From a virus (taxonomy: Duplodnaviria; Caudoviricetes), in the IMG/VR virus record IMGVR_UViG_2529293058_000001, positions 3,835 through 67,834 of that record: a stretch of 64,000 nucleotides of DNA. One strand, 5' to 3'. Positions 1 to 64,000 of this stretch are shown here, piece after piece. The notes below the pieces were generated by a model. The model worked only from the letters and a program-made list of their open reading frames with translations, did not search any database and had not been told where the DNA came from. Each line of letters begins with the position of its first letter. Position 1 is the first letter of the stretch. A program made the translations under genes and the position numbers.

Positions 1-3000
1 ACGGTCTTTCAGACGCTCGGTAAAAGCAAGTATATCACGCTCTTCCTCCATCTTGTCCAGTTCACGATAGAGGGAGACACGTTCGGAGTCATTCGGGATG
101 TAGGTCGGAGGGAACATCAGTTCCAAATCGCTTTCGATATAGGTTTCACGGACATATTCGCTACCGGTGTCGGGGCGATTTTCGGTAGCGTTGGAATACA
201 GGTCGGCAAATTCTTCCGCTTTCAGTTCGTCAACGGCTTCTTCCAGGATTTTCTGGTACGTTTCGTAGCCCAAGTCGGCGATGAAACCGCTTTGTTCGGC
301 ACCTAACATATTACCGGCACCCCGGATGTCAAGGTCCTGCATGGCGATATGGATGCCGCTTCCCAACTCTGAAAAATTCTCGATCGCCTGCAAACGACGG
401 CGTGCTTCCTGCGTAAGACTTGACAAGGGTGGAGAGAGGAGATAACAGAAGGCTTTCCGGTTACTTCGCCCGACACGACCGCGTAGTTGATGCAGATCGG
501 ACAATCCGAACTGTTGTGCATTATTGATGATGATCGTATTTGCATTCGGTACGTCGATGCCACTCTCCACAATGCTCGTGGCGATCAGTACATCGTATTC
601 GTAATTGACGAAATCCAGAATGATCTTTTCCAGCTTCTCCGGTTCCATCTGCCCGTGACCGACAGCGATACGGGCATCCGGCACTTCACGTTTGACAAGT
701 GCTTCCATTTCATAAATATTTTGGATGCGATTGTTGATGAAAAAAACCTGTCCGTTACGGCTCATCTCGAAATTGATGGCTTCTCGGATGATGTCCGGGT
801 TAAAACGTTCTACCTCTGTTTGAACCGGATAGCGGTTGGGTGGGGGAGTCGTGATGCTCGACAAGTCACGGGCTCCCATCAACGAGAATTGCAGGGTACG
901 AGGAATCGGAGTGGCGGTCATGGTGAGCGTGTCGACGTTGGCTTTCAGCTGGCGTAGCTTCTCTTTGACGGATACGCCGAATTTCTGTTCCTCGTCGATA
1001 ATCAGCAGACCGAGATCTTTGAATGTGACATCTTTTCCGACGATTCGATGGGTGCCGATGATAATGTTGATATTTCCTTCTTTCAAGTCTTTCAAAGTTT
1101 CCCTTATCTCTTTCGCCGTACGTGCCCGGCTGATATATTCGATTCGGCAGGGAAAATCTTTCAACCGTTCGGAAAATGTTTGATAGTGCTGGAATGCTAA
1201 TACTGTAGTCGGGACCAGCACGGCAACTTGCTTGTTGTCCGAAACGGCTTTGAAAGCGGCACGAATGGCTACCTCTGTTTTCCCGAAGCCTACATCTCCG
1301 CAAATCAGTCGGTCCATCGGACGGTCGTTCTCCATATCGGCTTTGACATCGGCTGTTGCTTTCATCTGGTCAGGGGTATCTTCGTAGATAAAGCTGGCTT
1401 CCAGTTCGTGCTGCATGAAACTGTCTGGACTGTAAGCGAAACCTTTTTCCTGTTTTCGTTTGGAGTAGAGGAGAATCAAATCGCGGGCGATATCTTTTAC
1501 TTTTGACTTGGTGCGTTCTTTCATCTTCTCCCAGGCTCCTGTTCCGAGTTTACTCAGCTTGGGCGGTTCCCCACTGTCCTTGCCTTTATACTTGGATAGC
1601 TTATGGAGAGAGTGAATGCTGACGAATATAATGTCGTTGTTCTGGTAGATCAGTCTGATGGCTTCCTGCATTTTTCCGTTTACTTCCGTACGGACTAGCC
1701 CGCCGAATTGTCCGATACCATGATCGATATGTACGATATAATCGCCGGTCGTGAATTGGTTCAACTCCTTCAACGACAGAGAGAGTTTTCCACTTCTTGC
1801 TTTATCGCTTTTCAAGTTGAATTTATGAAAGCGGTCGAACAACTGGTGATCCGTGAAAAGGCAGACACGCAAGGTCTCGTCGGCAAAACCTTCATGGATG
1901 GTCTTGTTGACGGAGGTAAAAGGTATGTCGTCTCCCCGATCCTCAAAAATGGCCCTGATACGGGTTGCTTGCTTTTCTACATCGCTCAGTATATATAATG
2001 TATAGCCGTCTTCTAAATATTTATGGAAAGACTCGCTTACCAAATCGAAATTTTTATGATAGATCGGTTGTGCTTCCATTGAGAAAGTCAGGGTGGCATC
2101 GGCTACTCCTGTAGGCCGCGTACCAAAATGGAGCCGGCAGAAACCAAGTGCCGCATGTAGAAAATCCTCTCCGGTAATTAATTTGGCCCGCAGTTGCTCG
2201 ATGTTGGCAAACGATTCTTCGTCCCCGGTGATTGGTTCTTCATTCCAGATACTGCCGATACGTTCTTTTACCCATGCCATGTCTTTGCTAGCGAGCAGTG
2301 TCTCGGATGGCAATGAATCTAGTAAGGATGAGTTGGTCCGGTTTCCTTTTGTCATTTCGGGCACGATATAGATGCTGTCCAGTTTTTCTTTGGATAGCTG
2401 TGTTTCCACATCGAACGAACGGATCGTCTCTACTTCGTTTCCAAAGAAGTCGATACGATAGGGAAATTCATACGAGAACGAGAACACATCTAAGATACTG
2501 CCGCGCATCGCATACTGCCCTGGCTCATAAACATAATCTACCTGCTCGAAGCCGTATTCGTCCAGTACGTCAGAAACAAACATATTGTCCAACCTTTCGC
2601 TGACACTGATCTTCAGCGTGTTTTCTTTCAAGATCTCCCGTGAAATTACTTTCTCCGCCAATGCTTCCGGATAGGTGACAATGATGAAGGGAGCAGTCGG
2701 ATCCTGCAGCGTGCTGAGAACTTCTGTCCGCAGGATTTCGTTGGCTGGATCCACATGTCCGTACTTGATAGCACGTCGGTAAGCGGAAGGAAAGAAATAG
2801 ATTCCGTCACCTCCTGTGAGTTGCACCAGATCGTGATAAAAGTAGCCGGCATCCTCTAGGTCATTCAACACACACACATAACTTCCTCTTCTTTTTGAAA
2901 AAAGAGAAGCTATTATCATTGCGGCCCCTGAACCGTTCAGTCCTTTCAGAAATATATTGCGGGACGTTTTGTTTTTTAACAGGGTATTTAATGCCGCCAC

Positions 3001-3045
3001 TTGCGGATGGGCGGCATATTGTTTTAGTAAATCTTGTACCTCCAA
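1..3045 (-). CDS. mfd: Transcription-repair coupling factor Mfd (3' end outside window; TTG start)
   Basis: Minus-strand translation by eye gives LEVQDLLKQYAAHPQV at the start, RPMDRLICGDVGFGKTEVAIRAAFKAV (Walker A) and DLGLLIIDEEQKFGV (motif II). Confidence 0.96.
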   Translation of the reverse strand, partial: MEVQDLLKQYAAHPQVAALNTLLKNKTSRNIFLKGLNGSGAAMIIASLFSKRRGSYVCVLNDLEDAGYFYHDLVQLTGGDGIYFFPSAYRRAIKYGHVDPANEILRTEVLSTLQDPTAPFIIVTYPEALAEKVISREILKENTLKISVSERLDNMFVSDVLDEYGFEQVDYVYEPGQYAMRGSILDVFSFSYEFPYRIDFFGNEVETIRSFDVETQLSKEKLDSIYIVPEMTKGNRTNSSLLDSLPSETLLASKDMAWVKERIGSIWNEEPITGDEESFANIEQLRAKLITGEDFLHAALGFCRLHFGTRPTGVADATLTFSMEAQPIYHKNFDLVSESFHKYLEDGYTLYILSDVEKQATRIRAIFEDRGDDIPFTSVNKTIHEGFADETLRVCLFTDHQLFDRFHKFNLKSDKARSGKLSLSLKELNQFTTGDYIVHIDHGIGQFGGLVRTEVNGKMQEAIRLIYQNNDIIFVSIHSLHKLSKYKGKDSGEPPKLSKLGTGAWEKMKERTKSKVKDIARDLILLYSKRKQEKGFAYSPDSFMQHELEASFIYEDTPDQMKATADVKADMENDRPMDRLICGDVGFGKTEVAIRAAFKAVSDNKQVAVLVPTTVLAFQHYQTFSERLKDFPCRIEYISRARTAKEIRETLKDLKEGNINIIIGTHRIVGKDVTFKDLGLLIIDEEQKFGVSVKEKLRQLKANVDTLTMTATPIPRTLQFSLMGARDLSSITTPPPNRYPVQTEVERFNPDIIREAINFEMSRNGQVFFINNRIQNIYEMEALVKREVPDARIAVGHGQMEPEKLEKIILDFVNYEYDVLIATSIVESGIDVPNANTIIINNAQQFGLSDLHQLRGRVGRSNRKAFCYLLSPPLSSLTQEARRRLQAIENFSELGSGIHIAMQDLDIRGAGNMLGAEQSGFIADLGYETYQKILEEAVDELKAEEFADLYSNATENRPDTGSEYVRETYIESDLELMFPPTYIPNDSERVSLYRELDKMEEERDILAFTERLKDR

Positions 3046-3217
3046 CGGATGAATTGAAAATTGATAATTATATATGCGCAAAATTACGGAAAATGTTACA
3101 ATAATCTTCCTAAAACCAATGAAAATATCTACCTTCGCGCTTGGGTTGTCAATTGAAATGAGCAGGATCTTCTCATTTTCAATTCTCAATTCTCATTTTT
3201 CAATTAAACAGTGGATT

Positions 3218-3241
3218 ATGTCAGACAGTATTGTTAACTGA
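3218..3241 (+). pseudogene. 5' stub (MSDSIV-N-stop) of a polyprenol/dolichol-phosphate mannose synthase (GT2) gene; probable attL junction
   Basis: atg tca gac agt att gtt aac tga lies divergent from mfd. In Bacteroidales the gene divergent from mfd is a GT2 starting (QT)SDSIVIIPTYNE (recalled). A phage integrase starts 170 nt downstream. Confidence 0.7.
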
Positions 3242-3411
3242 AGCATATTCTTTGTAATGCTAATCTCCCATAACTGATTATTAAAAAGGTTATTGTGGCT
3301 GTTTGAGATATAATGACTTAGGACTATTTGGCCAGTTTTTACCTCCTTACATTGCTGGTTTAACATGGAAGTCTTGCCAGAATAAAAGGCTCCGTTTACA
3401 AATAGTTTACA

Positions 3412-4647
3412 GTGATGGCTTATTTCAAAGTTTGTGTCAGGGGGAAAAGAAAAGATAATACATATCCTATTTATATCAGGGTAACTCACCTTCGTCAAGT
3501 AGGATATATCAAGACAAATAAGGTATGCAAAGCTAAGTTTGTCCGGAATGGTGATATAGCAGACCCTTATATCATTAAAGATGTGTATGTCCAAATAGAA
3601 ACTTATTTGGATCGTTTGAATCGTGTCAATACGGAAGGATGGAATTTGGAGAGGGTTATGAATTTTCTTAAGAATGACCGGGACTCTATTTCGTTTTCTG
3701 ACTTTGGCCGAGAGTTTATCTTGAAAATGGAGAATGAAGGCCGGGGAAGAAGTGCGAAAAACTATCTGTTAGCTCTTAAGAGCATGGAGAGTTACTTTGG
3801 TAACCCAAATATATCTTTTTCCGATATAACGTCCTTTTTTCTGAAGGATTGGATTTCTTCTATGAAAAACAGCAGGCAGAAAAAGAATGCCTATCCGAAT
3901 TGCGTGAAAACCATGTTTAGGGCTGGATGCGATAAATATAATGACTACGATACCGGTGAGATGCGCATCAGGCATGATCCGTTTCGTGTGGTAAAGATAC
4001 CTCCTAAGAATATTGCAGACAAGAAGGCGCTGCCGGTAGATGTTCTCAGGCGTTTTTTTGATGTTGATATTACCTCTTTGAAACCAAGTAAGCGAGGTAT
4101 GCCACCAAGAGCATATATCGCCAAAGATGTATCATTGTTGGTGTTTTGCCTGGTTGGAATAAATACGGTGGATCTTTACAATTTGGGCAAAGGTTGTTAT
4201 AAGGATGGAAAACTCTGCTATAATAGAATGAAGACAAAGGGGCGGAGAGCTGATGAGGCCTATATTGAGATAGAGGTTCCGGATTTAGTAAAACCTTTGT
4301 TTCTTAAATATCAAGGAAGAGGGGACTGGCTGTTTAATTTCAATGAAATATATGCTTCGGATAAAACTTTTAATGATTGCGTGAATAGAGGAATAAAGGA
4401 TATTGTGAGATTGGGTGGTTTACCTCCTGTTTCTACATATTCATTCCGGCATTCTTGGGCTACAATAGCTCAGGTTGTTTTTGAAGCTGGGTTAGATGTT
4501 GTTGGGTTATGTCTAAATCATGCGTCTCCGCTCCGGGTTACGGCTGGTTATGTAAAAACAGACTTTAGTATCATTGATCGTTTAAATATTAAGATACTGA
4601 GGTATGTCTTTGAAGAAAAAATAAAAAAAGGCGGAAATAATTTGTAG
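3412..4647 (+). CDS. int: Phage tyrosine integrase
   Basis: N-terminal arm-binding-like YPIYIRVTH; catalytic region GINTVDL...RMKTKG...YSFRHSWAT...LNH...TAGY, typical of Bacteroidetes tyrosine recombinases. Confidence 0.92.
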   Translation: MMAYFKVCVRGKRKDNTYPIYIRVTHLRQVGYIKTNKVCKAKFVRNGDIADPYIIKDVYVQIETYLDRLNRVNTEGWNLERVMNFLKNDRDSISFSDFGREFILKMENEGRGRSAKNYLLALKSMESYFGNPNISFSDITSFFLKDWISSMKNSRQKKNAYPNCVKTMFRAGCDKYNDYDTGEMRIRHDPFRVVKIPPKNIADKKALPVDVLRRFFDVDITSLKPSKRGMPPRAYIAKDVSLLVFCLVGINTVDLYNLGKGCYKDGKLCYNRMKTKGRRADEAYIEIEVPDLVKPLFLKYQGRGDWLFNFNEIYASDKTFNDCVNRGIKDIVRLGGLPPVSTYSFRHSWATIAQVVFEAGLDVVGLCLNHASPLRVTAGYVKTDFSIIDRLNIKILRYVFEEKIKKGGNNL

Positions 4648-4663
4648 ATTAAGAAAAAGCCTC

Positions 4664-4807
4664 TATATTTGCGGTTGAAATAGCGAGTTGGATTTTGAAC
4701 GAAAGTTTGAGGTCCAACTTTTTGTGTTTATATATATTGTCTTAAACTTTCTTGTAAATATCCGATAAATAACCACTTACCTGGTGCCTTCCATAAAATT
4801 AGGCACA
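4664..4807 (+). promoter_or_regulatory. Replication-operon leader: TAnnTTTG promoter, terminator-like hairpin, start-proximal hairpin
   Basis: TATATTTG at 4664-4671; AGTTGGA/TCCAACT stem (4686-4719) with GAAA loop and T-run; GTGCCT/AGGCAC stem (4784-4806) ending 1 nt before ATG 4808. Confidence 0.7.
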
Positions 4808-5920
4808 ATGACAATATCTGTTTCAAAAAATATGTTGCTTGCGAAATTGCAGCAACTTTCTCGAATAATTCCGTCGAAATCTACGACTCCGATAGTATGC
4901 AACTACCTGTTCGAAATAAAAGATGGACGGTTGTTTATTACGACTGCCAATGATGAAGGCAGGATTACGGCCAGTTTGGAATGTATGGCAGAGGAAGATC
5001 TTTCAATCTGTGTTCCTGCCTCCATTCTTGATGGGCTGAAAACATTGCCGGAGCAGCCTCTTGATATTTATATCAATCCGGACAATAAATCGATTCTTAT
5101 TAAATATTATGGAGGTAAATTCGAGGTCGTCGGATATGATTCGAAGCCTTTCCCGCAAAAGAAAAAGACAGAGATTCTTGACGAAATCCGGACTACGGCG
5201 GAAGAATTCAATAACGGTATCTCCAAAGTGATCAATTTTGCAGCTGCAGACGAACTGCGCCCTATTATGAACTCCGTATCTATTGAAACGGCTCCGGGAG
5301 AAATCATCTTTGTTTCTTCTAATGGACATGGGCTTGGTTTGTTTAAGAGAAAAAAACAATGTTGCACAGAGACCTGTTCGGTAATCATCAGCCGACAGAT
5401 CGCATCTGTTTTGAAAGGGCTGATTCCGTTATCTGAAGAAGAACTAACAATTAAAGTAGGAAGCGATTGGTCGGAAATCTCTTTCGAGGATTACGAAATT
5501 TCTTTTCGTAATGTGGAAGGTCGTTATCCCAATTGGCGGGCTGTTGTTCCGAAATCCAACAATCTTGAACTGAAAACGGATACCAAATTACTATTGGGAG
5601 CCATAAAGCGCACTTCTGTATTTTCAAGTAAAGTATCATGCCTTATAAAGTTGAGTGCCCGTTATGATAAGCTTGTTGTATCGGCCCAGGACTTGGATTA
5701 TTCCACTTCTGCGGAAGAAACCATTCCGGTAGAATTTGGAGAAAGGGAGTTTATTATCGGTGTGAAAGCGACTTTGATACAAGATATGATTTCTTGTATT
5801 GACGGTGATCGTTCGATACTTTCTTTCGGCACTCCCAGTACCGCTATTCTCATTGCCCCGGAGAAGCAAGCCGAGGGTGAAGAACTTACCTATTTATTAA
5901 TGCCTATGACAATCCAGTAA
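4808..5920 (+). CDS. dnaN: Phage-encoded DNA polymerase III beta sliding clamp
   Basis: Three-domain clamp motifs DELRPIMNSV, VSSNGHGL, EGRYPNWRAVVP and C-terminal YLLMPM. ATG 4808 is preferred over GTG 4784. Confidence 0.92.
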   Translation: MTISVSKNMLLAKLQQLSRIIPSKSTTPIVCNYLFEIKDGRLFITTANDEGRITASLECMAEEDLSICVPASILDGLKTLPEQPLDIYINPDNKSILIKYYGGKFEVVGYDSKPFPQKKKTEILDEIRTTAEEFNNGISKVINFAAADELRPIMNSVSIETAPGEIIFVSSNGHGLGLFKRKKQCCTETCSVIISRQIASVLKGLIPLSEEELTIKVGSDWSEISFEDYEISFRNVEGRYPNWRAVVPKSNNLELKTDTKLLLGAIKRTSVFSSKVSCLIKLSARYDKLVVSAQDLDYSTSAEETIPVEFGEREFIIGVKATLIQDMISCIDGDRSILSFGTPSTAILIAPEKQAEGEELTYLLMPMTIQ

Positions 5921-5923
5921 GTT

Positions 5924-6325
5924 ATGAAAGAGTTCAAAGATACAATACAGAAATATTTGCAGGAGAGAGCAGTGGAAGATCCCCTGTTTGCTCCAAAGTT
6001 TACCAATCCAAATAAGAGTATTGATGAATGCTGCCGTTACATTTTAGGAGAGGCTCGTAAACGAGGAACTGCTGTTGCAATGAGTGATGCAGAAGTCTTT
6101 GGGATGGCCGTACATTATTATGACGAAGAGAATATCAAGATAGAAAAAGTTTCTGCCGGTTGCTTTGTTTCTTCTTCTCATAAGGTAGAACTTTCGGAAG
6201 AAGAAAAGAATGCTGCCCGTGAAGCGGCTATCAAACGGTTGGCCGAAGAGCAATACCGATTGCTCAAAAAGAAGCCTGCAAAGAAAAAAGCAGATGCAAA
6301 TGTCCAACAAATGAGTCTGTTTTAA
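5924..6325 (+). CDS. PcfK-like / AcrIIA9-family protein
   Basis: FKDTIQKYLQERA..DPLFA, KSIDECCRYI, MSDAEVFGMAVHYYDE, HKVELSEEEK and QMSLF end; sits directly upstream of PcfJ. Confidence 0.8.
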   Translation: MKEFKDTIQKYLQERAVEDPLFAPKFTNPNKSIDECCRYILGEARKRGTAVAMSDAEVFGMAVHYYDEENIKIEKVSAGCFVSSSHKVELSEEEKNAAREAAIKRLAEEQYRLLKKKPAKKKADANVQQMSLF

Positions 6326-6326
6326 T

Positions 6327-7646
6327 ATGAAGCCGAGAACGAAATTGGAAAAACGGGTGACGGAGTTAAGTGGAAAGCTGCCTGCCATCACGAAGGAACA
6401 GAAAGACTGGGCCAAAGAGCATCTGTTTGACCATTTTGCCTACAAATGTAAGGATGAGCTATGGTGTTCCGAATGTGGTAAGATGTGGGTCAATACGAGT
6501 AAAGATAAATTGGGTGACAAAATCGAATGCCCTTATTGCCATCATCAATTGGACGTAAAGGTTAGCCGGAAGCAGAAGATCCGTGAAGAGGCGTATATGT
6601 CCATCCTGCAAGTGAAAGGCGGGTTCCAGGTGATCCGGCATATACTATGCTGGAAAAATGTTCGGAAAGAAACTTCTCCGGTGTATTATGATTTTACAGA
6701 AGTGGTTCAAGAGTGGATTCGTGAAGACGGAAAACGTACGATCATAGCCCGACCGATTAATATGGGAGGTAACGGATTTGCGTATAGTTCACCTCTCAGC
6801 ATCAAAGGAGAATATGGAAGTAATCCATATAACTATTACGGTGATTTGTATGCGATATATGGAGAGCTTTATCCAAGGAAAGAGCTGCTGCCGGAATTGA
6901 AAAAACGGGGACTGAATCGATGGTTCCCAGATGTAATCCCGTCAAAATTGATACGTGACTTGTTGAAAGGCGGAAATGATGTGGAACTGTGTCTCAAGAC
7001 CGGGCAAATATCCATGTTGAAGCACATGTATAAAAACGGCTTCTGTCAACTTCGCTATAAACCGTCGTTCAACATCTGCAACCGCAACCATTACATCATT
7101 AAGGACGCTTCTATGTGGGAAGATTATATGTCTTTACTATCTTATTTTGGCAAGGACTTGCATAACGCGCATTATGTCTGTCCCAAGAACCTGAAAGTTG
7201 CACATGATAGGCTCTTGAAAAAGAAAACGGCAATAGAAGCCAAGTTGAGACAGGAAAGGAACCGTATAGCAGCTATCCGTAGGCGTGAAAAGCTCATGAA
7301 GGATATAGCCGGCTTCTACGAACGGATGAAAAAGTTCTTTGGGATGAAAATCACGGATGGCAACATAGTCATTTGCCCGTTGGAGAGTATAACCCAGTTT
7401 TATCAGGAAGGAAAGGCGATGCACCATTGCGTGTATAGTAATGGGTATTATAAACGGTCGGATTGTTTGATTCTGTCTGCCAAAGATACCGACGGAAAGC
7501 GTATCGAGACGATAGAGGTGAACTTGAAGACGCTGAATATCGTCCAATCCCGAGCCGTCTGCAATGGTGTAAGCGAGTATCACGACCAGATAGTAAAGCT
7601 GGTGAAGAAGAATATGAACCTGATTCGTCAGAAATTGATAGCGTAA
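6327..7646 (+). CDS. PcfJ-like protein
   Basis: Zn-ribbon CSECG/CPYC at the N-terminus; C-terminal EGKAMHHCV...LILSA...RIETIEV motif. Confidence 0.88.
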   Translation: MKPRTKLEKRVTELSGKLPAITKEQKDWAKEHLFDHFAYKCKDELWCSECGKMWVNTSKDKLGDKIECPYCHHQLDVKVSRKQKIREEAYMSILQVKGGFQVIRHILCWKNVRKETSPVYYDFTEVVQEWIREDGKRTIIARPINMGGNGFAYSSPLSIKGEYGSNPYNYYGDLYAIYGELYPRKELLPELKKRGLNRWFPDVIPSKLIRDLLKGGNDVELCLKTGQISMLKHMYKNGFCQLRYKPSFNICNRNHYIIKDASMWEDYMSLLSYFGKDLHNAHYVCPKNLKVAHDRLLKKKTAIEAKLRQERNRIAAIRRREKLMKDIAGFYERMKKFFGMKITDGNIVICPLESITQFYQEGKAMHHCVYSNGYYKRSDCLILSAKDTDGKRIETIEVNLKTLNIVQSRAVCNGVSEYHDQIVKLVKKNMNLIRQKLIA

Positions 7647-7656
7647 ATTTACAAGG

Positions 7657-8616
7657 ATGACTTACATTGAACTTATAAATAATTTTTGGGAATTGGATGA
7701 AGACTGGCAATTTACCTGCTGTGAAACGAGGCTTTATTTTTATTTGTTGAAAACAGCGAATCGTTTAGGCTGGGTGGATAGCTGGACGCGTAGCGATGCA
7801 AAGGTGTCGTCTGACGTGGGAGTGTCAGTCAATTCGATGAAAACAGCCCGTAATAGATTAGTTCAAGCAGGTCTGATAGAATTTAAATCGGGAGGAAATG
7901 GACAGCGGGATAAAACGAGGTATATCGTTAGGTGTCAAAATTTGATACCTAAACTACAACCTAAACATGAACCTAACCTTATACCTAATCATGAACCTAA
8001 ACCGCAACCATATATTAATAAGACTAAGATAAAGACTAAGAATATTAATATCCCCCCCACACCCCCCAAGGGGGTTGACAAAGCAAAAGAAAAAGAGCTT
8101 TTGGAAAAGGAGGAGGCCTTGCGTGTTTTGGAAGAAGAGTTGAAGAAACGGGAGGCGGAACTGGGTGCACAATCGGACAATCCACCATCCAAACCGAAAA
8201 AGCGTCCTAATCCGTTGAACTCAGAAGCAAGGAAACTTTTCGAGGAACGCTATCAGGTTCTTTTCTCATCCAGCTATTACTGGAGTGCGAAAGATGCTGG
8301 AAATATGTCTTCTTTGCTCAAGAAGTTGAAATTTCAACGGGAGAAGAAGAATTTGCCTATTGACGACCAAGGCGTGTTGAATGCTTTGAAGTACTTATTG
8401 GATTCAATCACTGATGGATGGATATTGGAAAACTTCAGTGTGACGAATATTAATTCGAAGTTTAATGAAATTGTCTCACAGATAATGGCAAAGAAACAAG
8501 AACATGGAAATACTAAACATACAGACGGAGCGAAAGCCCGTGAACAACAAACCGATAGAGAAATCATGGAATATGCCCGTAGTGCCTTCAGAAAAGACGT
8601 ATTCGGTGATTCGTAG
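7657..8616 (+). CDS. Phage replication initiator (lambda O-like)
   Basis: N-terminal wHTH (MTYIELINNFW...LYFYLL) and a low-complexity linker containing iterons. Confidence 0.7.
   Translation: MTYIELINNFWELDEDWQFTCCETRLYFYLLKTANRLGWVDSWTRSDAKVSSDVGVSVNSMKTARNRLVQAGLIEFKSGGNGQRDKTRYIVRCQNLIPKLQPKHEPNLIPNHEPKPQPYINKTKIKTKNINIPPTPPKGVDKAKEKELLEKEEALRVLEEELKKREAELGAQSDNPPSKPKKRPNPLNSEARKLFEERYQVLFSSSYYWSAKDAGNMSSLLKKLKFQREKKNLPIDDQGVLNALKYLLDSITDGWILENFSVTNINSKFNEIVSQIMAKKQEHGNTKHTDGAKAREQQTDREIMEYARSAFRKDVFGDS
7947..8000 (+). repeat. Iteron-like repeats, probable phage ori
   Basis: ACCTAA recurs at 7947, 7959, 7971, 7983 and 7995 (12-nt period) inside the initiator gene. Confidence 0.65.
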
Positions 8617-9142
8617 ATACGGGGATGGGGAAAGCTTTGCGAAGACATTCAACCCGTCTTTACAGACGATATGTGCCCAAAACATAGAACGGTCCTTTTT
8701 GGGCGATGCTCCATCACTGGCATTGCTGTCGCAAACTTATCCAAATGAGCAGGTAAACACTTGGATTATTGCCCATTTGATGGATTTATACAAATTCGCA
8801 GGGGTTAAGGAGAAGCCTTCGTTCCAGCAAGTTTTGGAGCTTGCTGTGATGATACGGGTTGAATATTATTATTTCAAGGCTTCTGAATTGCTGTTGTTTT
8901 TCTTCAAGTTCAAATCCGGGGAATATGGCACGTTCTATGGTGTTGTCGATCCGATGGTGATTATGGCAGCCCTAATTGAATTCAAGGCCTACCGCCGGCA
9001 GCAACTGGAAATATACGACCGTGAGATACAGCGCAAGAAACGGGAAGAGCAATGGGCGGAATGGGAAAGGAAGGCTGTACCCTGTCCGGTGCACTTGAAA
9101 CTGGCGAAAGCGTTTGTGGAGGAAGTACAAGATGCAGAATGA
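8504..9142 (+). CDS. Conserved Bacteroidetes phage replication-associated protein (DUF6633-like)
   Basis: Follows the initiator; YYYFKASELLLFFFKFKSGEYGTFYGVVDPM motif. Confidence 0.6.
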   Translation: MEILNIQTERKPVNNKPIEKSWNMPVVPSEKTYSVIRRYGDGESFAKTFNPSLQTICAQNIERSFLGDAPSLALLSQTYPNEQVNTWIIAHLMDLYKFAGVKEKPSFQQVLELAVMIRVEYYYFKASELLLFFFKFKSGEYGTFYGVVDPMVIMAALIEFKAYRRQQLEIYDREIQRKKREEQWAEWERKAVPCPVHLKLAKAFVEEVQDAE

Positions 9143-9181
9143 ATATAATCTTTGAATAAAAAATCATTAAAAGTTACAATT

Positions 9182-9730
9182 ATGGCAAATTTAACATTAA
9201 ACACGAGAGAAATTGCGAAAGTAAACAATGTGGCTATCATGGCTGGTAATGATCCTAAGAAGTTGGTTCCCATCAAACCAATTTGTGAGGCATTGGGGAT
9301 TGATTATGCAAGACAATTCCAAAAACTGAAAGATGATGAAGATCTCGGTCCAATTATTGGCCTGACGCCAACAGTTGCAGCAGATGGAAAAATAAGAGAA
9401 ATGGTATGCTTACCTATGGAATTCATATTTGGTTGGTTATTTACCATCAATCCAAAAAATGTAAAACCGGAAGCGCAAGAGGCTGTCCGAACGTATCGGA
9501 TGCAATGTTATCATGTCCTATACGAATACTTCGCTTCCTACGCCAGTTTCGTCAACCAAAAACAAAAACGGCAAGCGGAAGACTGGGTACGTATCCAAAT
9601 TCTGAAAAGGGAATTTCATGAAGCGAAGAACAAGCTGGCCAAGGCAACGAAGCAAATGAATATGACAGTAGATTACTCATTTGAACAATGGAAGGCTAAC
9701 GGGAAACAATTATTAATTGAGTTTGAGTGA
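9182..9730 (+). CDS. Phage antirepressor N-terminal-domain protein (P22 Ant-N-like)
   Basis: LVPIKPICEALGIDY..QFQKLK and MVCLPMEFIFGWLFTINP motifs. Confidence 0.8.
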   Translation: MANLTLNTREIAKVNNVAIMAGNDPKKLVPIKPICEALGIDYARQFQKLKDDEDLGPIIGLTPTVAADGKIREMVCLPMEFIFGWLFTINPKNVKPEAQEAVRTYRMQCYHVLYEYFASYASFVNQKQKRQAEDWVRIQILKREFHEAKNKLAKATKQMNMTVDYSFEQWKANGKQLLIEFE

Positions 9731-9839
9731 TATGACAATGTGTTGACATATAAGCAATTGCTGATTGGCATGTTTTTTGATATATATTGATTGTTTAATA
9801 GGAGGTTTATTTATGAAATATTTATTTTATCCAGAATAA

Positions 9840-10028
9840 ATGAAGTATCAGCAAATTGATACTACGCAGGAGGCTGTAATGGTAGCTTTAAGAAAGAAAG
9901 GAGTAAATGTGTTGATGTCATCTACTCTCTCTCCAAACTATGAGTTGGATACAAGTTTGTATAGTCGATTACAAAATATGTTGAATGACATCATAAAAAT
10001 GGAAACGAAAGAACAAGGCTCCGAGTAG
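9840..10028 (+). CDS. Small hypothetical protein
   Basis: 62-aa ORF in operon orientation; its stop lies within a hairpin. Confidence 0.4.
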   Translation: MKYQQIDTTQEAVMVALRKKGVNVLMSSTLSPNYELDTSLYSRLQNMLNDIIKMETKEQGSE

Positions 10029-10040
10029 GAGCCTTTCATT

Positions 10041-10712
10041 TTAGATAGAATCACTTCCTACTTGAAGTATATAACTTTTAGCGTATATTTTGAATTGATC
10101 AATACCTTCTTTAATTTCCATGTCTTCTTGCATTTTTTTGTGTATATTTCTAATCTTTTCAAGTAAATCTAATCTATCTGCCTCGAAAGAACCTCCTTTT
10201 GATTGAGAATCATTCATTGTGATTAATCTTTTCAAATTTTGAACAAACTCATTTGTATGAGCATTTGTTTTGTCATGTAAACTTCTAATATTTTTAATAA
10301 AATCCTCATTATCAATGTATAGTGATATTGTTTGATAAGACGTGATAAAATGTCTATGTGCTTCTTCTTCTTTACTGATAATATCCCAAACAATATTATT
10401 GTCACGCGCGTGATTTATCCAACTTCCTAAAAAGCTATTCCTCCAAATATTGTAATTACTCCAGCATGTTTCAATAGCTTCTTTTTGTTTGTTGAGTAAT
10501 TGGACTTTTAATGTTGTTTGTATTGTTAGTAAAGATTTTACATTTTCAATTTTGTGTGTTATTTCTCCTATATCTTCTTTTGTTGCTACATTTTTCCCTT
10601 TCTCTGATTCATAAGATTTATAGCGAGAAATATGTCGCCAAAAGAAAAATTGCGTAAAAGTAATTGCAACATTGCAAATTGTGATTATTGTATTTGTATC
10701 TATCCACTTCAT
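10041..10712 (-). CDS. Moron: N-terminally membrane-anchored coiled-coil protein
   Basis: N-terminal hydrophobic helix followed by YESEKGKNVATKEDIGEIT; AT-rich; opposite strand to flanking genes. Confidence 0.75.
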   Translation of the reverse strand: MKWIDTNTIITICNVAITFTQFFFWRHISRYKSYESEKGKNVATKEDIGEITHKIENVKSLLTIQTTLKVQLLNKQKEAIETCWSNYNIWRNSFLGSWINHARDNNIVWDIISKEEEAHRHFITSYQTISLYIDNEDFIKNIRSLHDKTNAHTNEFVQNLKRLITMNDSQSKGGSFEADRLDLLEKIRNIHKKMQEDMEIKEGIDQFKIYAKSYILQVGSDSI

Positions 10713-10740
10713 GTTCTATATTCTTATAGTTATCTGTTTT

Positions 10741-11346
10741 TTACAACCCTTCTAAATCTTTTAACTTATCCTGTTTTTGTATTTCATCTTGTTCTTGTTT
10801 TTTCTGTTCCAATAGAGATTTGATGATTTGAAATATCTTTTGATTTTCTATTCCGAAAGAAATATATCGGTTTGCCTTCCCTCGCGAATCATGTTTTACT
10901 TGGTCATTATAATAACATATTATATCAGGATTTCCTGTGTCCCATTTTAGATTAAAAGACTGATCCTCTTTAATAATAGTATTACCTAATCCATTGACAT
11001 ATTCTTTAGGAGTACTTTCATATGTTATTTGAGGTTCTCCGTATTTGATAGTTAATGCCTCTTTTATATTTGTAGGCATAATCGTATACATGGCATAAAG
11101 AGAATCATTGTAAAAACTAAGATGCAACTCTGTCAAAGAGTAACCTTTTACGGGTATATATTCATTAAGAACAAAAGTTTTTGTCAGATTTTCATTGAAA
11201 TCTTTTTCATTTTTTGCATCAGGAAATGATTGTTGAAAGTCACTGATTGTCATCCCCAGCCTAATTACACCTAATCCGTCTATAGTTTGTGATTCTGCGT
11301 AAAATGTACATAATAAGCATATTAGTACTGATAAAATTCTTTTCAT
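10741..11346 (-). CDS. Moron: exported protein with signal peptide
   Basis: MKRILSVLICLLCTFYAESQ signal peptide; TACTTTTG promoter upstream on the minus strand (about 11375-11382). Confidence 0.75.
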   Translation of the reverse strand: MKRILSVLICLLCTFYAESQTIDGLGVIRLGMTISDFQQSFPDAKNEKDFNENLTKTFVLNEYIPVKGYSLTELHLSFYNDSLYAMYTIMPTNIKEALTIKYGEPQITYESTPKEYVNGLGNTIIKEDQSFNLKWDTGNPDIICYYNDQVKHDSRGKANRYISFGIENQKIFQIIKSLLEQKKQEQDEIQKQDKLKDLEGL

Positions 11347-11444
11347 GGTTTGTTTTTTATGTGTTTAATATTGAGCAAAAGTAGATATTTTAATGTTGAT
11401 GGCAAAAAAAATGCAATTCCTTTTGCTGTTTAACAAAAAAGCCC

Positions 11445-11681
11445 CATCTTTGCGCTGTCCTAACATATCAACCAAGGTGGAAGCGTCCGCCGAACATATT
11501 TTATGTCGGCATTTTTTGTGCCCATACATAAACGTATTATAGTATAACGGTTTCGTACCCCCTTGATACGGCTTAATGGTCGTAACTGCCTTGGTTGGTG
11601 TAGGACAAAGGGACAGGCGAAACCGTTTTTTTGTCTATCCTCTTATAACAAACAATGTTAGTTATGTCCAAACAACCAAGC
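11445..11681 (+). ncRNA. C4/CI-like antisense RNA module 1 with upstream and downstream targets
   Basis: Target GTCCTAACATATCAACCAAGG (11457-77); antisense CCTTGGTTGGTGTAGGAC (11589-606) inside stem ACGGTTTCG/CGAAACCGT followed by a T-run; second target GTCCAAACAACCAAG over ATG 11664. Confidence 0.7.
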
Positions 11682-11903
11682 ATTTGTTTGTCGGGGAATA
11701 ATAGTACCCAACAACCAACGGCCCAATCCTCCGAAATGGGTAAGTACTCCACTCCAGAACTGCAAGCCGCATTTGATGCCGGCCGTGCCCTCGGAAGAAC
11801 TGAAGGTATGCTCTCCTACCAACGCCACATCATGAATCAGCTCTTTGCTGAGAACCAAAAACTCAATCGGAAACTTCAGGAACAGAAAGGAGGCCGGTCA
11901 TGA
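11664..11903 (+). CDS. Small protein downstream of C4-like RNA (icd-like position); paralog of 24044-24325
   Basis: ELQAAFDAGRALGRTEGMLSYQRHIMNQLFAENQKLN is nearly identical in the second copy. Confidence 0.75.
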   Translation: MSKQPSICLSGNNSTQQPTAQSSEMGKYSTPELQAAFDAGRALGRTEGMLSYQRHIMNQLFAENQKLNRKLQEQKGGRS

Positions 11904-12400
11904 GAGAACAATATGTAAGAATACTGGTTCCCAATTACAATCCAGATCCTCTTAGTGAGAAGCAATTCTTCCAAATGCAGAGCTTTGCCAAAGACGTGCA
12001 AACCTATTTACCTTATCAAAGTACTACTTTGCTTGATTTCATGTCTATCGCCTACAACTATTGTTTGAAGACACAAAGAAATTCGTTGGATAATATGACC
12101 TGTTATCGTGACGACCTTAAACACAAGGTTATGTTATTTCTGACGAAGTATTATCCAAGCGGATTCAAGAAAAACAAGAAAGGTTTGTCGGATACCTGCA
12201 ACAAAGAACTTTTGAAATATCGCAAACCTCGCTTCAAACGTGATTTCCTTGGTGAGTATGAACCAATAGAACGCATTTGGTTTATCCTCGCGTTACGTGC
12301 CTGCCACAGCTTTTTATTGTCCGGACATCTAATGGGCGACATAGATCAATTTGCCTACAAGCTTGAGAAAATAGCTTTAATGATGAAGGGAGAAATATAA
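11900..12400 (+). CDS. Hypothetical protein
   Basis: 166-aa ORF with ATGA overlap on the upstream gene. Confidence 0.7.
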   Translation: MREQYVRILVPNYNPDPLSEKQFFQMQSFAKDVQTYLPYQSTTLLDFMSIAYNYCLKTQRNSLDNMTCYRDDLKHKVMLFLTKYYPSGFKKNKKGLSDTCNKELLKYRKPRFKRDFLGEYEPIERIWFILALRACHSFLLSGHLMGDIDQFAYKLEKIALMMKGEI

Positions 12401-12420
12401 GGGGAAAATATTTTCCGACT

Positions 12421-12551
12421 TATATATTATTTCAGAACGTTCTAATCCGGAGCTCGTGGCTGTTCTCCAGAGGAAGATATTAATAAAGGGCATTGATTGG
12501 GATTACAAACAGCCACAATAGGTAATTCCGGTCTTTGCTCTTTTACTTTTT
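12421..12551 (+). promoter_or_regulatory. Conserved attenuator-like structured RNA, copy A
   Basis: Near-identical to the reverse complement of 23516-23645, with compensatory changes in the stems; ends in a T-rich tract. Confidence 0.7.
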
Positions 12552-12753
12552 CAGCAAAGAGTTAATGAATAAGGTGCAACAATCAACCGAACAACGCGAT
12601 CGCACGAAACTTTTCTGATCCCTACGAGGCATTTTATTTCTATCTGAATGAGATGTCGATGCAGGATATACGACGATTAAAGAAAGGTTTGTTTGGCTTC
12701 AATGCCAAACAAATTATTGAAAAAGAAATATTTCAAACTAAATAGAAGTAAAT

Positions 12754-12927
12754 ATGAAAAGTTATCAATATGAAGAAATTGTCTTTTGGCTATCATTCAT
12801 AGCCTACCTGATTAGCCACATAGCTAGTTTTGATATTTGGGTACAAAATCTATTGCTTATCAATGCTCTTATAAATATGTGCTGTGCTATTTATTATGCT
12901 TATAAGCATAGAAAAGACGATGACTAA
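12754..12927 (+). CDS. 57-aa hydrophobic (2-TM) peptide
   Basis: MKSYQYEEIVFWLSFIAYLISHIASFDIWVQNLLLINALINMCCAIYYAYKHRKDDD; below the ORF-track cutoff. Confidence 0.55.
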   Translation: MKSYQYEEIVFWLSFIAYLISHIASFDIWVQNLLLINALINMCCAIYYAYKHRKDDD

Positions 12928-12932
12928 AAAAT

Positions 12933-13169
12933 ATGAATATAGATACTGAATTTAACGTAGGAGATAGCGTATGCTATCTGAGTGGGGATGACATTATCCA
13001 TACAACTATAAGCAAAATAATCATCGAAATATCCTATACTGATGATAGTTTTCTTATGGTTTATAAGCTGTCAGATGGACTTAGTGTACCCAGAAATAAT
13101 TATCCCAAATGGGATAAAAGACTTTTTAAAGACAAAGAGAGTTTGATAAAATATTTATCTGATTCATAA
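12933..13169 (+). CDS. Small phage protein
   Basis: MNIDTEFNVGDSV start is typical of small phage SH3-like proteins; in operon. Confidence 0.6.
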   Translation: MNIDTEFNVGDSVCYLSGDDIIHTTISKIIIEISYTDDSFLMVYKLSDGLSVPRNNYPKWDKRLFKDKESLIKYLSDS

Positions 13170-13183
13170 CAAATAAACAGACA

Positions 13184-14020
13184 ATGTTACAGGACAAAAT
13201 AAACTACTCCATTGCACTGCTGCGTAAGTGCGAGAAGATGGCGCTTGATTATGATCCGGAGAATGGCTTTTATTTGGCCTTTTCCGGTGGAAAAGATAGT
13301 CAAGCACTTTATCACATCGCAAAGATGGCTGGTGTAAAGTTTAAGGCTCACATGAATCTTACATCTGTTGACCCTCCGGAAGTCATTCGGTTTGTGAAAC
13401 AGAACTATCCGGATGTAGAGCTGATAAAGCCAACGATGTCGGTTTATGATATGGCTCTAAAGAAGCACTTTATTCCAACAAGGACGTTTCGCTGGTGTTG
13501 CGCTGAATTTAAAGAAATGTCCGGTGCAGGGAAAGTTACCTTGATCGGCATTCGTAAAACTGAAAGTGTGCAGCGTTCCAAACGTGAAGAAATTGAGATT
13601 AGCGGCCGTAAATTCAGCGGGAACTTCGACCAATTTTCTGAGCATAAAGAAAAGATGGTTACTTGTGTTAAAGGTAAGGACAAGATTCTTGTTTCTCCGA
13701 TTATCCATTGGACAGACAGAGATGTGTGGGGCTTTCTGAATGGAAATGGAATAGAACATTGTTCTTTGTACGATGAAGGATATAAGCGAATAGGTTGTAT
13801 TCTTTGCCCGATGGCAAACCGAAAACAAAAGATGAAAGATATAAAGCGGTTTCCTCATGTTCGTAGGAAATGGGTACAAACAATTCAAAAACTCATTGAT
13901 GCCGGATATATCAATCACAATTTTACCGATGCGGAATTTGGCTTCAATTGGTGGATAAGCGACAAGAGTTTCGATCAGTTTTATGCAGACGAAGTTCTAC
14001 AACAGAAAATTCAATTTTAA
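13184..14020 (+). CDS. PAPS-reductase-family protein
   Basis: AFSGGKDS PP-loop, RWCCAEFKE, GIRKTES..R and RIGCILCPM. Confidence 0.9.
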   Translation: MLQDKINYSIALLRKCEKMALDYDPENGFYLAFSGGKDSQALYHIAKMAGVKFKAHMNLTSVDPPEVIRFVKQNYPDVELIKPTMSVYDMALKKHFIPTRTFRWCCAEFKEMSGAGKVTLIGIRKTESVQRSKREEIEISGRKFSGNFDQFSEHKEKMVTCVKGKDKILVSPIIHWTDRDVWGFLNGNGIEHCSLYDEGYKRIGCILCPMANRKQKMKDIKRFPHVRRKWVQTIQKLIDAGYINHNFTDAEFGFNWWISDKSFDQFYADEVLQQKIQF

Positions 14021-14026
14021 AAAGAA

Positions 14027-14248
14027 GTGAAGATGAAAAAGTTGATAGGCAAAACGTATATCTACAAGGTATTACCGCCTTATAAGAATTGGTATAGTAT
14101 TATGACTGATGATGGTCTTAATCGTAACAACATCATAATTGTTGGCAAAAAGCAGTTACTCAAAATTGCTTTAGCATTGATTGTGATGTCTTTATTCAAT
14201 AAAAGGACTACCATAAATAAATACACAACTAAAACTAAAAATAAGTGA
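14027..14248 (+). CDS. Hypothetical protein
   Basis: Operon-oriented 73-aa ORF. Confidence 0.45.
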   Translation: MKMKKLIGKTYIYKVLPPYKNWYSIMTDDGLNRNNIIIVGKKQLLKIALALIVMSLFNKRTTINKYTTKTKNK

Positions 14249-14251
14249 AGT

Positions 14252-14518
14252 ATGAAAAATATAAACGAAGCACTGGAATGTGTAAATAAAATAGATGAAA
14301 AGTACAGTCAATCAGGAACTATCAAGCAGTTCACAATTGATATGATTGAACATTTCATAGAAGAGTTAAATAGCTTCATATTAGGTGAAAGCGATTTAAC
14401 CGGAGAAACTCTACTCGGCAGCTTGAGTTACGACGCCAGCACGGCATTGGAAATATGCGACGACGAACTTTCTGATTTTTATGTGATACAAGAATTGTAT
14501 GATGCCATTAATGATTAA
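14252..14518 (+). CDS. Hypothetical acidic protein
   Basis: Operon-oriented 88-aa ORF. Confidence 0.55.
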   Translation: MKNINEALECVNKIDEKYSQSGTIKQFTIDMIEHFIEELNSFILGESDLTGETLLGSLSYDASTALEICDDELSDFYVIQELYDAIND

Positions 14519-14532
14519 CAACTAAAGAAGAG

Positions 14533-15051
14533 TTATTGTAATGTTTCATGATTTTTGCAACCTAAAAGTATATGAGTTTCATGCTTAATTGCAACGGCAA
14601 GTTTAACAACATTATTATGGTATAATTGTCCAATCGTAAAATGATCTGTGTACAACTCCCCTTTGCGACTGGTGTAATTTGTAAGTATTCTTATAGAGAT
14701 GTTACAAATATTTATATTATCAAAATCAGGTAAGGGATAATAAATGGTTAAACACTTTTGTTCTTTTTCTGTAAGGGTGAAGGATTGTATCCAATGAAGT
14801 CTTACTGTATGGTTGGGATGTTCAAGATGAATCTTTTCATCGGTATCTAATTGGATAGAAGTATTTGTAATTGTATTTGCTTGATTTCCAGTATTAGTAT
14901 ACAGTAGAAGAACTTCAAGTTGATTATTCTCAATCTTTGCATCTGAAATAGTTAACAAAATCTCTTCCTTTTTGTAAAAATACTGCATGTAGCAATTAAA
15001 TACAGTAACTGATACTGCAATGATAGAGAGTAATAAAGACGCAATAACCAT
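14533..15051 (-). CDS. Moron: membrane-anchored beta-rich protein
   Basis: N-terminal TM helix (IASLLLSIIAVSVTVFNCY); AT-rich; antisense to the operon. Confidence 0.65.
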   Translation of the reverse strand: MVIASLLLSIIAVSVTVFNCYMQYFYKKEEILLTISDAKIENNQLEVLLLYTNTGNQANTITNTSIQLDTDEKIHLEHPNHTVRLHWIQSFTLTEKEQKCLTIYYPLPDFDNINICNISIRILTNYTSRKGELYTDHFTIGQLYHNNVVKLAVAIKHETHILLGCKNHETLQ

Positions 15052-15273
15052 AACTGTAAATTTAAAAATGATAATGGCAAATATAGGAAATTATATGGAC
15101 AAACAACAATTCAAATACTGGCTCCGGATAAACGGTTTCCGTCCGAAGCAGTTCGGGACTGGCACGAAGTGGAATCCGATTAGGCTCATATCACGAAAGA
15201 AGTGAGTTAAGAAAGTCCTTGGTAATCCAGAGGGCTTTCTTTCTGTTCTTTATATCTTATATGAAATTAAGAT

Positions 15274-15747
15274 ATGAAAACGCAAAAATGTATAGCCTGT
15301 GGCCGGGAAACAGTTTCTGTGATCAAAACAGAAGAAGGACATATCTGCTATAACTGTTACTCTGATAAAAAGAACCCTCCAAAACAAAAGCAATACCATG
15401 ATAACGAAGAAGCTCGGATTCAGTCGGAGTTTTTCAGCAAGGTTCCTTTATTCTTTCCTAATTTGCCGGATCGACTTCTTTTTGCAGTCCCGAACGGTGG
15501 TAGCCGACATAAAATAGAAGCGGCTAATATGAAGCGCCAAGGTGTTAAACGTGGAGTGGCCGATGTAATCCTTCAGATACCGAAAAAGGGATATGCTTCT
15601 CTTTGTCTAGAGTTCAAGACATCTACAGGTAAACAGTCTGCAGAGCAAAAGGAATACCAACGCCAGGTTGAGATGGCGGGTAGTAAGTATGTGATTGTTC
15701 GGAGCGTGGAACAGGCTATCCGGGTTATGCAGCAGTATCTGTTATAA
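15274..15747 (+). CDS. VRR-NUC domain nuclease
   Basis: LFAVPNGGSR, GVKRGVADVIL and LEFKT..GKQS..QK motifs. Confidence 0.9.
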   Translation: MKTQKCIACGRETVSVIKTEEGHICYNCYSDKKNPPKQKQYHDNEEARIQSEFFSKVPLFFPNLPDRLLFAVPNGGSRHKIEAANMKRQGVKRGVADVILQIPKKGYASLCLEFKTSTGKQSAEQKEYQRQVEMAGSKYVIVRSVEQAIRVMQQYLL

Positions 15748-15839
15748 TTATTACATATATATTGATTTTTAGGTTCTGATTATTTGTGGAAAATTTAATA
15801 AATCGTATATTTACCCGATAACATTTAAATCTAAGCAAT

Positions 15840-16697
15840 ATGGCAAAACGAAGTAATCCTATAAAAGCATTAAAAGTAAAGATTATCAATATAGTACTGT
15901 ACCCCGAAGAAGCTCAAAAGACTGAGAATTATATTGAATATTTTAAGAAGATATTTGAAGATAAGATAACAGTTAACACTTATGGTGATAGATATACAAG
16001 AGTTCAAACTTATTATACAACAGATGATGGTAATGTTATTTATGGAGCATTTGCAAATGCAGCTTTTTTTGATCCAGAGGCCCCCGCTTTAGATAGTGAT
16101 ACAAACGAAGTGGTCCCTTCTGGTGCTGATCCTAAAAAAGGACTTGGATTAAAGACTTGGGAATATTATTTTTTCTCAGAGTACCATCGACTTGTTTTCT
16201 TAGATAAAGAAACCTCCGGTTCTCAAATACTTGATTTCTTGAATAGTGCTTTAAATCGTTTTCTGGATAAGGATGACTATCAAGTTAATACAGAAAAAGA
16301 TAGAGAACTGATAGATCGAATTATTAAATCAACATCGTTGTCTAAGTTAAAGGTGGTAGTGTCCTATTCTAATAATGACAATAATAAAGGATGGAAAAAA
16401 CTAATAGACGATCAGTTAAAGAGAAGTAGACCTAAAAAGGCTGTGCTTGATTTGAGTGGTTCAAAGAAAATTCCTATTGATGTAACTAGAAGTGAGATGA
16501 TAACAGGTTTTGTAGAATTAAGCGCATCGAATGGATATGTAGAAGCAAGCGAAATAGATGAAAAAGGAGCTATTCATCCTATTCGGACAATAGATCATCC
16601 AATGGTAAAGGTGGTTGAGTTTATTGACAGTCCTATTTCTGCATTGAAAAAAATGATACGTTCTATTGCTGGATTTGGAGAAAAAACATCTGAATAG
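15840..16697 (+). CDS. DUF4747-family protein (moron)
   Basis: YFFSEYHRLVF, VSYSNND, ASNGYV and RTIDHP motifs recalled for DUF4747; promoter-like TATATTTA upstream. Confidence 0.7.
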   Translation: MAKRSNPIKALKVKIINIVLYPEEAQKTENYIEYFKKIFEDKITVNTYGDRYTRVQTYYTTDDGNVIYGAFANAAFFDPEAPALDSDTNEVVPSGADPKKGLGLKTWEYYFFSEYHRLVFLDKETSGSQILDFLNSALNRFLDKDDYQVNTEKDRELIDRIIKSTSLSKLKVVVSYSNNDNNKGWKKLIDDQLKRSRPKKAVLDLSGSKKIPIDVTRSEMITGFVELSASNGYVEASEIDEKGAIHPIRTIDHPMVKVVEFIDSPISALKKMIRSIAGFGEKTSE

Positions 16698-16724
16698 ATG
16701 TTATATATTAAAAGAAACTGATTT

Positions 16725-17315
16725 ATGAAGACTATTTATTATCCGGGATGGGGAGTTGTCTGGAAGATATATTCCAGAGAGAACTTAAAAAAATCTATTT
16801 GGTTACCGCTGGTTTTAACAGTAGTTTCTTTTGCTATCTGTTTCTTTTCGGGAAAAGCTTCTTTAGATTTAATAGAGTATGTTGCTTCGACAATTCTATC
16901 TGTGGGTCCAAATATGCTTGGGTTTACTTTGTCAGGCTATGCTTTAATGATGGGATTGAGCAACTCTGAGTTTGTTCGAGGATTGATTAATTTCAAGGAA
17001 GAAGGTAAAGATTATTCTTTATTTCAGTCTTTGAATACGATTTTTGCAGTTGTTTTGGGGATGATGTTTTTGACAACTATTGTAGGCGCATTTGCCTGTA
17101 TTGTTGTAAAAGCAGAAATATCGCTACCTGAAGCTTGGAGCAGTTTTATAAATGCATACAATTGGGTATGTTTATTTGTTCTGATGTTTTTGATGTATTA
17201 TACGATTAATGCAATAAAAGATGTTGTAATCAATATCTTTAATTTTGGTCAGTATGTGCAGGTATATGCAGAAAAAACAGAAGATGATGAGATAAATGAA
17301 AAAGGCTTCGAGTAG
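16725..17315 (+). CDS. Four-TM membrane protein paired with DUF4747
   Basis: Four hydrophobic helices; ILSVGPNMLGFTLSGYALMM motif. Confidence 0.8.
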   Translation: MKTIYYPGWGVVWKIYSRENLKKSIWLPLVLTVVSFAICFFSGKASLDLIEYVASTILSVGPNMLGFTLSGYALMMGLSNSEFVRGLINFKEEGKDYSLFQSLNTIFAVVLGMMFLTTIVGAFACIVVKAEISLPEAWSSFINAYNWVCLFVLMFLMYYTINAIKDVVINIFNFGQYVQVYAEKTEDDEINEKGFE

Positions 17316-17466
17316 GATCCTTTGATGTATAAGTGATTTAAACTCTTTTTGTTTTTTAATCTTTATCTATCAGAATCGCCAAAAGAAATGGCAGAATTAA
17401 TGTAGAAGTAGAGGGAGGGGAGAATGACAGAATCATTCTCTCTTTTCCTATAATATATAAAAAGAT

Positions 17467-17991
17467 ATGGCTAGAGGTCGAAAAAGTTTATTTCGGGAGG
17501 AGTATATTCAACTAGCGGAGAATTATGCTTTGTTAGGAGCTACCGATGACGAATTGGCTGATTTTTTTGGTGTATCAAAGCAAACTCTTAACAAATGGAA
17601 GAAAGATTATCCAGAATTCCTTGACTCCTTAAAAAGAGGAAAGGATATTGCAGACTCTAATGTTGCTTCGAAATTGTACAACCGCGCAATCGGTTACGAC
17701 TTCGAGGAAACACATACTGTCTGCAAGAATGGCTTGGTTGTAGGAGAGAAGCATATCAAGAAGCATCAGCCGGCAGATACAACAGCAGCGATATTTTGGT
17801 TGAAGAACCGGCAACCGGAGAAGTGGCGCGACCGGAAAGAGTTGCAGATTGGTAATAAGCTGGGCGATGACCTGGAGAGTATGACAGATGAAGAGTTAAG
17901 GGCTATTATCCATGGCGAAAAAGAACAATCGGGAAATATTAATACAACAGGCGAAAGCGGCAATATTACTGAGGAGACGGGAGGCGAATAA
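17467..17991 (+). CDS. terS: Terminase small subunit
   Basis: GATDDELADFFGVS..TLNKWK HTH and ADTTAAIFWLKNRQPEKWRD. Confidence 0.9.
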   Translation: MARGRKSLFREEYIQLAENYALLGATDDELADFFGVSKQTLNKWKKDYPEFLDSLKRGKDIADSNVASKLYNRAIGYDFEETHTVCKNGLVVGEKHIKKHQPADTTAAIFWLKNRQPEKWRDRKELQIGNKLGDDLESMTDEELRAIIHGEKEQSGNINTTGESGNITEETGGE

Positions 17992-19357
17992 TGACTTTTG
18001 GTCATATTGTCTTTACCATGATCCTAAGTTCTTTGCCAAGCGACTATTCTTGAAGAAGGTCGCTGATGCTTTTACGCGGGTGTACGAGTCATATATGGCT
18101 GGTATCATCCGCCGGCTTGCTGTGTCTATGCCTCCGCGAGCCGGGAAGTCATATATTTCGTCGTTATTCATTGCCTGGATGCTTGGCCATTTCCCGGAGG
18201 AGTCAGTAATGCGTAACTGCTGCTCCGATACGCTGTACAACAAACTGTCCTACGATACCCGTGATATTGTCCGCTCTTCCCGGTTCAAAGAAGTTTTTCC
18301 GGATGTAAAACTACGTGGTGATAAACAGAACGTGCATGGCTGGAGCTTGGAAGCTGCCCGGCAGGTGAGTTACTTCGGGGCTGGTGTAGGCGGTACGGTA
18401 ATCGGTTTCGGTGCGTCTATGTTGGCCATGACCGACGACTTGTATAAGAGTTTGGAAGATGCACTATCTGACACCAATAACGAAAAGGTCTGGTCTTGGA
18501 AGCAGGGAACACATGATTCTCGTATCGAGGGAAACTGTTGTTCAATCGACATCGGTACCCGCTGGTCGGCTACGGACGTTCTTGGTCGTATGGAGGAAAT
18601 GGGGAAGTATGACGAGATTATCCGTATCGCAGCCCTGGATGAGAACGACCGCTCTTTTTGTGAGGATGTACATACGACAGAGTATTACCATGAACTACGA
18701 GAGGAAACGGACGATTCCATCTGGTGTGCCGAGTATATGCAGGAACCGATCGAGGCTATTGGGTTGTTGTTCCCTAAATCAGAATTAAACCGATTCAAGC
18801 TGGCAGATATAGAAGGTAAGCAACCGGATGGTGTTATCGGTGCTACCGATGTGGCAGACGAGGGAGACGACGATTTCTGTGCGCCTATTGCTAAAGTATT
18901 CGGTACGAAGTATTTCATTACCGATGTGCTGTTTACGAAAGACAATGTCGAGATTACCGAACCGAAGCTGGTTTCCTTGATCCTTGATACCCGTTGCGAC
19001 AATATGCGTATCGAGAGTAACAATGGTGGTCGTTTGTTCGCCCTCAATGTCCGTAAGGCTGTAAAGGCAAAGAATGAGAAATGTATCATCCAGGCGAAAC
19101 CGACAACAGCCAATAAGGATACACGTATCTTGTTGAAGTCTGGTTGGATTAAGAAGCATTGCTATTTCCTGGAAGAGGGCGAGTATAGGAAAGGTTCGGA
19201 TTACGATCGGTTTATGAAAGCGCTTACCGGATATAAGAAAGAAGGTGGCAATAAGCATGATGATGCGCCGGACGGCATGACGATCCTTGCCGAGAATGTA
19301 GAGTTCATCGGGTTGTGCAAGGCTAACTCTGTACGTCGGGTAGCAAGGAGTAGATAA
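17912..19357 (+). CDS. terL: Terminase large subunit
   Basis: MPPRAGKS Walker A, MTDDLYK Walker B and HDDAPD nuclease motif. Confidence 0.95.
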   Translation: MAKKNNREILIQQAKAAILLRRREANNDFWSYCLYHDPKFFAKRLFLKKVADAFTRVYESYMAGIIRRLAVSMPPRAGKSYISSLFIAWMLGHFPEESVMRNCCSDTLYNKLSYDTRDIVRSSRFKEVFPDVKLRGDKQNVHGWSLEAARQVSYFGAGVGGTVIGFGASMLAMTDDLYKSLEDALSDTNNEKVWSWKQGTHDSRIEGNCCSIDIGTRWSATDVLGRMEEMGKYDEIIRIAALDENDRSFCEDVHTTEYYHELREETDDSIWCAEYMQEPIEAIGLLFPKSELNRFKLADIEGKQPDGVIGATDVADEGDDDFCAPIAKVFGTKYFITDVLFTKDNVEITEPKLVSLILDTRCDNMRIESNNGGRLFALNVRKAVKAKNEKCIIQAKPTTANKDTRILLKSGWIKKHCYFLEEGEYRKGSDYDRFMKALTGYKKEGGNKHDDAPDGMTILAENVEFIGLCKANSVRRVARSR

Positions 19358-19443
19358 TTCGATTTTATAAAATTTTTCCGAGGGGATAATTTTATAATTC
19401 AAAATTATCGCTACTTTTACTTCCCAATGTAGACAAAACGAAG

Positions 19444-19623
19444 ATGATATCACATAAACAATATGAGTTTGCGCAAGCAAGAATAGAGAAACTGTTACCA
19501 TTGGTGGATGATAATACACCTGCAAACGATAGAAATGCAGTTGAACTTATGATGATGTCAGATATAGTGATTGCTTACGAGAAAGAACATTATCCCATAG
19601 GTAAGTCGGCTGCGATTAAATAA
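19444..19623 (+). CDS. 59-aa protein resembling only the N-terminal domain of HigA-type antitoxins
   Basis: QYEFAQARIEKLLPLVDDNTPANDRNAVELMMMSDIVIAYEKEHYPI then stop; no HTH follows. Confidence 0.7.
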   Translation: MISHKQYEFAQARIEKLLPLVDDNTPANDRNAVELMMMSDIVIAYEKEHYPIGKSAAIK

Positions 19624-19682
19624 AAACGTGATCATTTAAAGTGATTGCGCTTTTTCGTTTTATATTTTAGCATAAAACAATT

Positions 19683-21152
19683 ATGCCAAGTATAAACGAC
19701 ATCCTTACAAATGAAGATTTTGGGCAGGTAGTTAGTACGCTATGTGTCGATACGATAGAATACCGAGAACCAAGAGAATATTACAACGAATATAATGGCG
19801 AACGTCGGAGACGTAAAACCTCTGTTGGCTGGCGTGAGCCTAAACGTTTAGAAGTCTATTCGGATACTTTGGTGGATAAAAATGGTGAACCAGTACGCCT
19901 TCCTGATAAGATCGTAGATGTGGCCCGTATCGTAACCAACTTTCCGAAGAAGGAGGTGCGTACCTCTGTCGCTTTCCTGTTTGGCGGGCAAATGACGATT
20001 ACCGGAGCTGATCAGAACGATGGTTTCCAAGAGTTCAAACGTGTATGGGAACGCCGATTGAAGATGCAATCCGTTTTGAAGTCATTTGCACGCAAGGTGC
20101 TTTCTGAAAGTAAGGCCGCTCTTGTGTTCTATCCGTATATATCCAAAGGATTAGACGGCAAATTGATTACGGAGTTGAAGGTGAAAACGCTCTCTGTTCC
20201 CCGTAATGAAAATACTTTATCTGAATTTTATCCCCATTTCGACGATAATGATGATATGGATGCCTTTATCCATCGTTATCAAGTAAATTCTAATGGTATG
20301 ATCCGGAACAGCTGTACAATCTGGACGGCAGATAAGATTATTACGGCTATCGATGAAATGGGCGGCTGGGTGATAAAAGAGGTTCCCAATCTATTCGGGA
20401 AGATTCCGGTTGTGTATGCCGATGTATTCCAACCTGAATGGGATGAAGTAGCGCTTCTGATGGATGCTCGTGAAATGCGTATTTCTCGCATGGTGGATAC
20501 AAATGATTACTATGGTGATCCGATGTTGAAAACATTCGATGTGGCTGACTTGCCGACTAAAGACACTGTCGGAAAAGAATTGTCTTTTACTTCTAAAGTA
20601 CATCCGGAAACGCAACAATTGTATCATGGCGATGCGGAATATCTTACTTGGAACGGCTCTCAGCCATCTGTGGATAAAGAGTTGGAAGAAACCAAATGCG
20701 AGCTGTTTTCCGGTACATCCACGCCGGATCTTTCCTTTGACAATTTGAAAGGTATTGGCAACCTGTCCGGTGTTGCCCGTAAATTCATGCTGATGGATGC
20801 CACTATCAAGGCGAGCGAGAACATGGAAACGTTCGGTCCGGTGGTTCAGCGTTGCGTGTCGGTCGTGTTGGCTGGGATATGCAATATTACCAACATCAAG
20901 TACCGTCCTCAATTGGTGAACAACCTGATCGATGTGGAATTTGGTTCCATTTTGCCGGAAGATTTGGCTGAAACCCTGCAAACCTTATCTATTGCCAATG
21001 GAGGCAAACCGATTAACGCTCAGCGCACGGTTACGGCTCATTCTCCGCTAACAGAAGACTTGGACGAAGAAATGAAGCTGATGAAGGAAGAGGAGGATAC
21101 GGCTGCGCAACGTAATAACATGGTTGGTCTGACAATGGGATATGGAGAATGA
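19683..21152 (+). CDS. Portal protein (SPP1-like)
   Basis: 489 aa after terL; NLFGKIPVV and LSGVARK motifs. Confidence 0.9.
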   Translation: MPSINDILTNEDFGQVVSTLCVDTIEYREPREYYNEYNGERRRRKTSVGWREPKRLEVYSDTLVDKNGEPVRLPDKIVDVARIVTNFPKKEVRTSVAFLFGGQMTITGADQNDGFQEFKRVWERRLKMQSVLKSFARKVLSESKAALVFYPYISKGLDGKLITELKVKTLSVPRNENTLSEFYPHFDDNDDMDAFIHRYQVNSNGMIRNSCTIWTADKIITAIDEMGGWVIKEVPNLFGKIPVVYADVFQPEWDEVALLMDAREMRISRMVDTNDYYGDPMLKTFDVADLPTKDTVGKELSFTSKVHPETQQLYHGDAEYLTWNGSQPSVDKELEETKCELFSGTSTPDLSFDNLKGIGNLSGVARKFMLMDATIKASENMETFGPVVQRCVSVVLAGICNITNIKYRPQLVNNLIDVEFGSILPEDLAETLQTLSIANGGKPINAQRTVTAHSPLTEDLDEEMKLMKEEEDTAAQRNNMVGLTMGYGE

Positions 21153-22453
21153 AAGAACTATCATTTCATGAGCGACAATTCCTGCAACGTCTGTTCCGAC
21201 AACAAGGCAGCATAAAGTATTCGTTTGACGAGTTTGTTCGTAGGGTAGGATCTCTTCTGGCTAAATGGTCGGATCATGGCGGCGACCGTGTATGGATAGG
21301 TAATGCTACTATTGAAAAGCAAATAGAACGTCTGTTGGATGATTTACACACGCAGCTCGTAAGCAATATATCCAATACAGTTACCGATGTATGGAATTTA
21401 GGCAATAGGAAAGCGGATGAACTGGTAACGGGCTATATTAAGGATATGGCTATCTCCACTACGCTAAGGGAAAAATTGTTTTCCCGGAATGCCGATGCAC
21501 TGAATACTTTATTGAAACGTAAAGATGAATTTGGTAAAACCATATCCTCCCGTGTTTGGGATATAACGGACGGGGCTATGGATAATCTGGAATATTATCT
21601 TTCTTCGGGTTTATCTTCCGGCCGTCCAGCCGCGTTGATCAGCCAAGATATACGGCAATTGCTAAACGAACCCAACCGTCGTTTCCGCCGTGTAAGGGAC
21701 GCGAATGGGAAGCTGGTTCTATCCCAGCCAATGAAAGACTATCATCCGGGGCAGGGTGTTTACCGTTCGTCTTACAAAAACGCTCTACGTTTAGCTGCAA
21801 CGGAGACCAATAAGGCTTTTCGAACTGCCGATTACGAACGTTGGCAGAAAATGGACTTCGTGACTGGTTATGAGGTGGAACGTTCACCATCGAATCACGG
21901 TCCGTGTCCTGTATGTGATGCAAAGGCTGGCCAATACTCGAAGGATTTTAAGTTTACGGGCTGGCATCCGTTCTGCATCTGTATAGCTACGCCGGTCATG
22001 ATGGATCATGAGGAGTTTGCGGAATGGTTGCTGGGGGATGGAAAGATTGAAAGAGATAGTATTTCAATCCAATATTCAAAAGATAGAACGAAAGAGCTGC
22101 AAAATTGGGCAAAGCAGTCTTTATTGAATGGCTCATTCTCTCATAAAGATTTTCCGGTACGAGTTAAAATGACAGGAAAGTCTATCAAAGAGTTCTTGAA
22201 TCAGCCTCATAAGTTCAAGAAAGAGAAGAACGAATTGATAAAAAATATAGGAGCGATATTTGCCGGTTCGGATTACAAGGGGTATACTGAATACCATAAG
22301 GATAATCCTATGATTAAATATTCTCATGTTTTTGAAATTGAGTTGAACGGAGAGAAAAGTTGGATTATTGTTAGAGAAGATATAACCGGGAATGCCGTCC
22401 TTTATAGTATATCGGATAGTGATAAGGTCTTGACTGGCATAAAAAAGAAGTAG
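21149..22453 (+). CDS. MuF/gp7 head morphogenesis protein with C-terminal extension (LPD3-like)
   Basis: RLAATETN, CPVCDA and WHPFCIC MuF motifs, followed by about 130 extra aa (KSIKEFLNQPH...SWIIVRED...LYSISD). Confidence 0.85.
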   Translation: MKELSFHERQFLQRLFRQQGSIKYSFDEFVRRVGSLLAKWSDHGGDRVWIGNATIEKQIERLLDDLHTQLVSNISNTVTDVWNLGNRKADELVTGYIKDMAISTTLREKLFSRNADALNTLLKRKDEFGKTISSRVWDITDGAMDNLEYYLSSGLSSGRPAALISQDIRQLLNEPNRRFRRVRDANGKLVLSQPMKDYHPGQGVYRSSYKNALRLAATETNKAFRTADYERWQKMDFVTGYEVERSPSNHGPCPVCDAKAGQYSKDFKFTGWHPFCICIATPVMMDHEEFAEWLLGDGKIERDSISIQYSKDRTKELQNWAKQSLLNGSFSHKDFPVRVKMTGKSIKEFLNQPHKFKKEKNELIKNIGAIFAGSDYKGYTEYHKDNPMIKYSHVFEIELNGEKSWIIVREDITGNAVLYSISDSDKVLTGIKKK

Positions 22454-22522
22454 CCCGATAGACCATCACCGTAGAACTACAATCCACGGCTGAATCTGTC
22501 AGACTACTCTTTTGCAAAAATA
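22444..22522 (-). ncRNA. Candidate ~65-nt sRNA convergent on the MuF 3' end
   Basis: Minus-strand TATTTTTG promoter (22515-22), then a long imperfect hairpin closed by AGTAGTCT/GGGCTACT, then TCTTTTTT. Confidence 0.45.
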
Positions 22523-22678
22523 TAAATTATCTCCTAATTGTCTAACGATTTTGGAAATTTAATCGTCAAATCAACTATTGTCGTCAGGACAATAGTTGAA
22601 CTGCGGTGCTGAACACCGTGTTTCAACTGAGGTCGTAATGACCCCAGTTGTTACGATCTGCACAATGGTTGAAATTAA

Positions 22679-23500
22679 TCAAATTACCTCTGCCACCTCC
22701 TTTGGCTGCTCTACCACCTTAAATAGATTGGCGAGGAACTCCAATCCTTTCTGGGTGACGAGTACTTTCAAGACCATGAAACCGTCATGGTTGTTGCGGT
22801 CAATCCATTTCTCTTTTAGGACGAAATATCCACGTTTCACATATTCCTGTTTCGGTTCGTTCTTGTTCTTGAAGAACACGCCCATATCACGCAGTTTCTG
22901 GAACAGGGTGTTTCTTCCGAACGGTAGATTCAGAATTTTAGCAGACTGGCCAATGTCGATACGCTCGTCCGCGTCCATTACTTTATCCATAAATTCAGCC
23001 TTGGGGCGTAATTTGTTGTTTTCTTTTACCACGGTTTCAACTTTTCTCTCTAGTTGTTGAATTCGTTCTTCTTTGCGCTTCATGGTATCTTGGGCAACCA
23101 ACAAGGCACGGGCCATAATCTCCTCCGGAGTCTCATCTGCTTTGGCGACCATGTAGCCTCCTGTTTTGCGGATGGCAGGGAGAATCTCTTCACATACCCA
23201 ATCCTGGAACTTTTCTGCTTCGGGCAATTTGGAGCGCATGATTAGACGGTAGACATCGGATTCGGGAATAAACGAAATTTCCACTTTCTGTTCCGTACTT
23301 TTACCATATTGATTTGTAGTGATTGAGACCCCCTCGTGTTTTACGACCCCCTTGCAATGTCTATTGATAGCATCATATCGGTTACTATATCCTAACATAG
23401 CAGCAACATCACTTGCTACAAACATCGGTTTATTCTCTATAACCGTAACTCTGATTTCTCCGAATATCGGACTTTGGAAATATTGTATCTTCGCTTCCAT
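22679..23500 (-). CDS. Bro-N / ANT (KilAC) antirepressor
   Basis: FGEIRV...PMFVASDVA..LGY, KFQDWVCEEILPAIRKTGGY and LPFGRNTLF..LR. Confidence 0.92.
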   Translation of the reverse strand: MEAKIQYFQSPIFGEIRVTVIENKPMFVASDVAAMLGYSNRYDAINRHCKGVVKHEGVSITTNQYGKSTEQKVEISFIPESDVYRLIMRSKLPEAEKFQDWVCEEILPAIRKTGGYMVAKADETPEEIMARALLVAQDTMKRKEERIQQLERKVETVVKENNKLRPKAEFMDKVMDADERIDIGQSAKILNLPFGRNTLFQKLRDMGVFFKNKNEPKQEYVKRGYFVLKEKWIDRNNHDGFMVLKVLVTQKGLEFLANLFKVVEQPKEVAEVI

Positions 23501-23515
23501 AATAATTCGCGTTTA

Positions 23516-23645
23516 AAAGTGAAAGGGCAAAGACCGGAATTGCTTATTGTGGCTGTTTGCAATTCCAATCAATACCCTTTATTAATATCTTCCTATGGAG
23601 AACAGCCACGGACTCCGGATTAGAACGTTCTGAAATAATATATAA
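23516..23645 (-). promoter_or_regulatory. Conserved attenuator-like structured RNA, copy B (directly upstream of the antirepressor)
   Basis: Reverse complement aligns with 12421-12551. Confidence 0.7.
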
Positions 23646-23646
23646 A

Positions 23647-23802
23647 TCAGATTTTCTTTTTCCCGGAAATTTCTTTTCCCGCAGAGATTCTTCCTTCCTC
23701 AAAAGCTATCTCCACTGCCTCACTGGCACGAACCTTAGTGATATACCACTTGCCGGAGAGTTTTACCTTGTGGTGGTTAATGTATTTCTTGGCTTCTTTC
23801 AT
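23647..23802 (-). CDS. 51-aa basic peptide
   Basis: MKEAKKYINHHKVKLSGKWYITKVRASEAVEIAFEEGRISAGKEISGKKKI; overlaps the upstream stop and has a GGAGG upstream. Confidence 0.55.
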   Translation of the reverse strand: MKEAKKYINHHKVKLSGKWYITKVRASEAVEIAFEEGRISAGKEISGKKKI

Positions 23803-24047
23803 GGCTGTTCCTCCACACCTACGTTGATATCGTGGAAAATCGTATAACCTATCATTTCTCCAATGTCAGACATAATGGTGAACAGGTTGTCATAGATTTT
23901 TTCCAGTTTGATAGAATAAGCCTCGTTCATCGGGGCTTCGTCATTATCCAGCCAATTCCCGATACGCGACTTGACGGATTTGAGTTCACGCAGCATGGTA
24001 GTTAGTTCTTCTCGTTCCTCTTTCAAAGGCAATACTTGCTTTTTCAT
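23799..24047 (-). CDS. Hypothetical coiled-coil protein
   Basis: 82-aa ORF with ATGA-type overlap on the upstream gene. Confidence 0.6.
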   Translation of the reverse strand: MKKQVLPLKEEREELTTMLRELKSVKSRIGNWLDNDEAPMNEAYSIKLEKIYDNLFTIMSDIGEMIGYTIFHDINVGVEEQP

Positions 24048-24325
24048 TTCAGACCTCCTTTCTGCTCCTGTAGTTTCTGATTGAGCTTTTGGTTCTCTGC
24101 AAAGAGCTGGTTCATGATGTGGCGTTGGTACGAAAGCATACCTTCGGTTCTACCGATAGCGCGTCCGGCATCATAAGCTGCCTGGAGTTCTAAAGTTGAA
24201 TACGGTGAACCGGAAGCCAAGATAGCTTGCAATTCAGGATTGGAGTACTTACCCGTTTCGTGGGTGGACGTACTTGTGGCACTACTATTATTCATGCCAC
24301 TTGTAATTTCATGTTCCTTGGTCAT
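24044..24325 (-). CDS. Paralog of 11664-11903 downstream of C4-like RNA 2
   Basis: Shared C-terminal ~45 aa; start MTKEH overlaps the antisense target. Confidence 0.75.
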   Translation of the reverse strand: MTKEHEITSGMNNSSATSTSTHETGKYSNPELQAILASGSPYSTLELQAAYDAGRAIGRTEGMLSYQRHIMNQLFAENQKLNQKLQEQKGGLK

Positions 24326-24536
24326 TTTTACTAATGAAATTATAAGATACAAAAAAGGCTGTCAGCCTCCCATTCCGACCAAGGAACACGTTTTATACGA
24401 ATTATACGTATAGGTAACGTAGTAGGGATTTTGACAGCCTAATATCTTTGTGTTTGGGATATGGGCATAAAAAATCCTATACAGTATATTCATATAATAA
24501 AACTTTGTTCCTTGGTCGTTGAACGTTGCAAATATG
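24313..24536 (-). ncRNA. C4/CI-like antisense RNA module 2
   Basis: In the transcript, target CGACCAAGGAACA (24506-18), antisense GTGTTCCTTGGTCG (24376-89) inside stem AGGCTGTCA/TGACAGCCT plus T-run, and second target GACCAAGGAAC over the ATG (24313-23). Confidence 0.7.
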
Positions 24537-24723
24537 GGTACTTATTTTTGATTATGCAAATATTTATTCATTATTTTGCAAATGCAACCGTTGATGGATT
24601 CGACTTTCTTGCCGGAGGTTGCTATCATCAAGATAAAAAGAAAGAGAGGTTAGAATGCGCAGTGAGTGCGTGTTACTCTCCGTCATCAAGATAGGATAGT
24701 TAAGAATAAAAAACTATTCAATT

Positions 24724-24819
24724 ATGGAAACATTGTTTTCATTTATTTGGGAAATCTCGAAAGAGATTATAATCCATTATATCATAAAGATGATAGATAA
24801 GTACCTTGGAGATAAATAA
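24724..24819 (+). CDS. 31-aa amphipathic peptide with its own terminator (type I toxin-like)
   Basis: METLFSFIWEISKEIIIHYIIKMIDKYLGDK; long structured leader; terminator about 24836-24864. Confidence 0.45.
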   Translation: METLFSFIWEISKEIIIHYIIKMIDKYLGDK

Positions 24820-24912
24820 AAACTGAAAAGTTTTAGCCTGTGGACGTGTCCATGGGCTTTTTTTATGTCAGTAAAATCCTAATCGTCTTTATATTTTAAA
24901 CAGAAAACTCTT

Positions 24913-25599
24913 ATGACAATTTTAGATTTAATCAAGGCGGCATGTAAGACGAAAGGCGTGCCAGAGAAGTATGCGGAACGTATTCAGAAGACGTTCAAAA
25001 TCGAAAAAGCTGAAGGAATGGAGGCTTTTGTGGACCTGTTCAAAGAAAATATCCTTCCGGCTATCCAGGAGGCAGAGAATGAAGCTAAGACTACGGCTGA
25101 AACGGCTGCGGTCGCTGCATACGAAGCAAAACATGGATTAAAAGACGGTAAACCGGTGGAAGATCCGGATAAGAATAAGAAAACGGAAGAAGAGCTGTTG
25201 AAGGATCTTAGCCCGGAAGTAAAAGCTTATCTGGAAAGTATGAAGAAGAGTGTCGATGATATGGCTAAAAAGGTGGGTGATTCCATTACTAACTCGGCAA
25301 ACGAAGCCAAAAAAGAAACAGTTCGGAAGCAGTTGAAAGATGCCGGTCTTCCGGACAGCTGGCTGGGACGTGTGGATTTGGCTTCTGAAACGTCTATCGA
25401 GGATCAGATCAAGACACTATCCGAAGAATATACCGGAATCCAGCAAAAGGCGATCGATGATGCTGTGGCTCGTGGCGATTACGCTCCCGGTTCCGTAAAT
25501 CTTCAGGACCGTTCCGAAGCGGATTGGGCGAAGCTGATGGATCAGGACGTCGATAATAGTGCAAATAATCCCGGTGTGGTAAACCTGGGTATTGAATAA
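24913..25599 (+). CDS. Head scaffolding protein
   Basis: Acidic helical protein immediately before the decoration and capsid genes. Confidence 0.7.
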   Translation: MTILDLIKAACKTKGVPEKYAERIQKTFKIEKAEGMEAFVDLFKENILPAIQEAENEAKTTAETAAVAAYEAKHGLKDGKPVEDPDKNKKTEEELLKDLSPEVKAYLESMKKSVDDMAKKVGDSITNSANEAKKETVRKQLKDAGLPDSWLGRVDLASETSIEDQIKTLSEEYTGIQQKAIDDAVARGDYAPGSVNLQDRSEADWAKLMDQDVDNSANNPGVVNLGIE

Positions 25600-25619
25600 T
25601 CCAAGTAAAGTGTAACGTT

Positions 25620-26222
25620 ATGTACAGAAAAAGAGAAAGAGAATTCCAGTATCCTCCCGGAATTGAAAAGATTATTGAGGATGTGATCGGTGGTGGGACG
25701 ATTGATCGCAGAGACTTGCAGAACGCTTTGTTCAATGGCAAGGCGTTGGACGAACTGCCTCCGATTGTAATAGTAGTAAAAGATCCGGAAACAGGGCTGT
25801 ATCATGTATTGAAGACGGCAATGGCTTCCGATGCAGGTAGTGAAACAACTTATAAGGTGGCCAAGAATCATCTGTTCGGTGTGGGTGACTTCGTGACGAT
25901 TGGTGGCGCTTTGACTGGCGCTTCCGATAAGATCACAGCTATTGATAAGAGTAATGCGGATTTCGATACGATTACGCTGGCAGCAACGATTGGGGCTGCA
26001 ACAAAAGGTCAAGTATTGGTTCAGGCTAAAGACAAGCAGGCTGCGAAAGCCGCCAAGTTACCTTATGATGGCGAATTGGTCGTCACGATGAATAAAGTCG
26101 ACTTGACTGTAGCTAACCAGCAGTCCGGGTTATTGGTAAGAGGTACGGTAAACGAATCCTGTATGCCGTTCCCGGTAGATAAGGACTTAAAGGCATTAAT
26201 GTCGTTTATCCGTTTTGTGTAA
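25620..26222 (+). CDS. Head decoration / minor capsid protein
   Basis: Position before the MCP; beta-rich. Confidence 0.6.
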   Translation: MYRKREREFQYPPGIEKIIEDVIGGGTIDRRDLQNALFNGKALDELPPIVIVVKDPETGLYHVLKTAMASDAGSETTYKVAKNHLFGVGDFVTIGGALTGASDKITAIDKSNADFDTITLAATIGAATKGQVLVQAKDKQAAKAAKLPYDGELVVTMNKVDLTVANQQSGLLVRGTVNESCMPFPVDKDLKALMSFIRFV

Positions 26223-26240
26223 TCCATTAAAATCTGATAT

Positions 26241-27425
26241 ATGGAAAGAAGTTTAATTAAACAGGTGAATAAAAAGAACATGGCGGCTCGTTTGAATACC
26301 CGGCATGTGAAACCAGTCGTTTTCCCGAACTTCTTCGGGGTGAAAAGAAAGACTTCGTTGAAGTGGGAGACACTGACCGGCGAGAAGGGTGCTCCGGTAA
26401 TGGCAGATGTGATCTCTTTTGACGCTTCCGCTCCGCAGAAGACGCGCGAGGTAATCAGCAAGTTGTCCGGTGATATTCCAAAGATAGCCGTTAAGCGTGG
26501 TATGAACGAAAGTGATTACAACGAGTACAAACAGTTGGAACGTGACGCACAGGGTGACGCAGATCAATTGGCATTGCTGAACCTGGCTTTCAAGGATCAG
26601 GATTTCGTGTATAACTCTGTCCGTGCCCGTTTCGAATGGTGGTGTATGCAGCTCATGAGCCGTGCGGGTTTCCATTTGTCGGCAAAGAATAATAGCGGTG
26701 TCGTTACGGCTGAGTTTGTTGGTTGTGGTATGCCGAAGAAGAACCAGCGTAAATCTTCTGTAGATTGGAGCAACGCTTCAACGGCCAACGGCTTGCAGGA
26801 TATCGAAGATACGGTTGTTGCTGCTTCTGCCGAGGGAGTAACGATTCGCTATGTAGTGATGCACGTGGCTGACTTCTCTTTGTTGAAGAAGCAGAAATCA
26901 ACATTCGACACATTGAAGGCATGGGTTAATTCGTCTTCAAAAATATTGGTGACGAAAAATCTTATCAACGAGTATCTGGCCGAACAGGAAATCCCGGTGA
27001 AGATCATTACTGTGAATCCGTCTGTCCGTATCGAGGACAAGGCTCATCGTCGTAAGACGATCAATCCGTGGGAGCGTAAACGTGTATGTTTCTTGGAGGA
27101 TTTGAAGGTTGGTGATATCCAACACGGACCGATTGCAGCCGAATCTTCCGCTACCTTGCAGAAGATTGCCCTCATGGTAAAACAGGATTGGGTATTGGTT
27201 ACCAAATGGTCTGAACTGGAACCGTTCAAGGAATGGACGAAAGCAGAAGCAAATGCTATCCCTGTCGTAAACGATCCGGATGCCATGTTCATCATGAAGG
27301 TGGATGGCAAGGATTGGAGCGCATCTGAAGATACTGAAGGTACGGATGATATCCCGGCAACATTCTTAGGTGAAACTGTTGAACCGGAAGATCAAACGAT
27401 TCAGGATACCGAAAACGGAGAATAA
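26241..27425 (+). CDS. Major capsid protein
   Basis: 394 aa; lambda gpE-like motifs (VMADVISFDASAP, GDIPKIAVKR). Confidence 0.85.
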   Translation: MERSLIKQVNKKNMAARLNTRHVKPVVFPNFFGVKRKTSLKWETLTGEKGAPVMADVISFDASAPQKTREVISKLSGDIPKIAVKRGMNESDYNEYKQLERDAQGDADQLALLNLAFKDQDFVYNSVRARFEWWCMQLMSRAGFHLSAKNNSGVVTAEFVGCGMPKKNQRKSSVDWSNASTANGLQDIEDTVVAASAEGVTIRYVVMHVADFSLLKKQKSTFDTLKAWVNSSSKILVTKNLINEYLAEQEIPVKIITVNPSVRIEDKAHRRKTINPWERKRVCFLEDLKVGDIQHGPIAAESSATLQKIALMVKQDWVLVTKWSELEPFKEWTKAEANAIPVVNDPDAMFIMKVDGKDWSASEDTEGTDDIPATFLGETVEPEDQTIQDTENGE

Positions 27426-27430
27426 CGGCC

Positions 27431-27769
27431 ATGGATAAGACGATCCGAGATACAATACTTGCTTATCCCGGTCTTGCCGACTGTGAAGATTTTTTGGACA
27501 ACGTCGTTTTGCCGGGACGCGGCCTTGAAGGTACAGAGGATAGTAAGACGATCGATATTCAAAAACAAAAGCTGGTGGCTGCCGACCTGTATTCAATGGT
27601 CGGTGGTCTACCGGACTTCACAGAAAACAAACTCTCTATCACTTATCCTCGTTCCTGGTATGACGCTACGGCAAAACGGCTGTATAGGGAAGGTGGAGAA
27701 CCGGAGAAAGCAGAACTGATCGGGAATAAGATTGAAGTTCCAAAAGGAAGGGCACGAAACAGATGGTAA
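27431..27769 (+). CDS. Head-tail connector protein
   Basis: Synteny and size. Confidence 0.55.
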   Translation: MDKTIRDTILAYPGLADCEDFLDNVVLPGRGLEGTEDSKTIDIQKQKLVAADLYSMVGGLPDFTENKLSITYPRSWYDATAKRLYREGGEPEKAELIGNKIEVPKGRARNRW

Positions 27770-28062
27770 GACGGTATTCACATAAAGCGATAGTAACAAT
27801 CCAATCCGGACAATTGGTAAAAGGGGAATGGGTTGCCGGAGAACCGACGGAAATAGAGGTTACAGGGCAATACTTTCCATCCAATAGCGGACAGCAATTG
27901 AAGCGGAATGTCGATGGGAAGGAATTTATCGTACACGGTGAGTTCTCGACAAAGGCCCGTCCTGTGGAAAATGCGAAGCATATCCGGATTGACAGTATCG
28001 CTCTCGATGTGGATATCATTAGCTGGGAACCGTTTCAGACTCACTCTGTAATCTATGTGTAG
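27763..28062 (+). CDS. Head closure-like protein
   Basis: Synteny and size. Confidence 0.5.
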   Translation: MVRRYSHKAIVTIQSGQLVKGEWVAGEPTEIEVTGQYFPSNSGQQLKRNVDGKEFIVHGEFSTKARPVENAKHIRIDSIALDVDIISWEPFQTHSVIYV

Positions 28063-28065
28063 CTT

Positions 28066-28548
28066 ATGGCAAGGAAAGGTGGTTTGACTCCGATGTGGAG
28101 CGATAGAGAAGTAGAACGTTGGTTCGATTATTATGTGGACCGGGCGGAAGAGCGGATATACAAATTATTGCAACGTGCCGGGGAAGAGTTCGTGAAGATT
28201 GCCCGAAAGAAAGGAAACTATCAGGATCATACTGGTAACCTCCGTAGCTCTATCGGTTATGTGATCGTCAAGGATGGCGATATATTGACCGAGAACTACG
28301 AGTTGTCAGATAAGAAAGGTACCGATAAATATACGGGATTGAGAGAGGCTAAAAGGCTCGTATCAGAATTACTACCCCTTTATAAGAATGGCTGGGTATT
28401 GATTGGTGTAGCCGCTATGCCTTATGCCAAGTATGTGGAAGCAATCGAAAATCTGGATGTTATCTCCGTTGCCACGGAACATGCCGAGGATTGGATCAAG
28501 AAACAGAGTCGAATGTTATTTGATAAACTCGCTGAGAAAGGATATTGA
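28066..28548 (+). CDS. HK97 gp10-like neck protein
   Basis: YQDHTGNLRSSI and AMPYAKYVE motifs. Confidence 0.75.
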   Translation: MARKGGLTPMWSDREVERWFDYYVDRAEERIYKLLQRAGEEFVKIARKKGNYQDHTGNLRSSIGYVIVKDGDILTENYELSDKKGTDKYTGLREAKRLVSELLPLYKNGWVLIGVAAMPYAKYVEAIENLDVISVATEHAEDWIKKQSRMLFDKLAEKGY

Positions 28549-28937
28549 ACATGGCTGATCAGTTTGATATAGTAGATATCGTGTATGATGCGGTTGAACC
28601 GGTCAGTACGAGCTTTATTCTGTACAAAGATCGCTCTGGTGATGGTGAGACAAAGAATCATATCACAATCCGGATGCTCACGTTAAATGAAACAGAGGTT
28701 GTGAATAAAGGTTCGGTTAATATCAACGTATTTGTGAAGAATCAAGCGAAAGGCAGGCCTGATCGACAGCTAATGAAAGGAGTGACACGAAAAGTTAAGT
28801 CTGCACTACGAAATATCACACCTCCTTTCGGCATGTATTGGAAATCTCGGATCGTATGGTCCGAACCTCTTGGCGAAGCAAAAGAAGGCTTCGATTGTAC
28901 GAATATAAGATTTGAAGTAATAACAGAAATAGATTAA
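28545..28937 (+). CDS. Tail terminator-like protein
   Basis: Position before the major tail gene; VNINVFV motif. Confidence 0.55.
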   Translation: MNMADQFDIVDIVYDAVEPVSTSFILYKDRSGDGETKNHITIRMLTLNETEVVNKGSVNINVFVKNQAKGRPDRQLMKGVTRKVKSALRNITPPFGMYWKSRIVWSEPLGEAKEGFDCTNIRFEVITEID

Positions 28938-28941
28938 GAAT

Positions 28942-29745
28942 ATGGCTAATGAAAGAAGTTTGGCGGTAGGCGTATCCTTCTTAGGATATGGTGACCCCGG
29001 TGATGGTGTTCCGGCCTCTATTTATACACAGTGTCCGATCGTTCATGAAGGCTCAGTTGCTTTCAATTTCAATGAAGCGACCTCTGTCGATTTCCGTGCG
29101 GAAGGGATGAAAGATCCCTGGGAGTCATTCGATAAGGCTGGCGACCCGGATAGTTTTGAATTTGCTATCCCGTCGCCGACAGCTCAGGAGATGCTCGCGT
29201 TTTGTGGTGGTTCTGTAAGTGGTGGTAAGTGGAATGCTCCGATTGATATTCCAAATATCCGCAAATCGTTCAAGATACAGACAACACCGTACAAAGGTAA
29301 GTATACGGAATATACATTTGCCATTTGTAAAGTCAGTGCCCGCTTGAGTCAGGCTCCGTCTTCAGAACAAACAGACCTTTTGCTAGTTAAATGTACCCGT
29401 TTGGCAGCAATTACCTCTGCTGGGCAGCAACGATCTTCGTTCGGTCGGGCGGTGATGAATGTAACCCTTACTCCGGTAACGGCAGTTGCAATCACCGGTA
29501 CACCCAGAGTTGGTGAAACGCTTATGGCCACCTTGACACCTGCGGAAGCGACTGGTGATTTCCAATGGCAACGTAAAGTGGATGGCCAGGGAGAAGCCCA
29601 AGATATTGAGGGGGCTATTGGTGACAGTTATATGATCCAGCCGGAAAATGAAGGCGATAAAATCCTTGTCAAGTTTATGGCAAACGGTTTGTATTCCGGA
29701 GAGAAGACAAGCGCAGAAACAGAAGCCGTACAAGCAGCAGAATAA
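28942..29745 (+). CDS. Major tail (tube) protein with C-terminal Ig-like domain
   Basis: C-terminal VAITGTPRVGETLMATL...FQWQR Ig-like segment. Confidence 0.75.
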   Translation: MANERSLAVGVSFLGYGDPGDGVPASIYTQCPIVHEGSVAFNFNEATSVDFRAEGMKDPWESFDKAGDPDSFEFAIPSPTAQEMLAFCGGSVSGGKWNAPIDIPNIRKSFKIQTTPYKGKYTEYTFAICKVSARLSQAPSSEQTDLLLVKCTRLAAITSAGQQRSSFGRAVMNVTLTPVTAVAITGTPRVGETLMATLTPAEATGDFQWQRKVDGQGEAQDIEGAIGDSYMIQPENEGDKILVKFMANGLYSGEKTSAETEAVQAAE

Positions 29746-29814
29746 TTAAGGACTGTTGTTTAGGTTATCGAAAGCCTCGGAACTATCCGGGGCTTTTATA
29801 TTTTAATCGAAAAT

Positions 29815-30354
29815 ATGAGTGTAAAACAAGTACTCCAGTTAGAAAGTGAATCCGTTTCTTGTCAGCCGGTAACCATTCCGTTTGAATTTACCCGGCTTGA
29901 ATCATTACCGGAAGGAAAGACGGTAGGGGATAGTATCGCCATAACCCCGATCACTGTCCGCACCTGGTTTCGAATAAAGCCTCTTTTGCTTTATATCGAT
30001 AAAGAGGATAGAGAGGTTTTGATTGCTGATAAGAATAAAGGATTTTCCAATCAGGTCGCCGAACTGATAGCCAAATATGACGAACTTATCTTTGAAATCG
30101 TATGTCTTGGCATTCATAATAAGAAAGGTGATATGCCGGCCTGGTTCCGGGAAGTTCTGAAAGACAACTGTACATGGGAGGATATCTATATCCTTCTGAA
30201 TGCCGTCTTGTACCGGGTAGGCTGTAACCCTTTTTCTCGTACTATCATAGCGCTGGAAGCTGTGAGCCCGTTAAGCGAAGTGGAGATAATAGCCCTTCAG
30301 AAAAACAGCGAGACATGGAAGAAGAAGGCCCTCAAAGCAGCTTCATGTTCTTAG
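29815..30354 (+). CDS. Tail assembly chaperone (gpG-like)
   Basis: Lies between the tube and tape measure genes; contains an in-frame slippery heptamer. Confidence 0.75.
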   Translation: MSVKQVLQLESESVSCQPVTIPFEFTRLESLPEGKTVGDSIAITPITVRTWFRIKPLLLYIDKEDREVLIADKNKGFSNQVAELIAKYDELIFEIVCLGIHNKKGDMPAWFREVLKDNCTWEDIYILLNAVLYRVGCNPFSRTIIALEAVSPLSEVEIIALQKNSETWKKKALKAASCS

Positions 30355-30578
30355 TGACCTGCAACGAGGCTTTCGGCTATTCTCATGAACAAATATTGGA
30401 TAGCAGCTTTGTTTTGTTGGTCGGCATGCTTCGTGAACGTGGTTATTTGATGAATCGAAGGGTCAAAGATTTTCATTCGGAAGATACGTCAATTAAAGAG
30501 GAAGATGGAGAATGGGTTGAAATGGTTGACTTCGATACAGGCCATGTGAAACGGATAAAGAAAGTTTTATCTGCATAA
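30228..30578 (+). CDS. -1 frameshift extension of the tail chaperone (gpGT-like)
   Basis: C CCT TTT at 30228-34 is in XXXYYYZ register; the -1 frame is open to 30578. Confidence 0.7.
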   Translation, partial: PFFSYYHSAGSCEPVKRSGDNSPSEKQRDMEEEGPQSSFMFLVTCNEAFGYSHEQILDSSFVLLVGMLRERGYLMNRRVKDFHSEDTSIKEEDGEWVEMVDFDTGHVKRIKKVLSA

Positions 30579-30687
30579 CTATATATTACATTGAAAGTAG
30601 AGAAAAGGTTTTGTCATAGTGATAAATTTTGATTTGTTTGGTAGTAAGAAAGCCCTGCGGACTGTGAAGTTAGCAGGGCTTTGTTCG

Positions 30688-30945
30688 TTAAAAAGATATC
30701 GGGTAACGTTCCGGATGAATTATGCTGTCAATCTCAAGATCCACATCGATTGCATCCCAACGCAACGATTCTTCATCCGGCATGGTTACATCCAATACAT
30801 CCGAGACTTTTGCATTTCTAAACCAAGGATATCTGTCATACGATAGATAATATTCCTTTCCTCCTACGAAAAGGAGGATACCGCGTGCATTAATCATTGT
30901 TACTTCCGCGGTGGTTGTTCCATTTTTCTCTAATAATACGCTCAT
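30688..30945 (-). CDS. DUF2442-family protein (TA partner)
   Basis: YYLSYDRYPWF...LRWDAIDVDLEIDSI motif. Confidence 0.8.
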   Translation of the reverse strand: MSVLLEKNGTTTAEVTMINARGILLFVGGKEYYLSYDRYPWFRNAKVSDVLDVTMPDEESLRWDAIDVDLEIDSIIHPERYPISF

Positions 30946-31138
30946 GTTTTTGTACCTCCTTTAGTATGTTTGAAATTTCAGTTGAAGAAAAACCTTTATT
31001 CTCAGCCAAAGAAATAGAAGGTTCTATCCAAATTTTAGCCTTTTTTTCTGCCTGTCTGATATGTATATGCATTCTGTTTTCTTCTAAAGAGAAGAAAAAG
31101 AAACGCATTCCATTTTTATAAAAAACCGTTGGACTCAT
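30890..31138 (-). CDS. DUF4160-family protein (TA partner)
   Basis: MRFFFFSLEE.RMHIHI...KAKIWIEP...LAENKGF; own TATATTTG promoter at about 31143-50. Confidence 0.8.
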   Translation of the reverse strand: MSPTVFYKNGMRFFFFSLEENRMHIHIRQAEKKAKIWIEPSISLAENKGFSSTEISNILKEVQKHERIIREKWNNHRGSNND

Positions 31139-31204
31139 ACAGCAAATATACAAAAGATTCCTGAATACAAATGCTTTTAGTTTATATTTTACCATAAACG
31201 CATT

Positions 31205-34200
31205 ATGGGAATTAGAAATAGGGAGGGAGCGCTATATGTTGCGACAGGATTTGATAACTCTGGCTTTTACGAGGGGAAACGCGAGGCTATGGGAATTATC
31301 AAGACTCTGGCAAGTGAGATTACCTCTTTTGACGTATTCGGTGGCATTGGTATTAGTGCGGCAACTGCTTTTGCACAGGCAGCAAAAAGCTCATACGACT
31401 TTGAAAAAGAGTTCCGGAAGAACATGCTGGAAGTGGCGACCATTTCCACGCAGGTGACGGATGATATGACCGGTTTTATGAATCAGGTTATGTCTATAAC
31501 CCAAGAGATACCGATCAAGGCTCCGGAGGCCGCTAAAGCACTTTATAGTATCGTTTCTGCCGGTCATGATGGGGCGGCTGGTATGAAAATTCTAGAAGTT
31601 TCGGCTAAAGCAGCCGTGGGAGGGCTTACAGAAACCGAGACGGCAGCCGATGCTGTTACAACGATCCTGAATGCTTATAAGATGTCAGCAGAGGAGGCCG
31701 GTACAGTCTCGGATCAGCTTTTTACAACTGTCCGATTGGGTAAGACTACATTTGGCGAATTAGGAGCCTCCATAGCCCAGGTTGCACCTATTGCGGCCGC
31801 ATACGGGATCAGTATTGATCAGGTGTTGGGTGCAGTCGCTTCATTGACCAAACAAGGAACGCCGACATCGCAGGCAATGACCCAAATCCGGGCTGCTATC
31901 CAGGGTACTGCTGGGGAACTTGGGGATGCCGCTTTTCAAGGGCGTACTTTCCAGGAAGCATTGCAGTTGATTAATGAGAAGGCTGGCGGTTCTGCTTCTA
32001 AGATGAAGGAAATGCTCGGTACGGATGAAGGATTGGCTGCAACATTGGCTTTGACCGGAAAGAATGCTAAGTCGGCAGCGAGTGATCTCGGAGAGTTACA
32101 GAACTCTTTAGGAGCTACGGAAGCCGCGTTTGAGAAGATGAAAGATGCTGCAGACAATCAGCTTACATTGTTGGCTAATAATGTACAGGCCTATTTGCGT
32201 CCTTTGGGAGAGAAGATTCTGAAAGAAGTCTCCGATATTGCCAAGGCTTTTAATGAAGCATTTGAGAATAACGATATAGAAGGTACAATATCAAACCTTG
32301 AATCGTTGGTAAAGAATGCAGCTGGAGCTTTTCTTTCATATAAAACAGCTATTCTATTAGTTCAGGTAGCTCAACATTCGTATATAAAATCATCTGCTCT
32401 AAGCCGATTAGCGACAATTCAACATACGACAGCTACAGCATTACTTACCGGTGCTTTAAGAAAACAGGCTGTTGCTATGTTGGCAGCAGGAAAGGCAGCT
32501 CTTACAAACCCATATGTATTAGCAGTGGCAGGTGTTACCGCATTGGGATATGCAATATTCAAACTTGCGACACAGGCTACAGCTTCGGAAAAGGCGTTGG
32601 CTGCTCATAATAAGAGAGTCGCAGAAATGAGAGAATGGTCTGATGGAATGAGAAGCCAGACGGAAGAAATGTTGGGTGTGTTGCAAGATGAAAATAAGTC
32701 CACTTTGCAAAAGGTTGAAGCTTATAAAAAGTTACAAGAGCTTTATCCGAATGAATTGAAGAATCTTTCTCTACAGAAATTCCTTTTAATGGATATGGTT
32801 GAAGTCAACAAGATGTTGTCCAAGTCGATAGATGATCGTACTATGGCACAACAACGTGCCACTGTGAATTCCATTGAAGAAGAGATGGCTAAAAATAGTA
32901 AACGGATTTCTCAATTAGATAAAAAAAGTTGGATTGACACTAGCTTCCCGGAAGCACTTGAATTACGTCGGTTGCGAAAACGGAATGAGCAGCTAAAGAT
33001 AGAACATGAGAAAGCAGTAGAGATCGTTGTACAAGGATTAAAAGATCGTACAAAAGCAGAGGCTTTGGTAAATAGCCAATCAGAACAAGAAGAGACGAAG
33101 TTTGCAAAACCTGTAGATCAGAAAGAACTTGAGAAACAGAAAAAACTTCAAAAGGAACTCTTATCCCTTCGTTGTCAAAACCAGCAATCCGAAATTGACC
33201 TGATGAAAGAAGGTTCCGACAAGAAGATCGCCCAGTTGAATCTTGATTATGACAGAGAGTTGGATACTATCCGTGCAAGAGAAAAAGAATGGAGAGAGGC
33301 ACAAGGCGGAAAGTTGACTAAAGAGCAGACGATTGAGATCCGAATGGCAAAAGTCAATGCTGGGGCCAAATTAGGAAATGCGACATCTGATGTTATCCAT
33401 GAGCAGATTGAAGCAGAAGAACGCGCCATGAACGAATACTTGAAAGAATATGGTTCATATTTGGAAAAGCGTCAGGCTATCACGGAGCTTTATAATGAGA
33501 AGATAGCAAAGGCCACAACGGAAGGTGAACGGCTTTCCCTTGCAGAAGGTATGAAGAAAGAGCTGGCGGACGTGGATAATGAAGCCCAAAAGAGCACCTC
33601 CATCATCACCCGGTTGTTTGATGATATGAGTAAAAAGAATATCACCTCTATTCGTGCCATTGCGGATGAAGCGGAAAAATTCTTGTCTTTTCTTGAAAGA
33701 GGGGAATATTCCTCTGATAATTCATTCGGTATTACCAAAGAACAGTTTGATGTGCTTCGCAAGTCACCGGATCAGTTGAAGGCCATCAAGGATGAAATAG
33801 CCAATGTTCGCCGTGAAGCTGACCAAATGGAAACCTCTTTTAATAAAGTTTCAAATGGCTTGAAAAAAGTCTTTACCTCTGAAAGTGATGCCAAGAAGTT
33901 AAAAGAAGGTTTGGCAGAAATAGAAGAGGGCATGAGTGAAATTATGCAGACCGGACAGTTCCTCTCTGATACGTTTTCGAAGCTCGGAGATTCGTTTGGT
34001 GGTGTATTCGGTGGGATAGCTGAAGGTTTCAGTGTGGCTATGGACACTGTAAGTTCTGCAATGAACGGTGCGAAAGCCGGTTCCATGTTCGGTCCGATCG
34101 GTGCGTCTGCCGGTGCTGCCATTGGCGTTGTTACATCTTTGGCCGGTGCCATCGCCAAAATCCATGACAAGAAGAACGAAAAACGTATTCAGCGGTTGCA

Positions 34201-35140
34201 GGATCAGATCGACACATTGGATAAATCATACGAAAAATTGGATAAATCCATTCAGAAGGCTTATTCGAATGATGCTTCCCGATTGATCGATCAGCAGAAC
34301 AAACTGTTGGAACAACAGAAAGTTTTAATCCAACAACAAATCCGTGAAGAACAGGATAAAAAGAATACCGATAAGGATAGGATAAAAGAATGGCAAAGCC
34401 AAATTGACGAGATAAACGAAGCCATAGCGGACAACAAGGAGAAGGCCAAAGATGCCATCTTCGGGGAAGACCTGAAATCCGCCATTGACAACTTCGCTAA
34501 CGCACAAGCCGAAGCGTGGGCTTCCGGTGAAGACCGGGCAGAATCGGCAAAGGATACTGTCAAAAAGATGATGCGCCAGATGGTCACAGAATCCATCAAG
34601 GCAGCAACGGAATCTTCCGGTGCGATGGAGAAGATTCGTGACAAACTGAAGGAGTTCTATGCCGACAATGTCCTTTCCGGCTGGGAACAGGATTATATCT
34701 ATAACATGGCGGAAGAACTGCAAAAGGAGATTGACAGGCAGTTCGGTTGGGCTGATAGCCTAATGAAAGATAAGGTGGAAGAGCCGGAGAAAGAAGAAGA
34801 TATATCCGAAAATACCCTGAAAGGCGCATATGCCAAAGCTTCCCAGGAAAGCATCGACCTATTGGCCGGTCAGACCGGGGCCGTCCGTGTCCTGTTGGAA
34901 GACATCCGCGGCAGTATGCAACCGATCCGGGAACAAATGAGGCTGATCTATGATATGCAATCCAGAGGTTGGGAAGAAGTGAAGGCCATCCGCGAACTAT
35001 CAGATAAAGTGGAAAAGAATACCGATCGGATCGCCGAGAATACGAGAGAGATCAAAGAGGTTGCCGGTAAGATATCGGAGAACACCAGAGGCACGGTTGA
35101 TGCCTTGGAAGGTACTATTAACGTAAAAGTAAAAATGTAG
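31205..35140 (+). CDS. Tape measure protein (TP901-like core)
   Basis: 1311 aa, helical and Ala-rich; TTVRLGKTTFGEL motif. Confidence 0.93.
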   Translation: MGIRNREGALYVATGFDNSGFYEGKREAMGIIKTLASEITSFDVFGGIGISAATAFAQAAKSSYDFEKEFRKNMLEVATISTQVTDDMTGFMNQVMSITQEIPIKAPEAAKALYSIVSAGHDGAAGMKILEVSAKAAVGGLTETETAADAVTTILNAYKMSAEEAGTVSDQLFTTVRLGKTTFGELGASIAQVAPIAAAYGISIDQVLGAVASLTKQGTPTSQAMTQIRAAIQGTAGELGDAAFQGRTFQEALQLINEKAGGSASKMKEMLGTDEGLAATLALTGKNAKSAASDLGELQNSLGATEAAFEKMKDAADNQLTLLANNVQAYLRPLGEKILKEVSDIAKAFNEAFENNDIEGTISNLESLVKNAAGAFLSYKTAILLVQVAQHSYIKSSALSRLATIQHTTATALLTGALRKQAVAMLAAGKAALTNPYVLAVAGVTALGYAIFKLATQATASEKALAAHNKRVAEMREWSDGMRSQTEEMLGVLQDENKSTLQKVEAYKKLQELYPNELKNLSLQKFLLMDMVEVNKMLSKSIDDRTMAQQRATVNSIEEEMAKNSKRISQLDKKSWIDTSFPEALELRRLRKRNEQLKIEHEKAVEIVVQGLKDRTKAEALVNSQSEQEETKFAKPVDQKELEKQKKLQKELLSLRCQNQQSEIDLMKEGSDKKIAQLNLDYDRELDTIRAREKEWREAQGGKLTKEQTIEIRMAKVNAGAKLGNATSDVIHEQIEAEERAMNEYLKEYGSYLEKRQAITELYNEKIAKATTEGERLSLAEGMKKELADVDNEAQKSTSIITRLFDDMSKKNITSIRAIADEAEKFLSFLERGEYSSDNSFGITKEQFDVLRKSPDQLKAIKDEIANVRREADQMETSFNKVSNGLKKVFTSESDAKKLKEGLAEIEEGMSEIMQTGQFLSDTFSKLGDSFGGVFGGIAEGFSVAMDTVSSAMNGAKAGSMFGPIGASAGAAIGVVTSLAGAIAKIHDKKNEKRIQRLQDQIDTLDKSYEKLDKSIQKAYSNDASRLIDQQNKLLEQQKVLIQQQIREEQDKKNTDKDRIKEWQSQIDEINEAIADNKEKAKDAIFGEDLKSAIDNFANAQAEAWASGEDRAESAKDTVKKMMRQMVTESIKAATESSGAMEKIRDKLKEFYADNVLSGWEQDYIYNMAEELQKEIDRQFGWADSLMKDKVEEPEKEEDISENTLKGAYAKASQESIDLLAGQTGAVRVLLEDIRGSMQPIREQMRLIYDMQSRGWEEVKAIRELSDKVEKNTDRIAENTREIKEVAGKISENTRGTVDALEGTINVKVKM

Positions 35141-35144
35141 CATT

Positions 35145-35549
35145 ATGGATAAAGAGTTTTTTGAGATAGCAAACCGGTTAGGTGCCTGCCGGTTGTTGCA
35201 TGGTACGGAAAACAAAGAAGAGCTTATGCGCCTTCTGCTGACACCGCAGGGTACGGAGTTCTGCATGAAGAATAATTTCCCGTCTATGGAACAATTACGA
35301 GAGTTCCGGGGCAAGAAGGCCGAAAGCATGGGAATCTATATCGAGACGGACGTGAAACTGACGAATCCGGTGAAGGTATTCCTGGCCGGTTCCAAGGCAA
35401 TCCTTCATTTTGATACGATCGGCCGCTACAACGTGATCCTGATGCACGGGGCGGAAGCCGAGATCCATGCGAGTAACTATGCCGTGGTGTTCGTAAAGAA
35501 CGCTGGCGGTAAGGTAATAACTCATAAAGACAAAAGACCTATATACTGA
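35145..35549 (+). CDS. Hypothetical tail-region protein (C-terminus possibly altered by deletion)
   Basis: Post-TMP position; terminal KRPIY may be out-of-frame sequence from the next gene. Confidence 0.65.
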   Translation: MDKEFFEIANRLGACRLLHGTENKEELMRLLLTPQGTEFCMKNNFPSMEQLREFRGKKAESMGIYIETDVKLTNPVKVFLAGSKAILHFDTIGRYNVILMHGAEAEIHASNYAVVFVKNAGGKVITHKDKRPIY

Positions 35550-36441
35550 ATGGGGATGTAAATTATTGGAAGGTTCTTTTGATGATCTTCTGAAATACCC
35601 CAAACGTAAGGCAGTCAAATATAACAACTGGGCGGAAGCCGACGGGATCGATCCCGATCTGTCGGTTGTGGAGTTCGAACCTAAGACCGTCAAGTTGAAA
35701 TTCCTCATGAAGGCAGAAACGCTTGAGCAGTTCCGGTCCGGGTATAGAAAGTTTGTTGCTGATCTGTCCGCACCGGGCTATCGGGAATTCAATCTTATTG
35801 CCGGTATGACCAACCGCTTACGATTCAATGTCGGCTCTTCTCACGAACAGCCTGTGCCATTTAATGCAGGGGAGAACGTATCTGTGTTTGAACTTTCTTT
35901 TGTCGAGGACAATCATGCCATTTATCCGGCAACTCCGGCCGGCGGTATCGGGCTTCGCGGGCAGTATGCGATTAATGGGATAGACTTTGCAGACTTCGGT
36001 ATAGGATCGGACGATAACCAGGAGGACATCTTGAAATATCCTGCGGTTAAGGCGCCGTTCACCGATGGCCGTACGGTAGACCTTTCGACAATCAAAACCC
36101 TGCATCGGGAAATAAAACTGTCCCTTTGGATGTTGGCCGGCAGTGTGGAAGAGTTTCTGAATAATTATCGGGCATTCTTTAGCCAGATATCCGGTGTAGG
36201 AAATCAGGAATTATATATTAAGACGTTGGATGGTATCATTCAGGTGTACTATACTGATTGCCCGTCCTTTTCTGTGGAAGTCTGGCAGGAGAACCGGATA
36301 GGAGCAAGATTCACTATTTCTGTTGTTGTTCCCGTAGTGAGTTGGATAGATGCTGGCGGTGATGTTCGTTACCGTGTGCTGAAGGATCCGGATTTGGGGT
36401 TATTGGCAGACGAGCAAGGTAGAATAATAGTTTTCAATTGA
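35533..36441 (+). CDS. Distal-tail (Dit)-like protein lacking a clear start codon
   Basis: Frame opens after TAA 35518 and reads KDLYTEWGCKLLEGS; the first usable start is TTG 35566. Two repeated domains. Confidence 0.6.
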   Translation, partial: KDLYTEWGCKLLEGSFDDLLKYPKRKAVKYNNWAEADGIDPDLSVVEFEPKTVKLKFLMKAETLEQFRSGYRKFVADLSAPGYREFNLIAGMTNRLRFNVGSSHEQPVPFNAGENVSVFELSFVEDNHAIYPATPAGGIGLRGQYAINGIDFADFGIGSDDNQEDILKYPAVKAPFTDGRTVDLSTIKTLHREIKLSLWMLAGSVEEFLNNYRAFFSQISGVGNQELYIKTLDGIIQVYYTDCPSFSVEVWQENRIGARFTISVVVPVVSWIDAGGDVRYRVLKDPDLGLLADEQGRIIVFN

Positions 36442-36442
36442 T

Positions 36443-37978
36443 ATGGCAGAAGAATTTGAAATAATCAGGGCTAATTTGCTTCCGGCAGCCGGAACAATAA
36501 CCGATAATGATATGATCCTGATCATTCAGGGTGGGAGACCTAAGCGTGCTTTGCCCTCTGCAATGAAAGGTAAACAGGGCGATCCCGGCCTTAGTGCGTT
36601 TTTAGGGATAAACGATAAATACATCCTTTGGAAACAAGGAGCTAATGGTGCTTGGCAGAATCTGTTGGAAATTGAAAAAATTCGTGGGCCGAAAGGAGAG
36701 AAGCCGGTTTTTCGAAAGTTGAACGGTACGCTTCAAATGAAATACGAAGGTGAGCCGGATAGTGCATACGTGGATATTTTCGACCGTGAAGAATTGAAAA
36801 TGAAGTTTTCCGATCTGACACCAGCAGAAGTGGATCAATTGAAACTGCATTTTTCTGATCTGACAGAGACTGATAAGGCCGAACTTATGAAGCCGGCAAC
36901 GGATGCGGCAAAAGAGGTTCGTGAACAGATGTCCCAAATTAAGGAGGAAGCTAATACTGCTATATCGAATGTAAACACCGCAAAAGTGAGCGCAGAGGCG
37001 GCAACCAAGGCTGCAAATGATGCCGCAGCTTTAGCAAATGCCGCAGCTGGTCAAGCAACTCAATCTGCCGGAGATGCTGATGCAGCGACCAAATTGGCTG
37101 TTGCTGCCACTGCATTGGCGGAGGAAAAAGCCGGTATAGCCAATACCGCAGCCGAGAATGCCGATACCGCAGCAGCTTCAGCCAATATGGCAAAGGAAGA
37201 AGCAGATAAAGCAACTGTTGAAGCCAATATAGCCGCAGGAAAGGCCAATGATACCGCAGGAAAGGCTGACACGGCAACATTAAATGCCAATACCGCAACG
37301 GATAAAGCGAATGAAGCAGCATCCTCGGCTACAACTGCCGCCGAAAATGCTAATGCGGTTGTAGAGCGTGCGGATGATACCATAGCTTCTGCCGAGACTG
37401 CTACAAAATCGGCGACGGATGCAGCTTTGGCCGCAAACACGGCAAAAGAAAATGCAGACAAGGCGGCAAATACAGCCAATGTTGCCGCTACTCAGGCCAA
37501 TGAAAAGGCAGGACTGGCGGATACGGCTGCTTTGGCTGCTAATACAGCAAAGGAAGATGCCATAGTCGCAACCGGCGAGGCCAACACAGCCGCCGACCGC
37601 GCCAATCGTGCAGCCGAAGCCGCCGAAGGAGTCATCAGTGGACTACAACCCGACTGGAACGTTACCGATCCTGTCAATAAGAACTACATCAAGAACAAAC
37701 CGGAGATCCCGACGTTGGAGGCTATCCCGGACGAAAATACATTGAGCTATGTCAATACCGACGGTACAACCATCAATTTTCGTATCGGTGATGATGTGCG
37801 TGTAGCGGAAGATGGCGAATATGTATTCTACCGGCTTTATGATCTTGCCGGGGGAAAAGCCTCGTGGCAGGAATCCGGCAGCGGTACAGCCTTGCCTGGT
37901 AATGTTTATCTGACAGGAGCCAATTATTACAATGAATCAGTACGAACCATCAAACAAGGATATTTAAGCAATGAGTAA
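36443..37978 (+). CDS. Tail fibre-like protein with Ala/Asn/Thr-rich coiled-coil repeats
   Basis: About 240 aa of AxxAAxxAN repeats, then QPDWNVTDP..YIKNKP. Confidence 0.75.
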   Translation: MAEEFEIIRANLLPAAGTITDNDMILIIQGGRPKRALPSAMKGKQGDPGLSAFLGINDKYILWKQGANGAWQNLLEIEKIRGPKGEKPVFRKLNGTLQMKYEGEPDSAYVDIFDREELKMKFSDLTPAEVDQLKLHFSDLTETDKAELMKPATDAAKEVREQMSQIKEEANTAISNVNTAKVSAEAATKAANDAAALANAAAGQATQSAGDADAATKLAVAATALAEEKAGIANTAAENADTAAASANMAKEEADKATVEANIAAGKANDTAGKADTATLNANTATDKANEAASSATTAAENANAVVERADDTIASAETATKSATDAALAANTAKENADKAANTANVAATQANEKAGLADTAALAANTAKEDAIVATGEANTAADRANRAAEAAEGVISGLQPDWNVTDPVNKNYIKNKPEIPTLEAIPDENTLSYVNTDGTTINFRIGDDVRVAEDGEYVFYRLYDLAGGKASWQESGSGTALPGNVYLTGANYYNESVRTIKQGYLSNE

Positions 37979-38954
37979 GAAAGGAGCATTTATTTATCAA
38001 CAGATCGAACTGACGACGGCTGAATGGGCAATCAATACGACGGTCTATCCGGCATCGGTGTGGCTGTTCGAACGGTTGGATAATGGCAAGTTCAACATGA
38101 AGCTGGCTGATGGAGCGCATACGTTTGCAGATCTTCCAGCTGTTTTGCAGGACATGCAGGTCAGTGTCAAAACCAATAACGAAACGACATATATCCTCCA
38201 GATAACGACCGCAGCCGGAACATTCGACACACCGAACCTTAAAGGTGCAAAAGGTGATAAGGGAGACAAGGGCGAAACAGGCGCAAAGGGTGAAACCGGA
38301 GCCAAAGGAGAACAGGGTTTGCAGGGTGTCCCCGGTCCTCAAGGCGAACGGGGCGAACAAGGTCCCCAAGGAGAAACAGGCGCACAGGGTCCGAAGGGCG
38401 AACGAGGCGAACAAGGTCCGCAGGGCTTGCAGGGCGAGAAAGGCGAAACGGGTCCACAGGGCGAACAGGGTCTGCAGGGCATACAGGGCGTTCCCGGCAA
38501 GGATGGGGCAATCACTGTAGATGCTCCGTCCGACACATCTGCGTATGGCAGGAAAGCCGGTGGATGGGTGAAAGTCGTTGAAGCTGTAACGGGAAAAGGT
38601 CTGTCAACCAATGACTACAGCAACGAAGAGAAAACAAAGGTATCCGATTCCTTGCGGCTCAAAGAGTATGTCGATGTTAGTTCTTTGTCATCGCTTCCCT
38701 CTTCGCCCTACAACCTGCGTTTTGCCTATTCGAGTACATCTGTGCAGGCGATCAACTTTGCGAATATAGGAAGCGTTCCTGAGATGCAGGAGTTTTATCT
38801 GTCCATTAAGAACAACACCGGATCAACGATTAACCAACCGATCCCAAACGGTTCGGGCTGGCAATCGGAGGAAACAAGCGTTGAACTGCCAGCTGGTAAA
38901 GCCACAGGGGTATCGCTGAAAAAAGAACATGGGATAATTGTCGTGAGAGTATAA
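37971..38954 (+). CDS. Collagen-like tail fibre protein
   Basis: Long Gly-X-Y run (about 38240-38500). Confidence 0.85.
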
Positions 38955-38974
38955 TGAAAGGAGGTGAAAGATGA
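38954..38974 (+). other. 6-codon bridging mini-ORF MKGGER
   Basis: Start overlaps the upstream stop (TAATG), stop overlaps the downstream start (ATGA), and it contains AAAGGAGG. Confidence 0.55.
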
Positions 38975-39633
38975 AGAGACGGGTGATGACGGGAAAAGAT
39001 ACCGAATCCGATTTTTCCAATCAGTGGAATGCTAAGTATTACTTTCCATTGAACGGTGATTCGTATGAATGTGTCAATGGGGTATTAGGCGAGCTGAAAA
39101 ACAATGTACAATGGAAAGACGATAGCATTTTTACAGGAAATAAATCTGCGTATTTTATAAACGATTCTGGAATTAGGATACCGACAACGGGATATGTAAA
39201 GAAAAACGCATATAGTATTTCCCTGTGGGCTAAAAAGTATAACGAATCAGTAGACCGATACGGAGGAATTATAGTAAGCCGAATAAAAGACGGAGAAGGA
39301 TATGGACTTGAAATGAGGTATAAAAACATTCAAAATATTAATGATGGAATTAATATTACAACCAATAAATTCAATGTTTGGTGTCATTATGTGGTAACTT
39401 ACGATAATAACACGATGAGTGTTTACGAAAATGCTACACTTGTTAAGACAATAAATGATCCATTCTACGAAGGTTCTCACTTCTACATAGGTCTGGATGA
39501 TATATTTTTCACATCAGTAACCGAACGATCATATAATGGACTTATATGTGAAGTCTCCATATTTGAACGCATATTATCCAGAAGTGAGATAAATCAATTA
39601 TACAATGGCGGTAAAGGATTAAAATTAAATTGA
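38971..39633 (+). CDS. LamG/ConA-like lectin-domain protein (candidate adhesin)
   Basis: YFPLNG, SISLWAK, WCHYVVTY and GLICEVSIFERILS..EI..LY motifs. Confidence 0.85.
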   Translation: MKRRVMTGKDTESDFSNQWNAKYYFPLNGDSYECVNGVLGELKNNVQWKDDSIFTGNKSAYFINDSGIRIPTTGYVKKNAYSISLWAKKYNESVDRYGGIIVSRIKDGEGYGLEMRYKNIQNINDGINITTNKFNVWCHYVVTYDNNTMSVYENATLVKTINDPFYEGSHFYIGLDDIFFTSVTERSYNGLICEVSIFERILSRSEINQLYNGGKGLKLN

Positions 39634-40655
39634 TTATGCTATACATCCAAAAAGAAATCCAATTCTGGGAGACCGACGCTCCCCTTCCTGACTCCTACAA
39701 GGTAGGCACAATGGAAGAAGAATATAACGACGGCGCATATCTCTTGTTAGACGCCGAACAGGAACAGTTCCACACCGACCATCCGGAGGCAAGTTCGCTG
39801 GAATGTTGGCGGAAGGAACTCACTCCGGAACCCGAACCGGCACCGGAAGAAAAGCTCTGGCGTGCCCGTGATGCCAAACGGCAGGAAATCTACGACAAAG
39901 ACATCCATCATTATTATATTGATAAACAGGACGCATATGTCTCGAACACCCTGCAAGTGAAGGATAAGTGTGGCCGGCAGGAAGAAGTCGAAGTAGGCGG
40001 TCATCTGTACGCCTCGAATATCTTAACGGTTGCTCTTGACGAAATAGCGGACTATTCGGAGCAGTGCGCCAAGGTGACAGACGGCTTGCTATCCCGTATC
40101 GATGCCGCCCAAACAGCCGAGGAGGTCGAAGCTATCGTGGTGAAAGGCTATCCTGAAATGATCCATACAACAACGGCAGCCTTGCAAACTAAAGCAGATA
40201 AGGCAATCGCTAAATCCCCGGAAGCGCAGGCAGTGACCTTTGCCCGTGCGATGATGAACAGCGTGTCTCTCACAGCCAGCCAAGCGTTGGAGATGCAGGT
40301 CTTATTCCCCATTTGGGGTGAGAAAGATGCGGAGTTTGGCAAGGAAGTTGAAATAGGCTTCCGGCTTCGAGTAGTGGAAGGAGAAAGCGACACTTTGTTT
40401 GAAGTGATACAAAAGCACAAGCTGCAAGCCGATTGGAAACCGGGCATAGAAACTGCTTCACTGTATAAGATCGTTGAAGCTGAGCACGCAGGCACGCTTG
40501 ATGATCCTATTCCATACGTGCAGGGTATGGCATTCGAGAAAGACAAATATTATGAACAATACGGTGTGATCTATCTCTGCATTCTGACAACCGTTACAGG
40601 TTATCCGAACGACTTGAAAGACTTGCCCACAATTGTACAGGAGGTAAAGCAATGA
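39630..40655 (+). CDS. Tail-associated protein with C-terminal carbohydrate-binding-like module
   Basis: FEVIQKHK..ADWKPG...SLY and PIPYVQGMAFEKDKYY, CBM-like. Confidence 0.6.
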   Translation: MIMLYIQKEIQFWETDAPLPDSYKVGTMEEEYNDGAYLLLDAEQEQFHTDHPEASSLECWRKELTPEPEPAPEEKLWRARDAKRQEIYDKDIHHYYIDKQDAYVSNTLQVKDKCGRQEEVEVGGHLYASNILTVALDEIADYSEQCAKVTDGLLSRIDAAQTAEEVEAIVVKGYPEMIHTTTAALQTKADKAIAKSPEAQAVTFARAMMNSVSLTASQALEMQVLFPIWGEKDAEFGKEVEIGFRLRVVEGESDTLFEVIQKHKLQADWKPGIETASLYKIVEAEHAGTLDDPIPYVQGMAFEKDKYYEQYGVIYLCILTTVTGYPNDLKDLPTIVQEVKQ

Positions 40656-40752
40656 AACAGGTTATGTTATTAAAAGTTAAACGGGGGGGGGTAAATACTC
40701 TCTAAATAAAGAAGTTACGACCTTTTATCGTAAGAAAGGAGGGCGTAGATGA
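40652..40752 (+). promoter_or_regulatory. Poly-G leader ORF 1 (G9, out of frame here)
   Basis: With G9 (40683-91) it stops at 40703-05. With G10 or G7 it reads to TGA 40750-52, overlapping ATG 40749. Confidence 0.7.
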
Positions 40753-41495
40753 GACGGTCGATGATGGGACGGAAGAAGTTGCAGTTGTTCACCAAGAGGT
40801 TCTATCCTGCCGGGAATTATACCTGGATCGTACCTAAAGGATGTAGGGAGGTTGATGTGTTTCTTGTTGGAGCCGGTGGAGGATGTTCACATAATTCAGG
40901 ATTAGGAGTTCCTGGAGGCGGTGGAGGTGGCTATACTAAAACATATAAGAAGGATACCGCTGGATATAGAGATGGCAACGCGATAACTGTTACACCAGGA
41001 CAAACTATTGAAATTATAGTTGGTGCAGGAGTTCGTGGCGCAAATGGGGGATATTCACAGTTTATGAGTTCGCTTTACCGGGCTGAAGGAGGCCATCTGT
41101 CTCAATGGAATGGAGACGGAAATGGTGGTTCGGGAGGTGTAGGGGTAGGTAGATCTACTCATTCGGTCGGAGGCTCAGATGGTACAGGCAGTGGTGGAAC
41201 ATCGGGGCAAGGACATACGACGCGTGATTTTGGGGAATCTAATGGTAAAAGGAATGCAGCAGGTGGGGCAAGCTCCTATAATAAATCAGGCGGGGAGACG
41301 TCTCAGCCGGGAACATCAGATTATACAGAAGGGAGTGGCGAAGGCAGTAATGAAAGTAGTTCTTTGGCTTCTGGCTGGAGTGCCGGACTTGGTGGTGGCG
41401 GCTACGGTGGTGGAGCTGGGGGAAATGCATCGGGAAAATCGACGAAAGGTGGCGATGGCACTGTCCTGATCCGCTATTGGGCTTACGAAGAATGA
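40749..41495 (+). CDS. Glycine-rich-domain tail adhesin-like protein
   Basis: YTWIVPKG...VFLVGAGGG...GGGGGY and GGDGTVLIRY motifs. Confidence 0.75.
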   Translation: MRRSMMGRKKLQLFTKRFYPAGNYTWIVPKGCREVDVFLVGAGGGCSHNSGLGVPGGGGGGYTKTYKKDTAGYRDGNAITVTPGQTIEIIVGAGVRGANGGYSQFMSSLYRAEGGHLSQWNGDGNGGSGGVGVGRSTHSVGGSDGTGSGGTSGQGHTTRDFGESNGKRNAAGGASSYNKSGGETSQPGTSDYTEGSGEGSNESSSLASGWSAGLGGGGYGGGAGGNASGKSTKGGDGTVLIRYWAYEE

Positions 41496-41553
41496 TCTGC
41501 CGTTGAAAAAGATGAAACAGGATATTAACGACTAAAAAATAGGAGATAAAGTC

Positions 41554-41652
41554 ATGAGAAATAATTGTTTACAAATGTTAATGGGGGGGGGGGGTAAACA
41601 CCTCTTAACTCAAGTATCTGACCGACTTTCGGTGGAAAGGAGGTTGGTATGA
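41554..41652 (+). promoter_or_regulatory. Poly-G leader ORF 2 (G12, in frame here)
   Basis: MRNNCLQMLMGGGGKHLLTQVSDRLSVERRLV; its TGA 41650-52 overlaps ATG 41649. Confidence 0.7.
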
Positions 41653-42284
41653 TAAGATCGATGATGGGACGGAAGAAAGTAGACAAGAATACTTTGCTGT
41701 TGCTACATTTTGATGGATCATTGAAAGATGAAGTCTCAGGCAAGCCTTATGTTGGTAGTAATATGTCCTATGTAGTGGGAAAATTCAAGAATTGCGTTTC
41801 GTTTTCAGGAAACGGGTATGTAAAGATAAGTGGAACGAATGCCATAAACGAGTCCCTATATCCAAACTATACCGTCGATTTTTGGATTAAACTGAAAAGT
41901 GGTGTGAAAAACGGTATAATGTCAAAAGGCGTTGCTTATGGAAGTTACAGCTTTGATATAATGGAGGAATCTGACGGACGCATTTTCTTTGGATTGCAGT
42001 ATGGTGGAACCCGAGGGGATGCAATATGCTATTTTACGATGCCACGGGATCAGTGGGTTCATCTTGCGATCGTCAGGTCACAATCTCGATATTGGAAAGT
42101 GTATGTAAATGGAGTGTATGCGTCTGGTTTCACATCAACGATGGTTTCAGGGTACTATAGTTCTTTAATGATCGGAAAATATCGAGATTATGGATTGTAT
42201 CTGAACGGTATGATTGACGAGTTTCGCATCAGTAATATTGCCCGTTGGACATCAAACTTCACTCCGCCTGCAAGGCCGTATTAA
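41649..42284 (+). CDS. LamG-like lectin-domain protein (candidate adhesin)
   Basis: TLLLLHFDG, YTVDFWIK, WVHLAIVR and LNGMIDEFRISNIARWTSNFTPP motifs. Confidence 0.85.
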   Translation: MIRSMMGRKKVDKNTLLLLHFDGSLKDEVSGKPYVGSNMSYVVGKFKNCVSFSGNGYVKISGTNAINESLYPNYTVDFWIKLKSGVKNGIMSKGVAYGSYSFDIMEESDGRIFFGLQYGGTRGDAICYFTMPRDQWVHLAIVRSQSRYWKVYVNGVYASGFTSTMVSGYYSSLMIGKYRDYGLYLNGMIDEFRISNIARWTSNFTPPARPY

Positions 42285-42524
42285 TAAATTAGTGACACTG
42301 TCTTTGGGCTGTCACAGCAGAAAGACAGCAAATGTATATTCAGAAAAAATTATTGATAATCGCCAACCCCAGGTTGGGTATTTTCTTTTAAAACAAATGG
42401 AGATATAAAATGTTCGGTGGCGAAAGAATAATAAAACAGCCTCCAGGCTATCACAGATTGGAGGCTGTAAAAAAAGAAAATTAGGGGACCGAGGGTCTCC
42501 GGAAACAAAGTTAAACAATAAAGT

Positions 42525-43049
42525 TTGAAAATCATGTTATTATTAATTATTTCTTTTTTGGTTATCGCAGTTTATACGGCAGCAGTTTGTATAAAGGCAA
42601 AAGGTGTACCGTACTCAATTAGTGCGACGTATTATACTCTTGATCATAAATTGATCTTTGGAGCAAGCATGGCACTGACGGCTATGTTCCTATTCCCGGT
42701 CATTTGGGAAATGAGTACAACCTTTACTATGCGGTTGCTGGCGATCGCAGCCTGTATCGGTTTGATTGGTGTCGGTTTGGCTCCTGATTTCAAAGACACT
42801 TGGATAAACCGCATTCATTGTGGATCGGCGGCATTGACGTTGCTTTCTTCTCAGCTATGGGTTGGCTGCACGTCTTTCTGGTGGGTTCTTATTCCGGTGT
42901 GGCTGGCTTTTATCGTTTACACGGTAATAGGCATGAGTAAACGGTTGAGTGGTAATATATGGCAGGACTTTGTATCAACGAAGCCGATGTTCTGGTGTGA
43001 GATTGCAGCGTTGTCTACGACTTTTGGCGCGTGTGGACTTGCGCTTTAG
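42525..43049 (+). CDS. Multi-pass membrane protein
   Basis: About five hydrophobic helices; GVPYSISATYY motif. Confidence 0.75.
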   Translation: MKIMLLLIISFLVIAVYTAAVCIKAKGVPYSISATYYTLDHKLIFGASMALTAMFLFPVIWEMSTTFTMRLLAIAACIGLIGVGLAPDFKDTWINRIHCGSAALTLLSSQLWVGCTSFWWVLIPVWLAFIVYTVIGMSKRLSGNIWQDFVSTKPMFWCEIAALSTTFGACGLAL

Positions 43050-43166
43050 AAATCTACCATAAACAGAACATCTACCTTATATATTAAAACACGACAACCG
43101 GTAAAATGTCATATATCCGGTTGCCGTGTTTTTTATTGCCTAAAAATAAGTAGGTTATTTAGCAGT

Positions 43167-46127
43167 ATGGAAATAAAGCGCGGAAATACGGTAGTTTGTG
43201 ATGTTTATTTGAAGGATAACAGTTATACGGTCGAAGAGATCATGGGTGAGGACACTCTTACCCTGAATTTTCTTTCCCGCAATGTGGTAAACCTTCAGAT
43301 CAACGACTATATAGACTTTGAAGGGACAAAATACAAGGTCCGGCATAACGAGAAGGTGACGAAAAGGGAGACATCTCTTGGTTGGGAATATACCGTTCAG
43401 TTCTATTCAAGTCGGTATGATCTTTTGGATGCAGAGTTTTTCCTTCATGGTACACCGGAGCGGAAAAAGAACTTCGACTATTACACCGGTACCGCCCGTG
43501 ACTGGCTAACCCTATTTGTCAAAAACATGAACCGTACAGGATCTGGTTGGGTGGCCGGATCCTGTATCGAATCCCGGATGATTACCCTTTCTTTCAAAGA
43601 TAAGAAAGTCGGGACGGTACTTGACGAACTCATTAAAGAATTGGATACGGAATACTGGATATCCGGCCAGACAATAAATATCGGCAGGAGGGAGTATTCA
43701 AGCAACGGCCTTGTCTTGGCACAGGGCGAAGGAATGGGTTTTACCGAACTGGAAGTGTCTGCTGTTGATGATACGCCACCTGTGACGGTTTTTTATCCAT
43801 ACGGTTCAGATAAGAATCTCGGTCCCGATTATGGTGCTGATTATCTTCTTCTGCCTGATGGCCGGTTCTCTATCGAAAAGAATGTAGAGAAGTACGGCCG
43901 GATAGAAAAGTCCATGCAATTCGACCATATCTTTCCGAAAGGAGAGTTTGCCGTAACAGAAAAGATCGACGATTACACTCTGAGAGCTGCCGGTATGGAT
44001 TTCAATCTTACCGATTGCCTGTTGGACGGGGTGGAAGTGATCGTTACATTCCAGGATGGCGGCTTGGCTGGCTATGACCTTGCAATCGTTGAAGACAGTT
44101 GGGACAATGACTTGAAACAGTTCAAACTAAAGCAGAATGACCAGGAAAACGCCTTGAAAGTTCCCGGTGACATTAATTTTTCTGTCGGTGACAAGTTTAT
44201 CCTTACCGGCCTGAAAATGCCGCAAAGCTATAGGGATAACGCTTCATTACAGCTACAGGAAGAGGCGCAAGCATGGTTGGATGGCAAGTGTGAGAAACGC
44301 ATCCAGTTACGAGGAAAATGTGATGAAATTGTTTTTCGTTTGCAAAACATCTTTATCGCCTGTGGCCAGATGGTTGGCGTATATTCTGAACAGTTGGATA
44401 TCGATCGAGAGATTCGTGTTACCAAAATAAAAAGGTATATCGAGAAAGACGGTACACCTTCATACCGGTATGAACTTACCTTGTCCGATTTCCTTGAATC
44501 GAATGGTTTTAAGGATCTGGTGGATGATGTGAATAAAGTGCCGGAAGAGATTGAGGATGCGGTTAAGCCGGTTCGGGAACATACGAAACGTTCATGGCGG
44601 GACGTGATGGAAACTTTGGGCATGATGTTTGACCCGGAAGGAGATTATTTCACTGAACTTATCAAGCCGTTGGCCGTGCATACGGCTCAACTTATCGTCG
44701 GCACCAATTCCCAGCAGATGGAGCTTATAGGGATGAAGTTTATTCCGAATGCGGACAATGATGCCAACTATTTCAAGAATACGACAGGAAAGTTAGTACA
44801 CTTTACCGTTAGCGAGGAAATCCGTGAATGGGCTATTCCGGCGGCTTCTTTCCGGCTGAATAATTCGCTTGCCTATTATGTTTATGCCAAATGTCCAAAA
44901 GAAGGAACAAATGGCTCAATATATGTCAGTGAACGGCAGATAAAGTTAGAGGATGAAACAGGGTTCTATCATTTCTGGGTAGGGGTGCTCAATACTCCGG
45001 AGGATGGCGTACGCTCTTGGCTTCCGAATTATGGATACACTGAGATTGCCGGCCAGACGATCACGACAGGATTGATAAAGGACAAGTTAGCCCGATTGGT
45101 GATTGATCTGGTGAATGGGACTATAACCGGACCTGTGATATTCAAATCCGGAACATCCGGTTATAATAACATTTCCGACCGTCCTAACCTTCAACCGTTG
45201 TATGATGGGGTAAATGATGCCCTGACGGATGCAGAGAATGCGTCAAATGTAGCCAACAACGCCCAATTGACTGCAAATAATAAGGCAAGGGTATTTTATC
45301 AAACGACGGCTCCAACATCGGGTATGCGGACAAATGACTTATGGGTGGATGGGGAGAATATCTATAGATATAGCGGTTCTAAATGGGTTCTTGCCTCAAA
45401 GTATGACAATACAATAACAGAGATCAATGGCGGACTCATAACTACGGGTGCGATCGCTTTTGGAAGCACAGGTGGAATGTCGGCGTCTGGTACAATCCGT
45501 ATTTGGTCGGGAGGAACAGCCGGGGTGAAAGGGCAACCACCCACTGATCCGACATTTAGCGTTGATAGCTCAGGTAACGTGATTTCAAATGGGACTATTA
45601 CAGCAAATGATGCCATTTTATTAAGAAATGGACAAGCTGGGATTACAGGATATGGCACATCTAATAGTTCTATAAGATTTTGGGCTGGAGGTTTAGTTCC
45701 AGAAAGTGCAGATTTTAGAGTTGACCAAAGTGGAGATGTTAATGTTAGAATGTTAAATGCTATAAGTCTCAATGGAGGCACATCTAATTTTTCAAGCATT
45801 TATTTAACCGACAAATCGTGGAATAATAACTATGTTAATCTGTTTGCAGCAAGAGAAGCTCAAGGTATGGAAATTCAAAGAACTTATCAAGGTATTTTAG
45901 GTAATATCGGAAAATTTATTGTAATGAAATACAATCCTGATGCAACGGCTTATCGGGAAATAAGTTTTTTTGTCAGACATTTTAAATCTGATGCCTCATG
46001 GGTATTTAGGACTTGTGTAAAAGCAAGTTTCTTACCAACGTTAACCCAGATTAATGATTTAGATACATCTGGAACAAAATATAATGTAAAATGGGATAGT
46101 GCAACAGGTTTATTATATATAGAATAA
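43167..46127 (+). CDS. Minor tail / baseplate (Tal-like) protein with C-terminal receptor-binding region
   Basis: 986 aa; PYGSDKNL, YGRIEKS..FDHIFP and ARVFYQTTAP motifs. Confidence 0.8.
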   Translation: MEIKRGNTVVCDVYLKDNSYTVEEIMGEDTLTLNFLSRNVVNLQINDYIDFEGTKYKVRHNEKVTKRETSLGWEYTVQFYSSRYDLLDAEFFLHGTPERKKNFDYYTGTARDWLTLFVKNMNRTGSGWVAGSCIESRMITLSFKDKKVGTVLDELIKELDTEYWISGQTINIGRREYSSNGLVLAQGEGMGFTELEVSAVDDTPPVTVFYPYGSDKNLGPDYGADYLLLPDGRFSIEKNVEKYGRIEKSMQFDHIFPKGEFAVTEKIDDYTLRAAGMDFNLTDCLLDGVEVIVTFQDGGLAGYDLAIVEDSWDNDLKQFKLKQNDQENALKVPGDINFSVGDKFILTGLKMPQSYRDNASLQLQEEAQAWLDGKCEKRIQLRGKCDEIVFRLQNIFIACGQMVGVYSEQLDIDREIRVTKIKRYIEKDGTPSYRYELTLSDFLESNGFKDLVDDVNKVPEEIEDAVKPVREHTKRSWRDVMETLGMMFDPEGDYFTELIKPLAVHTAQLIVGTNSQQMELIGMKFIPNADNDANYFKNTTGKLVHFTVSEEIREWAIPAASFRLNNSLAYYVYAKCPKEGTNGSIYVSERQIKLEDETGFYHFWVGVLNTPEDGVRSWLPNYGYTEIAGQTITTGLIKDKLARLVIDLVNGTITGPVIFKSGTSGYNNISDRPNLQPLYDGVNDALTDAENASNVANNAQLTANNKARVFYQTTAPTSGMRTNDLWVDGENIYRYSGSKWVLASKYDNTITEINGGLITTGAIAFGSTGGMSASGTIRIWSGGTAGVKGQPPTDPTFSVDSSGNVISNGTITANDAILLRNGQAGITGYGTSNSSIRFWAGGLVPESADFRVDQSGDVNVRMLNAISLNGGTSNFSSIYLTDKSWNNNYVNLFAAREAQGMEIQRTYQGILGNIGKFIVMKYNPDATAYREISFFVRHFKSDASWVFRTCVKASFLPTLTQINDLDTSGTKYNVKWDSATGLLYIE

Positions 46128-46131
46128 GAAG

Positions 46132-46485
46132 ATGAATTTAACATTGAAAGACAGAGTATTAATACTCAACACCGTGTTACCACAGTTTGACACGAGAAAA
46201 AACATGGAACTGAAAGTATCGATAGACAGTAAGATAGCGATCTCGGAGGTTGATCAGAAGCGTATCGTTATCAAGGATATGGGGAGTGGTCAAATCAATA
46301 TCGGATTTACTGATGCAGCGGCCATAACAGAAACAACAGATATAGCTTTGACTGATGAAGAACTTCAATATCTCAAACAACGTGTTGACTTCATAGACCG
46401 CAATGGGATGTTCTCCGAATTCACGATGCCGACGTATGTCAAAATTTTGGATGAACCGCTAAAAGAGGGGCAACAGGCCGAATAA
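46132..46485 (+). CDS. Tail fibre chaperone-like hypothetical protein
   Basis: Position after the tail-tip gene. Confidence 0.5.
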   Translation: MNLTLKDRVLILNTVLPQFDTRKNMELKVSIDSKIAISEVDQKRIVIKDMGSGQINIGFTDAAAITETTDIALTDEELQYLKQRVDFIDRNGMFSEFTMPTYVKILDEPLKEGQQAE

Positions 46486-46604
46486 TATAAAAATCCGCCT
46501 CCCATCTATCACAGACTGGAGGCGAAGAAATAACAAACACTGCCTTATGGCAATGAAAAAACTCGTAACAAAGATGATCAAATAAAAACGGAAGGAGGTG
46601 TAAA

Positions 46605-46952
46605 GTGAATGTAGAATTAACCGATATACTAACAATAATCGGGACGTTAGGAGGATTCGAGGCGATAAAATGGGGGATTAGCTTCTATACGAACCGGAAG
46701 ACAAACGCCCGTATCGAGGACGCTCATGCCGATGTGGAGGAGTTCAAGGCTTTACGTGAGTATAACGAGTTCCTGCAAAAACAGCTATCAGAAAAAGAAG
46801 AACGTTTTGTAGAACAAACCGGAAGGCTTCGACAGGTACAGGATGAGCTTTTTACTTTGAAAGAGAGCTATTCGGATGTCAAGCTTGAACTTGCACTGAA
46901 GAGATGTGAGAGAAAGAAGTGCGGTGATCGTGAACCGCAGAATGGGTATTAA
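46605..46952 (+). CDS. Holin-like protein
   Basis: Single N-terminal TM plus coiled coil, directly before the lysin-like gene. Confidence 0.65.
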   Translation: MNVELTDILTIIGTLGGFEAIKWGISFYTNRKTNARIEDAHADVEEFKALREYNEFLQKQLSEKEERFVEQTGRLRQVQDELFTLKESYSDVKLELALKRCERKKCGDREPQNGY

Positions 46953-46968
46953 TAATAGGAGGATAAAA

Positions 46969-47376
46969 ATGAAAAAGAATAATTTACCCCGGGGATTGCG
47001 CAACAACAACCCAGGGAACATCAGAAGGAACAGCGATGTCTTCCAAGGCGAGAAGACAAGCTCAGACAGGGAGTTTAAACAATTTAAATCGATGGCATAC
47101 GGGTATAGGGCAATCTTTAAGATCCTCTTTAACTATTACCGAAACTATAAGCTGGATACGATCCGTAAGATGATTACCCGTTGGGCGCCACCGAAAGAAA
47201 ACCATACAGAAGCTTATGTAAAGGCCGTATCAGATTATGCCGGAATCCCGGCCGACGATCCGATCAATGTAAATGACCGTGAGCAGATGATCCGTATTGT
47301 GGCTGGGATGAGCAAGGTTGAGAATGGCGTAGATGCCGATATGCCGGATGTGATTAACGGGTGGGAGATGCTGTGA
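46969..47376 (+). CDS. Endolysin-like (lysozyme-fold, structural protein P5-like) protein
   Basis: RGLRNNNPGNIR, YGYRAI, MITRWAP..EN.T..Y and MSKVENG motifs. Confidence 0.8.
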   Translation: MKKNNLPRGLRNNNPGNIRRNSDVFQGEKTSSDREFKQFKSMAYGYRAIFKILFNYYRNYKLDTIRKMITRWAPPKENHTEAYVKAVSDYAGIPADDPINVNDREQMIRIVAGMSKVENGVDADMPDVINGWEML

Positions 47377-47576
47377 TGCTATTTTTGAGCAAAACCCCGG
47401 TTTTTGGGCGATAAATCGGGGTTTTCGCTGCTAAAAATAGCGACAAGTAAGAAAATACAAGAATTGGAGAAAATTATATACAAAAATCGATGAGAATTAT
47501 ATAGTCGAATGTATAGAGCTCTTTGACATGGTGGGATAGTTAGTAGCAAATAATTGTTACATTTGTGATGTAAAAG

Positions 47577-48605
47577 TTGTATGTTATGAAAGAAAATCAA
47601 AGTTTAGGAGAGTTTGTCATTTTCAATACTGAAAATGGAGACGTGAAAGTTCAAATAGATGCTGTAAATGAAACTATTTGGATGCCGCAAAGAGGTATGT
47701 CAGATTTATTTGGGGTTGGCATAGCGGCAATCAATAAACATTTAAACAATATTTACGAAGATGGTGAGTTGGAACGAGAGGCAACTATTTCCAAAATGGA
47801 AATAGTTCAAGTGGAAGGGAGCCGTAGTGTAAAGCGTTTAGTTGATTTTTATAATCTCGATGCAATTATAGCCGTTGGATACCGTGTAAACAGTAAGCGA
47901 GCAACCCAATTCCGTATTTGGTCTACCAAAACGCTTCGCGAATACCTGGTGAAAGGATACATTCTTGACGATAACAGGTTTATTAAAGGCCAATCCTTGA
48001 CTTACTTCAAAGAGTTGCTGGACCGTATCCGTGCGATCCGCATATCGGAAAGATTGTTTTATCAGCAGATTAAAGATATCTATATGCTAAGCATTGACTA
48101 TGATAAGAACGATCAATTAACACTTGATTTTTTCGCATCGGTTCAAAACAAATTGTTATGGGCTGTTAGCGGGAAAACGGCAGCAGAGCTGGTATATTAC
48201 AGATCCAATGCATCATTGCCAATGATGGGTTTAACATCTACAGAAAAAGAAGGTATTGTTAAAGCTTCGGATATCAATATAGGTAAGAACTACCTAACGA
48301 AAGATGAGCTGGACAATTTGAAATTGATCGTAGAACAGTATCTGTCTTTTGCCGAAGCTCAAGCGATTAATCATATACCAATGAGAATGAAAGACTGGGG
48401 TGATAATCTAAATATAATCCTCACAATGAACCGGAAGAGTATTTTGGAAGGTCTTGGTAAGGTTTCAAAAGAGTTGGCGAGAAAAAAAGCTCAAAAAGAG
48501 TATGCTTTATATAAGGAATCCCAAAAGGAACAGGAACATCTGAATAGTATCAAGGAGCTTGATAAAGACTTGAAGGAATTAAAAAAGAAGAACCCTCCTA
48601 AATAA
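47577..48605 (+). CDS. rhuM: RhuM-family protein (moron in the lysis cassette)
   Basis: YNLDAIIAVGYRVNSKRATQFRIW and IRAIRISE..FY motifs; own TACATTTG promoter just upstream. Confidence 0.85.
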   Translation: MYVMKENQSLGEFVIFNTENGDVKVQIDAVNETIWMPQRGMSDLFGVGIAAINKHLNNIYEDGELEREATISKMEIVQVEGSRSVKRLVDFYNLDAIIAVGYRVNSKRATQFRIWSTKTLREYLVKGYILDDNRFIKGQSLTYFKELLDRIRAIRISERLFYQQIKDIYMLSIDYDKNDQLTLDFFASVQNKLLWAVSGKTAAELVYYRSNASLPMMGLTSTEKEGIVKASDINIGKNYLTKDELDNLKLIVEQYLSFAEAQAINHIPMRMKDWGDNLNIILTMNRKSILEGLGKVSKELARKKAQKEYALYKESQKEQEHLNSIKELDKDLKELKKKNPPK

Positions 48606-48725
48606 CATACACTTTTTACATCTATTATTGGAGAGTTAGGCGGCTATCCCATCAATTCATGGTTTAGTCGCCTTTTTCATATCCGGGCGGTATCCAAATA
48701 CGGATATGGTTATGAAATATTAATC

Positions 48726-49190
48726 ATGAAAGCTTGGTATACAATACTGATTTTGATTCTATGCCTTCTCTGTTTTTGGGCTGGCCGATGTACGAAGAAT
48801 GCAGAGTTCGATTTTGTCCAAAAAACCGACACATTTATTCATCGTGACACGATTCGGGATAGCATTCCTTATCCTGTCTATGAGACATTGATACAGACTG
48901 TCCCGGAGCTGTTCCCTGTCTATATTACACTTGAGGGGGATACAGTGAGAGAGCCGATCTTTGTGCCTATCCCTATCACACAGAAAGAATACTTGACGGA
49001 CGATTATCATGCTTGGGTGTCTGGATATAATCCTTCGCTCGATAGTATTGATATATTTCGAAAGACAATGTCTATAGCAAAACGGCAGTCATCCCGTCGC
49101 TGGGGAATAGGCATCATGGCCGGTTATGGGATAGGAAGAAATGGCCTGTCTCCCTATATTGGTATAGGTGGATTTTATCGGATTTGGTGA
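48726..49190 (+). CDS. Spanin-like (Rz) protein, DUF6808-like
   Basis: N-terminal TM, DYHAWVSGY..SLDSI and C-terminal RWGIGIMAGYG...YIGIG. Confidence 0.65.
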   Translation: MKAWYTILILILCLLCFWAGRCTKNAEFDFVQKTDTFIHRDTIRDSIPYPVYETLIQTVPELFPVYITLEGDTVREPIFVPIPITQKEYLTDDYHAWVSGYNPSLDSIDIFRKTMSIAKRQSSRRWGIGIMAGYGIGRNGLSPYIGIGGFYRIW

Positions 49191-49254
49191 AAAGAAAAAT
49201 AGAAATATCTGTCTATTGCGATACAATGATTATATTTGGCAAAAAAATATTCTA

Positions 49255-49541
49255 TGACATTTGAAGAAGCAGTGGAAAAAGTAGAACGTATCAAATCCTA
49301 CACGAAAGGACTTCCTTTTAAAGGTGTATATATTGAACGTTTTTTTATTGGTCCTACGGATTGGGAAGAAATGACGGATTATCTTAATGCCCAGATCCAA
49401 CGGGGTAACGAGATCGCTAGAATAGAGTTCTCAAAAAAGAGTTTTTCAGTATATGGTGTCGCAGAAAATAAATTGTCCGATGGAACTCCTCGTTGGGATA
49501 TGTTGAACTTGGATCGTTGGGAAGAGGAAATTTCGAATTGA
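49255..49541 (+). CDS. Small moron protein
   Basis: TATATTTG promoter at about 49231; MTFEEAVEK start. Confidence 0.55.
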
Positions 49542-49550
49542 ATTTAAATA

Positions 49551-49593
49551 AATGTGTGGGATTGATAACCTAATAATATCAATCCCACACATT
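49551..49593. terminator. Bidirectional terminator between convergent late and early operons
   Basis: Perfect 17-bp inverted repeat AATGTGTGGGATTGATA / TATCAATCCCACACATT. Confidence 0.8.
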
Positions 49594-50156
49594 CAAAATA
49601 ACAGTTTTCCATCCTTCTTATCCATTACCGCATTGAAAACACTTTTATAGGTTTCATATAATTCTTTCCTATTTTCTGGTCCTGGCCAATCTGCAAAAGA
49701 CTCTCCGGCAAAGAATTTCCAAGCAAAAATACGTTTGGCTTTTTCGGATAAGCCTAATTGATCGATTATGTTCCGGACATCCTGCATACGTTCTCGGATG
49801 TATTCGGTACGATCTGGGCTGTCGTCGGGTTCGTCAATGATATTCAGCCGTCGCCAATCTACATTCTCATCTACCGGTATATGTTTGTATTTATGCCGGT
49901 AAGGTGCTGTATCGGATGTGGCATTTAACCTAATCGAACGCATGATATACCAGTCAAGCTCCGTGTAGGCCCCTGATTTTTTCTCCATCATGCGTTCGAT
50001 TTTATCAGACGGATTTTCACATATTCCAGCTAATACCTCATTTAAAACATCTCGTCCTTCACCAGGTAATCCTGATATATTACAGCAGTAATTTGCGAGA
50101 TCCAACCACCTGTCATAACGTTTCTCAATATATTTATTCAATGCCTCACTTGCCAT
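49593..50156 (-). CDS. Sigma-70/ECF-like transcription factor
   Basis: Region 2-like (YDRWLDLA...DVLNEVL) and region 4-like (IIDQLGLSEKAKRIF). Likely start MASEAL at 50156; the ORF extends to 50393. Confidence 0.65.
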   Translation of the reverse strand: MASEALNKYIEKRYDRWLDLANYCCNISGLPGEGRDVLNEVLAGICENPSDKIERMMEKKSGAYTELDWYIMRSIRLNATSDTAPYRHKYKHIPVDENVDWRRLNIIDEPDDSPDRTEYIRERMQDVRNIIDQLGLSEKAKRIFAWKFFAGESFADWPGPENRKELYETYKSVFNAVMDKKDGKLLF

Positions 50157-50395
50157 AGTCGTCTTTATTTGATATATTTGTTGTTGATTATGAGTGGGTG
50201 GCGCTGTGAGGCGCTGCCTTTCTTTATTTAAAATATTTGTACCTTTCTTTTTCGCTAATCGAGTAACAAAATAGAATAGGCATCCTAATGATTTTAGAAT
50301 AATCCATATAATAAGAAACAATTCACCTATACATATTAAGATAATAAAAGGAGCGGTTAGTAATGATGCTATGATTCTTATATCTATTTTCATGC

Positions 50396-52090
50396 TTATT
50401 CCTCCTCTTCGTTCGTATCAAAAAGATTAGCCATCATATCAACAATATTCGTTTGGATATTATCTTCAGCCCCCAATACGGCATTACTGATATGCTTCTT
50501 TTCTTCAATGATCCTGTAGAGTTTCTGGTCAATCGTCCGACGGCCGAGCAGGTAGTAGCAATTCACTGAGTCTTTCTGCCCGATGCGATGGGCACGGCTT
50601 TCTGCCTGATCACAATCTGCATACGTCCAAGGTAGCTCAATAAAGGCGACATCACTGGCTGCTGTGAGCGTAATACCGGCACTGGCCGCTTTAATGGAAC
50701 AGATGATAACGTCCGTCTTCGGGTTCTTTTGAAAGGCATCGACAGAAGCCTGCTTCTCCTGCATATTCTGTCGTCCGGTGACGCAGACGGCGGAAGGAAA
50801 AGCTATCATCAGGCGGTCTACAATTTCATGCAGGTTACAGAACAGGATGATCTTTTTCCCATTCTCCCGAAAGTCCTTCACGAAGTCGATAACCTCTTTC
50901 AGTTTTCCGCGTGCGGTAATATCTTTCAGAATACCGATACGAACCATAACTTCCCCTTTCAGTGACTTTTGAATCTTTTCGTCGTCCGCTTCCTTGTATC
51001 GTTTCAGGTAATCGATCAAGTCGCGTTCCGCATCCATATATTCCTTGCGGTTCGTTATCTCACAGGAAACAATCTGACGCACTTTGTCCGGCAACTGGGT
51101 GAGCACTTTCGATTTTTCCCGACGAAAGAAGCAGTGTTGCCATAGCTTATAATTTAGCTCCTTTAGATTGCTCGCTTGGTTAGGACCTGAACAGTACCGA
51201 AGCATGAAACCTTTCCATCCACCCATATCGATCATGCGATCCATAATACCCAATTGTGCAACCAGATCCTTTGGTTTGTTGACAACAGGTGTCCCAGTCA
51301 GCAAGATGATATATTCTTTCCCAGATGCAATGCCTTTGCAAAACTTGGTCTGCTGGGTGGCCGTTGATTTGACTTTATGCGATTCGTCGATTATCACGGA
51401 CTTGAACAGTTTGATCGTGTTGTGAAATTCGACATCTTTCAATGTCCATTTCTCTGCTTTCGTGATCCGTCGGACAAAGTATTTTCGTAGGCTTTCGTAG
51501 TTTACGATAAAAACCTGGTTCATACCTGTCTGCCAGAAGAAAGGCCAGCTATCGCGGACGGAATCGGTTAATACCATCGCTTTCTTGTCTGTAAACTTAT
51601 GCCATTCCCTTTGCCAATTGATCTTGACAACATTCGGGCAGATTACCAGGCAGGGGAAGGCGTCGGCCTTGTTGATAGTGGCGATACTCTCTAATGATTT
51701 GCCCAAGCCCATATCGTCCCCATTGATAAACCGTTTCAGTTGTAAGCCTCGTGCGATTCCTTGCAGTTGGTAGGGGTAAGGCTGTATTTTCAATCCATGA
51801 TCTCCGTCCAGTTCCGGCATTTCCGGTATTTGGAATGCAACATCTTCCTCTGTCTGTGATTGGGCAACCGTTCCCCACTGTACCGGTTCGAAATGGCGGA
51901 CATAATAAGTCAATTGATCCAATTCTGCTTTGCATTTGTTGGTTGCCGGAATTAGCCATGCGCCCGTTTGTTTGTCCCACCAGCGGATGGAAACAGAGCT
52001 TTTCAGCTTGTCTACAACCTGCTGGTGGTATCTGTCAAACTTCACCGCATAACATTGTCCTTTCTCTGTATTTTGCAGTGTAATTGTCAT
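50396..52090 (-). CDS. SNF2-family helicase with HARP-like N-terminus
   Basis: PYPYQLQG, GDDMGLGKS, IIDESH, LTGTPVVN and QAESRAHRIGQ motifs. Confidence 0.92.
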   Translation of the reverse strand: MTITLQNTEKGQCYAVKFDRYHQQVVDKLKSSVSIRWWDKQTGAWLIPATNKCKAELDQLTYYVRHFEPVQWGTVAQSQTEEDVAFQIPEMPELDGDHGLKIQPYPYQLQGIARGLQLKRFINGDDMGLGKSLESIATINKADAFPCLVICPNVVKINWQREWHKFTDKKAMVLTDSVRDSWPFFWQTGMNQVFIVNYESLRKYFVRRITKAEKWTLKDVEFHNTIKLFKSVIIDESHKVKSTATQQTKFCKGIASGKEYIILLTGTPVVNKPKDLVAQLGIMDRMIDMGGWKGFMLRYCSGPNQASNLKELNYKLWQHCFFRREKSKVLTQLPDKVRQIVSCEITNRKEYMDAERDLIDYLKRYKEADDEKIQKSLKGEVMVRIGILKDITARGKLKEVIDFVKDFRENGKKIILFCNLHEIVDRLMIAFPSAVCVTGRQNMQEKQASVDAFQKNPKTDVIICSIKAASAGITLTAASDVAFIELPWTYADCDQAESRAHRIGQKDSVNCYYLLGRRTIDQKLYRIIEEKKHISNAVLGAEDNIQTNIVDMMANLFDTNEEEE

Positions 52091-52101
52091 AGTGGTAGGT
52101 G

Positions 52102-52752
52102 TTATGCAAATTCGTCAAACGCTTTTATATCTTCGGCGACTTCCTCCATTTCTGCTTTTTTCTTACGGCCGCGTTTCTTCGGCTTCGGCTCTGCTTCTCC
52201 GGTAATGTCGGATTCTTCAGGAACATCGAAATCGAACGATTCTTGTTTGATTCCATATTTTCCACCGAACAGATAAGCATCCACTTCGTAGTCAAGTCGG
52301 TTGATCGTCTGTTTTAAAGCATCCCCATACGGATATCCCTCGCCGGATTCGTCTTCGAATTTTGTAAACGGGACGGAAAGGTTAAGGACTTGTCCGCTTT
52401 TCAATAGCTTTTGTGCCTGGATAGAAACACCGGCCGATTCGTCTGATCCACCTTTGCTATACCCCGTGACAACGATATTTTTCAGTTTCTCATTCAGATC
52501 ATCATCCGAAGGATTTTCGATATTTACAACTCCGGCTTCTTGCATTTCGCAAATCTTGACGGCATGAGTCTTTAACAAACTCATGGCATATAACAGGTCC
52601 GGATGAACGAATTGCTGGGATGATTTGGTTACTTCGTTCTTGTAGTTTGCTTCTACAAATCGCTCTGTATAATCTGCCGTTACCTGGTTGTTCTTGAGCT
52701 TAACTTTTTGAATTTCATACACAGGTTGTTCTTTTACTAATTCATCTTCCAT
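52102..52752 (-). CDS. Hypothetical protein
   Basis: 216-aa ORF in the early operon. Confidence 0.7.
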   Translation of the reverse strand: MEDELVKEQPVYEIQKVKLKNNQVTADYTERFVEANYKNEVTKSSQQFVHPDLLYAMSLLKTHAVKICEMQEAGVVNIENPSDDDLNEKLKNIVVTGYSKGGSDESAGVSIQAQKLLKSGQVLNLSVPFTKFEDESGEGYPYGDALKQTINRLDYEVDAYLFGGKYGIKQESFDFDVPEESDITGEAEPKPKKRGRKKKAEMEEVAEDIKAFDEFA

Positions 52753-52757
52753 ACTTT

Positions 52758-53177
52758 TTAAAATTTAGGATTGTTATAACTTTGGGGCGCTAAGGCCATT
52801 TCTGCTTTTGCTTTACTGATTACAGTGCGACACCATTCCAGTTGATGAGTCGCGGTCCGGTTCAAACGCTCACACCAATCGACAAGATATTGTTCATCTT
52901 TGCACAGACTGTCAATGATAGCATTTACTGCCTTGGAGGTAGCCCCGGCACGTGAGGCTGTTTCCCGTAACGTATCGAAGACTTCCGATTTCTTTTTCCC
53001 GTTCAGATGGTATTTGGCATCTGCTAACAGTTTCCCGGTCCGGGCGATATAGACGGCAAGGTCGTTTCCACGTAGGACAGCTTCTTGGACTTCTTCACTC
53101 ATGGTAATATTCAGATAGGAATCAATAGCTGCCAACTCGTTGGATATTTTATCTATGGGTGTGATGTTTAAATTCAT
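52758..53177 (-). CDS. Hypothetical helical protein
   Basis: 139-aa ORF in the early operon. Confidence 0.7.
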   Translation of the reverse strand: MNLNITPIDKISNELAAIDSYLNITMSEEVQEAVLRGNDLAVYIARTGKLLADAKYHLNGKKKSEVFDTLRETASRAGATSKAVNAIIDSLCKDEQYLVDWCERLNRTATHQLEWCRTVISKAKAEMALAPQSYNNPKF

Positions 53178-53230
53178 GTCTGTTTGTCTTTAAAATATAT
53201 CTTCCGAAAAAAAGGATATCCTATTTATTT

Positions 53231-53881
53231 TCAACCGAACAGCATCCACCACCGGAAGGCAAGTTCTTCGTATTTTTCTTTACCTTTCTGGTAAATCGTA
53301 TCGCCTCGTTTAATGAATGCTTTGAACACTTTTTGATTTTTCTTGGAGATACCATAGATGAAATCCTGCCGACTGCCTGCGATATCCATATACCAGGCGC
53401 GGGAACGGTCCCAATCGAAAAAGTCAATAGCTTCATCGAATTGTTTTTGTGTGCTGGCAAAAGTGCTTTTCAGGTCTCCCCCAAATCCGTAGGTCGGAAG
53501 CCACCAGTCCCATTTGCACCGGGTATCGAGCGTGTATTTGAAGTTGCCATATTGGAAACATTGGTTCTTATTGACCATGAATCGTTGAGTTTCCGCCTTA
53601 GCAAGCACTTGGGCCAGGAAAGGATCGTGTCGGGCTTCCATGCGGAGGGACTTCTTCATGGCTTCTGCCAGTTCCCAATCCTCGCCGGAATACAATATAT
53701 CGTCCACCATGCGTTTGTCATACCTGACCCTTTCCGGTTCGGTAATCATCGCATCGATTAGGCTGCCGAATTTGAAGGCTTTCTCCTTATCCCCGTACCC
53801 AATACGGGGATAGAGGAGGTTCTTTAGTTCCGTAAGGTCCGAGTTGCTAACCTCCGACCGTTGGTAATACATATCTTGCAT
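53231..53881 (-). CDS. PD-(D/E)XK exonuclease (DUF3799/RecE-like)
   Basis: VSNSDL, RCKWDW...GDLKST and FDWDRSRAWY motifs; near RecT. Confidence 0.8.
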   Translation of the reverse strand: MQDMYYQRSEVSNSDLTELKNLLYPRIGYGDKEKAFKFGSLIDAMITEPERVRYDKRMVDDILYSGEDWELAEAMKKSLRMEARHDPFLAQVLAKAETQRFMVNKNQCFQYGNFKYTLDTRCKWDWWLPTYGFGGDLKSTFASTQKQFDEAIDFFDWDRSRAWYMDIAGSRQDFIYGISKKNQKVFKAFIKRGDTIYQKGKEKYEELAFRWWMLFG

Positions 53882-54065
53882 CTTCTTCCTTGAGTTTTAG
53901 ATATTCAATGACTGCAAAGTCAAATTCGAAATTGTAGGTGTTATCCATCAGCCACCGGAACCATTTGCGGCCCTCTTCCGTATCGAGAATCTTTTTCAGA
54001 ATACTTGGCTCGCGTCTGTATTTTCCGAAGTTTATCCATGAGGACAGATAGAGTTTCTTTTTCAT
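53847..54065 (-). CDS. Small hypothetical protein
   Basis: FGKY motif (DUF3820-like); in operon. Confidence 0.55.
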   Translation of the reverse strand: MKKKLYLSSWINFGKYRREPSILKKILDTEEGRKWFRWLMDNTYNFEFDFAVIEYLKLKEEDARYVLPTVGG

Positions 54066-54066
54066 A

Positions 54067-55284
54067 TCATTTGGCTGTTACATCATCGATATACTTTACA
54101 TATGCGGATTGGATTTGCTCTCCGTCCTTATTCACAACTTTCTCGCAGTAGGTAATCATCTTCTTATGTACCTTCTCTAGATCCTCCATGCTCATATTGA
54201 TTCCTTCGCGCATGAACCACATCTGATATACCTGCATGAATCCTTGTGGATTGGTTATCTGGATCTTCTTCTTGACCTTGGCTTTCGTTGGAGTAGGGGA
54301 CATGCTGGCTGCTGAGAAATCAAATGCTGCCTGTACTTCGGCAGCAGACTTTTCAGCAGCCGCTTTGGCCTTAGCCTCTTCTTCCCGGCGTTTGCGTTCT
54401 TCTTCCTGCTTTTTTCTTTCTTCCGCTTCCTGTTGTTTTCGCTCTTCTTCCATACGGGCAGCTTCAACCGCATTGGTACGGCGTAGCTCTTCCTGTTCTT
54501 CCAGTTGTTTGCGGAGGCTGGGGAGTTTGTCGATCAAATCCTGCTTTGTACCCTCTATTTCAAAACGGTAACGTTCTGTAAAATCTTTCTTCTTTTGTAT
54601 AGCGACTTCATTTTTTATTGCCTTACGGGTTTCTGCGTCCATATAGAAGGTTTGTTTGTTGTCAGAAACGTTTTCAACAAAAGCACTCCAGGAGAAATTT
54701 ATACTTGTTTCGGATATTCGTCGGCATACATCGTTGTAGGTAGCGAGAGTAGCGCGGTTGAACATGCTGTTTAGTGCATTGATATGCTTTTCAACGTATG
54801 CGGCATACGCTGTATCCAACATGACAGAGATATCCGATCGATATTGAGCCTTTTCGTTCTCCAACATCTGTTTACGGCGGGCTTCCTCTTCCCGTCGTTT
54901 TTGTTCGGCAATCTTCTTGGCCGCGTATTTGTTACGGGCCTGTTGGAGCTTATAAGGAATAGTGGTGACCGATTTGACGTCGATAGCCGATTCCAAAGAG
55001 GTAAAAGACTTGCTGACCGTAGCCAGAAGTTGCGTCAATGGTTTACGACGCTTGTTCATGTTTTCTATTGTTATTTTCGTCTTTGCCAAATACTCTGAGA
55101 CCTTCGCATCCAGTTCATCCGAGCTAATACCTCCTTCCGCTTCAATGGTGTCCAGAAGTGTTTGTCCGGCTTGGTTACATGTCGATACGGAAGTTTGGTT
55201 GCGTTGCAAGGTGGCAGGAGCCGATTGCATGATCTGATTGAATTCTTCCACTTTAATAAGAGAATTGTTAGCTTGTGTATCCAT
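54067..55284 (-). CDS. Coiled-coil protein
   Basis: 405 aa, E/K/R-rich; between RecT and the exonuclease. Confidence 0.7.
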   Translation of the reverse strand: MDTQANNSLIKVEEFNQIMQSAPATLQRNQTSVSTCNQAGQTLLDTIEAEGGISSDELDAKVSEYLAKTKITIENMNKRRKPLTQLLATVSKSFTSLESAIDVKSVTTIPYKLQQARNKYAAKKIAEQKRREEEARRKQMLENEKAQYRSDISVMLDTAYAAYVEKHINALNSMFNRATLATYNDVCRRISETSINFSWSAFVENVSDNKQTFYMDAETRKAIKNEVAIQKKKDFTERYRFEIEGTKQDLIDKLPSLRKQLEEQEELRRTNAVEAARMEEERKQQEAEERKKQEEERKRREEEAKAKAAAEKSAAEVQAAFDFSAASMSPTPTKAKVKKKIQITNPQGFMQVYQMWFMREGINMSMEDLEKVHKKMITYCEKVVNKDGEQIQSAYVKYIDDVTAK

Positions 55285-55317
55285 TGTGATAAATTTTTAA
55301 GTGATTGATCGAGTTTA

Positions 55318-56319
55318 TTAAAATCCGGCGTCTTCATCTTCCTGTGATATTGGGGTTGTTATACCTGATGCGGGTACCGGTTCCGCTTGTGGTTGCTCTC
55401 CGAATTCCTGTAAAGGGTTTTCCGATTGAGGTTGGAGGACTTGTGGCTGCTGTCCGGGTTGATTGGGCTGAATAACGGTTGTTTGTTCTAATCCGTAGTC
55501 AATATCCTGCGGTTCTTCTTGAGTTTCGAATACAGTAAACTTTCCGGTCCGGACTTTGGGATATCCGTCGAATGCGTGTTTAATCAGTTTGCTTTCCAAG
55601 AACCCAGGATCGATACCGCCTTCGTTTGAAGTATAGAGGGCATTCGCCTTACCTTCTTTTTGACGGGTTTGCGGATTCCAACGTTGGTTGTTTTTGTAGC
55701 TGTACGCCTCTAAGCGTTTGATATCACCCTCCATCATCCAATGCCAGTCTACAGTCCCATCGGCGCGGACAATACGGATAAAACCACCGATCACCTTATT
55801 TGATTTGCGGGGACAGGCCGCCTGATAGGTAACGGTCTTTACTCCGTCAACCAATCCCGGTGAGAATGTATCACCTTCATAGCAAACAACCGGATTATCT
55901 ACATACCGGACCTGTCCGGCACGCTGGCGCATAACCAATTCCCCATAACCGGTGATGGAAAGGTAAGCACGCAGTTCATAGATGTCGTTGCCATTGTTGT
56001 CCTTATAGCCGGTCTTCGTGCTGCGGGGAAGAATATAGCAGTGGGGGCGTCCTGTGGGATCAAGAGACAGGCCGTTTACGGCAATATCTAAGAAACAGCC
56101 GTACAGGGACAGTGGAGAACATCTTTGCAGTTCCGGCTTGTCTTGTAAGATTTTCCGGAAGTTGAATTTTTCCTTTTCATAAATCTGTGTTCCTTGGCCG
56201 GTTCCCCAGATCGCATTGTACATGAGTATGAACTTCTGTTCAACCCGGCTATCATCCGCTATCATGAGCGGATTTAGCTGATTTAGTTCAGCTACTTTAA
56301 TTTGAATTTGATTTGACAT
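55318..56319 (-). CDS. recT: RecT-family single-strand annealing protein
   Basis: LQRCSPLSLYGCFLDIAVNGLSLDP...CYILP and AYLSITGYGEL motifs. Confidence 0.85.
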   Translation of the reverse strand: MSNQIQIKVAELNQLNPLMIADDSRVEQKFILMYNAIWGTGQGTQIYEKEKFNFRKILQDKPELQRCSPLSLYGCFLDIAVNGLSLDPTGRPHCYILPRSTKTGYKDNNGNDIYELRAYLSITGYGELVMRQRAGQVRYVDNPVVCYEGDTFSPGLVDGVKTVTYQAACPRKSNKVIGGFIRIVRADGTVDWHWMMEGDIKRLEAYSYKNNQRWNPQTRQKEGKANALYTSNEGGIDPGFLESKLIKHAFDGYPKVRTGKFTVFETQEEPQDIDYGLEQTTVIQPNQPGQQPQVLQPQSENPLQEFGEQPQAEPVPASGITTPISQEDEDAGF

Positions 56320-56341
56320 GATTCTATTGTTTAAAAATTAA

Positions 56342-56512
56342 TTACCAATGTTTCTTTATCGTGTAAACCATTGCCACGCAACCAGATGCCGTAACTATAT
56401 GCTGGAAATACCCCAAGCAAATAGCGATAATACCAAGTATGGCAAGCGTTCCAAACAGGATGTAAAATCCCCACCTCGCTACTTGAGCGAGTTTCCAGTA
56501 ATTTGTTTTCAT
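56342..56512 (-). CDS. 56-aa membrane peptide
   Basis: MKTNYWKLAQVARWGFYILFGTLAILGIIAICLGYFQH...; a different frame from the track ORF 56331-56519. Confidence 0.55.
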   Translation of the reverse strand: MKTNYWKLAQVARWGFYILFGTLAILGIIAICLGYFQHIVTASGCVAMVYTIKKHW

Positions 56513-56550
56513 ACATCAATGATTAATTGGCAAAAGCCGTTTACTTGTCT

Positions 56551-56617
56551 TTGAAATAGCGAGTTGGATTTATATTGTAAACATCCTCCGATAACCCTTT
56601 ACCTGGAGTGCCTTGCC
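56551..56617 (-). ncRNA. Intergenic segment of the early transcript complementary to the replication-operon leader
   Basis: 56551-71 is identical to 4675-95 (21/21); 56576-617 is similar to 4752-92. Confidence 0.6.
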
Positions 56618-56632
56618 GTGTTAATAATTCAT

Positions 56633-56890
56633 TTAGTAATCGTATGGATTCAGGGCGCATTTATACAAGTCTTCCAACCTGTATTCGATTTTGCCCGGCC
56701 GTTTGTAACGCTGTAAAGTACCTTCCGAGACCCATCGCTCCACATTCTTCCGTCCAAAGCGGATACGTGCTTCCTTTTGTCCGATAAACTCTCTGGTTCC
56801 GGCTTGTATCTTGGTGATTTGCCAAGCGAGGTATTCAAGTTCGATTTTCCGAAAAGAAGGAATGTTTGGATAGGTTGTGTCGGTCTGCAT
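56633..56890 (-). CDS. Excisionase-like winged-HTH protein
   Basis: FGRKNVERWVSEG.LQRYKRPGKIEY motif. Confidence 0.55.
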   Translation of the reverse strand: MQTDTTYPNIPSFRKIELEYLAWQITKIQAGTREFIGQKEARIRFGRKNVERWVSEGTLQRYKRPGKIEYRLEDLYKCALNPYDY

Positions 56891-56892
56891 GA

Positions 56893-57450
56893 TTATTCGC
56901 TTTTAAAAAGATTCTTTTCGTTTGCATATCGCATAAACTCCGCCATAGAGTGTATCGAGAGTTTTCGGAACACGTTCTTCCGATGATTCTTTACGGTGTG
57001 GGACGATATAAAAAGCGCTTCCGCAATCTCTTCGTCTTTCTTGCCATAGTAGCAAAGCTCCATCACCCTAAGTTGACTGTCTGAAAGTGTGCTGTTGAAC
57101 TTCGGTTCACAGATTTTCTTGAAGCCATCGCATTCTCCACGCAGCGGACAACCGACAAATTCAAACTTGAAGTTCCAGTTCTCATCGATATCGATCATGT
57201 TGTCATACAGTCCGAAGTTGCATTTGATAAACCTGCGTACAGCCAGGAAATCACGATAGCATTTGTTCCCGTCGTAACGGGCGTAATATTTACGGAGTGC
57301 CGTGTAAGCTTCCGGATAGAACTCTTCCAGCACCTCTAGAAAACGCTGAATAAAGTCGGTATCCGATTCCTTTAACTGGCGCTCCGGCTGTCCCTGTTCT
57401 TTGATGATTACTTCACCGGATGGAGTGGTATAGAATTCTATTGCATGCAT
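56893..57450 (-). CDS. LuxR-HTH transcriptional regulator
   Basis: C-terminal LSDSQLRVM...EEIAEALFISSHTVKNHRKNVFRKL. Confidence 0.85.
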   Translation of the reverse strand: MHAIEFYTTPSGEVIIKEQGQPERQLKESDTDFIQRFLEVLEEFYPEAYTALRKYYARYDGNKCYRDFLAVRRFIKCNFGLYDNMIDIDENWNFKFEFVGCPLRGECDGFKKICEPKFNSTLSDSQLRVMELCYYGKKDEEIAEALFISSHTVKNHRKNVFRKLSIHSMAEFMRYANEKNLFKSE

Positions 57451-57698
57451 GATTCTCCCTCCGGAAAAAGAATTTCTATAGGTGCGCCTAATTCTTTAGA
57501 TATAGCCTTTTTGCAAAGCTTATCGGGGCTGAATGTGCCTCTTAACCAATTGTAAACAGTTTGTTCTGTACGCTCTGTCGCATTAGCAATCCGGCGAACG
57601 AACTCCTGCTTGGGCGTTGGGATTTTATCAAGTGCTTCATACCTGTCTTTGAAAGACAGCTCACTTGCTCCATGACTTTGTAGGGTTAATTTTTCCAT
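57438..57698 (-). CDS. Cro-like HTH protein
   Basis: First gene of the leftward operon; EQTVYNWLRG..SP HTH. Confidence 0.7.
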   Translation of the reverse strand: MEKLTLQSHGASELSFKDRYEALDKIPTPKQEFVRRIANATERTEQTVYNWLRGTFSPDKLCKKAISKELGAPIEILFPEGESCMQ

Positions 57699-57738
57699 TT
57701 TTTACCTCCTTACATTATTATATATATACTAATTTCTT

Positions 57739-57825
57739 TACCTTTGATGTTGTATTAATTATTACAGGTGCAAATATACACTATAATATTTTAGTATATG
57801 TGGTTTTGTGCTAAAATATTATAGT
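57739..57825. promoter_or_regulatory. Divergent promoters with inverted operator pair
   Basis: Rightward TACCTTTG (57739-46); leftward TATATTTG (about 57771-78); ACTATAATATTTTAG (57780-94) and its exact reverse complement (57811-25). Confidence 0.65.
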
Positions 57826-57846
57826 AATTAAGAGTATTTAAGATTT

Positions 57847-58434
57847 ATGACAAATAAGATATCTTTGGCTATTTCTGGACTATCGCTGATTATCAGTCTG
57901 ATTTCTGTATCATGTGTGCTTTTGCGCTGTGAACCAATGACTGTGGATTGGATGGGTGTATTGGTCGGTGTTTTGTCTTTGTTGGTAGCATCTCTTGCGG
58001 TATTTTTTGCGGTTAGTTATTTGACAGTTGAGAAAAGGATAAGGAGTGCTTTTGAATTAAAAATGAAAGAGTCTTTTGAAGACTTTGAAACCAAAACAGT
58101 TAAAGGTATAATTAGTGAACAACATAAGATAATAGACATGCTAAGAGATTATTTTCTTGCAAAGAAAGATCTTAGCTCCTATGTAACATCTCTTATCTAT
58201 AGTTTAGATATGGCGGTTAGAGTTAACCAACAAGATACAATAGATTTAGTTATAGGTTGTCTTATTGATGTATACTCAGAAGTTAATGTGGCTAAAACAT
58301 TGAATATAAAACAACATAATATTGATAAGCTGTTTTTATTACTTGATGATCTATCTGGAAGGAATACTCATATTTTGTTGAGCAAGCTTGAGTTCGTTTA
58401 TGATCGTCCTTGCGGTGATACGCCCAAGACGTAA
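57847..58434 (+). CDS. Two-TM membrane protein upstream of CI
   Basis: Two hydrophobic helices (..VDWMGVLVGVLSLLVASLAVFF) followed by a helical domain. Confidence 0.75.
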   Translation: MTNKISLAISGLSLIISLISVSCVLLRCEPMTVDWMGVLVGVLSLLVASLAVFFAVSYLTVEKRIRSAFELKMKESFEDFETKTVKGIISEQHKIIDMLRDYFLAKKDLSSYVTSLIYSLDMAVRVNQQDTIDLVIGCLIDVYSEVNVAKTLNIKQHNIDKLFLLLDDLSGRNTHILLSKLEFVYDRPCGDTPKT

Positions 58435-58586
58435 TCCATCATTGAAGGACTTGATGTCTTTTTCTATATACTTGTAATATTCATGTAGAAAGATGGTATC
58501 ACAAGCTGTTCTAACTTCTTGTGGAAGTCCAGATGATTGTCTGATATAATCTTTGTTTGTCATAATGGCAAGTATTAAATGTTTTC

Positions 58587-58610
58587 GCAAATATACTAAA
58601 ATATTAAAGT
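58587..58610. promoter_or_regulatory. Third operator copy and leftward promoter next to the CI start
   Basis: GCAAATATAC followed by CTAAAATATTAAAGT (14/15 match to 57811-25). Confidence 0.55.
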
Positions 58611-59312
58611 ATGCAATTATGTAAAGCTGAAATAGTGCAGAAAGCGATAGAGCTGATTTCTAATTCAACCTTATCAAATTATAAGATTGCTAAAGATACG
58701 GGTATAACGGAAGCTTCTATAGGAAATTATAGAAACGGAAATACAAGACCGACTTTGGCGAATGCTAATATCATAATAGATTATTTCAATAAAAAGGAAT
58801 TGGAATTGTCTGGTTCTAACTTAGTTATTAATACCGAAACAGAATATAAAGAAGCTATGGAGAAAGGATTAAAGTTATTGCCAGAGGTTGATTTCAAGTT
58901 CTCAGGCGGAAATGCAGAGTTGTTAGGAAGTACAGACTCTGTAAAGCGATATTGGTATTTACCTGATTGTAAAGATTGCGAAGCAATTGCCCAAGTCGCA
59001 GGTAATTCGATGGCTCCGGCCTATCCATCCGGTTGCTGGATTGCTTTGAAACGTTTCAGCTTTGAGAAAGAGTTCCCTAATCAAATTCCGTTTGGGAATG
59101 TATTCGGAATTGTTGTCGAAGATAAGCAGACCGGAGATTATCATGGTCATATTAAGATCTTGCGTCGCTATAGTGATCCCTCTTTGGCCAAGCGATTTTG
59201 GATAGCCCGGTCTGTAGATCGGGAGAACCATGATGATTTTGATATCGATATTGAACAGGTGCGTGGTTTGTGGATTGTGAAGCAGCATGTGGTTGCGGAT
59301 GTAATATTGTAG
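58611..59312 (+). CDS. cI: CI-like repressor (HTH + S24 peptidase)
   Basis: YKIAKDTGITEASIGNYRNG..RP HTH; AGNSMAP Ser and IKIL Lys. Confidence 0.9.
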   Translation: MQLCKAEIVQKAIELISNSTLSNYKIAKDTGITEASIGNYRNGNTRPTLANANIIIDYFNKKELELSGSNLVINTETEYKEAMEKGLKLLPEVDFKFSGGNAELLGSTDSVKRYWYLPDCKDCEAIAQVAGNSMAPAYPSGCWIALKRFSFEKEFPNQIPFGNVFGIVVEDKQTGDYHGHIKILRRYSDPSLAKRFWIARSVDRENHDDFDIDIEQVRGLWIVKQHVVADVIL

Positions 59313-59406
59313 ACTTATCCTTTCACAAGGAAATAGTAAACATAATAACTGTGATCGCAGAGGTAATATTGCTACGGCGTTGGGGTTGTTTAAATAAAAA
59401 AGAGTT

Positions 59407-60117
59407 ATGGAGATACATCATTATACATCAATTGAGAATTTAGCTCTCATATTGAAAAATAAAACGATACGTTTTACAAGACTTGATAAGGTTGATGATA
59501 GCGAAGAAGCAGGATTATCCTGTAAAAATATCCAACTTAGTTATTATACTTTCGTGTCATGTTGGACCGATAGTGAAGAGGAAAGTATTCCTTTATGGAA
59601 AATGTATGCTGGTAAAGAGATGCACGGAATAAGAATTAGCCTAGATAGTGATATGTTCTTAAAGTATCATATTCCTAGTGGAAGGTTTTATGGAGTTGAT
59701 GTATATTCGAAGAATGAAAAAAGTTCAATACTGCCGATTGAAAAGATAGTAACGAAAGATTACTTAGTAGTTCCTTCATTTAATGATTCGGAAATGTTCT
59801 TTAAGAAAGTATTATATGTGGATAATCCATTTTCTGAAATGAGAGATGTTGTGCAAATACAAGATATGGGAAATGGGGAAGGAGCAATGAAAATGAATCT
59901 AAAAAAGATAGGCTTATATAAACGAAAATGTTGGGCTTTTCAAAAAGAACATCGTTTCACATTGACTATTTTACCTAATATTTGGGGAGATATAGACATA
60001 AACCAGATGCCAAAACGAATTATGCAGGCTGTATATGATAGAATCCCTCCCAAGCTTTCTTTTTTTGATTTAGAAATAAATCCTGAATTATTATCAAAAA
60101 TGAAAATAAACACATAG
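59407..60117 (+). CDS. DUF2971-like protein, probably C-terminally truncated
   Basis: HHYTS..., FVSCWT...ESIPLWKMY...GIRI motifs; ends abruptly at the element junction. Confidence 0.65.
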   Translation: MEIHHYTSIENLALILKNKTIRFTRLDKVDDSEEAGLSCKNIQLSYYTFVSCWTDSEEESIPLWKMYAGKEMHGIRISLDSDMFLKYHIPSGRFYGVDVYSKNEKSSILPIEKIVTKDYLVVPSFNDSEMFFKKVLYVDNPFSEMRDVVQIQDMGNGEGAMKMNLKKIGLYKRKCWAFQKEHRFTLTILPNIWGDIDINQMPKRIMQAVYDRIPPKLSFFDLEINPELLSKMKINT

Positions 60118-60372
60118 CGAAAAAGTAAATTTGGGCAAAGCGTAGCGAATTAGCTGATAGAGCGTTCGTTACGCTTTGTTTTTCTATGGGACAGAGCCAA
60201 CGAAATACCACCTCGAAGCCAAACGGCTCAGAAGTTCAGTTACCACCTCGTTACTCCCGTAACGGGTGCAAATTTCTTGCTAAAAGGTTATTTTTCTGCG
60301 CTTTGCGCTGATTTGCATAGCTGTCGGTAACTCACTAAGAACTAATTTTGTAACCAAAAAAAGGAGTGAGTT

Positions 60373-61605
60373 ATGCGAAGTACATTCAAGGTATTATTTT
60401 ACGTGAAGAAAGGCAGCGAGAAGCCGAACGGCAACCTGCCTCTGATGTGCCGTATCACGGTGGACGGCGAGATTAAACAGTTCAGTTGCAAGATGGACGT
60501 TCCCCCACGCTTGTGGGACGTGAAGAACAGCCGTGCTTCGGGCAAGAGCGTCGAAGCGCAGAGAATCAACCTTGCAGTAGATAAAATCCGTGTGGAGGTA
60601 AACCGCCGCTATCAAGAGTTAATGCAGACGGACGGTTATGTTACCGCCGCCAAACTCAAAGACGCCTATCTCGGTATCGGCGTCAAGCAGGAAACTTTGC
60701 TGAAGCTGTTCGAGCAGCACAACGCCGAGTTCGAGAAGAAAGTCGGGCACAGCAGGGCGCAGGGTACATTTACCCGTTATCGGACGGTCTGCAACCATAT
60801 TCGGGAGTTCCTGCCCCATACCTACAAGCGTGAGGATATTCCATTAAAGGAACTAAACCTCACGTTCATCAACGACTTCGAGTATTTTCTGCGCACGGAG
60901 AAGAAATGCCGCACCAATACCGTGTGGGGCTACATGATTGTGTTGAAACACATCGTTTCCATAGCGAGGAACGACGGGCGTTTGCCCTTTAATCCCTTTG
61001 CGGGATATATCAACTCTCCCGAAAGCGTGGACAGGGGCTACCTCACCCAAACGGAGATACAGACGCTCATGGACGCACCGATGAAGAACGCCACCCACGA
61101 GCTTGTACGGGACTTGTTCGTCTTTTCGGTGTTCACGGGTTTGGCGTATTCGGACGTGAAGAACCTCACCGCCGACCGCCTGCAAACATTCTTCGACGGC
61201 AACCTGTGGATAATCACCCGAAGAAAGAAGACCAACACCGAATCGAACATCCGCCTTTTGGACGTTCCCAAGCGTATCATCGAGAAATACAAGGGGCTGG
61301 CAAGGGACGGTCATGTTTTCCCCGTTCCGAGCAACGGCAGTTGTAACAAGATACTCAAAGATATAGGCAAACAATGCGGCTTCAAGGTGCGTTTGACCTA
61401 CCATGTCGCACGCCACACGAACGCCACGACCGTGCTTCTGTCGCACGGCGTACCCATCGAAACGGTGAGCCGCCTTTTGGGACACACGAACATAAAGACC
61501 ACCCAAATTTACGCCAAAATCACCGCCCAGAAGATAAGCCAAGACATGGAAACCTTGTCGCACAAGTTGGAGGATATGGAGAAGAATATCTGCCGAGCCA
61601 TTTAA
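60373..61605 (+). CDS. intDOT: IntDOT-like tyrosine integrase
   Basis: MRSTFKVLFYVKKGSEKPNG start; GLAYSD (Ser in place of the first Arg), YHVARH and LGH...TQIY. Confidence 0.9.
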   Translation: MRSTFKVLFYVKKGSEKPNGNLPLMCRITVDGEIKQFSCKMDVPPRLWDVKNSRASGKSVEAQRINLAVDKIRVEVNRRYQELMQTDGYVTAAKLKDAYLGIGVKQETLLKLFEQHNAEFEKKVGHSRAQGTFTRYRTVCNHIREFLPHTYKREDIPLKELNLTFINDFEYFLRTEKKCRTNTVWGYMIVLKHIVSIARNDGRLPFNPFAGYINSPESVDRGYLTQTEIQTLMDAPMKNATHELVRDLFVFSVFTGLAYSDVKNLTADRLQTFFDGNLWIITRRKKTNTESNIRLLDVPKRIIEKYKGLARDGHVFPVPSNGSCNKILKDIGKQCGFKVRLTYHVARHTNATTVLLSHGVPIETVSRLLGHTNIKTTQIYAKITAQKISQDMETLSHKLEDMEKNICRAI

Positions 61606-61622
61606 TTAAGAACAGAATACCG

Positions 61623-62015
61623 ATGAAAGAAGAAAGGAACATTATCACGATGGACGGGCAGGGCAATATCTCCCTGCCGAGCGATATAGGCGCAACCGCC
61701 ATGACCGAGCGAGAAATCTGCGAACTGTTCGGGGTTATCGCCCCGACGGTTCGGGCAGGGATAAAGGCACTCTACAAAAGCGGAGTTTTGAGTATATATG
61801 ACATAAAGCGCATTATCCGCATATCGGACAGATACAGCGCGGAGGTTTACAACCTCGAAACGATAGCCGCCCTCGCTTTCCGTATCGAATCGTTCGGGGC
61901 GGCGAAAGTCCGCAGGGCATTATTAGAGAGGATTATACACGGGCGAAAAGAGAAAACGACGGTATTCGTGTCGGTTGTTTCGGACGGCAAGCCCAACAGC
62001 CGTTGGAAAGCATGA
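61623..62015 (+). CDS. CTnDOT orf2-like small DNA-binding protein
   Basis: MTEREICELFGV..PTVRAGIKAL and YNLETIAALAFRI motifs; the track ORF is extended upstream artefactually. Confidence 0.75.
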   Translation: MKEERNIITMDGQGNISLPSDIGATAMTEREICELFGVIAPTVRAGIKALYKSGVLSIYDIKRIIRISDRYSAEVYNLETIAALAFRIESFGAAKVRRALLERIIHGRKEKTTVFVSVVSDGKPNSRWKA

Positions 62016-62017
62016 TG

Positions 62018-62095
62018 ATATACCAAGATATCAACATACCAACATATCAACATGCAAACGTACCAGCATACCAGCATGCAAACATGCAAACCTAT
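62018..62095 (+). repeat. Degenerate 8-bp tandem repeats
   Basis: ATACCAAC / ATATCAAC / ATGCAAAC / ATACCAGC units. Confidence 0.7.
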
Positions 62096-62449
62096 CACTA
62101 TGGTGATATATATTGCAGGTTCAATTCCTCTTTTCAGGGGAAAGCGGAGCAATCATTTCCGTTTACAAAGGCAAAGTAAGCACGGGGCTTTATGTCGGCT
62201 AAAAGGTCAGGCGGCTGCGCCGTTTCCCGATAAATCTTCCTCTCGCTTCGCTGCGAGCGTATTTATCGGGAAAACCTTGTATCCGACCGCCCCGTGCAAA
62301 AGAGCCTTTGAAAACGGAAACGACCGCCCCGCCGCCCACCACCGACCGAAAGGGAAAAATAATAAGGTGGGGTTATACGGGTAAGCAGGCGGCAGGGACA
62401 GCCACCGCCGAAAGGCAGACGGGCAGACGGACGGCACGCCGCAGGGTAT

Positions 62450-62560
62450 TTACGGAGAAAATACCGTAGCTTATTAGGGAATTTTCCGAGCCGCAATACT
62501 ACGTATCGCTGAAAATTCCCCAATAAGGCAAGGGGCAAGCCCCTCTGCACACCCCATCGG
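62450..62560. promoter_or_regulatory. Probable oriT
   Basis: 17-bp inverted repeat with one mismatch (62470-86 / 62511-27) abutting GCTAC on the minus strand, as recalled for the Tn5520-type nick region; directly upstream of mob. Confidence 0.55.
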
Positions 62561-62632
62561 GGACGGCATTTGCCGCCCCCGAAGATACAAAAAAATCATT
62601 GTTTCACAAGCCAAAAAAGAAAGGAAGAATAT

Positions 62633-64000
62633 ATGGGTTTCGTAGTTTTACACATGGAAAAGGCGCACGGCAGCGACAGCGGAACGACCGCACATATCGA
62701 GCGTTTCATCATACCGAAGAACGCCGACCCCACACGCACGCACCTGAACCGCAGGCTCATCGAATACCCCGACGGAGTGAAAGACCGTTCGGCGGCTATA
62801 CAGCGGAGATTGGAAGAAGCTGGGCTGACACGCAAAATCGGAAGCAACCAAGTACGGGCAATCCGCATCAACGTATCGGGAACGCACAAGGACATGAAGC
62901 GGATAGAGGAAGAGGGGCGTTTGGACGAGTGGTGCGCCGACAATCTGAAATACTTCGCCGACACGTTCGGAAAGGAGAACATCGTGGCGGCTCACCTGCA
63001 CAGGGACGAGGAAACGCCGCACATACACGTTACGCTCGTCCCCATCGTCAAGGGAGAGCGTAAGCGCAGGAAAAGGGAGGAACAGACGAAGAAGCGATAC
63101 CGCAAAAAGCCGACCGACACCGTGAGGCTGTGCGCAGACGATATTATGACACGGCTGAAATTGAAGTCCTACCAAGATACCTATGCCGAAGCGATGGCGA
63201 AATACGGGTTGCAAAGGGGCATAGACGGCTCGAAGGCTCGCCACAAGTCCACGCAGCAGTATTATCGGGATATACAGAAACTCTCCGACAACCTCAAAGC
63301 GGAAGTGGTGGATTTGCAGCAGCAGAAAGAAACGGCACGGGAGGAACTAAGACGGGCGAAAAAAGAAATACAGACCGAGAAGCTGAAAGGGGCGGCAACC
63401 ACCGCAGCTACCAACATAGCCGAGAGCGTTGGTTCTCTTTTCGGCAGTAACAAGGTCAAGGCGTTGGAGAGGGAGAACACTGCCCTGCATAGGAAGATAG
63501 CCGACCACGAGGAAACCATCGAAGCCCTGCAAGACAGGATACAGACCATGCAGGCAGACCACAGCCGAGAAATACGGGAAATGCAGCAGAAGCACAGCAG
63601 GGAGATAACAGACAAGGACACAAGGCACAAGCAGGAAATATCGTTTCTGAAAACGGTAATCGCAAAGGCGGCGGCATGGTTTCCCTATTTCCGTGAAATG
63701 CTCCGAATCGAAAACCTTTGCCGCCTTGTGGGATTCGATGAAAGGCAGACCGCAACGCTCGTCAAGGGAAAGCCGTTGGAGTATGCAGGGGAACTCTATT
63801 CGGAAGAACACGGACGGAAATTCACGACCGAAAAGGCAGGGTTTCAAGTCGTGAAAGACCCCACGGACGGGACGAGACTGGTTCTTGCCATTGACCGAAA
63901 GCCCATTGCCGAGTGGTTCAAGGAACAGTTCGACAAGCTAAGGCAGAATATTCGCCGACCTATACAACCGCAAAGGAAAAGCAGAGGAATGAAGATATAA
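62633..64000 (+). CDS. mobV: MobV (Pre/Mob) relaxase
   Basis: MGFVVLHMEK, AHIER and HLHRDEETPHIHV (3H) motifs. Confidence 0.92.
   Translation: MGFVVLHMEKAHGSDSGTTAHIERFIIPKNADPTRTHLNRRLIEYPDGVKDRSAAIQRRLEEAGLTRKIGSNQVRAIRINVSGTHKDMKRIEEEGRLDEWCADNLKYFADTFGKENIVAAHLHRDEETPHIHVTLVPIVKGERKRRKREEQTKKRYRKKPTDTVRLCADDIMTRLKLKSYQDTYAEAMAKYGLQRGIDGSKARHKSTQQYYRDIQKLSDNLKAEVVDLQQQKETAREELRRAKKEIQTEKLKGAATTAATNIAESVGSLFGSNKVKALERENTALHRKIADHEETIEALQDRIQTMQADHSREIREMQQKHSREITDKDTRHKQEISFLKTVIAKAAAWFPYFREMLRIENLCRLVGFDERQTATLVKGKPLEYAGELYSEEHGRKFTTEKAGFQVVKDPTDGTRLVLAIDRKPIAEWFKEQFDKLRQNIRRPIQPQRKSRGMKI

Follow-up and report, generated by a model that had tools for sequence, protein, structure and literature searches.

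Why should the replication operon of a temperate phage carry a predicted terminator only ten nucleotides into its own transcript, and why should the start of that transcript recur, in antisense, in a distant early operon? Both questions arise from a temperate Parabacteroides phage that occupies positions 3218-60118 of the 64,000-nucleotide stretch of viral DNA analysed here (the window; IMG/VR record IMGVR_UViG_2529293058_000001). The answer that we favour, with a chance somewhat short of even, is that the leader of the replication operon and the early transcript pair in trans as RNA, and that this pairing causes anti-termination of the replication operon.

The leader follows the gene for a tyrosine integrase of 411 aa (3412..4647, + strand; Pfam SAM-like domain, PHROG integrase). 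Its promoter is of the Bacteroides type by consensus (4641..4671, + strand), with TTTG at 4641, a spacer of 19 nucleotides (N19) and TATATTTG at 4664-4671. From these boxes we infer a transcription start at about 4675-4677. The window contains two matches to the full consensus, the leader's among them, a count that alone is not significant. The transcript is predicted to begin with a free 5' segment (4675-4684) and to fold directly afterwards into an intrinsic terminator (4685..4731, + strand) with a 16-bp stem (4685-4720), a GAAA loop and a T tract. This structure lies between the promoter and dnaN, 38 nt after the integrase stop codon, and covers +10 to +57 of the predicted transcript with the T tract included. 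A second predicted hairpin (4784..4806, + strand; hairpin 2) has its 3' end 1 nt before the ATG at 4808, so that this start codon lies outside the stem. The gene that starts here encodes a phage sliding clamp (DnaN-like; 4808..5920, + strand). It is the first of an operon that continues with PcfK, PcfJ, a DnaD-like initiator and a P22-type antirepressor (9152-9730). Rfam returned only chance-level matches, far under the gathering scores.

The leader is much more conserved than its neighbours. In five lineages of related phages (A, B, C, E and F) neither promoter box nor the N19 spacing varies, unlike the sequence of the spacer itself; the core described below, the hairpin and the T tract persist as well. 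The terminator and hairpin 2 fold in 5/5 lineages. Across 19 distinct leaders the terminator is paired in every cell of the alignment (418/418, 100%), and the eight pairs that vary all do so by wobble only (8/8). Hairpin 2 likewise shows only wobble-compatible changes in these 19 leaders. In lineage F it is built from another stem sequence (CUUGC/GCAAG) at the identical position.

The free 5' segment and the first 11 nt of the terminator 5' arm together form a 21-nt core, TTGAAATAGCGAGTTGGATTT, which occurs at 4675..4695 and again at 56551..56571, on the + strand in both cases. With up to 3 mismatches allowed, the window contains exactly 2 such sites against 0.01 expected, and none of 100 shuffled sequences contained two. 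The core has no dyad symmetry. A second matched segment runs in the leader from a GTAAAT box to GGTGCCT (4754..4789, + strand) and reaches into the 5' arm of hairpin 2; its distal counterpart runs from a GTAAAC box to GTGCCT (56577..56613, + strand). Their gapped alignment has 29 identical positions in 39 columns (~74%). The interval that separates the two segments is not the same in both copies, the difference being ~50 nt. Upstream, a weaker similarity extends through the promoter (87% between 4666-4695 and 56542-56571). The identity proper sets in where transcription is predicted to start and is confined to 5' arms. No lineage has a loop, a 3' arm or a T tract in its distal copy, from which the 3' arms of both hairpins are missing. 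The first-pass annotation had described the two hairpins, the 21-nt identity, the second matching stretch and a distal copy without the terminator 3' arm, antisense within a Cro-led minus-strand operon; each of these elements is present as described, apart from the gaps in the second stretch.

At the distal site the repeated sequence lies between a gene for an 85-aa HTH protein (56633..56890, - strand) and an ORF for a 56-aa membrane protein (56342..56512, - strand). A LuxR/GerE-type regulator (56893..57450, - strand) and a Cro-like protein (57438..57698, - strand) are encoded upstream in the same early-left operon. In the early RNA, the ATG of the membrane ORF follows the antisense target by 38 nt, and RecT comes next; the spacing from target to ATG is 36-38 nt in lineages A, E and F. 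An ORF of 39 aa that crosses the distal copy (56541-56660, - strand) was rejected as an explanation, because its frame is broken by indels in B and C. The early RNA has no conserved structure at this site other than an invariant GUUUAC/GUAAAC stem (fold z-score +1.1). The predicted accessibility of the target is 0.73-0.77 in E and F and low (0.33) in A.

Could the core be an operator of the immunity switch? Palindromic operators ACTAWAATATTWWAGT are found at 57780, 57810 and 58595, within the switch region (57780..58610) that separates the Cro-like gene from a CI-like gene (58611..59312, + strand). They account for 6 strand-matches against 0.5 expected. None occurs elsewhere in the window, and hence none near the leader. 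These operators are unrelated to the core, and the CI and Cro types of the relatives are independent of the sequence classes described below. We therefore rejected this possibility.

The two copies are also not the ends of the prophage. Contigs from public runs depart from L012 into host DNA at 4718 on the mfd side and at 4737 on the other, and L012 4718 corresponds to 3217/3218 of the window. These junctions place the attL core, ATGTCAGACAGTATTGTTAA, at the left phage end (3218..3237), and a matching right end exists. If the repeats were attL and attR, the integrase and the regulators would fall outside the interval from 4675 to 56551. A mobile 5.8-kb cassette with target duplications can also be dismissed, since none of the 65 contigs that contain the exact 21-mer (0/65) shows an empty-site or excised-circle junction. 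The mosaic breakpoints in three relatives (G410, G411 and G415) do not lie at the repeats.

The circular or excised form, represented by L012, joins window 60118 to window 3218 via 777 nt. This arrangement alters two claims of the first-pass annotation. The separation of 52 kb that it gave for the two copies holds for the integrated prophage; in the circular genome the distance is 5.8 kb, and the copies flank the immunity/integration module. The idea that the replication operon is not physically downstream of the CI/Cro region fails for the circular genome, which places this operon downstream of the CI-side plus-strand genes and the integrase.

The strongest evidence that the two copies matter to each other comes from relatives, which were collected through DnaN homology, blind to the motif. 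Both copies are kept in five lineages with DnaN identities of 42-64% between them. A and B, for example, share 59% identity in DnaN and 58% in the integrase, and A and C share 42% in DnaN. Lineages A, B and C carry the class I 5' segment TTGAAATAGC. E and F, which came from the DnaN homology search alone, carry a class II segment, CAGAGAWTTC, in the form CAGAGAATTC or CAGAGATTTC, and they keep the leader architecture despite this different 5' segment. Their distal copies, AGAGATTTCGAGTCGGATTTT, occupy the homologous place on the same strand and are identical to their own leaders at 20/22 and 20/21 positions; a T-to-C difference would give a G-U pair in the RNA duplex. The distal copies of B and C, which were found via flanking genes, contain an exact 18-mer. 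Within each lineage 18-22 nt are near-identical between the two copies, with the same edges in both classes and unrelated flanks. A hairpin-based scan that was blind to the 5' segment yielded 41 leaders and only two classes. The classes match in every genome that has both sites, even in a natural recombinant whose leader is of A type and whose distal copy is of B type. As this recombinant shows, the second segment need not be cognate. The first-pass annotation had proposed co-conservation and compensatory change in relatives as checks, and both are borne out: two copies in five lineages, and a 5' segment that differs between the classes and matches within each genome.

Quantitative comparisons point in the same direction. 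For the segment beyond the terminator, the cognate leader-distal score ranks first of 120 permutations, and the best match is found within each lineage. Predicted pairing energies form two specificity blocks, with the cognate pair best in 4/5 rows and 4/5 columns. Random matching of classes over five lineages would give the same coincidence with p ~0.1, and since E and F have an integrase type in common, the change of class may have been one evolutionary event. Given the joint change across five lineages, the two copies most likely act as a pair.

The survey also returned variants. At least seven relatives (G410, G411, G415-G418 and G426) have the distal copy without dnaN, such an integrase or a second copy. 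Locally these phages are ~99% identical to pair-bearing phages and are therefore uninformative on selection. One contig (L214) has a 19-nt deletion in the distal core, and another (G424) has a G-to-A variant of the 5' segment and stops short of the distal site. Lineage F has a third, sense-oriented copy, AGAGATTTCGAGTCGG, which matches its own distal copy at 16/16 positions. Three contigs preserve this copy, which lies directly after tRNA-Pro and has a different hairpin of its own together with a T8 tract. An order-wide DnaN search reached host DnaN at ~35-38% identity and gave no new phage lineage. Among more distant relatives, BS-TP3 and three contigs that encode an HTH protein of 50% identity lack the dnaN leader architecture. 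Matches in a scan of genome contigs were confined to Parabacteroides hominis.

Which molecule reads the match? The types of Cro, CI, LuxR-like protein, RecT, DnaN and PcfK are independent of class, and the 85-aa HTH gene is missing in E and F, so that no regulator of the module explains the class match. The integrase is the only protein whose type tracks class (55-68% identity among A, B and C, 77% between E and F, 28-34% between the groups). This perfect correspondence supports the view that the repeats are DNA sites bound by one protein, most plausibly the integrase, for regulation or recombination, with RNA pairing irrelevant. In lambdoid phages, operators and their repressors do change together, which provides a precedent. 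The third copy of lineage F, ~33 nt past the tRNA-Pro by the integrase, is located where arm-type sites would sit. Nevertheless, the integrase gene adjoins the leader, and linkage alone could produce the coincidence. The attachment core itself lies at 3218-3237, with 1.4 and 4.4 kb separating it from the two copies, and nothing that resembles the repeated core lies less than 400 bp from the class I attP. A DNA site would need neither an identity that begins at the predicted transcription start nor one that is limited to 5' arms. The missing dyad symmetry, the unequal spacing of the two segments and the independence of LuxR-like, Cro and CI types from class also argue against protein binding. 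We consider this explanation distinctly improbable. RNA-RNA pairing is probably the mode by which the pair acts, even if no pattern among the leader-distal differences proves RNA pairing over DNA identity; the wobble-type differences are few and were inspected by eye.

Alternatively, the distal copy could be the relic of an old leader duplication, kept similar by occasional RecT-mediated gene conversion. The terminator would then merely insulate the operon from integrase or host read-through and be opened by a protein antiterminator. Such insulation is known from Tn916, where a terminator at the end of the integrated element blocks outside transcription (PMC11658703), and here a host promoter is directed into attL and the integrase. 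The phage also codes for RecT and a PDDEXK nuclease, distal-only genomes and the deletion variant exist, and other candidate promoter-hairpin units noted in the first-pass annotation would suit a general protein antiterminator. We nonetheless rate this account as very unlikely. At the divergence of the DnaN proteins (42-64% identical), neutral sequence could no longer be aligned, yet 18-22 nt stay near-identical per lineage, with equal edges in both classes and unrelated flanks. The homology is too short for long-term conversion. Direct repeats in a genome with a RecT system would be a deletion hazard, and no recombination product appears among the 65 contigs. A non-exhaustive scan of the ORFs revealed no NusG-like or Q-like protein, which also counts against this account.

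We return to anti-termination by trans pairing, which may work as follows. The promoter of the replication/antirepressor operon is free of CI operators. Its transcript would expose a 10-nt free 5' segment and then fold into the strong terminator at +10 to +46, so that transcription would normally stop and leave an RNA of ~46-50 nt. The Cro-led early-left transcript, between its regulator genes and its membrane-ORF/RecT genes, would carry the exact complement of the free segment and of the terminator 5' arm, and also a looser complement of the stretch that leads into the hairpin before the dnaN start codon. By capturing the free segment while the leader is being made, and by holding the 5' arm, the early RNA could block the terminator; past that point it could open hairpin 2. 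Transcription of the lytic early operon would thus be the condition for turning on the replication operon. The same pairing may also work in reverse, on the early mRNA. The effect on the leader is most likely anti-termination of a STAR- or toehold-like kind, although the opposite logic, which the first-pass annotation also allowed, fits equally well and is favoured by the third copy in lineage F.

Pairing in trans would explain how dnaN can be expressed despite a strong terminator at +10. The arrangement in lineage C, where the genes immediately upstream of the leader are in opposite orientation, sharpens this point: the leader promoter is the sole visible dnaN promoter, so that read-through must be conditional. 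In the Logan assemblies of public runs, contigs from RNA libraries span the terminator, but they may be DNA-derived. Several considerations weigh against pairing as the switch, among them the distal-only genomes, the deletion in L214, the possibly single change of class and the low predicted accessibility of the target in A. The free 5' segment is only ~10 nt long and the terminator would be complete ~35 nt later, which leaves a trans-acting RNA less than 1 s. In addition, the short terminated RNA is predicted to gain little from pairing (-5 to -14 kcal/mol). The trans-pairing switch of the first-pass annotation is partly supported, by co-conservation, matched change and an antisense restricted to 5' arms; its assumption that the operon is isolated from the immunity region does not stand.

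In the reverse direction, the constitutive short leader RNA would be the regulator. It would act as an antisense RNA on the early-left mRNA and lower expression of the membrane ORF and RecT. The 3' end of the integrase mRNA carries the same sequence, and binding would occur 38 nt upstream of the membrane-ORF/RecT genes, with RNase III cleavage or premature termination as possible consequences. Such an RNA could provide a second layer of immunity and, like c4 of P1/P7, could hit incoming relatives with a different CI. A promoter, a free 5' segment and a terminator are the standard build of small regulatory RNAs, and since no CI operator is present this promoter may be active in lysogens. A and B share class I despite unrelated CI proteins, and phages with the distal copy alone would be nothing more than targets. 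In lineage F, the third copy would be a second unit of 5' segment and terminator, which dnaN anti-termination cannot explain. StxS (PMC7547250) and the c4 RNA in P1/P7 heteroimmunity (PMC12197685) are precedents. On the other hand, the second segment and the match to the hairpin-2 arm find no explanation, because both lie past the terminator, beyond the end of the short RNA. With half of the core tied up in a hairpin of -19 kcal/mol, pairing is predicted to gain little on balance. Furthermore, the target does not overlap a start codon, and the expression of dnaN itself is left unexplained. As the main explanation this direction appears unlikely, and it is compatible with anti-termination of the leader.

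If anti-termination by the early transcript is correct, this locus would be the first natural case in which an RNA suppresses an intrinsic terminator in trans through strand invasion that starts at a free 5' segment, a principle that synthetic biology devised with no example in nature to follow. The coupling of an operon without CI operators to the lytic switch would be explained as well. If the reverse direction is correct, an RNA immunity layer that acts across CI types would be relevant to competition between gut prophages. The regulatory RNA biology of Bacteroidota and of their abundant gut prophages is poorly known. Translation initiation in this phylum is not Shine-Dalgarno-based, and as far as we know Hfq is absent. 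The two matched classes offer a natural basis for a segment swap, and the conserved promoter, the 10-nt segment and the terminator are candidate orthogonal parts for Bacteroides engineering.

How does this locus compare with known systems? In toehold switch design, a trans RNA pairs with a free stretch and with the 5' arm of a start-codon hairpin. Similarly, the second complementary stretch described here enters the 5' arm of a hairpin by the start codon, with the difference that hairpin 2 does not include the start codon. Synthetic small transcription activating RNAs (STARs; bioRxiv 10.1101/022772) share with the leader a terminator between promoter and gene and a trans RNA whose complementarity extends over the free stretch and the 5' arm and leaves out the 3' arm. 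STARs and toehold switches are engineered parts, whereas the present arrangement is natural and its effect predicted. The putative activator is part of a long mRNA instead of a dedicated small RNA, and the free stretch of the leader measures only ~10 nt. It is possible, if still doubtful, that we are looking at a natural counterpart of both designs, in which the early mRNA invades in trans the terminator and the start-codon hairpin in the leader of another operon, interchangeable 10-nt segments set the specificity classes among gut Bacteroidales phages, and the leader RNA or the copy in the tRNA trailer may act back as immunity.

Among natural systems, c4 of P1/P7 (immI) and the P4 CI RNA are also antisense RNAs; they pair with short complementary sites, and an antirepressor is among the genes of the operon concerned. 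In c4, small matched differences in the pairing sequences set immunity specificity between P1 and P7 (PMC12197685), which resembles the two matched classes and the P22-type antirepressor operon found here. In contrast, c4 and CI are processed from the transcript that they repress, while the present copies belong to two opposite operons 5.8 kb apart and activation is favoured. At the always-active PR' promoter, early termination generates the regulatory RNA StxS, which acts in trans (PMC7547250). The PR'-tR' units of lambda and Stx phages (6S/StxS) likewise combine a repressor-independent promoter with an immediate terminator and make a short RNA in lysogens. There, the Q protein provides read-through, and PR'-tR' is not known to have an antisense copy elsewhere in those phages. 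Abortive transcripts of T7 act in trans to cause antitermination at a hairpin-dependent intrinsic terminator, T-phi (PMC2952870). Here too, short RNAs act in trans on an intrinsic terminator; they are tiny abortive products of the same promoter and not a complementary site in another operon. We know of no matched partner change in the T7 system. Finally, nutL and nutR of lambda represent a short element that occurs twice, once in each operon leaving the immunity region. The nut sites are inverted in the DNA, are sense in both transcripts and recruit the N protein. The copies in the Parabacteroides phage are direct repeats in the DNA, so that one is transcribed as sense and the other as antisense.

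The dnaN operon of the window phage is preceded by a compact plus-strand leader in which a Bacteroides-type promoter (TTTG-N19-TATATTTG, 4641–4671, recognized by sequence match) is followed by a predicted terminator with a 16-bp stem and a GAAA loop (4685–4720, then a T tract) and by a second hairpin of 6 bp (4784–4806). This architecture, including the gap of 1 nt between the second hairpin and the ATG at 4808, agrees with the first-pass annotation. The claimed long-range match was also recovered: bases 4675–4695 are identical to 56551–56571 on the same strand, and a scan of the window allowing up to three mismatches returned only these two sites for the 21-mer (0.01 expected). The match of the second segment (4754–4789 with 56577–56613) is gapped and covers 29 of 39 aligned columns. 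As had been stated, the 3′ arm of the terminator is missing from the distal copy, and so is that of hairpin 2. Since this copy sits within a 120-nt gap of the minus-strand early operon, the early RNA carries its complement, in keeping with the proposed antisense orientation. No terminator is predicted on the minus strand at the distal copy. Two boxes, GTTTAC (56539–56544) and GTAAAC (56577–56582), bracket the distal core and are invariant in five of five lineages; by pairing in the early RNA, the boxes could close off a loop of 32 nt in which the complement of the core is exposed.

The window belongs to an IMG/VR provirus record. The host gene mfd (1–3189, minus strand) fills its left end, and a temperate phage, close relatives of which are harboured by Parabacteroides hominis and P. 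distasonis, begins beyond it at 3218. In one relative (L012, 55.5 kb) window position 60118 is connected to 3218 via 777 nt. Contigs from public runs depart from this junction at L012 positions 4718 and 4737 into two distinct host flanks, which defines a 20-nt attachment core at window 3218–3237. The attachment core (window 3218–3241; L012 4718–4737) coincides with the opening codons of a host gene that is oriented divergently to mfd, and the other host flank, TTATTCCCACGTATAACGAAAAGGAG, extends the reading frame of this gene. The phage ends in the window at 60118, where a second element (window 60119–64000) interrupts it; the 777 nt that precede attR in relatives are absent from the window. 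The second element encodes a full tyrosine integrase (60373–61605) comprising Arm-binding, SAM-like and catalytic domains; its gene shares 75% DNA identity with the integrase gene of mosaic phage G410.

From attL, the left arm runs through the integrase gene (3412–4647, plus strand) and the leader to genes for a DnaN-like clamp, PcfK, PcfJ, a DnaD-like initiator, DUF6633 and a P22-type antirepressor, and then to the structural genes. The minus-strand genes encode an SNF2 helicase, a PDDEXK nuclease, RecT and a 56-aa membrane ORF, followed by the distal copy, an 85-aa HTH protein, a LuxR/GerE regulator and a Cro-like protein. The immunity region continues with a 16-bp palindromic operator, ACTAWAATATTWWAGT, which is present three times, and with a CI-like gene on the plus strand. 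Two operators (57780–57795 and 57810–57825) are situated in the interval from the Cro-like gene to the first plus-strand gene, and the third (58595–58610) adjoins the start codon of the CI-like gene. The 52-kb separation described by the first-pass annotation applies to the integrated state; in the circular genome 5.8 kb separate the copies, which lie on either side of the immunity and integration module. The terminator follows the integrase stop codon by 38 nt, and in a lysogen it would also halt transcription from a host promoter at attL. A second long-range direct repeat of 28 nt (3326–3353 and 57689–57716, 89% identical) reads AATGTAAGGAGGTAAAAA(A/C)TGG on the minus strand. At 57698 the right copy supplies the start of the Cro-like gene together with an AGGAGG resembling a Shine-Dalgarno sequence, a feature uncommon for Bacteroidota; in the left copy, located between attL and the integrase gene, CTG takes the place of ATG.

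Lineages A (the window phage), B and C were collected by exact-motif scans, which are biased for the core itself and leave the flanks informative. The integrase and DnaN of lineage B are 58% and 59% identical to those of A, and DnaN of lineage C is 42% identical. All three lineages keep the promoter boxes, the N19 spacing, the hairpin, the T tract, the GTAAAC box and hairpin 2. Stem pairing across 19 distinct leaders is preserved in 418 of 418 cells, with every variation wobble-compatible. The distal copies of B and C, located via flanking genes and not by the motif, contain the exact 18-mer TGAAATAGCGAGTTGGAT in a spacer that is about 76% identical; in C, leader and distal site lie on separate contigs of one metagenome. 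Three opposite-strand genes separate integrase and leader in lineage C. Hence, the terminator is not merely that of the integrase gene, and the leader promoter is the sole visible promoter for dnaN. With a strong terminator at +10 after this promoter, expression of the operon requires conditional read-through.

A search with an alignment of three DnaN proteins, blind to the motif, gave lineages E (63–64% identical) and F (48%), both represented by complete proviruses (G419, 59.6 kb, and G420, 58.3 kb). In promoter, hairpin, boxes and position, the E and F leaders agree with those of A–C. The free 5′ segment reads CAGAGAATTC in E and CAGAGATTTC in F (class II), as opposed to TTGAAATAGC in class I (A–C). 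Each provirus contains one additional copy, again on the same strand, in the stretch from the LuxR-like gene to the ORFs ahead of RecT. This copy, AGAGATTTCGAGTCGGATTTT, matches its own leader at 20 of 22 and 20 of 21 positions, respectively, and a T-to-C difference within the arm is predicted to yield a G-U pair in the duplex of leader and early RNA. A second E genome (G425) shows E-type pairing with a 1-nt bulge. Among 41 leaders from a scan keyed on the hairpin alone, the 5′ segments comprise two classes only, plus one single-base variant. Every genome with both sites is class-matched (the window, L012, P. hominis, five B proviruses, G419, G425 and G420), as is a natural recombinant of 74 kb in which the leader is A-type and the distal copy B-type. 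The co-conservation and compensatory change expected from the proposed pairing are therefore both found: the two copies occur in five lineages, and the class II segment in the E and F leaders is mirrored in their own distal copies.

The free 5′ segment of class I (4675–4683) is also complementary to dnaN codons 5–7 (4821–4829), as UUGAAAUAG with CUGUUUCAA in A and GAAAUAG with CUAUUUC in B. The predicted minimum-energy fold closes the entire class I leader around the start codon; this codon pairing is weaker in class II leaders.

Could a protein be the common reader of both sites? The LuxR-like regulator is 82–96% identical across all lineages, with a recognition helix common to both classes. 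Cro-like proteins group A with E (81%) and not with B (47%), CI of A groups with F (94%), E and F lack the 85-aa HTH gene, and by their DnaN, RecT and PcfK types these two lineages do not fall together. The core bears no relation to the CI/Cro operators, which are not present in the leader. Only the integrase tracks class, as expected if it reads the core as a DNA site; however, its gene is physically linked to the leader, and no core-like site was found near class I attP, so that we regard this reading as improbable. Slightly less probable still is a relic maintained by gene conversion, combined with an antiterminator protein.

Functional pairing between leader and early transcripts is the best-supported explanation, and the RNA-level readings, taken jointly, are fairly probable. 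Predicted hybridization energies of full leaders with early-RNA segments split into two blocks, with the cognate pair best in four of five rows and four of five columns. Predicted cognate energies are −34.7 (A), −21.3 (B), −19.2 (C), −27.4 (E) and −32.6 (F) kcal/mol; shuffled targets average −2.9 kcal/mol. For the post-terminator segment, with the class-defining part excluded, the summed cognate leader-distal alignment score ranks top of 120 permutations. Hairpin 2 of lineage F has a new stem sequence, the 5′ arm of which is still similar to the distal copy. Among the RNA readings we tentatively favour activation, in which pairing of the early transcript with the leader would switch on the dnaN operon, because this operon needs conditional read-through, the complement spans 5′ arms only, and the second matched segment is present only in read-through RNA. 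Pairing is complicated by the shortness of the free 5′ segment and by the span of about 35 nt that is available for capture during transcription.

A strong rival, which we consider unlikely and which may coexist with activation, is that the short terminated RNA represses the early mRNA. This RNA lacks the second matched segment, and its net predicted pairing gain is small. Repression does find a better fit in a third sense copy in lineage F, kept in three contigs (G420:C1:451–600, corresponding to L322 451–600; L331, about 340–500; L355, about 110–270). It directly follows a complete tRNA-Pro with its own promoter, upstream of the integrase gene, and has its own hairpin and T8 tract. About 33 nt beyond the tRNA, AGAGATTTCGAGTCGG equals the distal copy and forms the free segment and the 5′ arm of this separate hairpin, followed by T8. 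A small hairpin in between shows a compensatory change (GTTGTTAATCAAC vs GCTGATAATCAGC). The third copy looks like another small-RNA unit against the same target, and suits early-mRNA repression or titration better than dnaN activation.

The leader-distal pair is clearly not obligatory. At least seven related genomes, several rated complete (G410, G411, G415–G418 and G426), contain the distal copy without dnaN, such an integrase or a second copy. Around the distal site their identity to pair-bearing phages is about 99%, so their intact copies are uninformative on selection. A natural 19-nt deletion, TCTTTGAAATAGCGAGTTG, between two TTG repeats about 90 nt past the HTH gene stop removes most of the distal core in L214 (IMGVR_UViG_3300014787_000056). 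The class switch may be a single historical event. Mosaicism is extensive across the seven named genomes and IMGVR_UViG_3300029346_000094: there are phages in which the RecT-to-CI module and distal copy are combined with unrelated left arms devoid of dnaN. One breakpoint coincides precisely with the start codon of the membrane ORF, 45 nt off the core, and one 74-kb contig joins an A-type left arm to a B-type early module.

Rfam returned no family match for the pair, which is probably a variant of antisense control in phages. The closest natural relatives are the c4 RNA of P1/P7 with its matched specificity, the PR′-tR′ short RNA of lambdoid and Stx phages, and the abortive transcripts of T7 that act on a terminator hairpin. 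The nearest working principle is the synthetic STAR (small transcription activating RNA)/toehold design, of which this pair, if activation is shown, would be the first natural example.

Follow-up and report, generated by a model that had tools for sequence, protein, structure and literature searches.

The end of the siphovirus tail operon in the 64-kb window (the whole stretch of DNA analysed, 64,000 nucleotides) carries two homopolymeric runs, G9 and G12. These are the sole runs of eight or more G residues in the window and also in the whole 67.8-kb provirus record, giving seven overlapping matches against a mean of 1.04 in shuffled sequence. Each run lies inside a short leader open reading frame (ORF) with its own Shine-Dalgarno (SD) site; leader 1 precedes a gene of the Gly_rich_2 family and leader 2 a laminin G-domain (LamG) gene. 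The features of the region, in order, are:

38954-38974, + strand: six-codon relay ORF encoding MKGGER and containing AAAGGAGG
39630-40655, + strand: tail-module ORF of 341 aa, belonging to PHROG families with function not assigned
40639-40644, + strand: AGGAGG, SD-like site 7 nt 5′ of the leader 1 ATG
40652-40705, + strand: leader ORF 1, in its present state 17 codons, G9 and out of phase
40683-40691, + strand: G run 1 (G9)
40692-40709, + strand: frame-closing stops 3′ of run 1, consisting of TAA 40692-40694 and then TAAATAA (TAA 40703-40705 and 40707-40709)
40715-40748, + strand: predicted hairpin, UUACG.CCUUUU pairing with AGGAGG.CGUAG, which holds the Gly-rich SD site (AGGAGG 40737-40742)
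40749-41495, + strand: Gly_rich_2 (PF21722) gene, 248 aa
41554-41652, + strand: leader ORF 2, 32 codons, G12 and in phase
41583-41594, + strand: G run 2 (G12)
41595-41608, + strand: frame-closing stops 3′ of run 2, TAA 41595-41597 and TAA 41606-41608
41621-41648, + strand: predicted 10-bp hairpin, ACCGACUUUC/GGAGGUUGGU, which holds the LamG-2 SD site (z −2.2)
41649-42284, + strand: Laminin_G_3 (concanavalin-like lectin fold) gene, designated LamG-2, 211 aa
42363-42387, + strand: terminator-like hairpin and T run, the probable end of the tail operon

Modules 1 and 2 are paralogous across approximately 130 nt. The Gly-rich and LamG-2 genes share their first 20 nt, coding for M(R/I)RSMMGRKK, and AAAGGAGG occurs in both leaders 7-8 nt 5′ of the main ATG. 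Leader length is 13-33 codons and is set by the length of the run. At the upstream border of module 1, the TGA stop of the 341-aa ORF (39630-40655) shares an ATGA tetranucleotide with the leader 1 start codon at 40652. With G9 the current frame of this leader ends at TAA 40703-40705; at G10 or G7 it is open to TGA 40750-40752, which overlaps ATG 40749, and at G8 it ends at TAA 40692-40694. Jointly, the stops at 40692-40709 shut both leader 1 frames that do not reach the ATGA. Leader 2, preceded by its own SD-like TAGGAGAT, is open at G12 from ATG 41554 up to TGA 41650-41652, overlapping ATG 41649. In both modules of the window, the frames that miss the ATGA are shut 15-16 nt or less from the run. 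A preliminary description of this DNA had given leader 1 as starting at 40652 with G9 and stopping at 40705, together with the outcomes for G10, G7 and G8, and leader 2 as starting at 41554 with G12, in phase and ending on the LamG start codon; recomputation returned every one of these positions and frames. A leader-gene fusion or a programmed frameshift is ruled out, since the frame of the downstream gene itself has a TAA directly 3′ of the run and the second frame is shut within 16 nt. The G tract is situated outside the coding sequence of the downstream protein, and at no run length is the leader fused to the gene.

The Gly-rich protein matches Gly_rich_2 (PF21722) at 61.9 bits (Pfam cut-off 24.3), and the product of 41649-42284 matches Laminin_G_3 (PF13385) at 70.2 bits (cut-off 27.6). 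Searching the PDB by sequence with the Gly-rich protein gave no match; a fold search with its model (pLDDT 91.8) revealed relatives, namely a Bxb1 tail-tip chain (9d93_Qb; Z 13.7, 171 residues, rmsd 3.8, 34% identity), the cyanophage Pam3 fiber (7ypx_A, also 7yfw; Z 13.5) and the glycine-rich domain of ALK/LTK (Z 6-7). The likeness to the Pam3 fiber (7ypx/7yfw) and the Bxb1 chain (9d93 Q) extends over 171-173 residues, whereas identity is only 22-34% and the N-terminal anchor of the protein described here comprises approximately 10 residues. The term “tail adhesin” used earlier agrees with the Gly-rich model in so far as its fold is that of phage tail-tip fibres; an adhesin role of the products, which that label implies, is suggested by fold, and the Gly-rich and LamG products would presumably enter the virion.

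Both downstream positions are exchangeable. The Gly-rich gene is an allelic cassette, with variants of 245-270 aa in relatives; leader 1 precedes five Gly-rich alleles or, in seven loci, the LamG gene directly. Leader 2 precedes either LamG or an unrelated 201-aa gene, which takes the place of LamG-2 in some relatives, and a leader 2-type module in P. acidifaciens precedes a Gly-rich gene of 40% identity. No Pfam family was found for the other cargo proteins (201, 136 and 200 aa).

Comparison of approximately 110 related modules from public viral contigs (IMG/VR) reveals that the G count is hypervariable between otherwise identical copies, in accord with the variability proposed in the preliminary description. 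The module 1 run spans G6-G11 in 63 IMG/VR copies (G6-G12 over all relatives) and the module 2 run G5-G12 in 47 IMG/VR copies, where G5 is the longest stretch of a few interrupted copies and the others have G8-G12. Among pairs with zero differences over the 400-nt flank, run length is unequal in 121 of 164 for module 1 (74%) and in 31 of 39 for module 2 (79%). Contigs which are identical across 1.34 kb have G11 versus G9, and G8 versus G11, the run being the sole difference. The leader reaches the ATGA in 28 of 63 copies of module 1 and 15 of 46 of module 2. The four states which had been proposed have their counterpart, in terms of leader frame, among relatives, where all four combinations of the modules are found: off/off (13), ON/off (13), off/ON (8) and ON/ON (4), close to what random thirds would give for a free switch.

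The frame rule, defined as an ATGA frame that is open and two other frames that are closed no more than 16 nt after the run, is obeyed by leader 1 variants with three or four A residues after the run, by leader 2, and by loci L091, L092 and L093. It spans three diverged prophage leader classes, which are homologous and hence not independent, and a related leader before a glycosyltransferase gene. The rule is also found in a non-homologous, AT-rich and SD-less leader of Zeta crAss-like contigs and of the published phage csAssE-Sib. In this leader, only 16 nt from the ATG, run length spreads likewise, and two diverged versions of the sequence after the run stop the same wrong frame by different codons, TAG or TGA. 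Shuffling of each post-run segment puts the chance of the frame rule at 0.02-0.05 per class. Where the run is intact, the stop right after it is only swapped for other stops (TGA, TAG); CAA replaces it solely in copies whose run has shrunk to G6. In every leader class, a leader that is in phase ends on the ATGA overlap. The equation of in-frame with ATGA overlap, suggested beforehand for homologous loci, holds in diverged and non-homologous leaders alike.

In relatives that have no G run, the same gene is joined directly to the upstream gene (L085 and L086) or to a TATATTTG box. A pattern search across the order (401 Bacteroidales genomes) gave one match, L097, which breaks the frame rule. Within the Tannerellaceae six matches were found in 183 genomes, and none with a reversed control pattern; the family-level matches L094 (an ECF sigma factor, G15) and L095 break the rule. 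A looser pattern for more diverged MxRAMMGKKK modules in IMG/VR revealed a single locus, which resembles L091 in type.

An SD site is absent from the majority of the genes of this phage, and five of the seven strong sites are located at ATGA overlaps with an upstream ORF. Strong and ideally spaced AAAGGAGG sites precede the Gly-rich and LamG genes and could allow each of them to be initiated independently. The relay ORF at 38954-38974 has the 3′ design of the leaders and no G run; it is linked by a TAATG overlap to the stop of the collagen-like fibre gene and by an ATGA overlap to the start of LamG-1 (38971). Hairpins are predicted over the SD site in each prophage class (−11 to −15 kcal/mol), with outer stems that differ by class. 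Against shuffled upstream sequence, the pairing of the SD-AUG region in leader 1 and in L091 is no higher than the control; in leader 2 it is marginal, being equalled by 36-55 of 300 shuffles, and only in L092 is it clearly higher (5 of 300). Masking of the SD site by a hairpin was consequently dropped as strong support.

The predicted leader hairpins precede AUGAGA or AUGAUA and have no U run, and a terminator scan found no terminator between 40652 and 41652. No host-type −7 box (TAnnTTTG) is present on the + strand of 38127-46343, and sigma-70-like matches are at background level. The G runs were also considered as promoter spacers; this reading was discarded, as there is no TAnnTTTG box on the + strand and the region is internal to the operon. 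No Rfam family was matched, a single sub-threshold lncRNA hit being due to chance. In the phage part of the window, neither strand contains a C run of six or more apart from the complements of the two G runs.

From these observations, we consider it rather probable that each of the two modules acts as a contingency switch, independent of the other, within the tail operon of this temperate Parabacteroides siphovirus, gating intact tail-tip genes by leader frame and translational restart. Slipped-strand gain or loss of G, presumably occurring within a lineage, would shift the frame of a leader ORF that is short and disposable. Two of the frames would halt ribosomes either immediately or within 4-6 codons, with 42-58 nt left to the next gene; in the remaining frame they would reach the UGA which overlaps the AUG of the intact tail-tip gene and there restart, or open the start region, such that the gene is translated. 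Downstream translation would thereby depend on translation of the leader, an in-phase leader favouring it. Under this rule the state of the window would be Gly-rich OFF and LamG ON. The leader runs would probably constitute a heritable, random on/off switch of tail cargo, whose frame state may alter host range. RNA polymerase slippage on G9-G12 could blur the frames at the RNA level, and the wrong-frame stops of the Zeta crAss-like leader, 9-16 nt 5′ of the AUG, are so close to it that restart might occur, blunting the switch.

Phage leader ORFs with a poly-G run were not described in any paper that our literature search returned. Sorensen and colleagues are said to have reported, in 2021 in Cell Rep, hypermutable polyG tracts in the receptor-binding protein genes of Campylobacter Fletchervirus phages. 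Those tracts, like the runs described here, are phage-encoded G homopolymers in a host-recognition module, and the Fletchervirus virion populations are mixed without a recombinase or diversity-generating retroelement (DGR). There, however, the tract lies in the gene and the protein is shifted or truncated; here it is in a separate leader, all frames of which close before the ATG of the gene, and the protein is intact. The two cases are also unlike in host phylum and in type of phage. Translational coupling by overlap of stop and start codons (ATGA, TAATG) is a textbook feature of phage and bacterial operons, and termination-reinitiation has reportedly been described by Adhin and van Duin (1990). 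Overlaps of this kind are found throughout the present tail operon, including the relay ORF, but in contrast to ordinary constitutive coupling, a hypermutable upstream run would decide here whether ribosomes arrive in the coupling frame.

Two bacterial systems offer further parallels. Phase variation of pil1 in Streptococcus gallolyticus involves GCAGA repeats in a leader-peptide gene and attenuation (Danne et al. 2014, PMC3894217). As there, the extent of translation of a leader peptide depends on a simple repeat, which would gate an intact downstream gene for a surface structure. By contrast, pil1 belongs to a bacterial pilus operon, uses a 5-nt repeat and is controlled transcriptionally through a ribosome-sensitive intrinsic terminator, whereas the leaders described here belong to a phage and combine a homopolymer, a hairpin with no U run and an ATGA overlap. 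The missing U run and the precise overlap point to termination-reinitiation rather than to control of the pil1 type. In Helicobacter pylori, an untranslated G repeat within the leader of the tlpB mRNA is read by the trans-acting, C/U-rich RNA RepG, with output graded by repeat length (PMC8295292). Both cases have in common that an mRNA carries a G homopolymer of variable length in its 5′ leader, and post-transcriptional tuning may be common to them as well; here, however, the repeat belongs to an ORF whose stops are arranged for all three frames, and the window yielded no small-RNA candidate.

It is nonetheless conceivable that the switch is real and hypermutable and acts on RNA synthesis or stability, either because RNA left bare after an early stop is exposed to Rho, an attenuator or nuclease, or because a C/U-rich small RNA pairs with the G repeat. 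Precedents for both routes are established, attenuation by a leader-peptide repeat for pil1 (PMC3894217) and length-dependent targeting of a G repeat by a small RNA for tlpB (PMC8295292). Moreover, all prophage classes have a predicted hairpin that separates the run from the gene, and the frame rule is equally compatible with polarity and with reinitiation. The hairpins, however, are not intrinsic terminators, for want of a U run; the phage part of the window offers no C-run partner beyond the complements of the G runs, which leaves a host-encoded RNA; and the exact ATGA overlap, which all classes and even the 16-nt crAss-like leader retain, is needed by reinitiation and not by polarity. We judge action at the RNA level to be unlikely. 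Somewhat less credit is given to the view that the runs are hypermutable and without regulatory function, being scars or recombination hot spots at cassette borders, the genes being translated from their own SD sites regardless of frame. The positions of the modules do coincide exactly with the borders between exchangeable cassettes of the tail tip, the SD sites are strong, their sequestration is not significant, and on/off frequencies near one third are what is expected without selection. A neutral scar, on the other hand, would not keep the three-frame rule in six sequence classes, one of them non-homologous and SD-less, nor preserve the post-run stop as TAA, TGA or TAG. Without selection long runs decay fast, yet both phage lineages have kept them, and SD sites are reportedly seldom used for fresh initiation in Bacteroidota (work attributed to Nakagawa in 2010, Baez in 2019 and Jha in 2021).

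The length differences might instead be sequencing or assembly errors at homopolymers of fixed true length, in which case the G9 state of the window would itself be an error. Illumina reads are error-prone at long G runs; contigs L006, L011, L013, L030, L076 and L089 end exactly at the runs, and some copies of the run have single A or T interruptions, which may be errors. Homopolymer assembly error or trimming of poly-G reads could inflate both the spread of lengths and the number of contig breaks at the runs. As a full account this is very improbable: for either site, lengths range over 8-12 and not merely by ±1, and the assemblies number more than 100 and come from many samples. The spread includes a published phage genome and records 2854176150 and 2873663553, which are among those whose identifiers lack the 33000... 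metagenome form and which we take to be isolate genomes, and it is equalled at an unrelated leader in another phage lineage.

A broader version of the reinitiation switch is more tentative, with a chance that we put a little short of even: that poly-G leaders ending on ATGA are a general, portable switch at the level of translation, used by phages of gut Bacteroidales and by some surface genes of the hosts, with at least two origins (an SD-bearing prophage cassette and the SD-less Zeta crAss-like leader), acting by termination-reinitiation. The paper on the Zeta crAss-like phages (PMC12386605) does not mention the run present in its own csAssE-Sib genome. The sharing of one design by a temperate siphovirus, Zeta crAss-like phages and the leader of a glycosyltransferase gene suggests, as far as sequence comparison can indicate, a reusable regulatory part.

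Gut Bacteroidales constantly switch their capsules and surface glycans, and the phage answers to this switching have so far been DGRs and host phase variation. A homopolymer switch, if true, would let these phages hedge across host surface types in a way that is heritable, reversible and cheap, because the tail-tip protein stays intact and only its translation is gated. Each burst would then contain a random mix of tail-tip sets, produced without a recombinase or DGR, and the breaks that occur at the same spots in assemblies of these very common phages would be explained. The finding also bears on translation restart in a phylum that largely ignores Shine-Dalgarno sites, since the prophage version of the switch would restart at such sites where they are hardly used for fresh initiation.

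Both leader modules belong to the last part of a siphovirus tail operon carried by a 67.8-kb IMG/VR provirus, the source record of the window. Its tail genes have relatives in the genomes of Parabacteroides hominis, P. acidifaciens and an uncultured member of the genus. The order of the operon is as follows:

31205-35140: tape measure gene, after which come several tail ORFs
37971-38954, + strand: collagen-repeat fibre gene
38971-39633, + strand: LamG-1
39630-40655, + strand: 341-aa ORF, followed by leader 1
40652 (start, in an ATGA overlap with the upstream stop): leader 1, with G9 at 40683-91 and its present stop at 40703-05
40749-41495, + strand: Gly_rich_2 gene, between leader 1 and leader 2
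41554-41652: leader 2, with G12, open to a TGA overlapping the ATG at 41649
41649-42284, + strand: LamG-2, after leader 2
42363: terminator-like hairpin, which probably closes the operon

Recomputation of the coordinates and frames of both leaders bore out the preliminary description in every detail. They contain the only G runs of at least eight in the window and in the whole provirus record. Paralogy between the two modules spans about 130 nt; each is arranged as Shine-Dalgarno (SD) site, ATG, short ORF, G run, TAA, some 55 nt, AAAGGAGG and ATGA, and the genes behind them are identical over their first 20 nt. After each run, both frames that miss the ATGA are closed at once. Two are closed in leader 1 by a TAA directly 3′ of the run and then TAAATAA, and in leader 2 by TAA at +0 and +11; in both leaders the third frame continues without a stop for 17-19 codons, as far as the ATGA overlap. 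Leader 1 would reach the TGA overlapping the ATG at 40749 with G10 or G7, and stop immediately with G8. When each post-run segment is shuffled, this full three-frame rule arises in 2-5% of shuffles.

Two further features of the window were recorded. The motif TTTATATTTTA is repeated at 19659-69, 24888-98, 29795-805 and 31181-91, in each case 9-14 nt before the start of a structural gene (tape measure included), and may represent a late promoter. A 174-aa multi-pass membrane ORF (42525-43049) with no family match follows the tail-operon terminator. It precedes a second hairpin with a T run (~43090-43135) and a 986-aa Prophage_tail-like gene, and looks like an inserted moron.

IMG/VR was searched with a 20-nt probe taken from the start common to both genes, which recovered at least 79 loci and at least 122 modules. 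Among the matches listed, the flanks are almost identical and the G run is variable: its longest uninterrupted stretch ranges from G6 to G11 across 63 copies of module 1 and from G5 to G12 across 47 of module 2. Values below 8 mostly represent runs broken at one position by an A or T. Among these matches, run length does not follow flank divergence: pairs with zero differences in 400-nt flanks carry unequal runs in 121 of 164 cases for module 1 and 31 of 39 for module 2, and contigs identical over 1.34 kb have G11 versus G9, or G8 versus G11. The tract-length variability that had been predicted is seen between otherwise identical copies in the assembled contigs, a comparison which shows the runs to be hypermutable between lineages. 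Several contigs, and one contig of an isolate genome (L089), end or start exactly at a run, which fits heterogeneous reads and equally poly-G trimming of reads. One recombinant copy (L065, IMG/VR 3300045988_140026) has the sequence up to GGTTATTAAAAGTTAAAC, upstream of module 1, swapped for unrelated DNA; the usual start of leader 1 is gone, and the run (G8) and everything 3′ of it are kept.

Among the matches listed, leader 1 of most relatives has four As after the run versus three in the window; the rule holds for this form, with G9 as the in-phase length. The leader reaches the ATGA (ON) in 28 of 63 module-1 and 15 of 46 module-2 copies among these matches. All four predicted combinations are present in the assemblies listed, with module 1/module 2 being off/off in 13, ON/off in 13, off/ON in eight and ON/ON in four, close to the thirds expected of an unconstrained switch. 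In intact modules among the same matches the stop right after the run is mutated only to TGA or TAG; its loss (to CAA) is confined to runs decayed to G6. The second module of the prophage copy in one Tannerellaceae genome, G065 (L090:572-637, - strand), has TAAC rather than TAAAC after the run, so that all three frames are closed and no run length reaches the ATGA; this reflects either a sequencing error or an allele locked in the off state.

More distant leaders were sought with a pattern of only G7+, T[AG][AG]A, AGGAG and ATGA, which matched in 6 of 183 Tannerellaceae genomes (0 for the reversed control pattern) and in 1 of 401 sampled Bacteroidales genomes. Three of the seven matches (L090, L091 and L092) are diverged or identical tail modules. 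L092 differs in most of its post-run sequence and in its cargo gene (200 aa), and nonetheless keeps its ATGA frame open, with TAA at +0 and +11. The three-frame rule is also obeyed at L093:528-1726 (Tannerellaceae genome G107), where a 42-codon leader with G7 terminates in an ATGA overlap with the start of a GT1/GT4 glycosyltransferase gene. This leader is similar to leader 1 at each of its ends, in the sequence surrounding the run (GTAAAC-Gn-TAAAATG) and at its SD site (GAAGAAAGGAGGGCG). Genes for surface glycans may be a further target of the switch cassette. The prediction that at homologous loci the in-frame length gives the ATGA overlap holds in these diverged cases, L091, L092 and L093. 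The rule is broken in L094, L095 and L097, which are probably unrelated. In L094:1493-2128 (Tannerellaceae genome G155) a G15 run after AATGTTAATT, as in leader 2, lies 57 nt upstream of a gene for an ECF sigma factor that has an SD site and ATGA; its ATGA frame is open for 15 nt only, so the leader rule fails, and the locus may serve host contingency by another mechanism.

Since the prophage leader classes are homologous to each other, they do not represent independent cases. Contigs of 90-150 kb and a published Zeta crAss-like phage, csAssE-Sib, encode distant homologues of the Gly-rich protein. Their Gly_rich_2 gene is preceded by an AT-rich leader, which lacks both an SD site and homology to the prophage leaders and is independent of them. 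This poly-G leader is present in seven Zeta crAss-like contigs (L109, L110, L118, L119, L121, L122 and L130) and in csAssE-Sib (OR575929; L178:2390-2452), where the run (G7-G11) lies just 16 nt before the ATG. Read from the leader's own ATG, G9 leads to TAA at once, G8 to TAG three codons on, and G10 to a TGA overlapping the main ATG. A second version of the 16-nt segment has many differences, and the same wrong frame is still stopped, with TGA replacing TAG. This leader provides the strongest test of the rule under divergence. Its wrong-frame stops are very close to the AUG, so restarting may persist to some extent. In sister contigs lacking the run (L114-L117, L123, L125 and L126), a TATATTTG box precedes the ATG by 8 nt. 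The crAss-like Gly-rich gene itself contains a poly-A run near its 5′ end, about 20 nt in (around 1490-1500), which is A8 in L121 and L130 versus A7 and shifts the frame onto an early TAG in these two; it reflects either an assembly error or a second homopolymer switch, this one within the gene.

Genes without SD sites are usual in Bacteroidota. In this phage, strong AAGGAGG-type sites occur at only seven gene starts (window 11900, 38971, 40652, 40749, 41554, 41649 and 46605), five of them at ATGA overlaps with an upstream ORF, and the remaining ~28 starts have A/T-rich upstream regions. This suggests that SD sites here would serve restarting rather than fresh initiation. A six-codon relay ORF (38954-38974) with the 3′ design of the leaders, and no run, joins the collagen fibre gene to LamG-1. 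In P. hominis relatives the Gly-rich gene follows directly on the upstream gene, no leader intervening. These features, with the lack of a promoter box, Rfam match and terminator described below, argue for restarted translation over another route. The ideal SD sites of the main genes (Gly_rich_2 and LamG-2) count against a need for restart. Their masking by predicted hairpins (-11 to -15 kcal/mol, outer stems differing by class) is unproven; relative to shuffled upstream sequence, SD-AUG pairing is no higher in leader 1 and L091, marginal in leader 2 and clear only in L092.

No host-type -7 box is present on the + strand from 38127 to 46343; the runs are thus internal to the operon, and a function as promoter spacers is ruled out. 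Campylobacter phages reportedly switch receptor-binding proteins by poly-G, as Sorensen is said to have described in 2021; there the tract is inside the gene, whereas in the window it lies outside the downstream gene, and that defining feature is absent. In S. gallolyticus pil1, the gene of a leader peptide contains a repeat that controls an intact gene further downstream via a ribosome-sensitive terminator (PMC3894217). By comparison, the hairpin and terminator scan of the window revealed no U run after the predicted hairpins, so a pil1-like terminator is lacking. In H. pylori a small RNA reads G repeats in mRNA leaders (PMC8295292), whereas no such RNA was seen here in a scan of C runs over the phage part of the window, and no Rfam family matches the leader region. 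The only + strand C runs of at least six in the window are C7 and C6, 3 nt apart (8052-8067), in ORF 7657-8616, upstream of the ORFs taken as phage genes (from 11900). No description of poly-G leader ORFs in phages was found in the literature, and the Zeta crAss-like phage paper (PMC12386605) does not mention the G run of csAssE-Sib.

Pfam assigns the Gly-rich protein to Gly_rich_2. Its homologues, about 240-270 aa long and basic at the N-terminus, number in the hundreds. An AlphaFold model built from 36 sequences is confident (pLDDT 91.8, pTM 0.90). Phage proteins that align with it are a Bxb1 tail-tip chain (Z 13.7 over 171 residues, at rmsd 3.8 and 34% identity) and the cyanophage Pam3 fiber (Z 13.5); ALK/LTK glycine-rich domains rank next (Z 6-7). 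With the family match, these alignments make its predicted identity as a tail-tip fibre well supported. LamG-2 has a concanavalin-like lectin fold, and its PHROG matches are virion and baseplate protein families. The modules mark cassette borders. Among the matches listed, leader 1 precedes one of five Gly-rich alleles (ends conserved, middles variable) or a LamG gene directly, and leader 2 a LamG or an unrelated 201-aa gene; the cargo of L091 and L092 consists of other small genes outside any known family. The genome of P. hominis NSJ-79 includes two contigs (L085 and L086) that have in common the last 130 nt upstream and the N-terminus (MKRSLMGSREKK), their Gly-rich bodies being 94% and 51% identical to the window's protein; they are either two prophages or alternative cassettes splitting the assembly.

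The observation of the preliminary description is confirmed. Its interpretation is partly supported, sequence logic and population variability being as predicted, and we consider it moderately probable that the leader frame acts as a reinitiation switch. The switched products would then presumably serve as adhesins and may influence host range.
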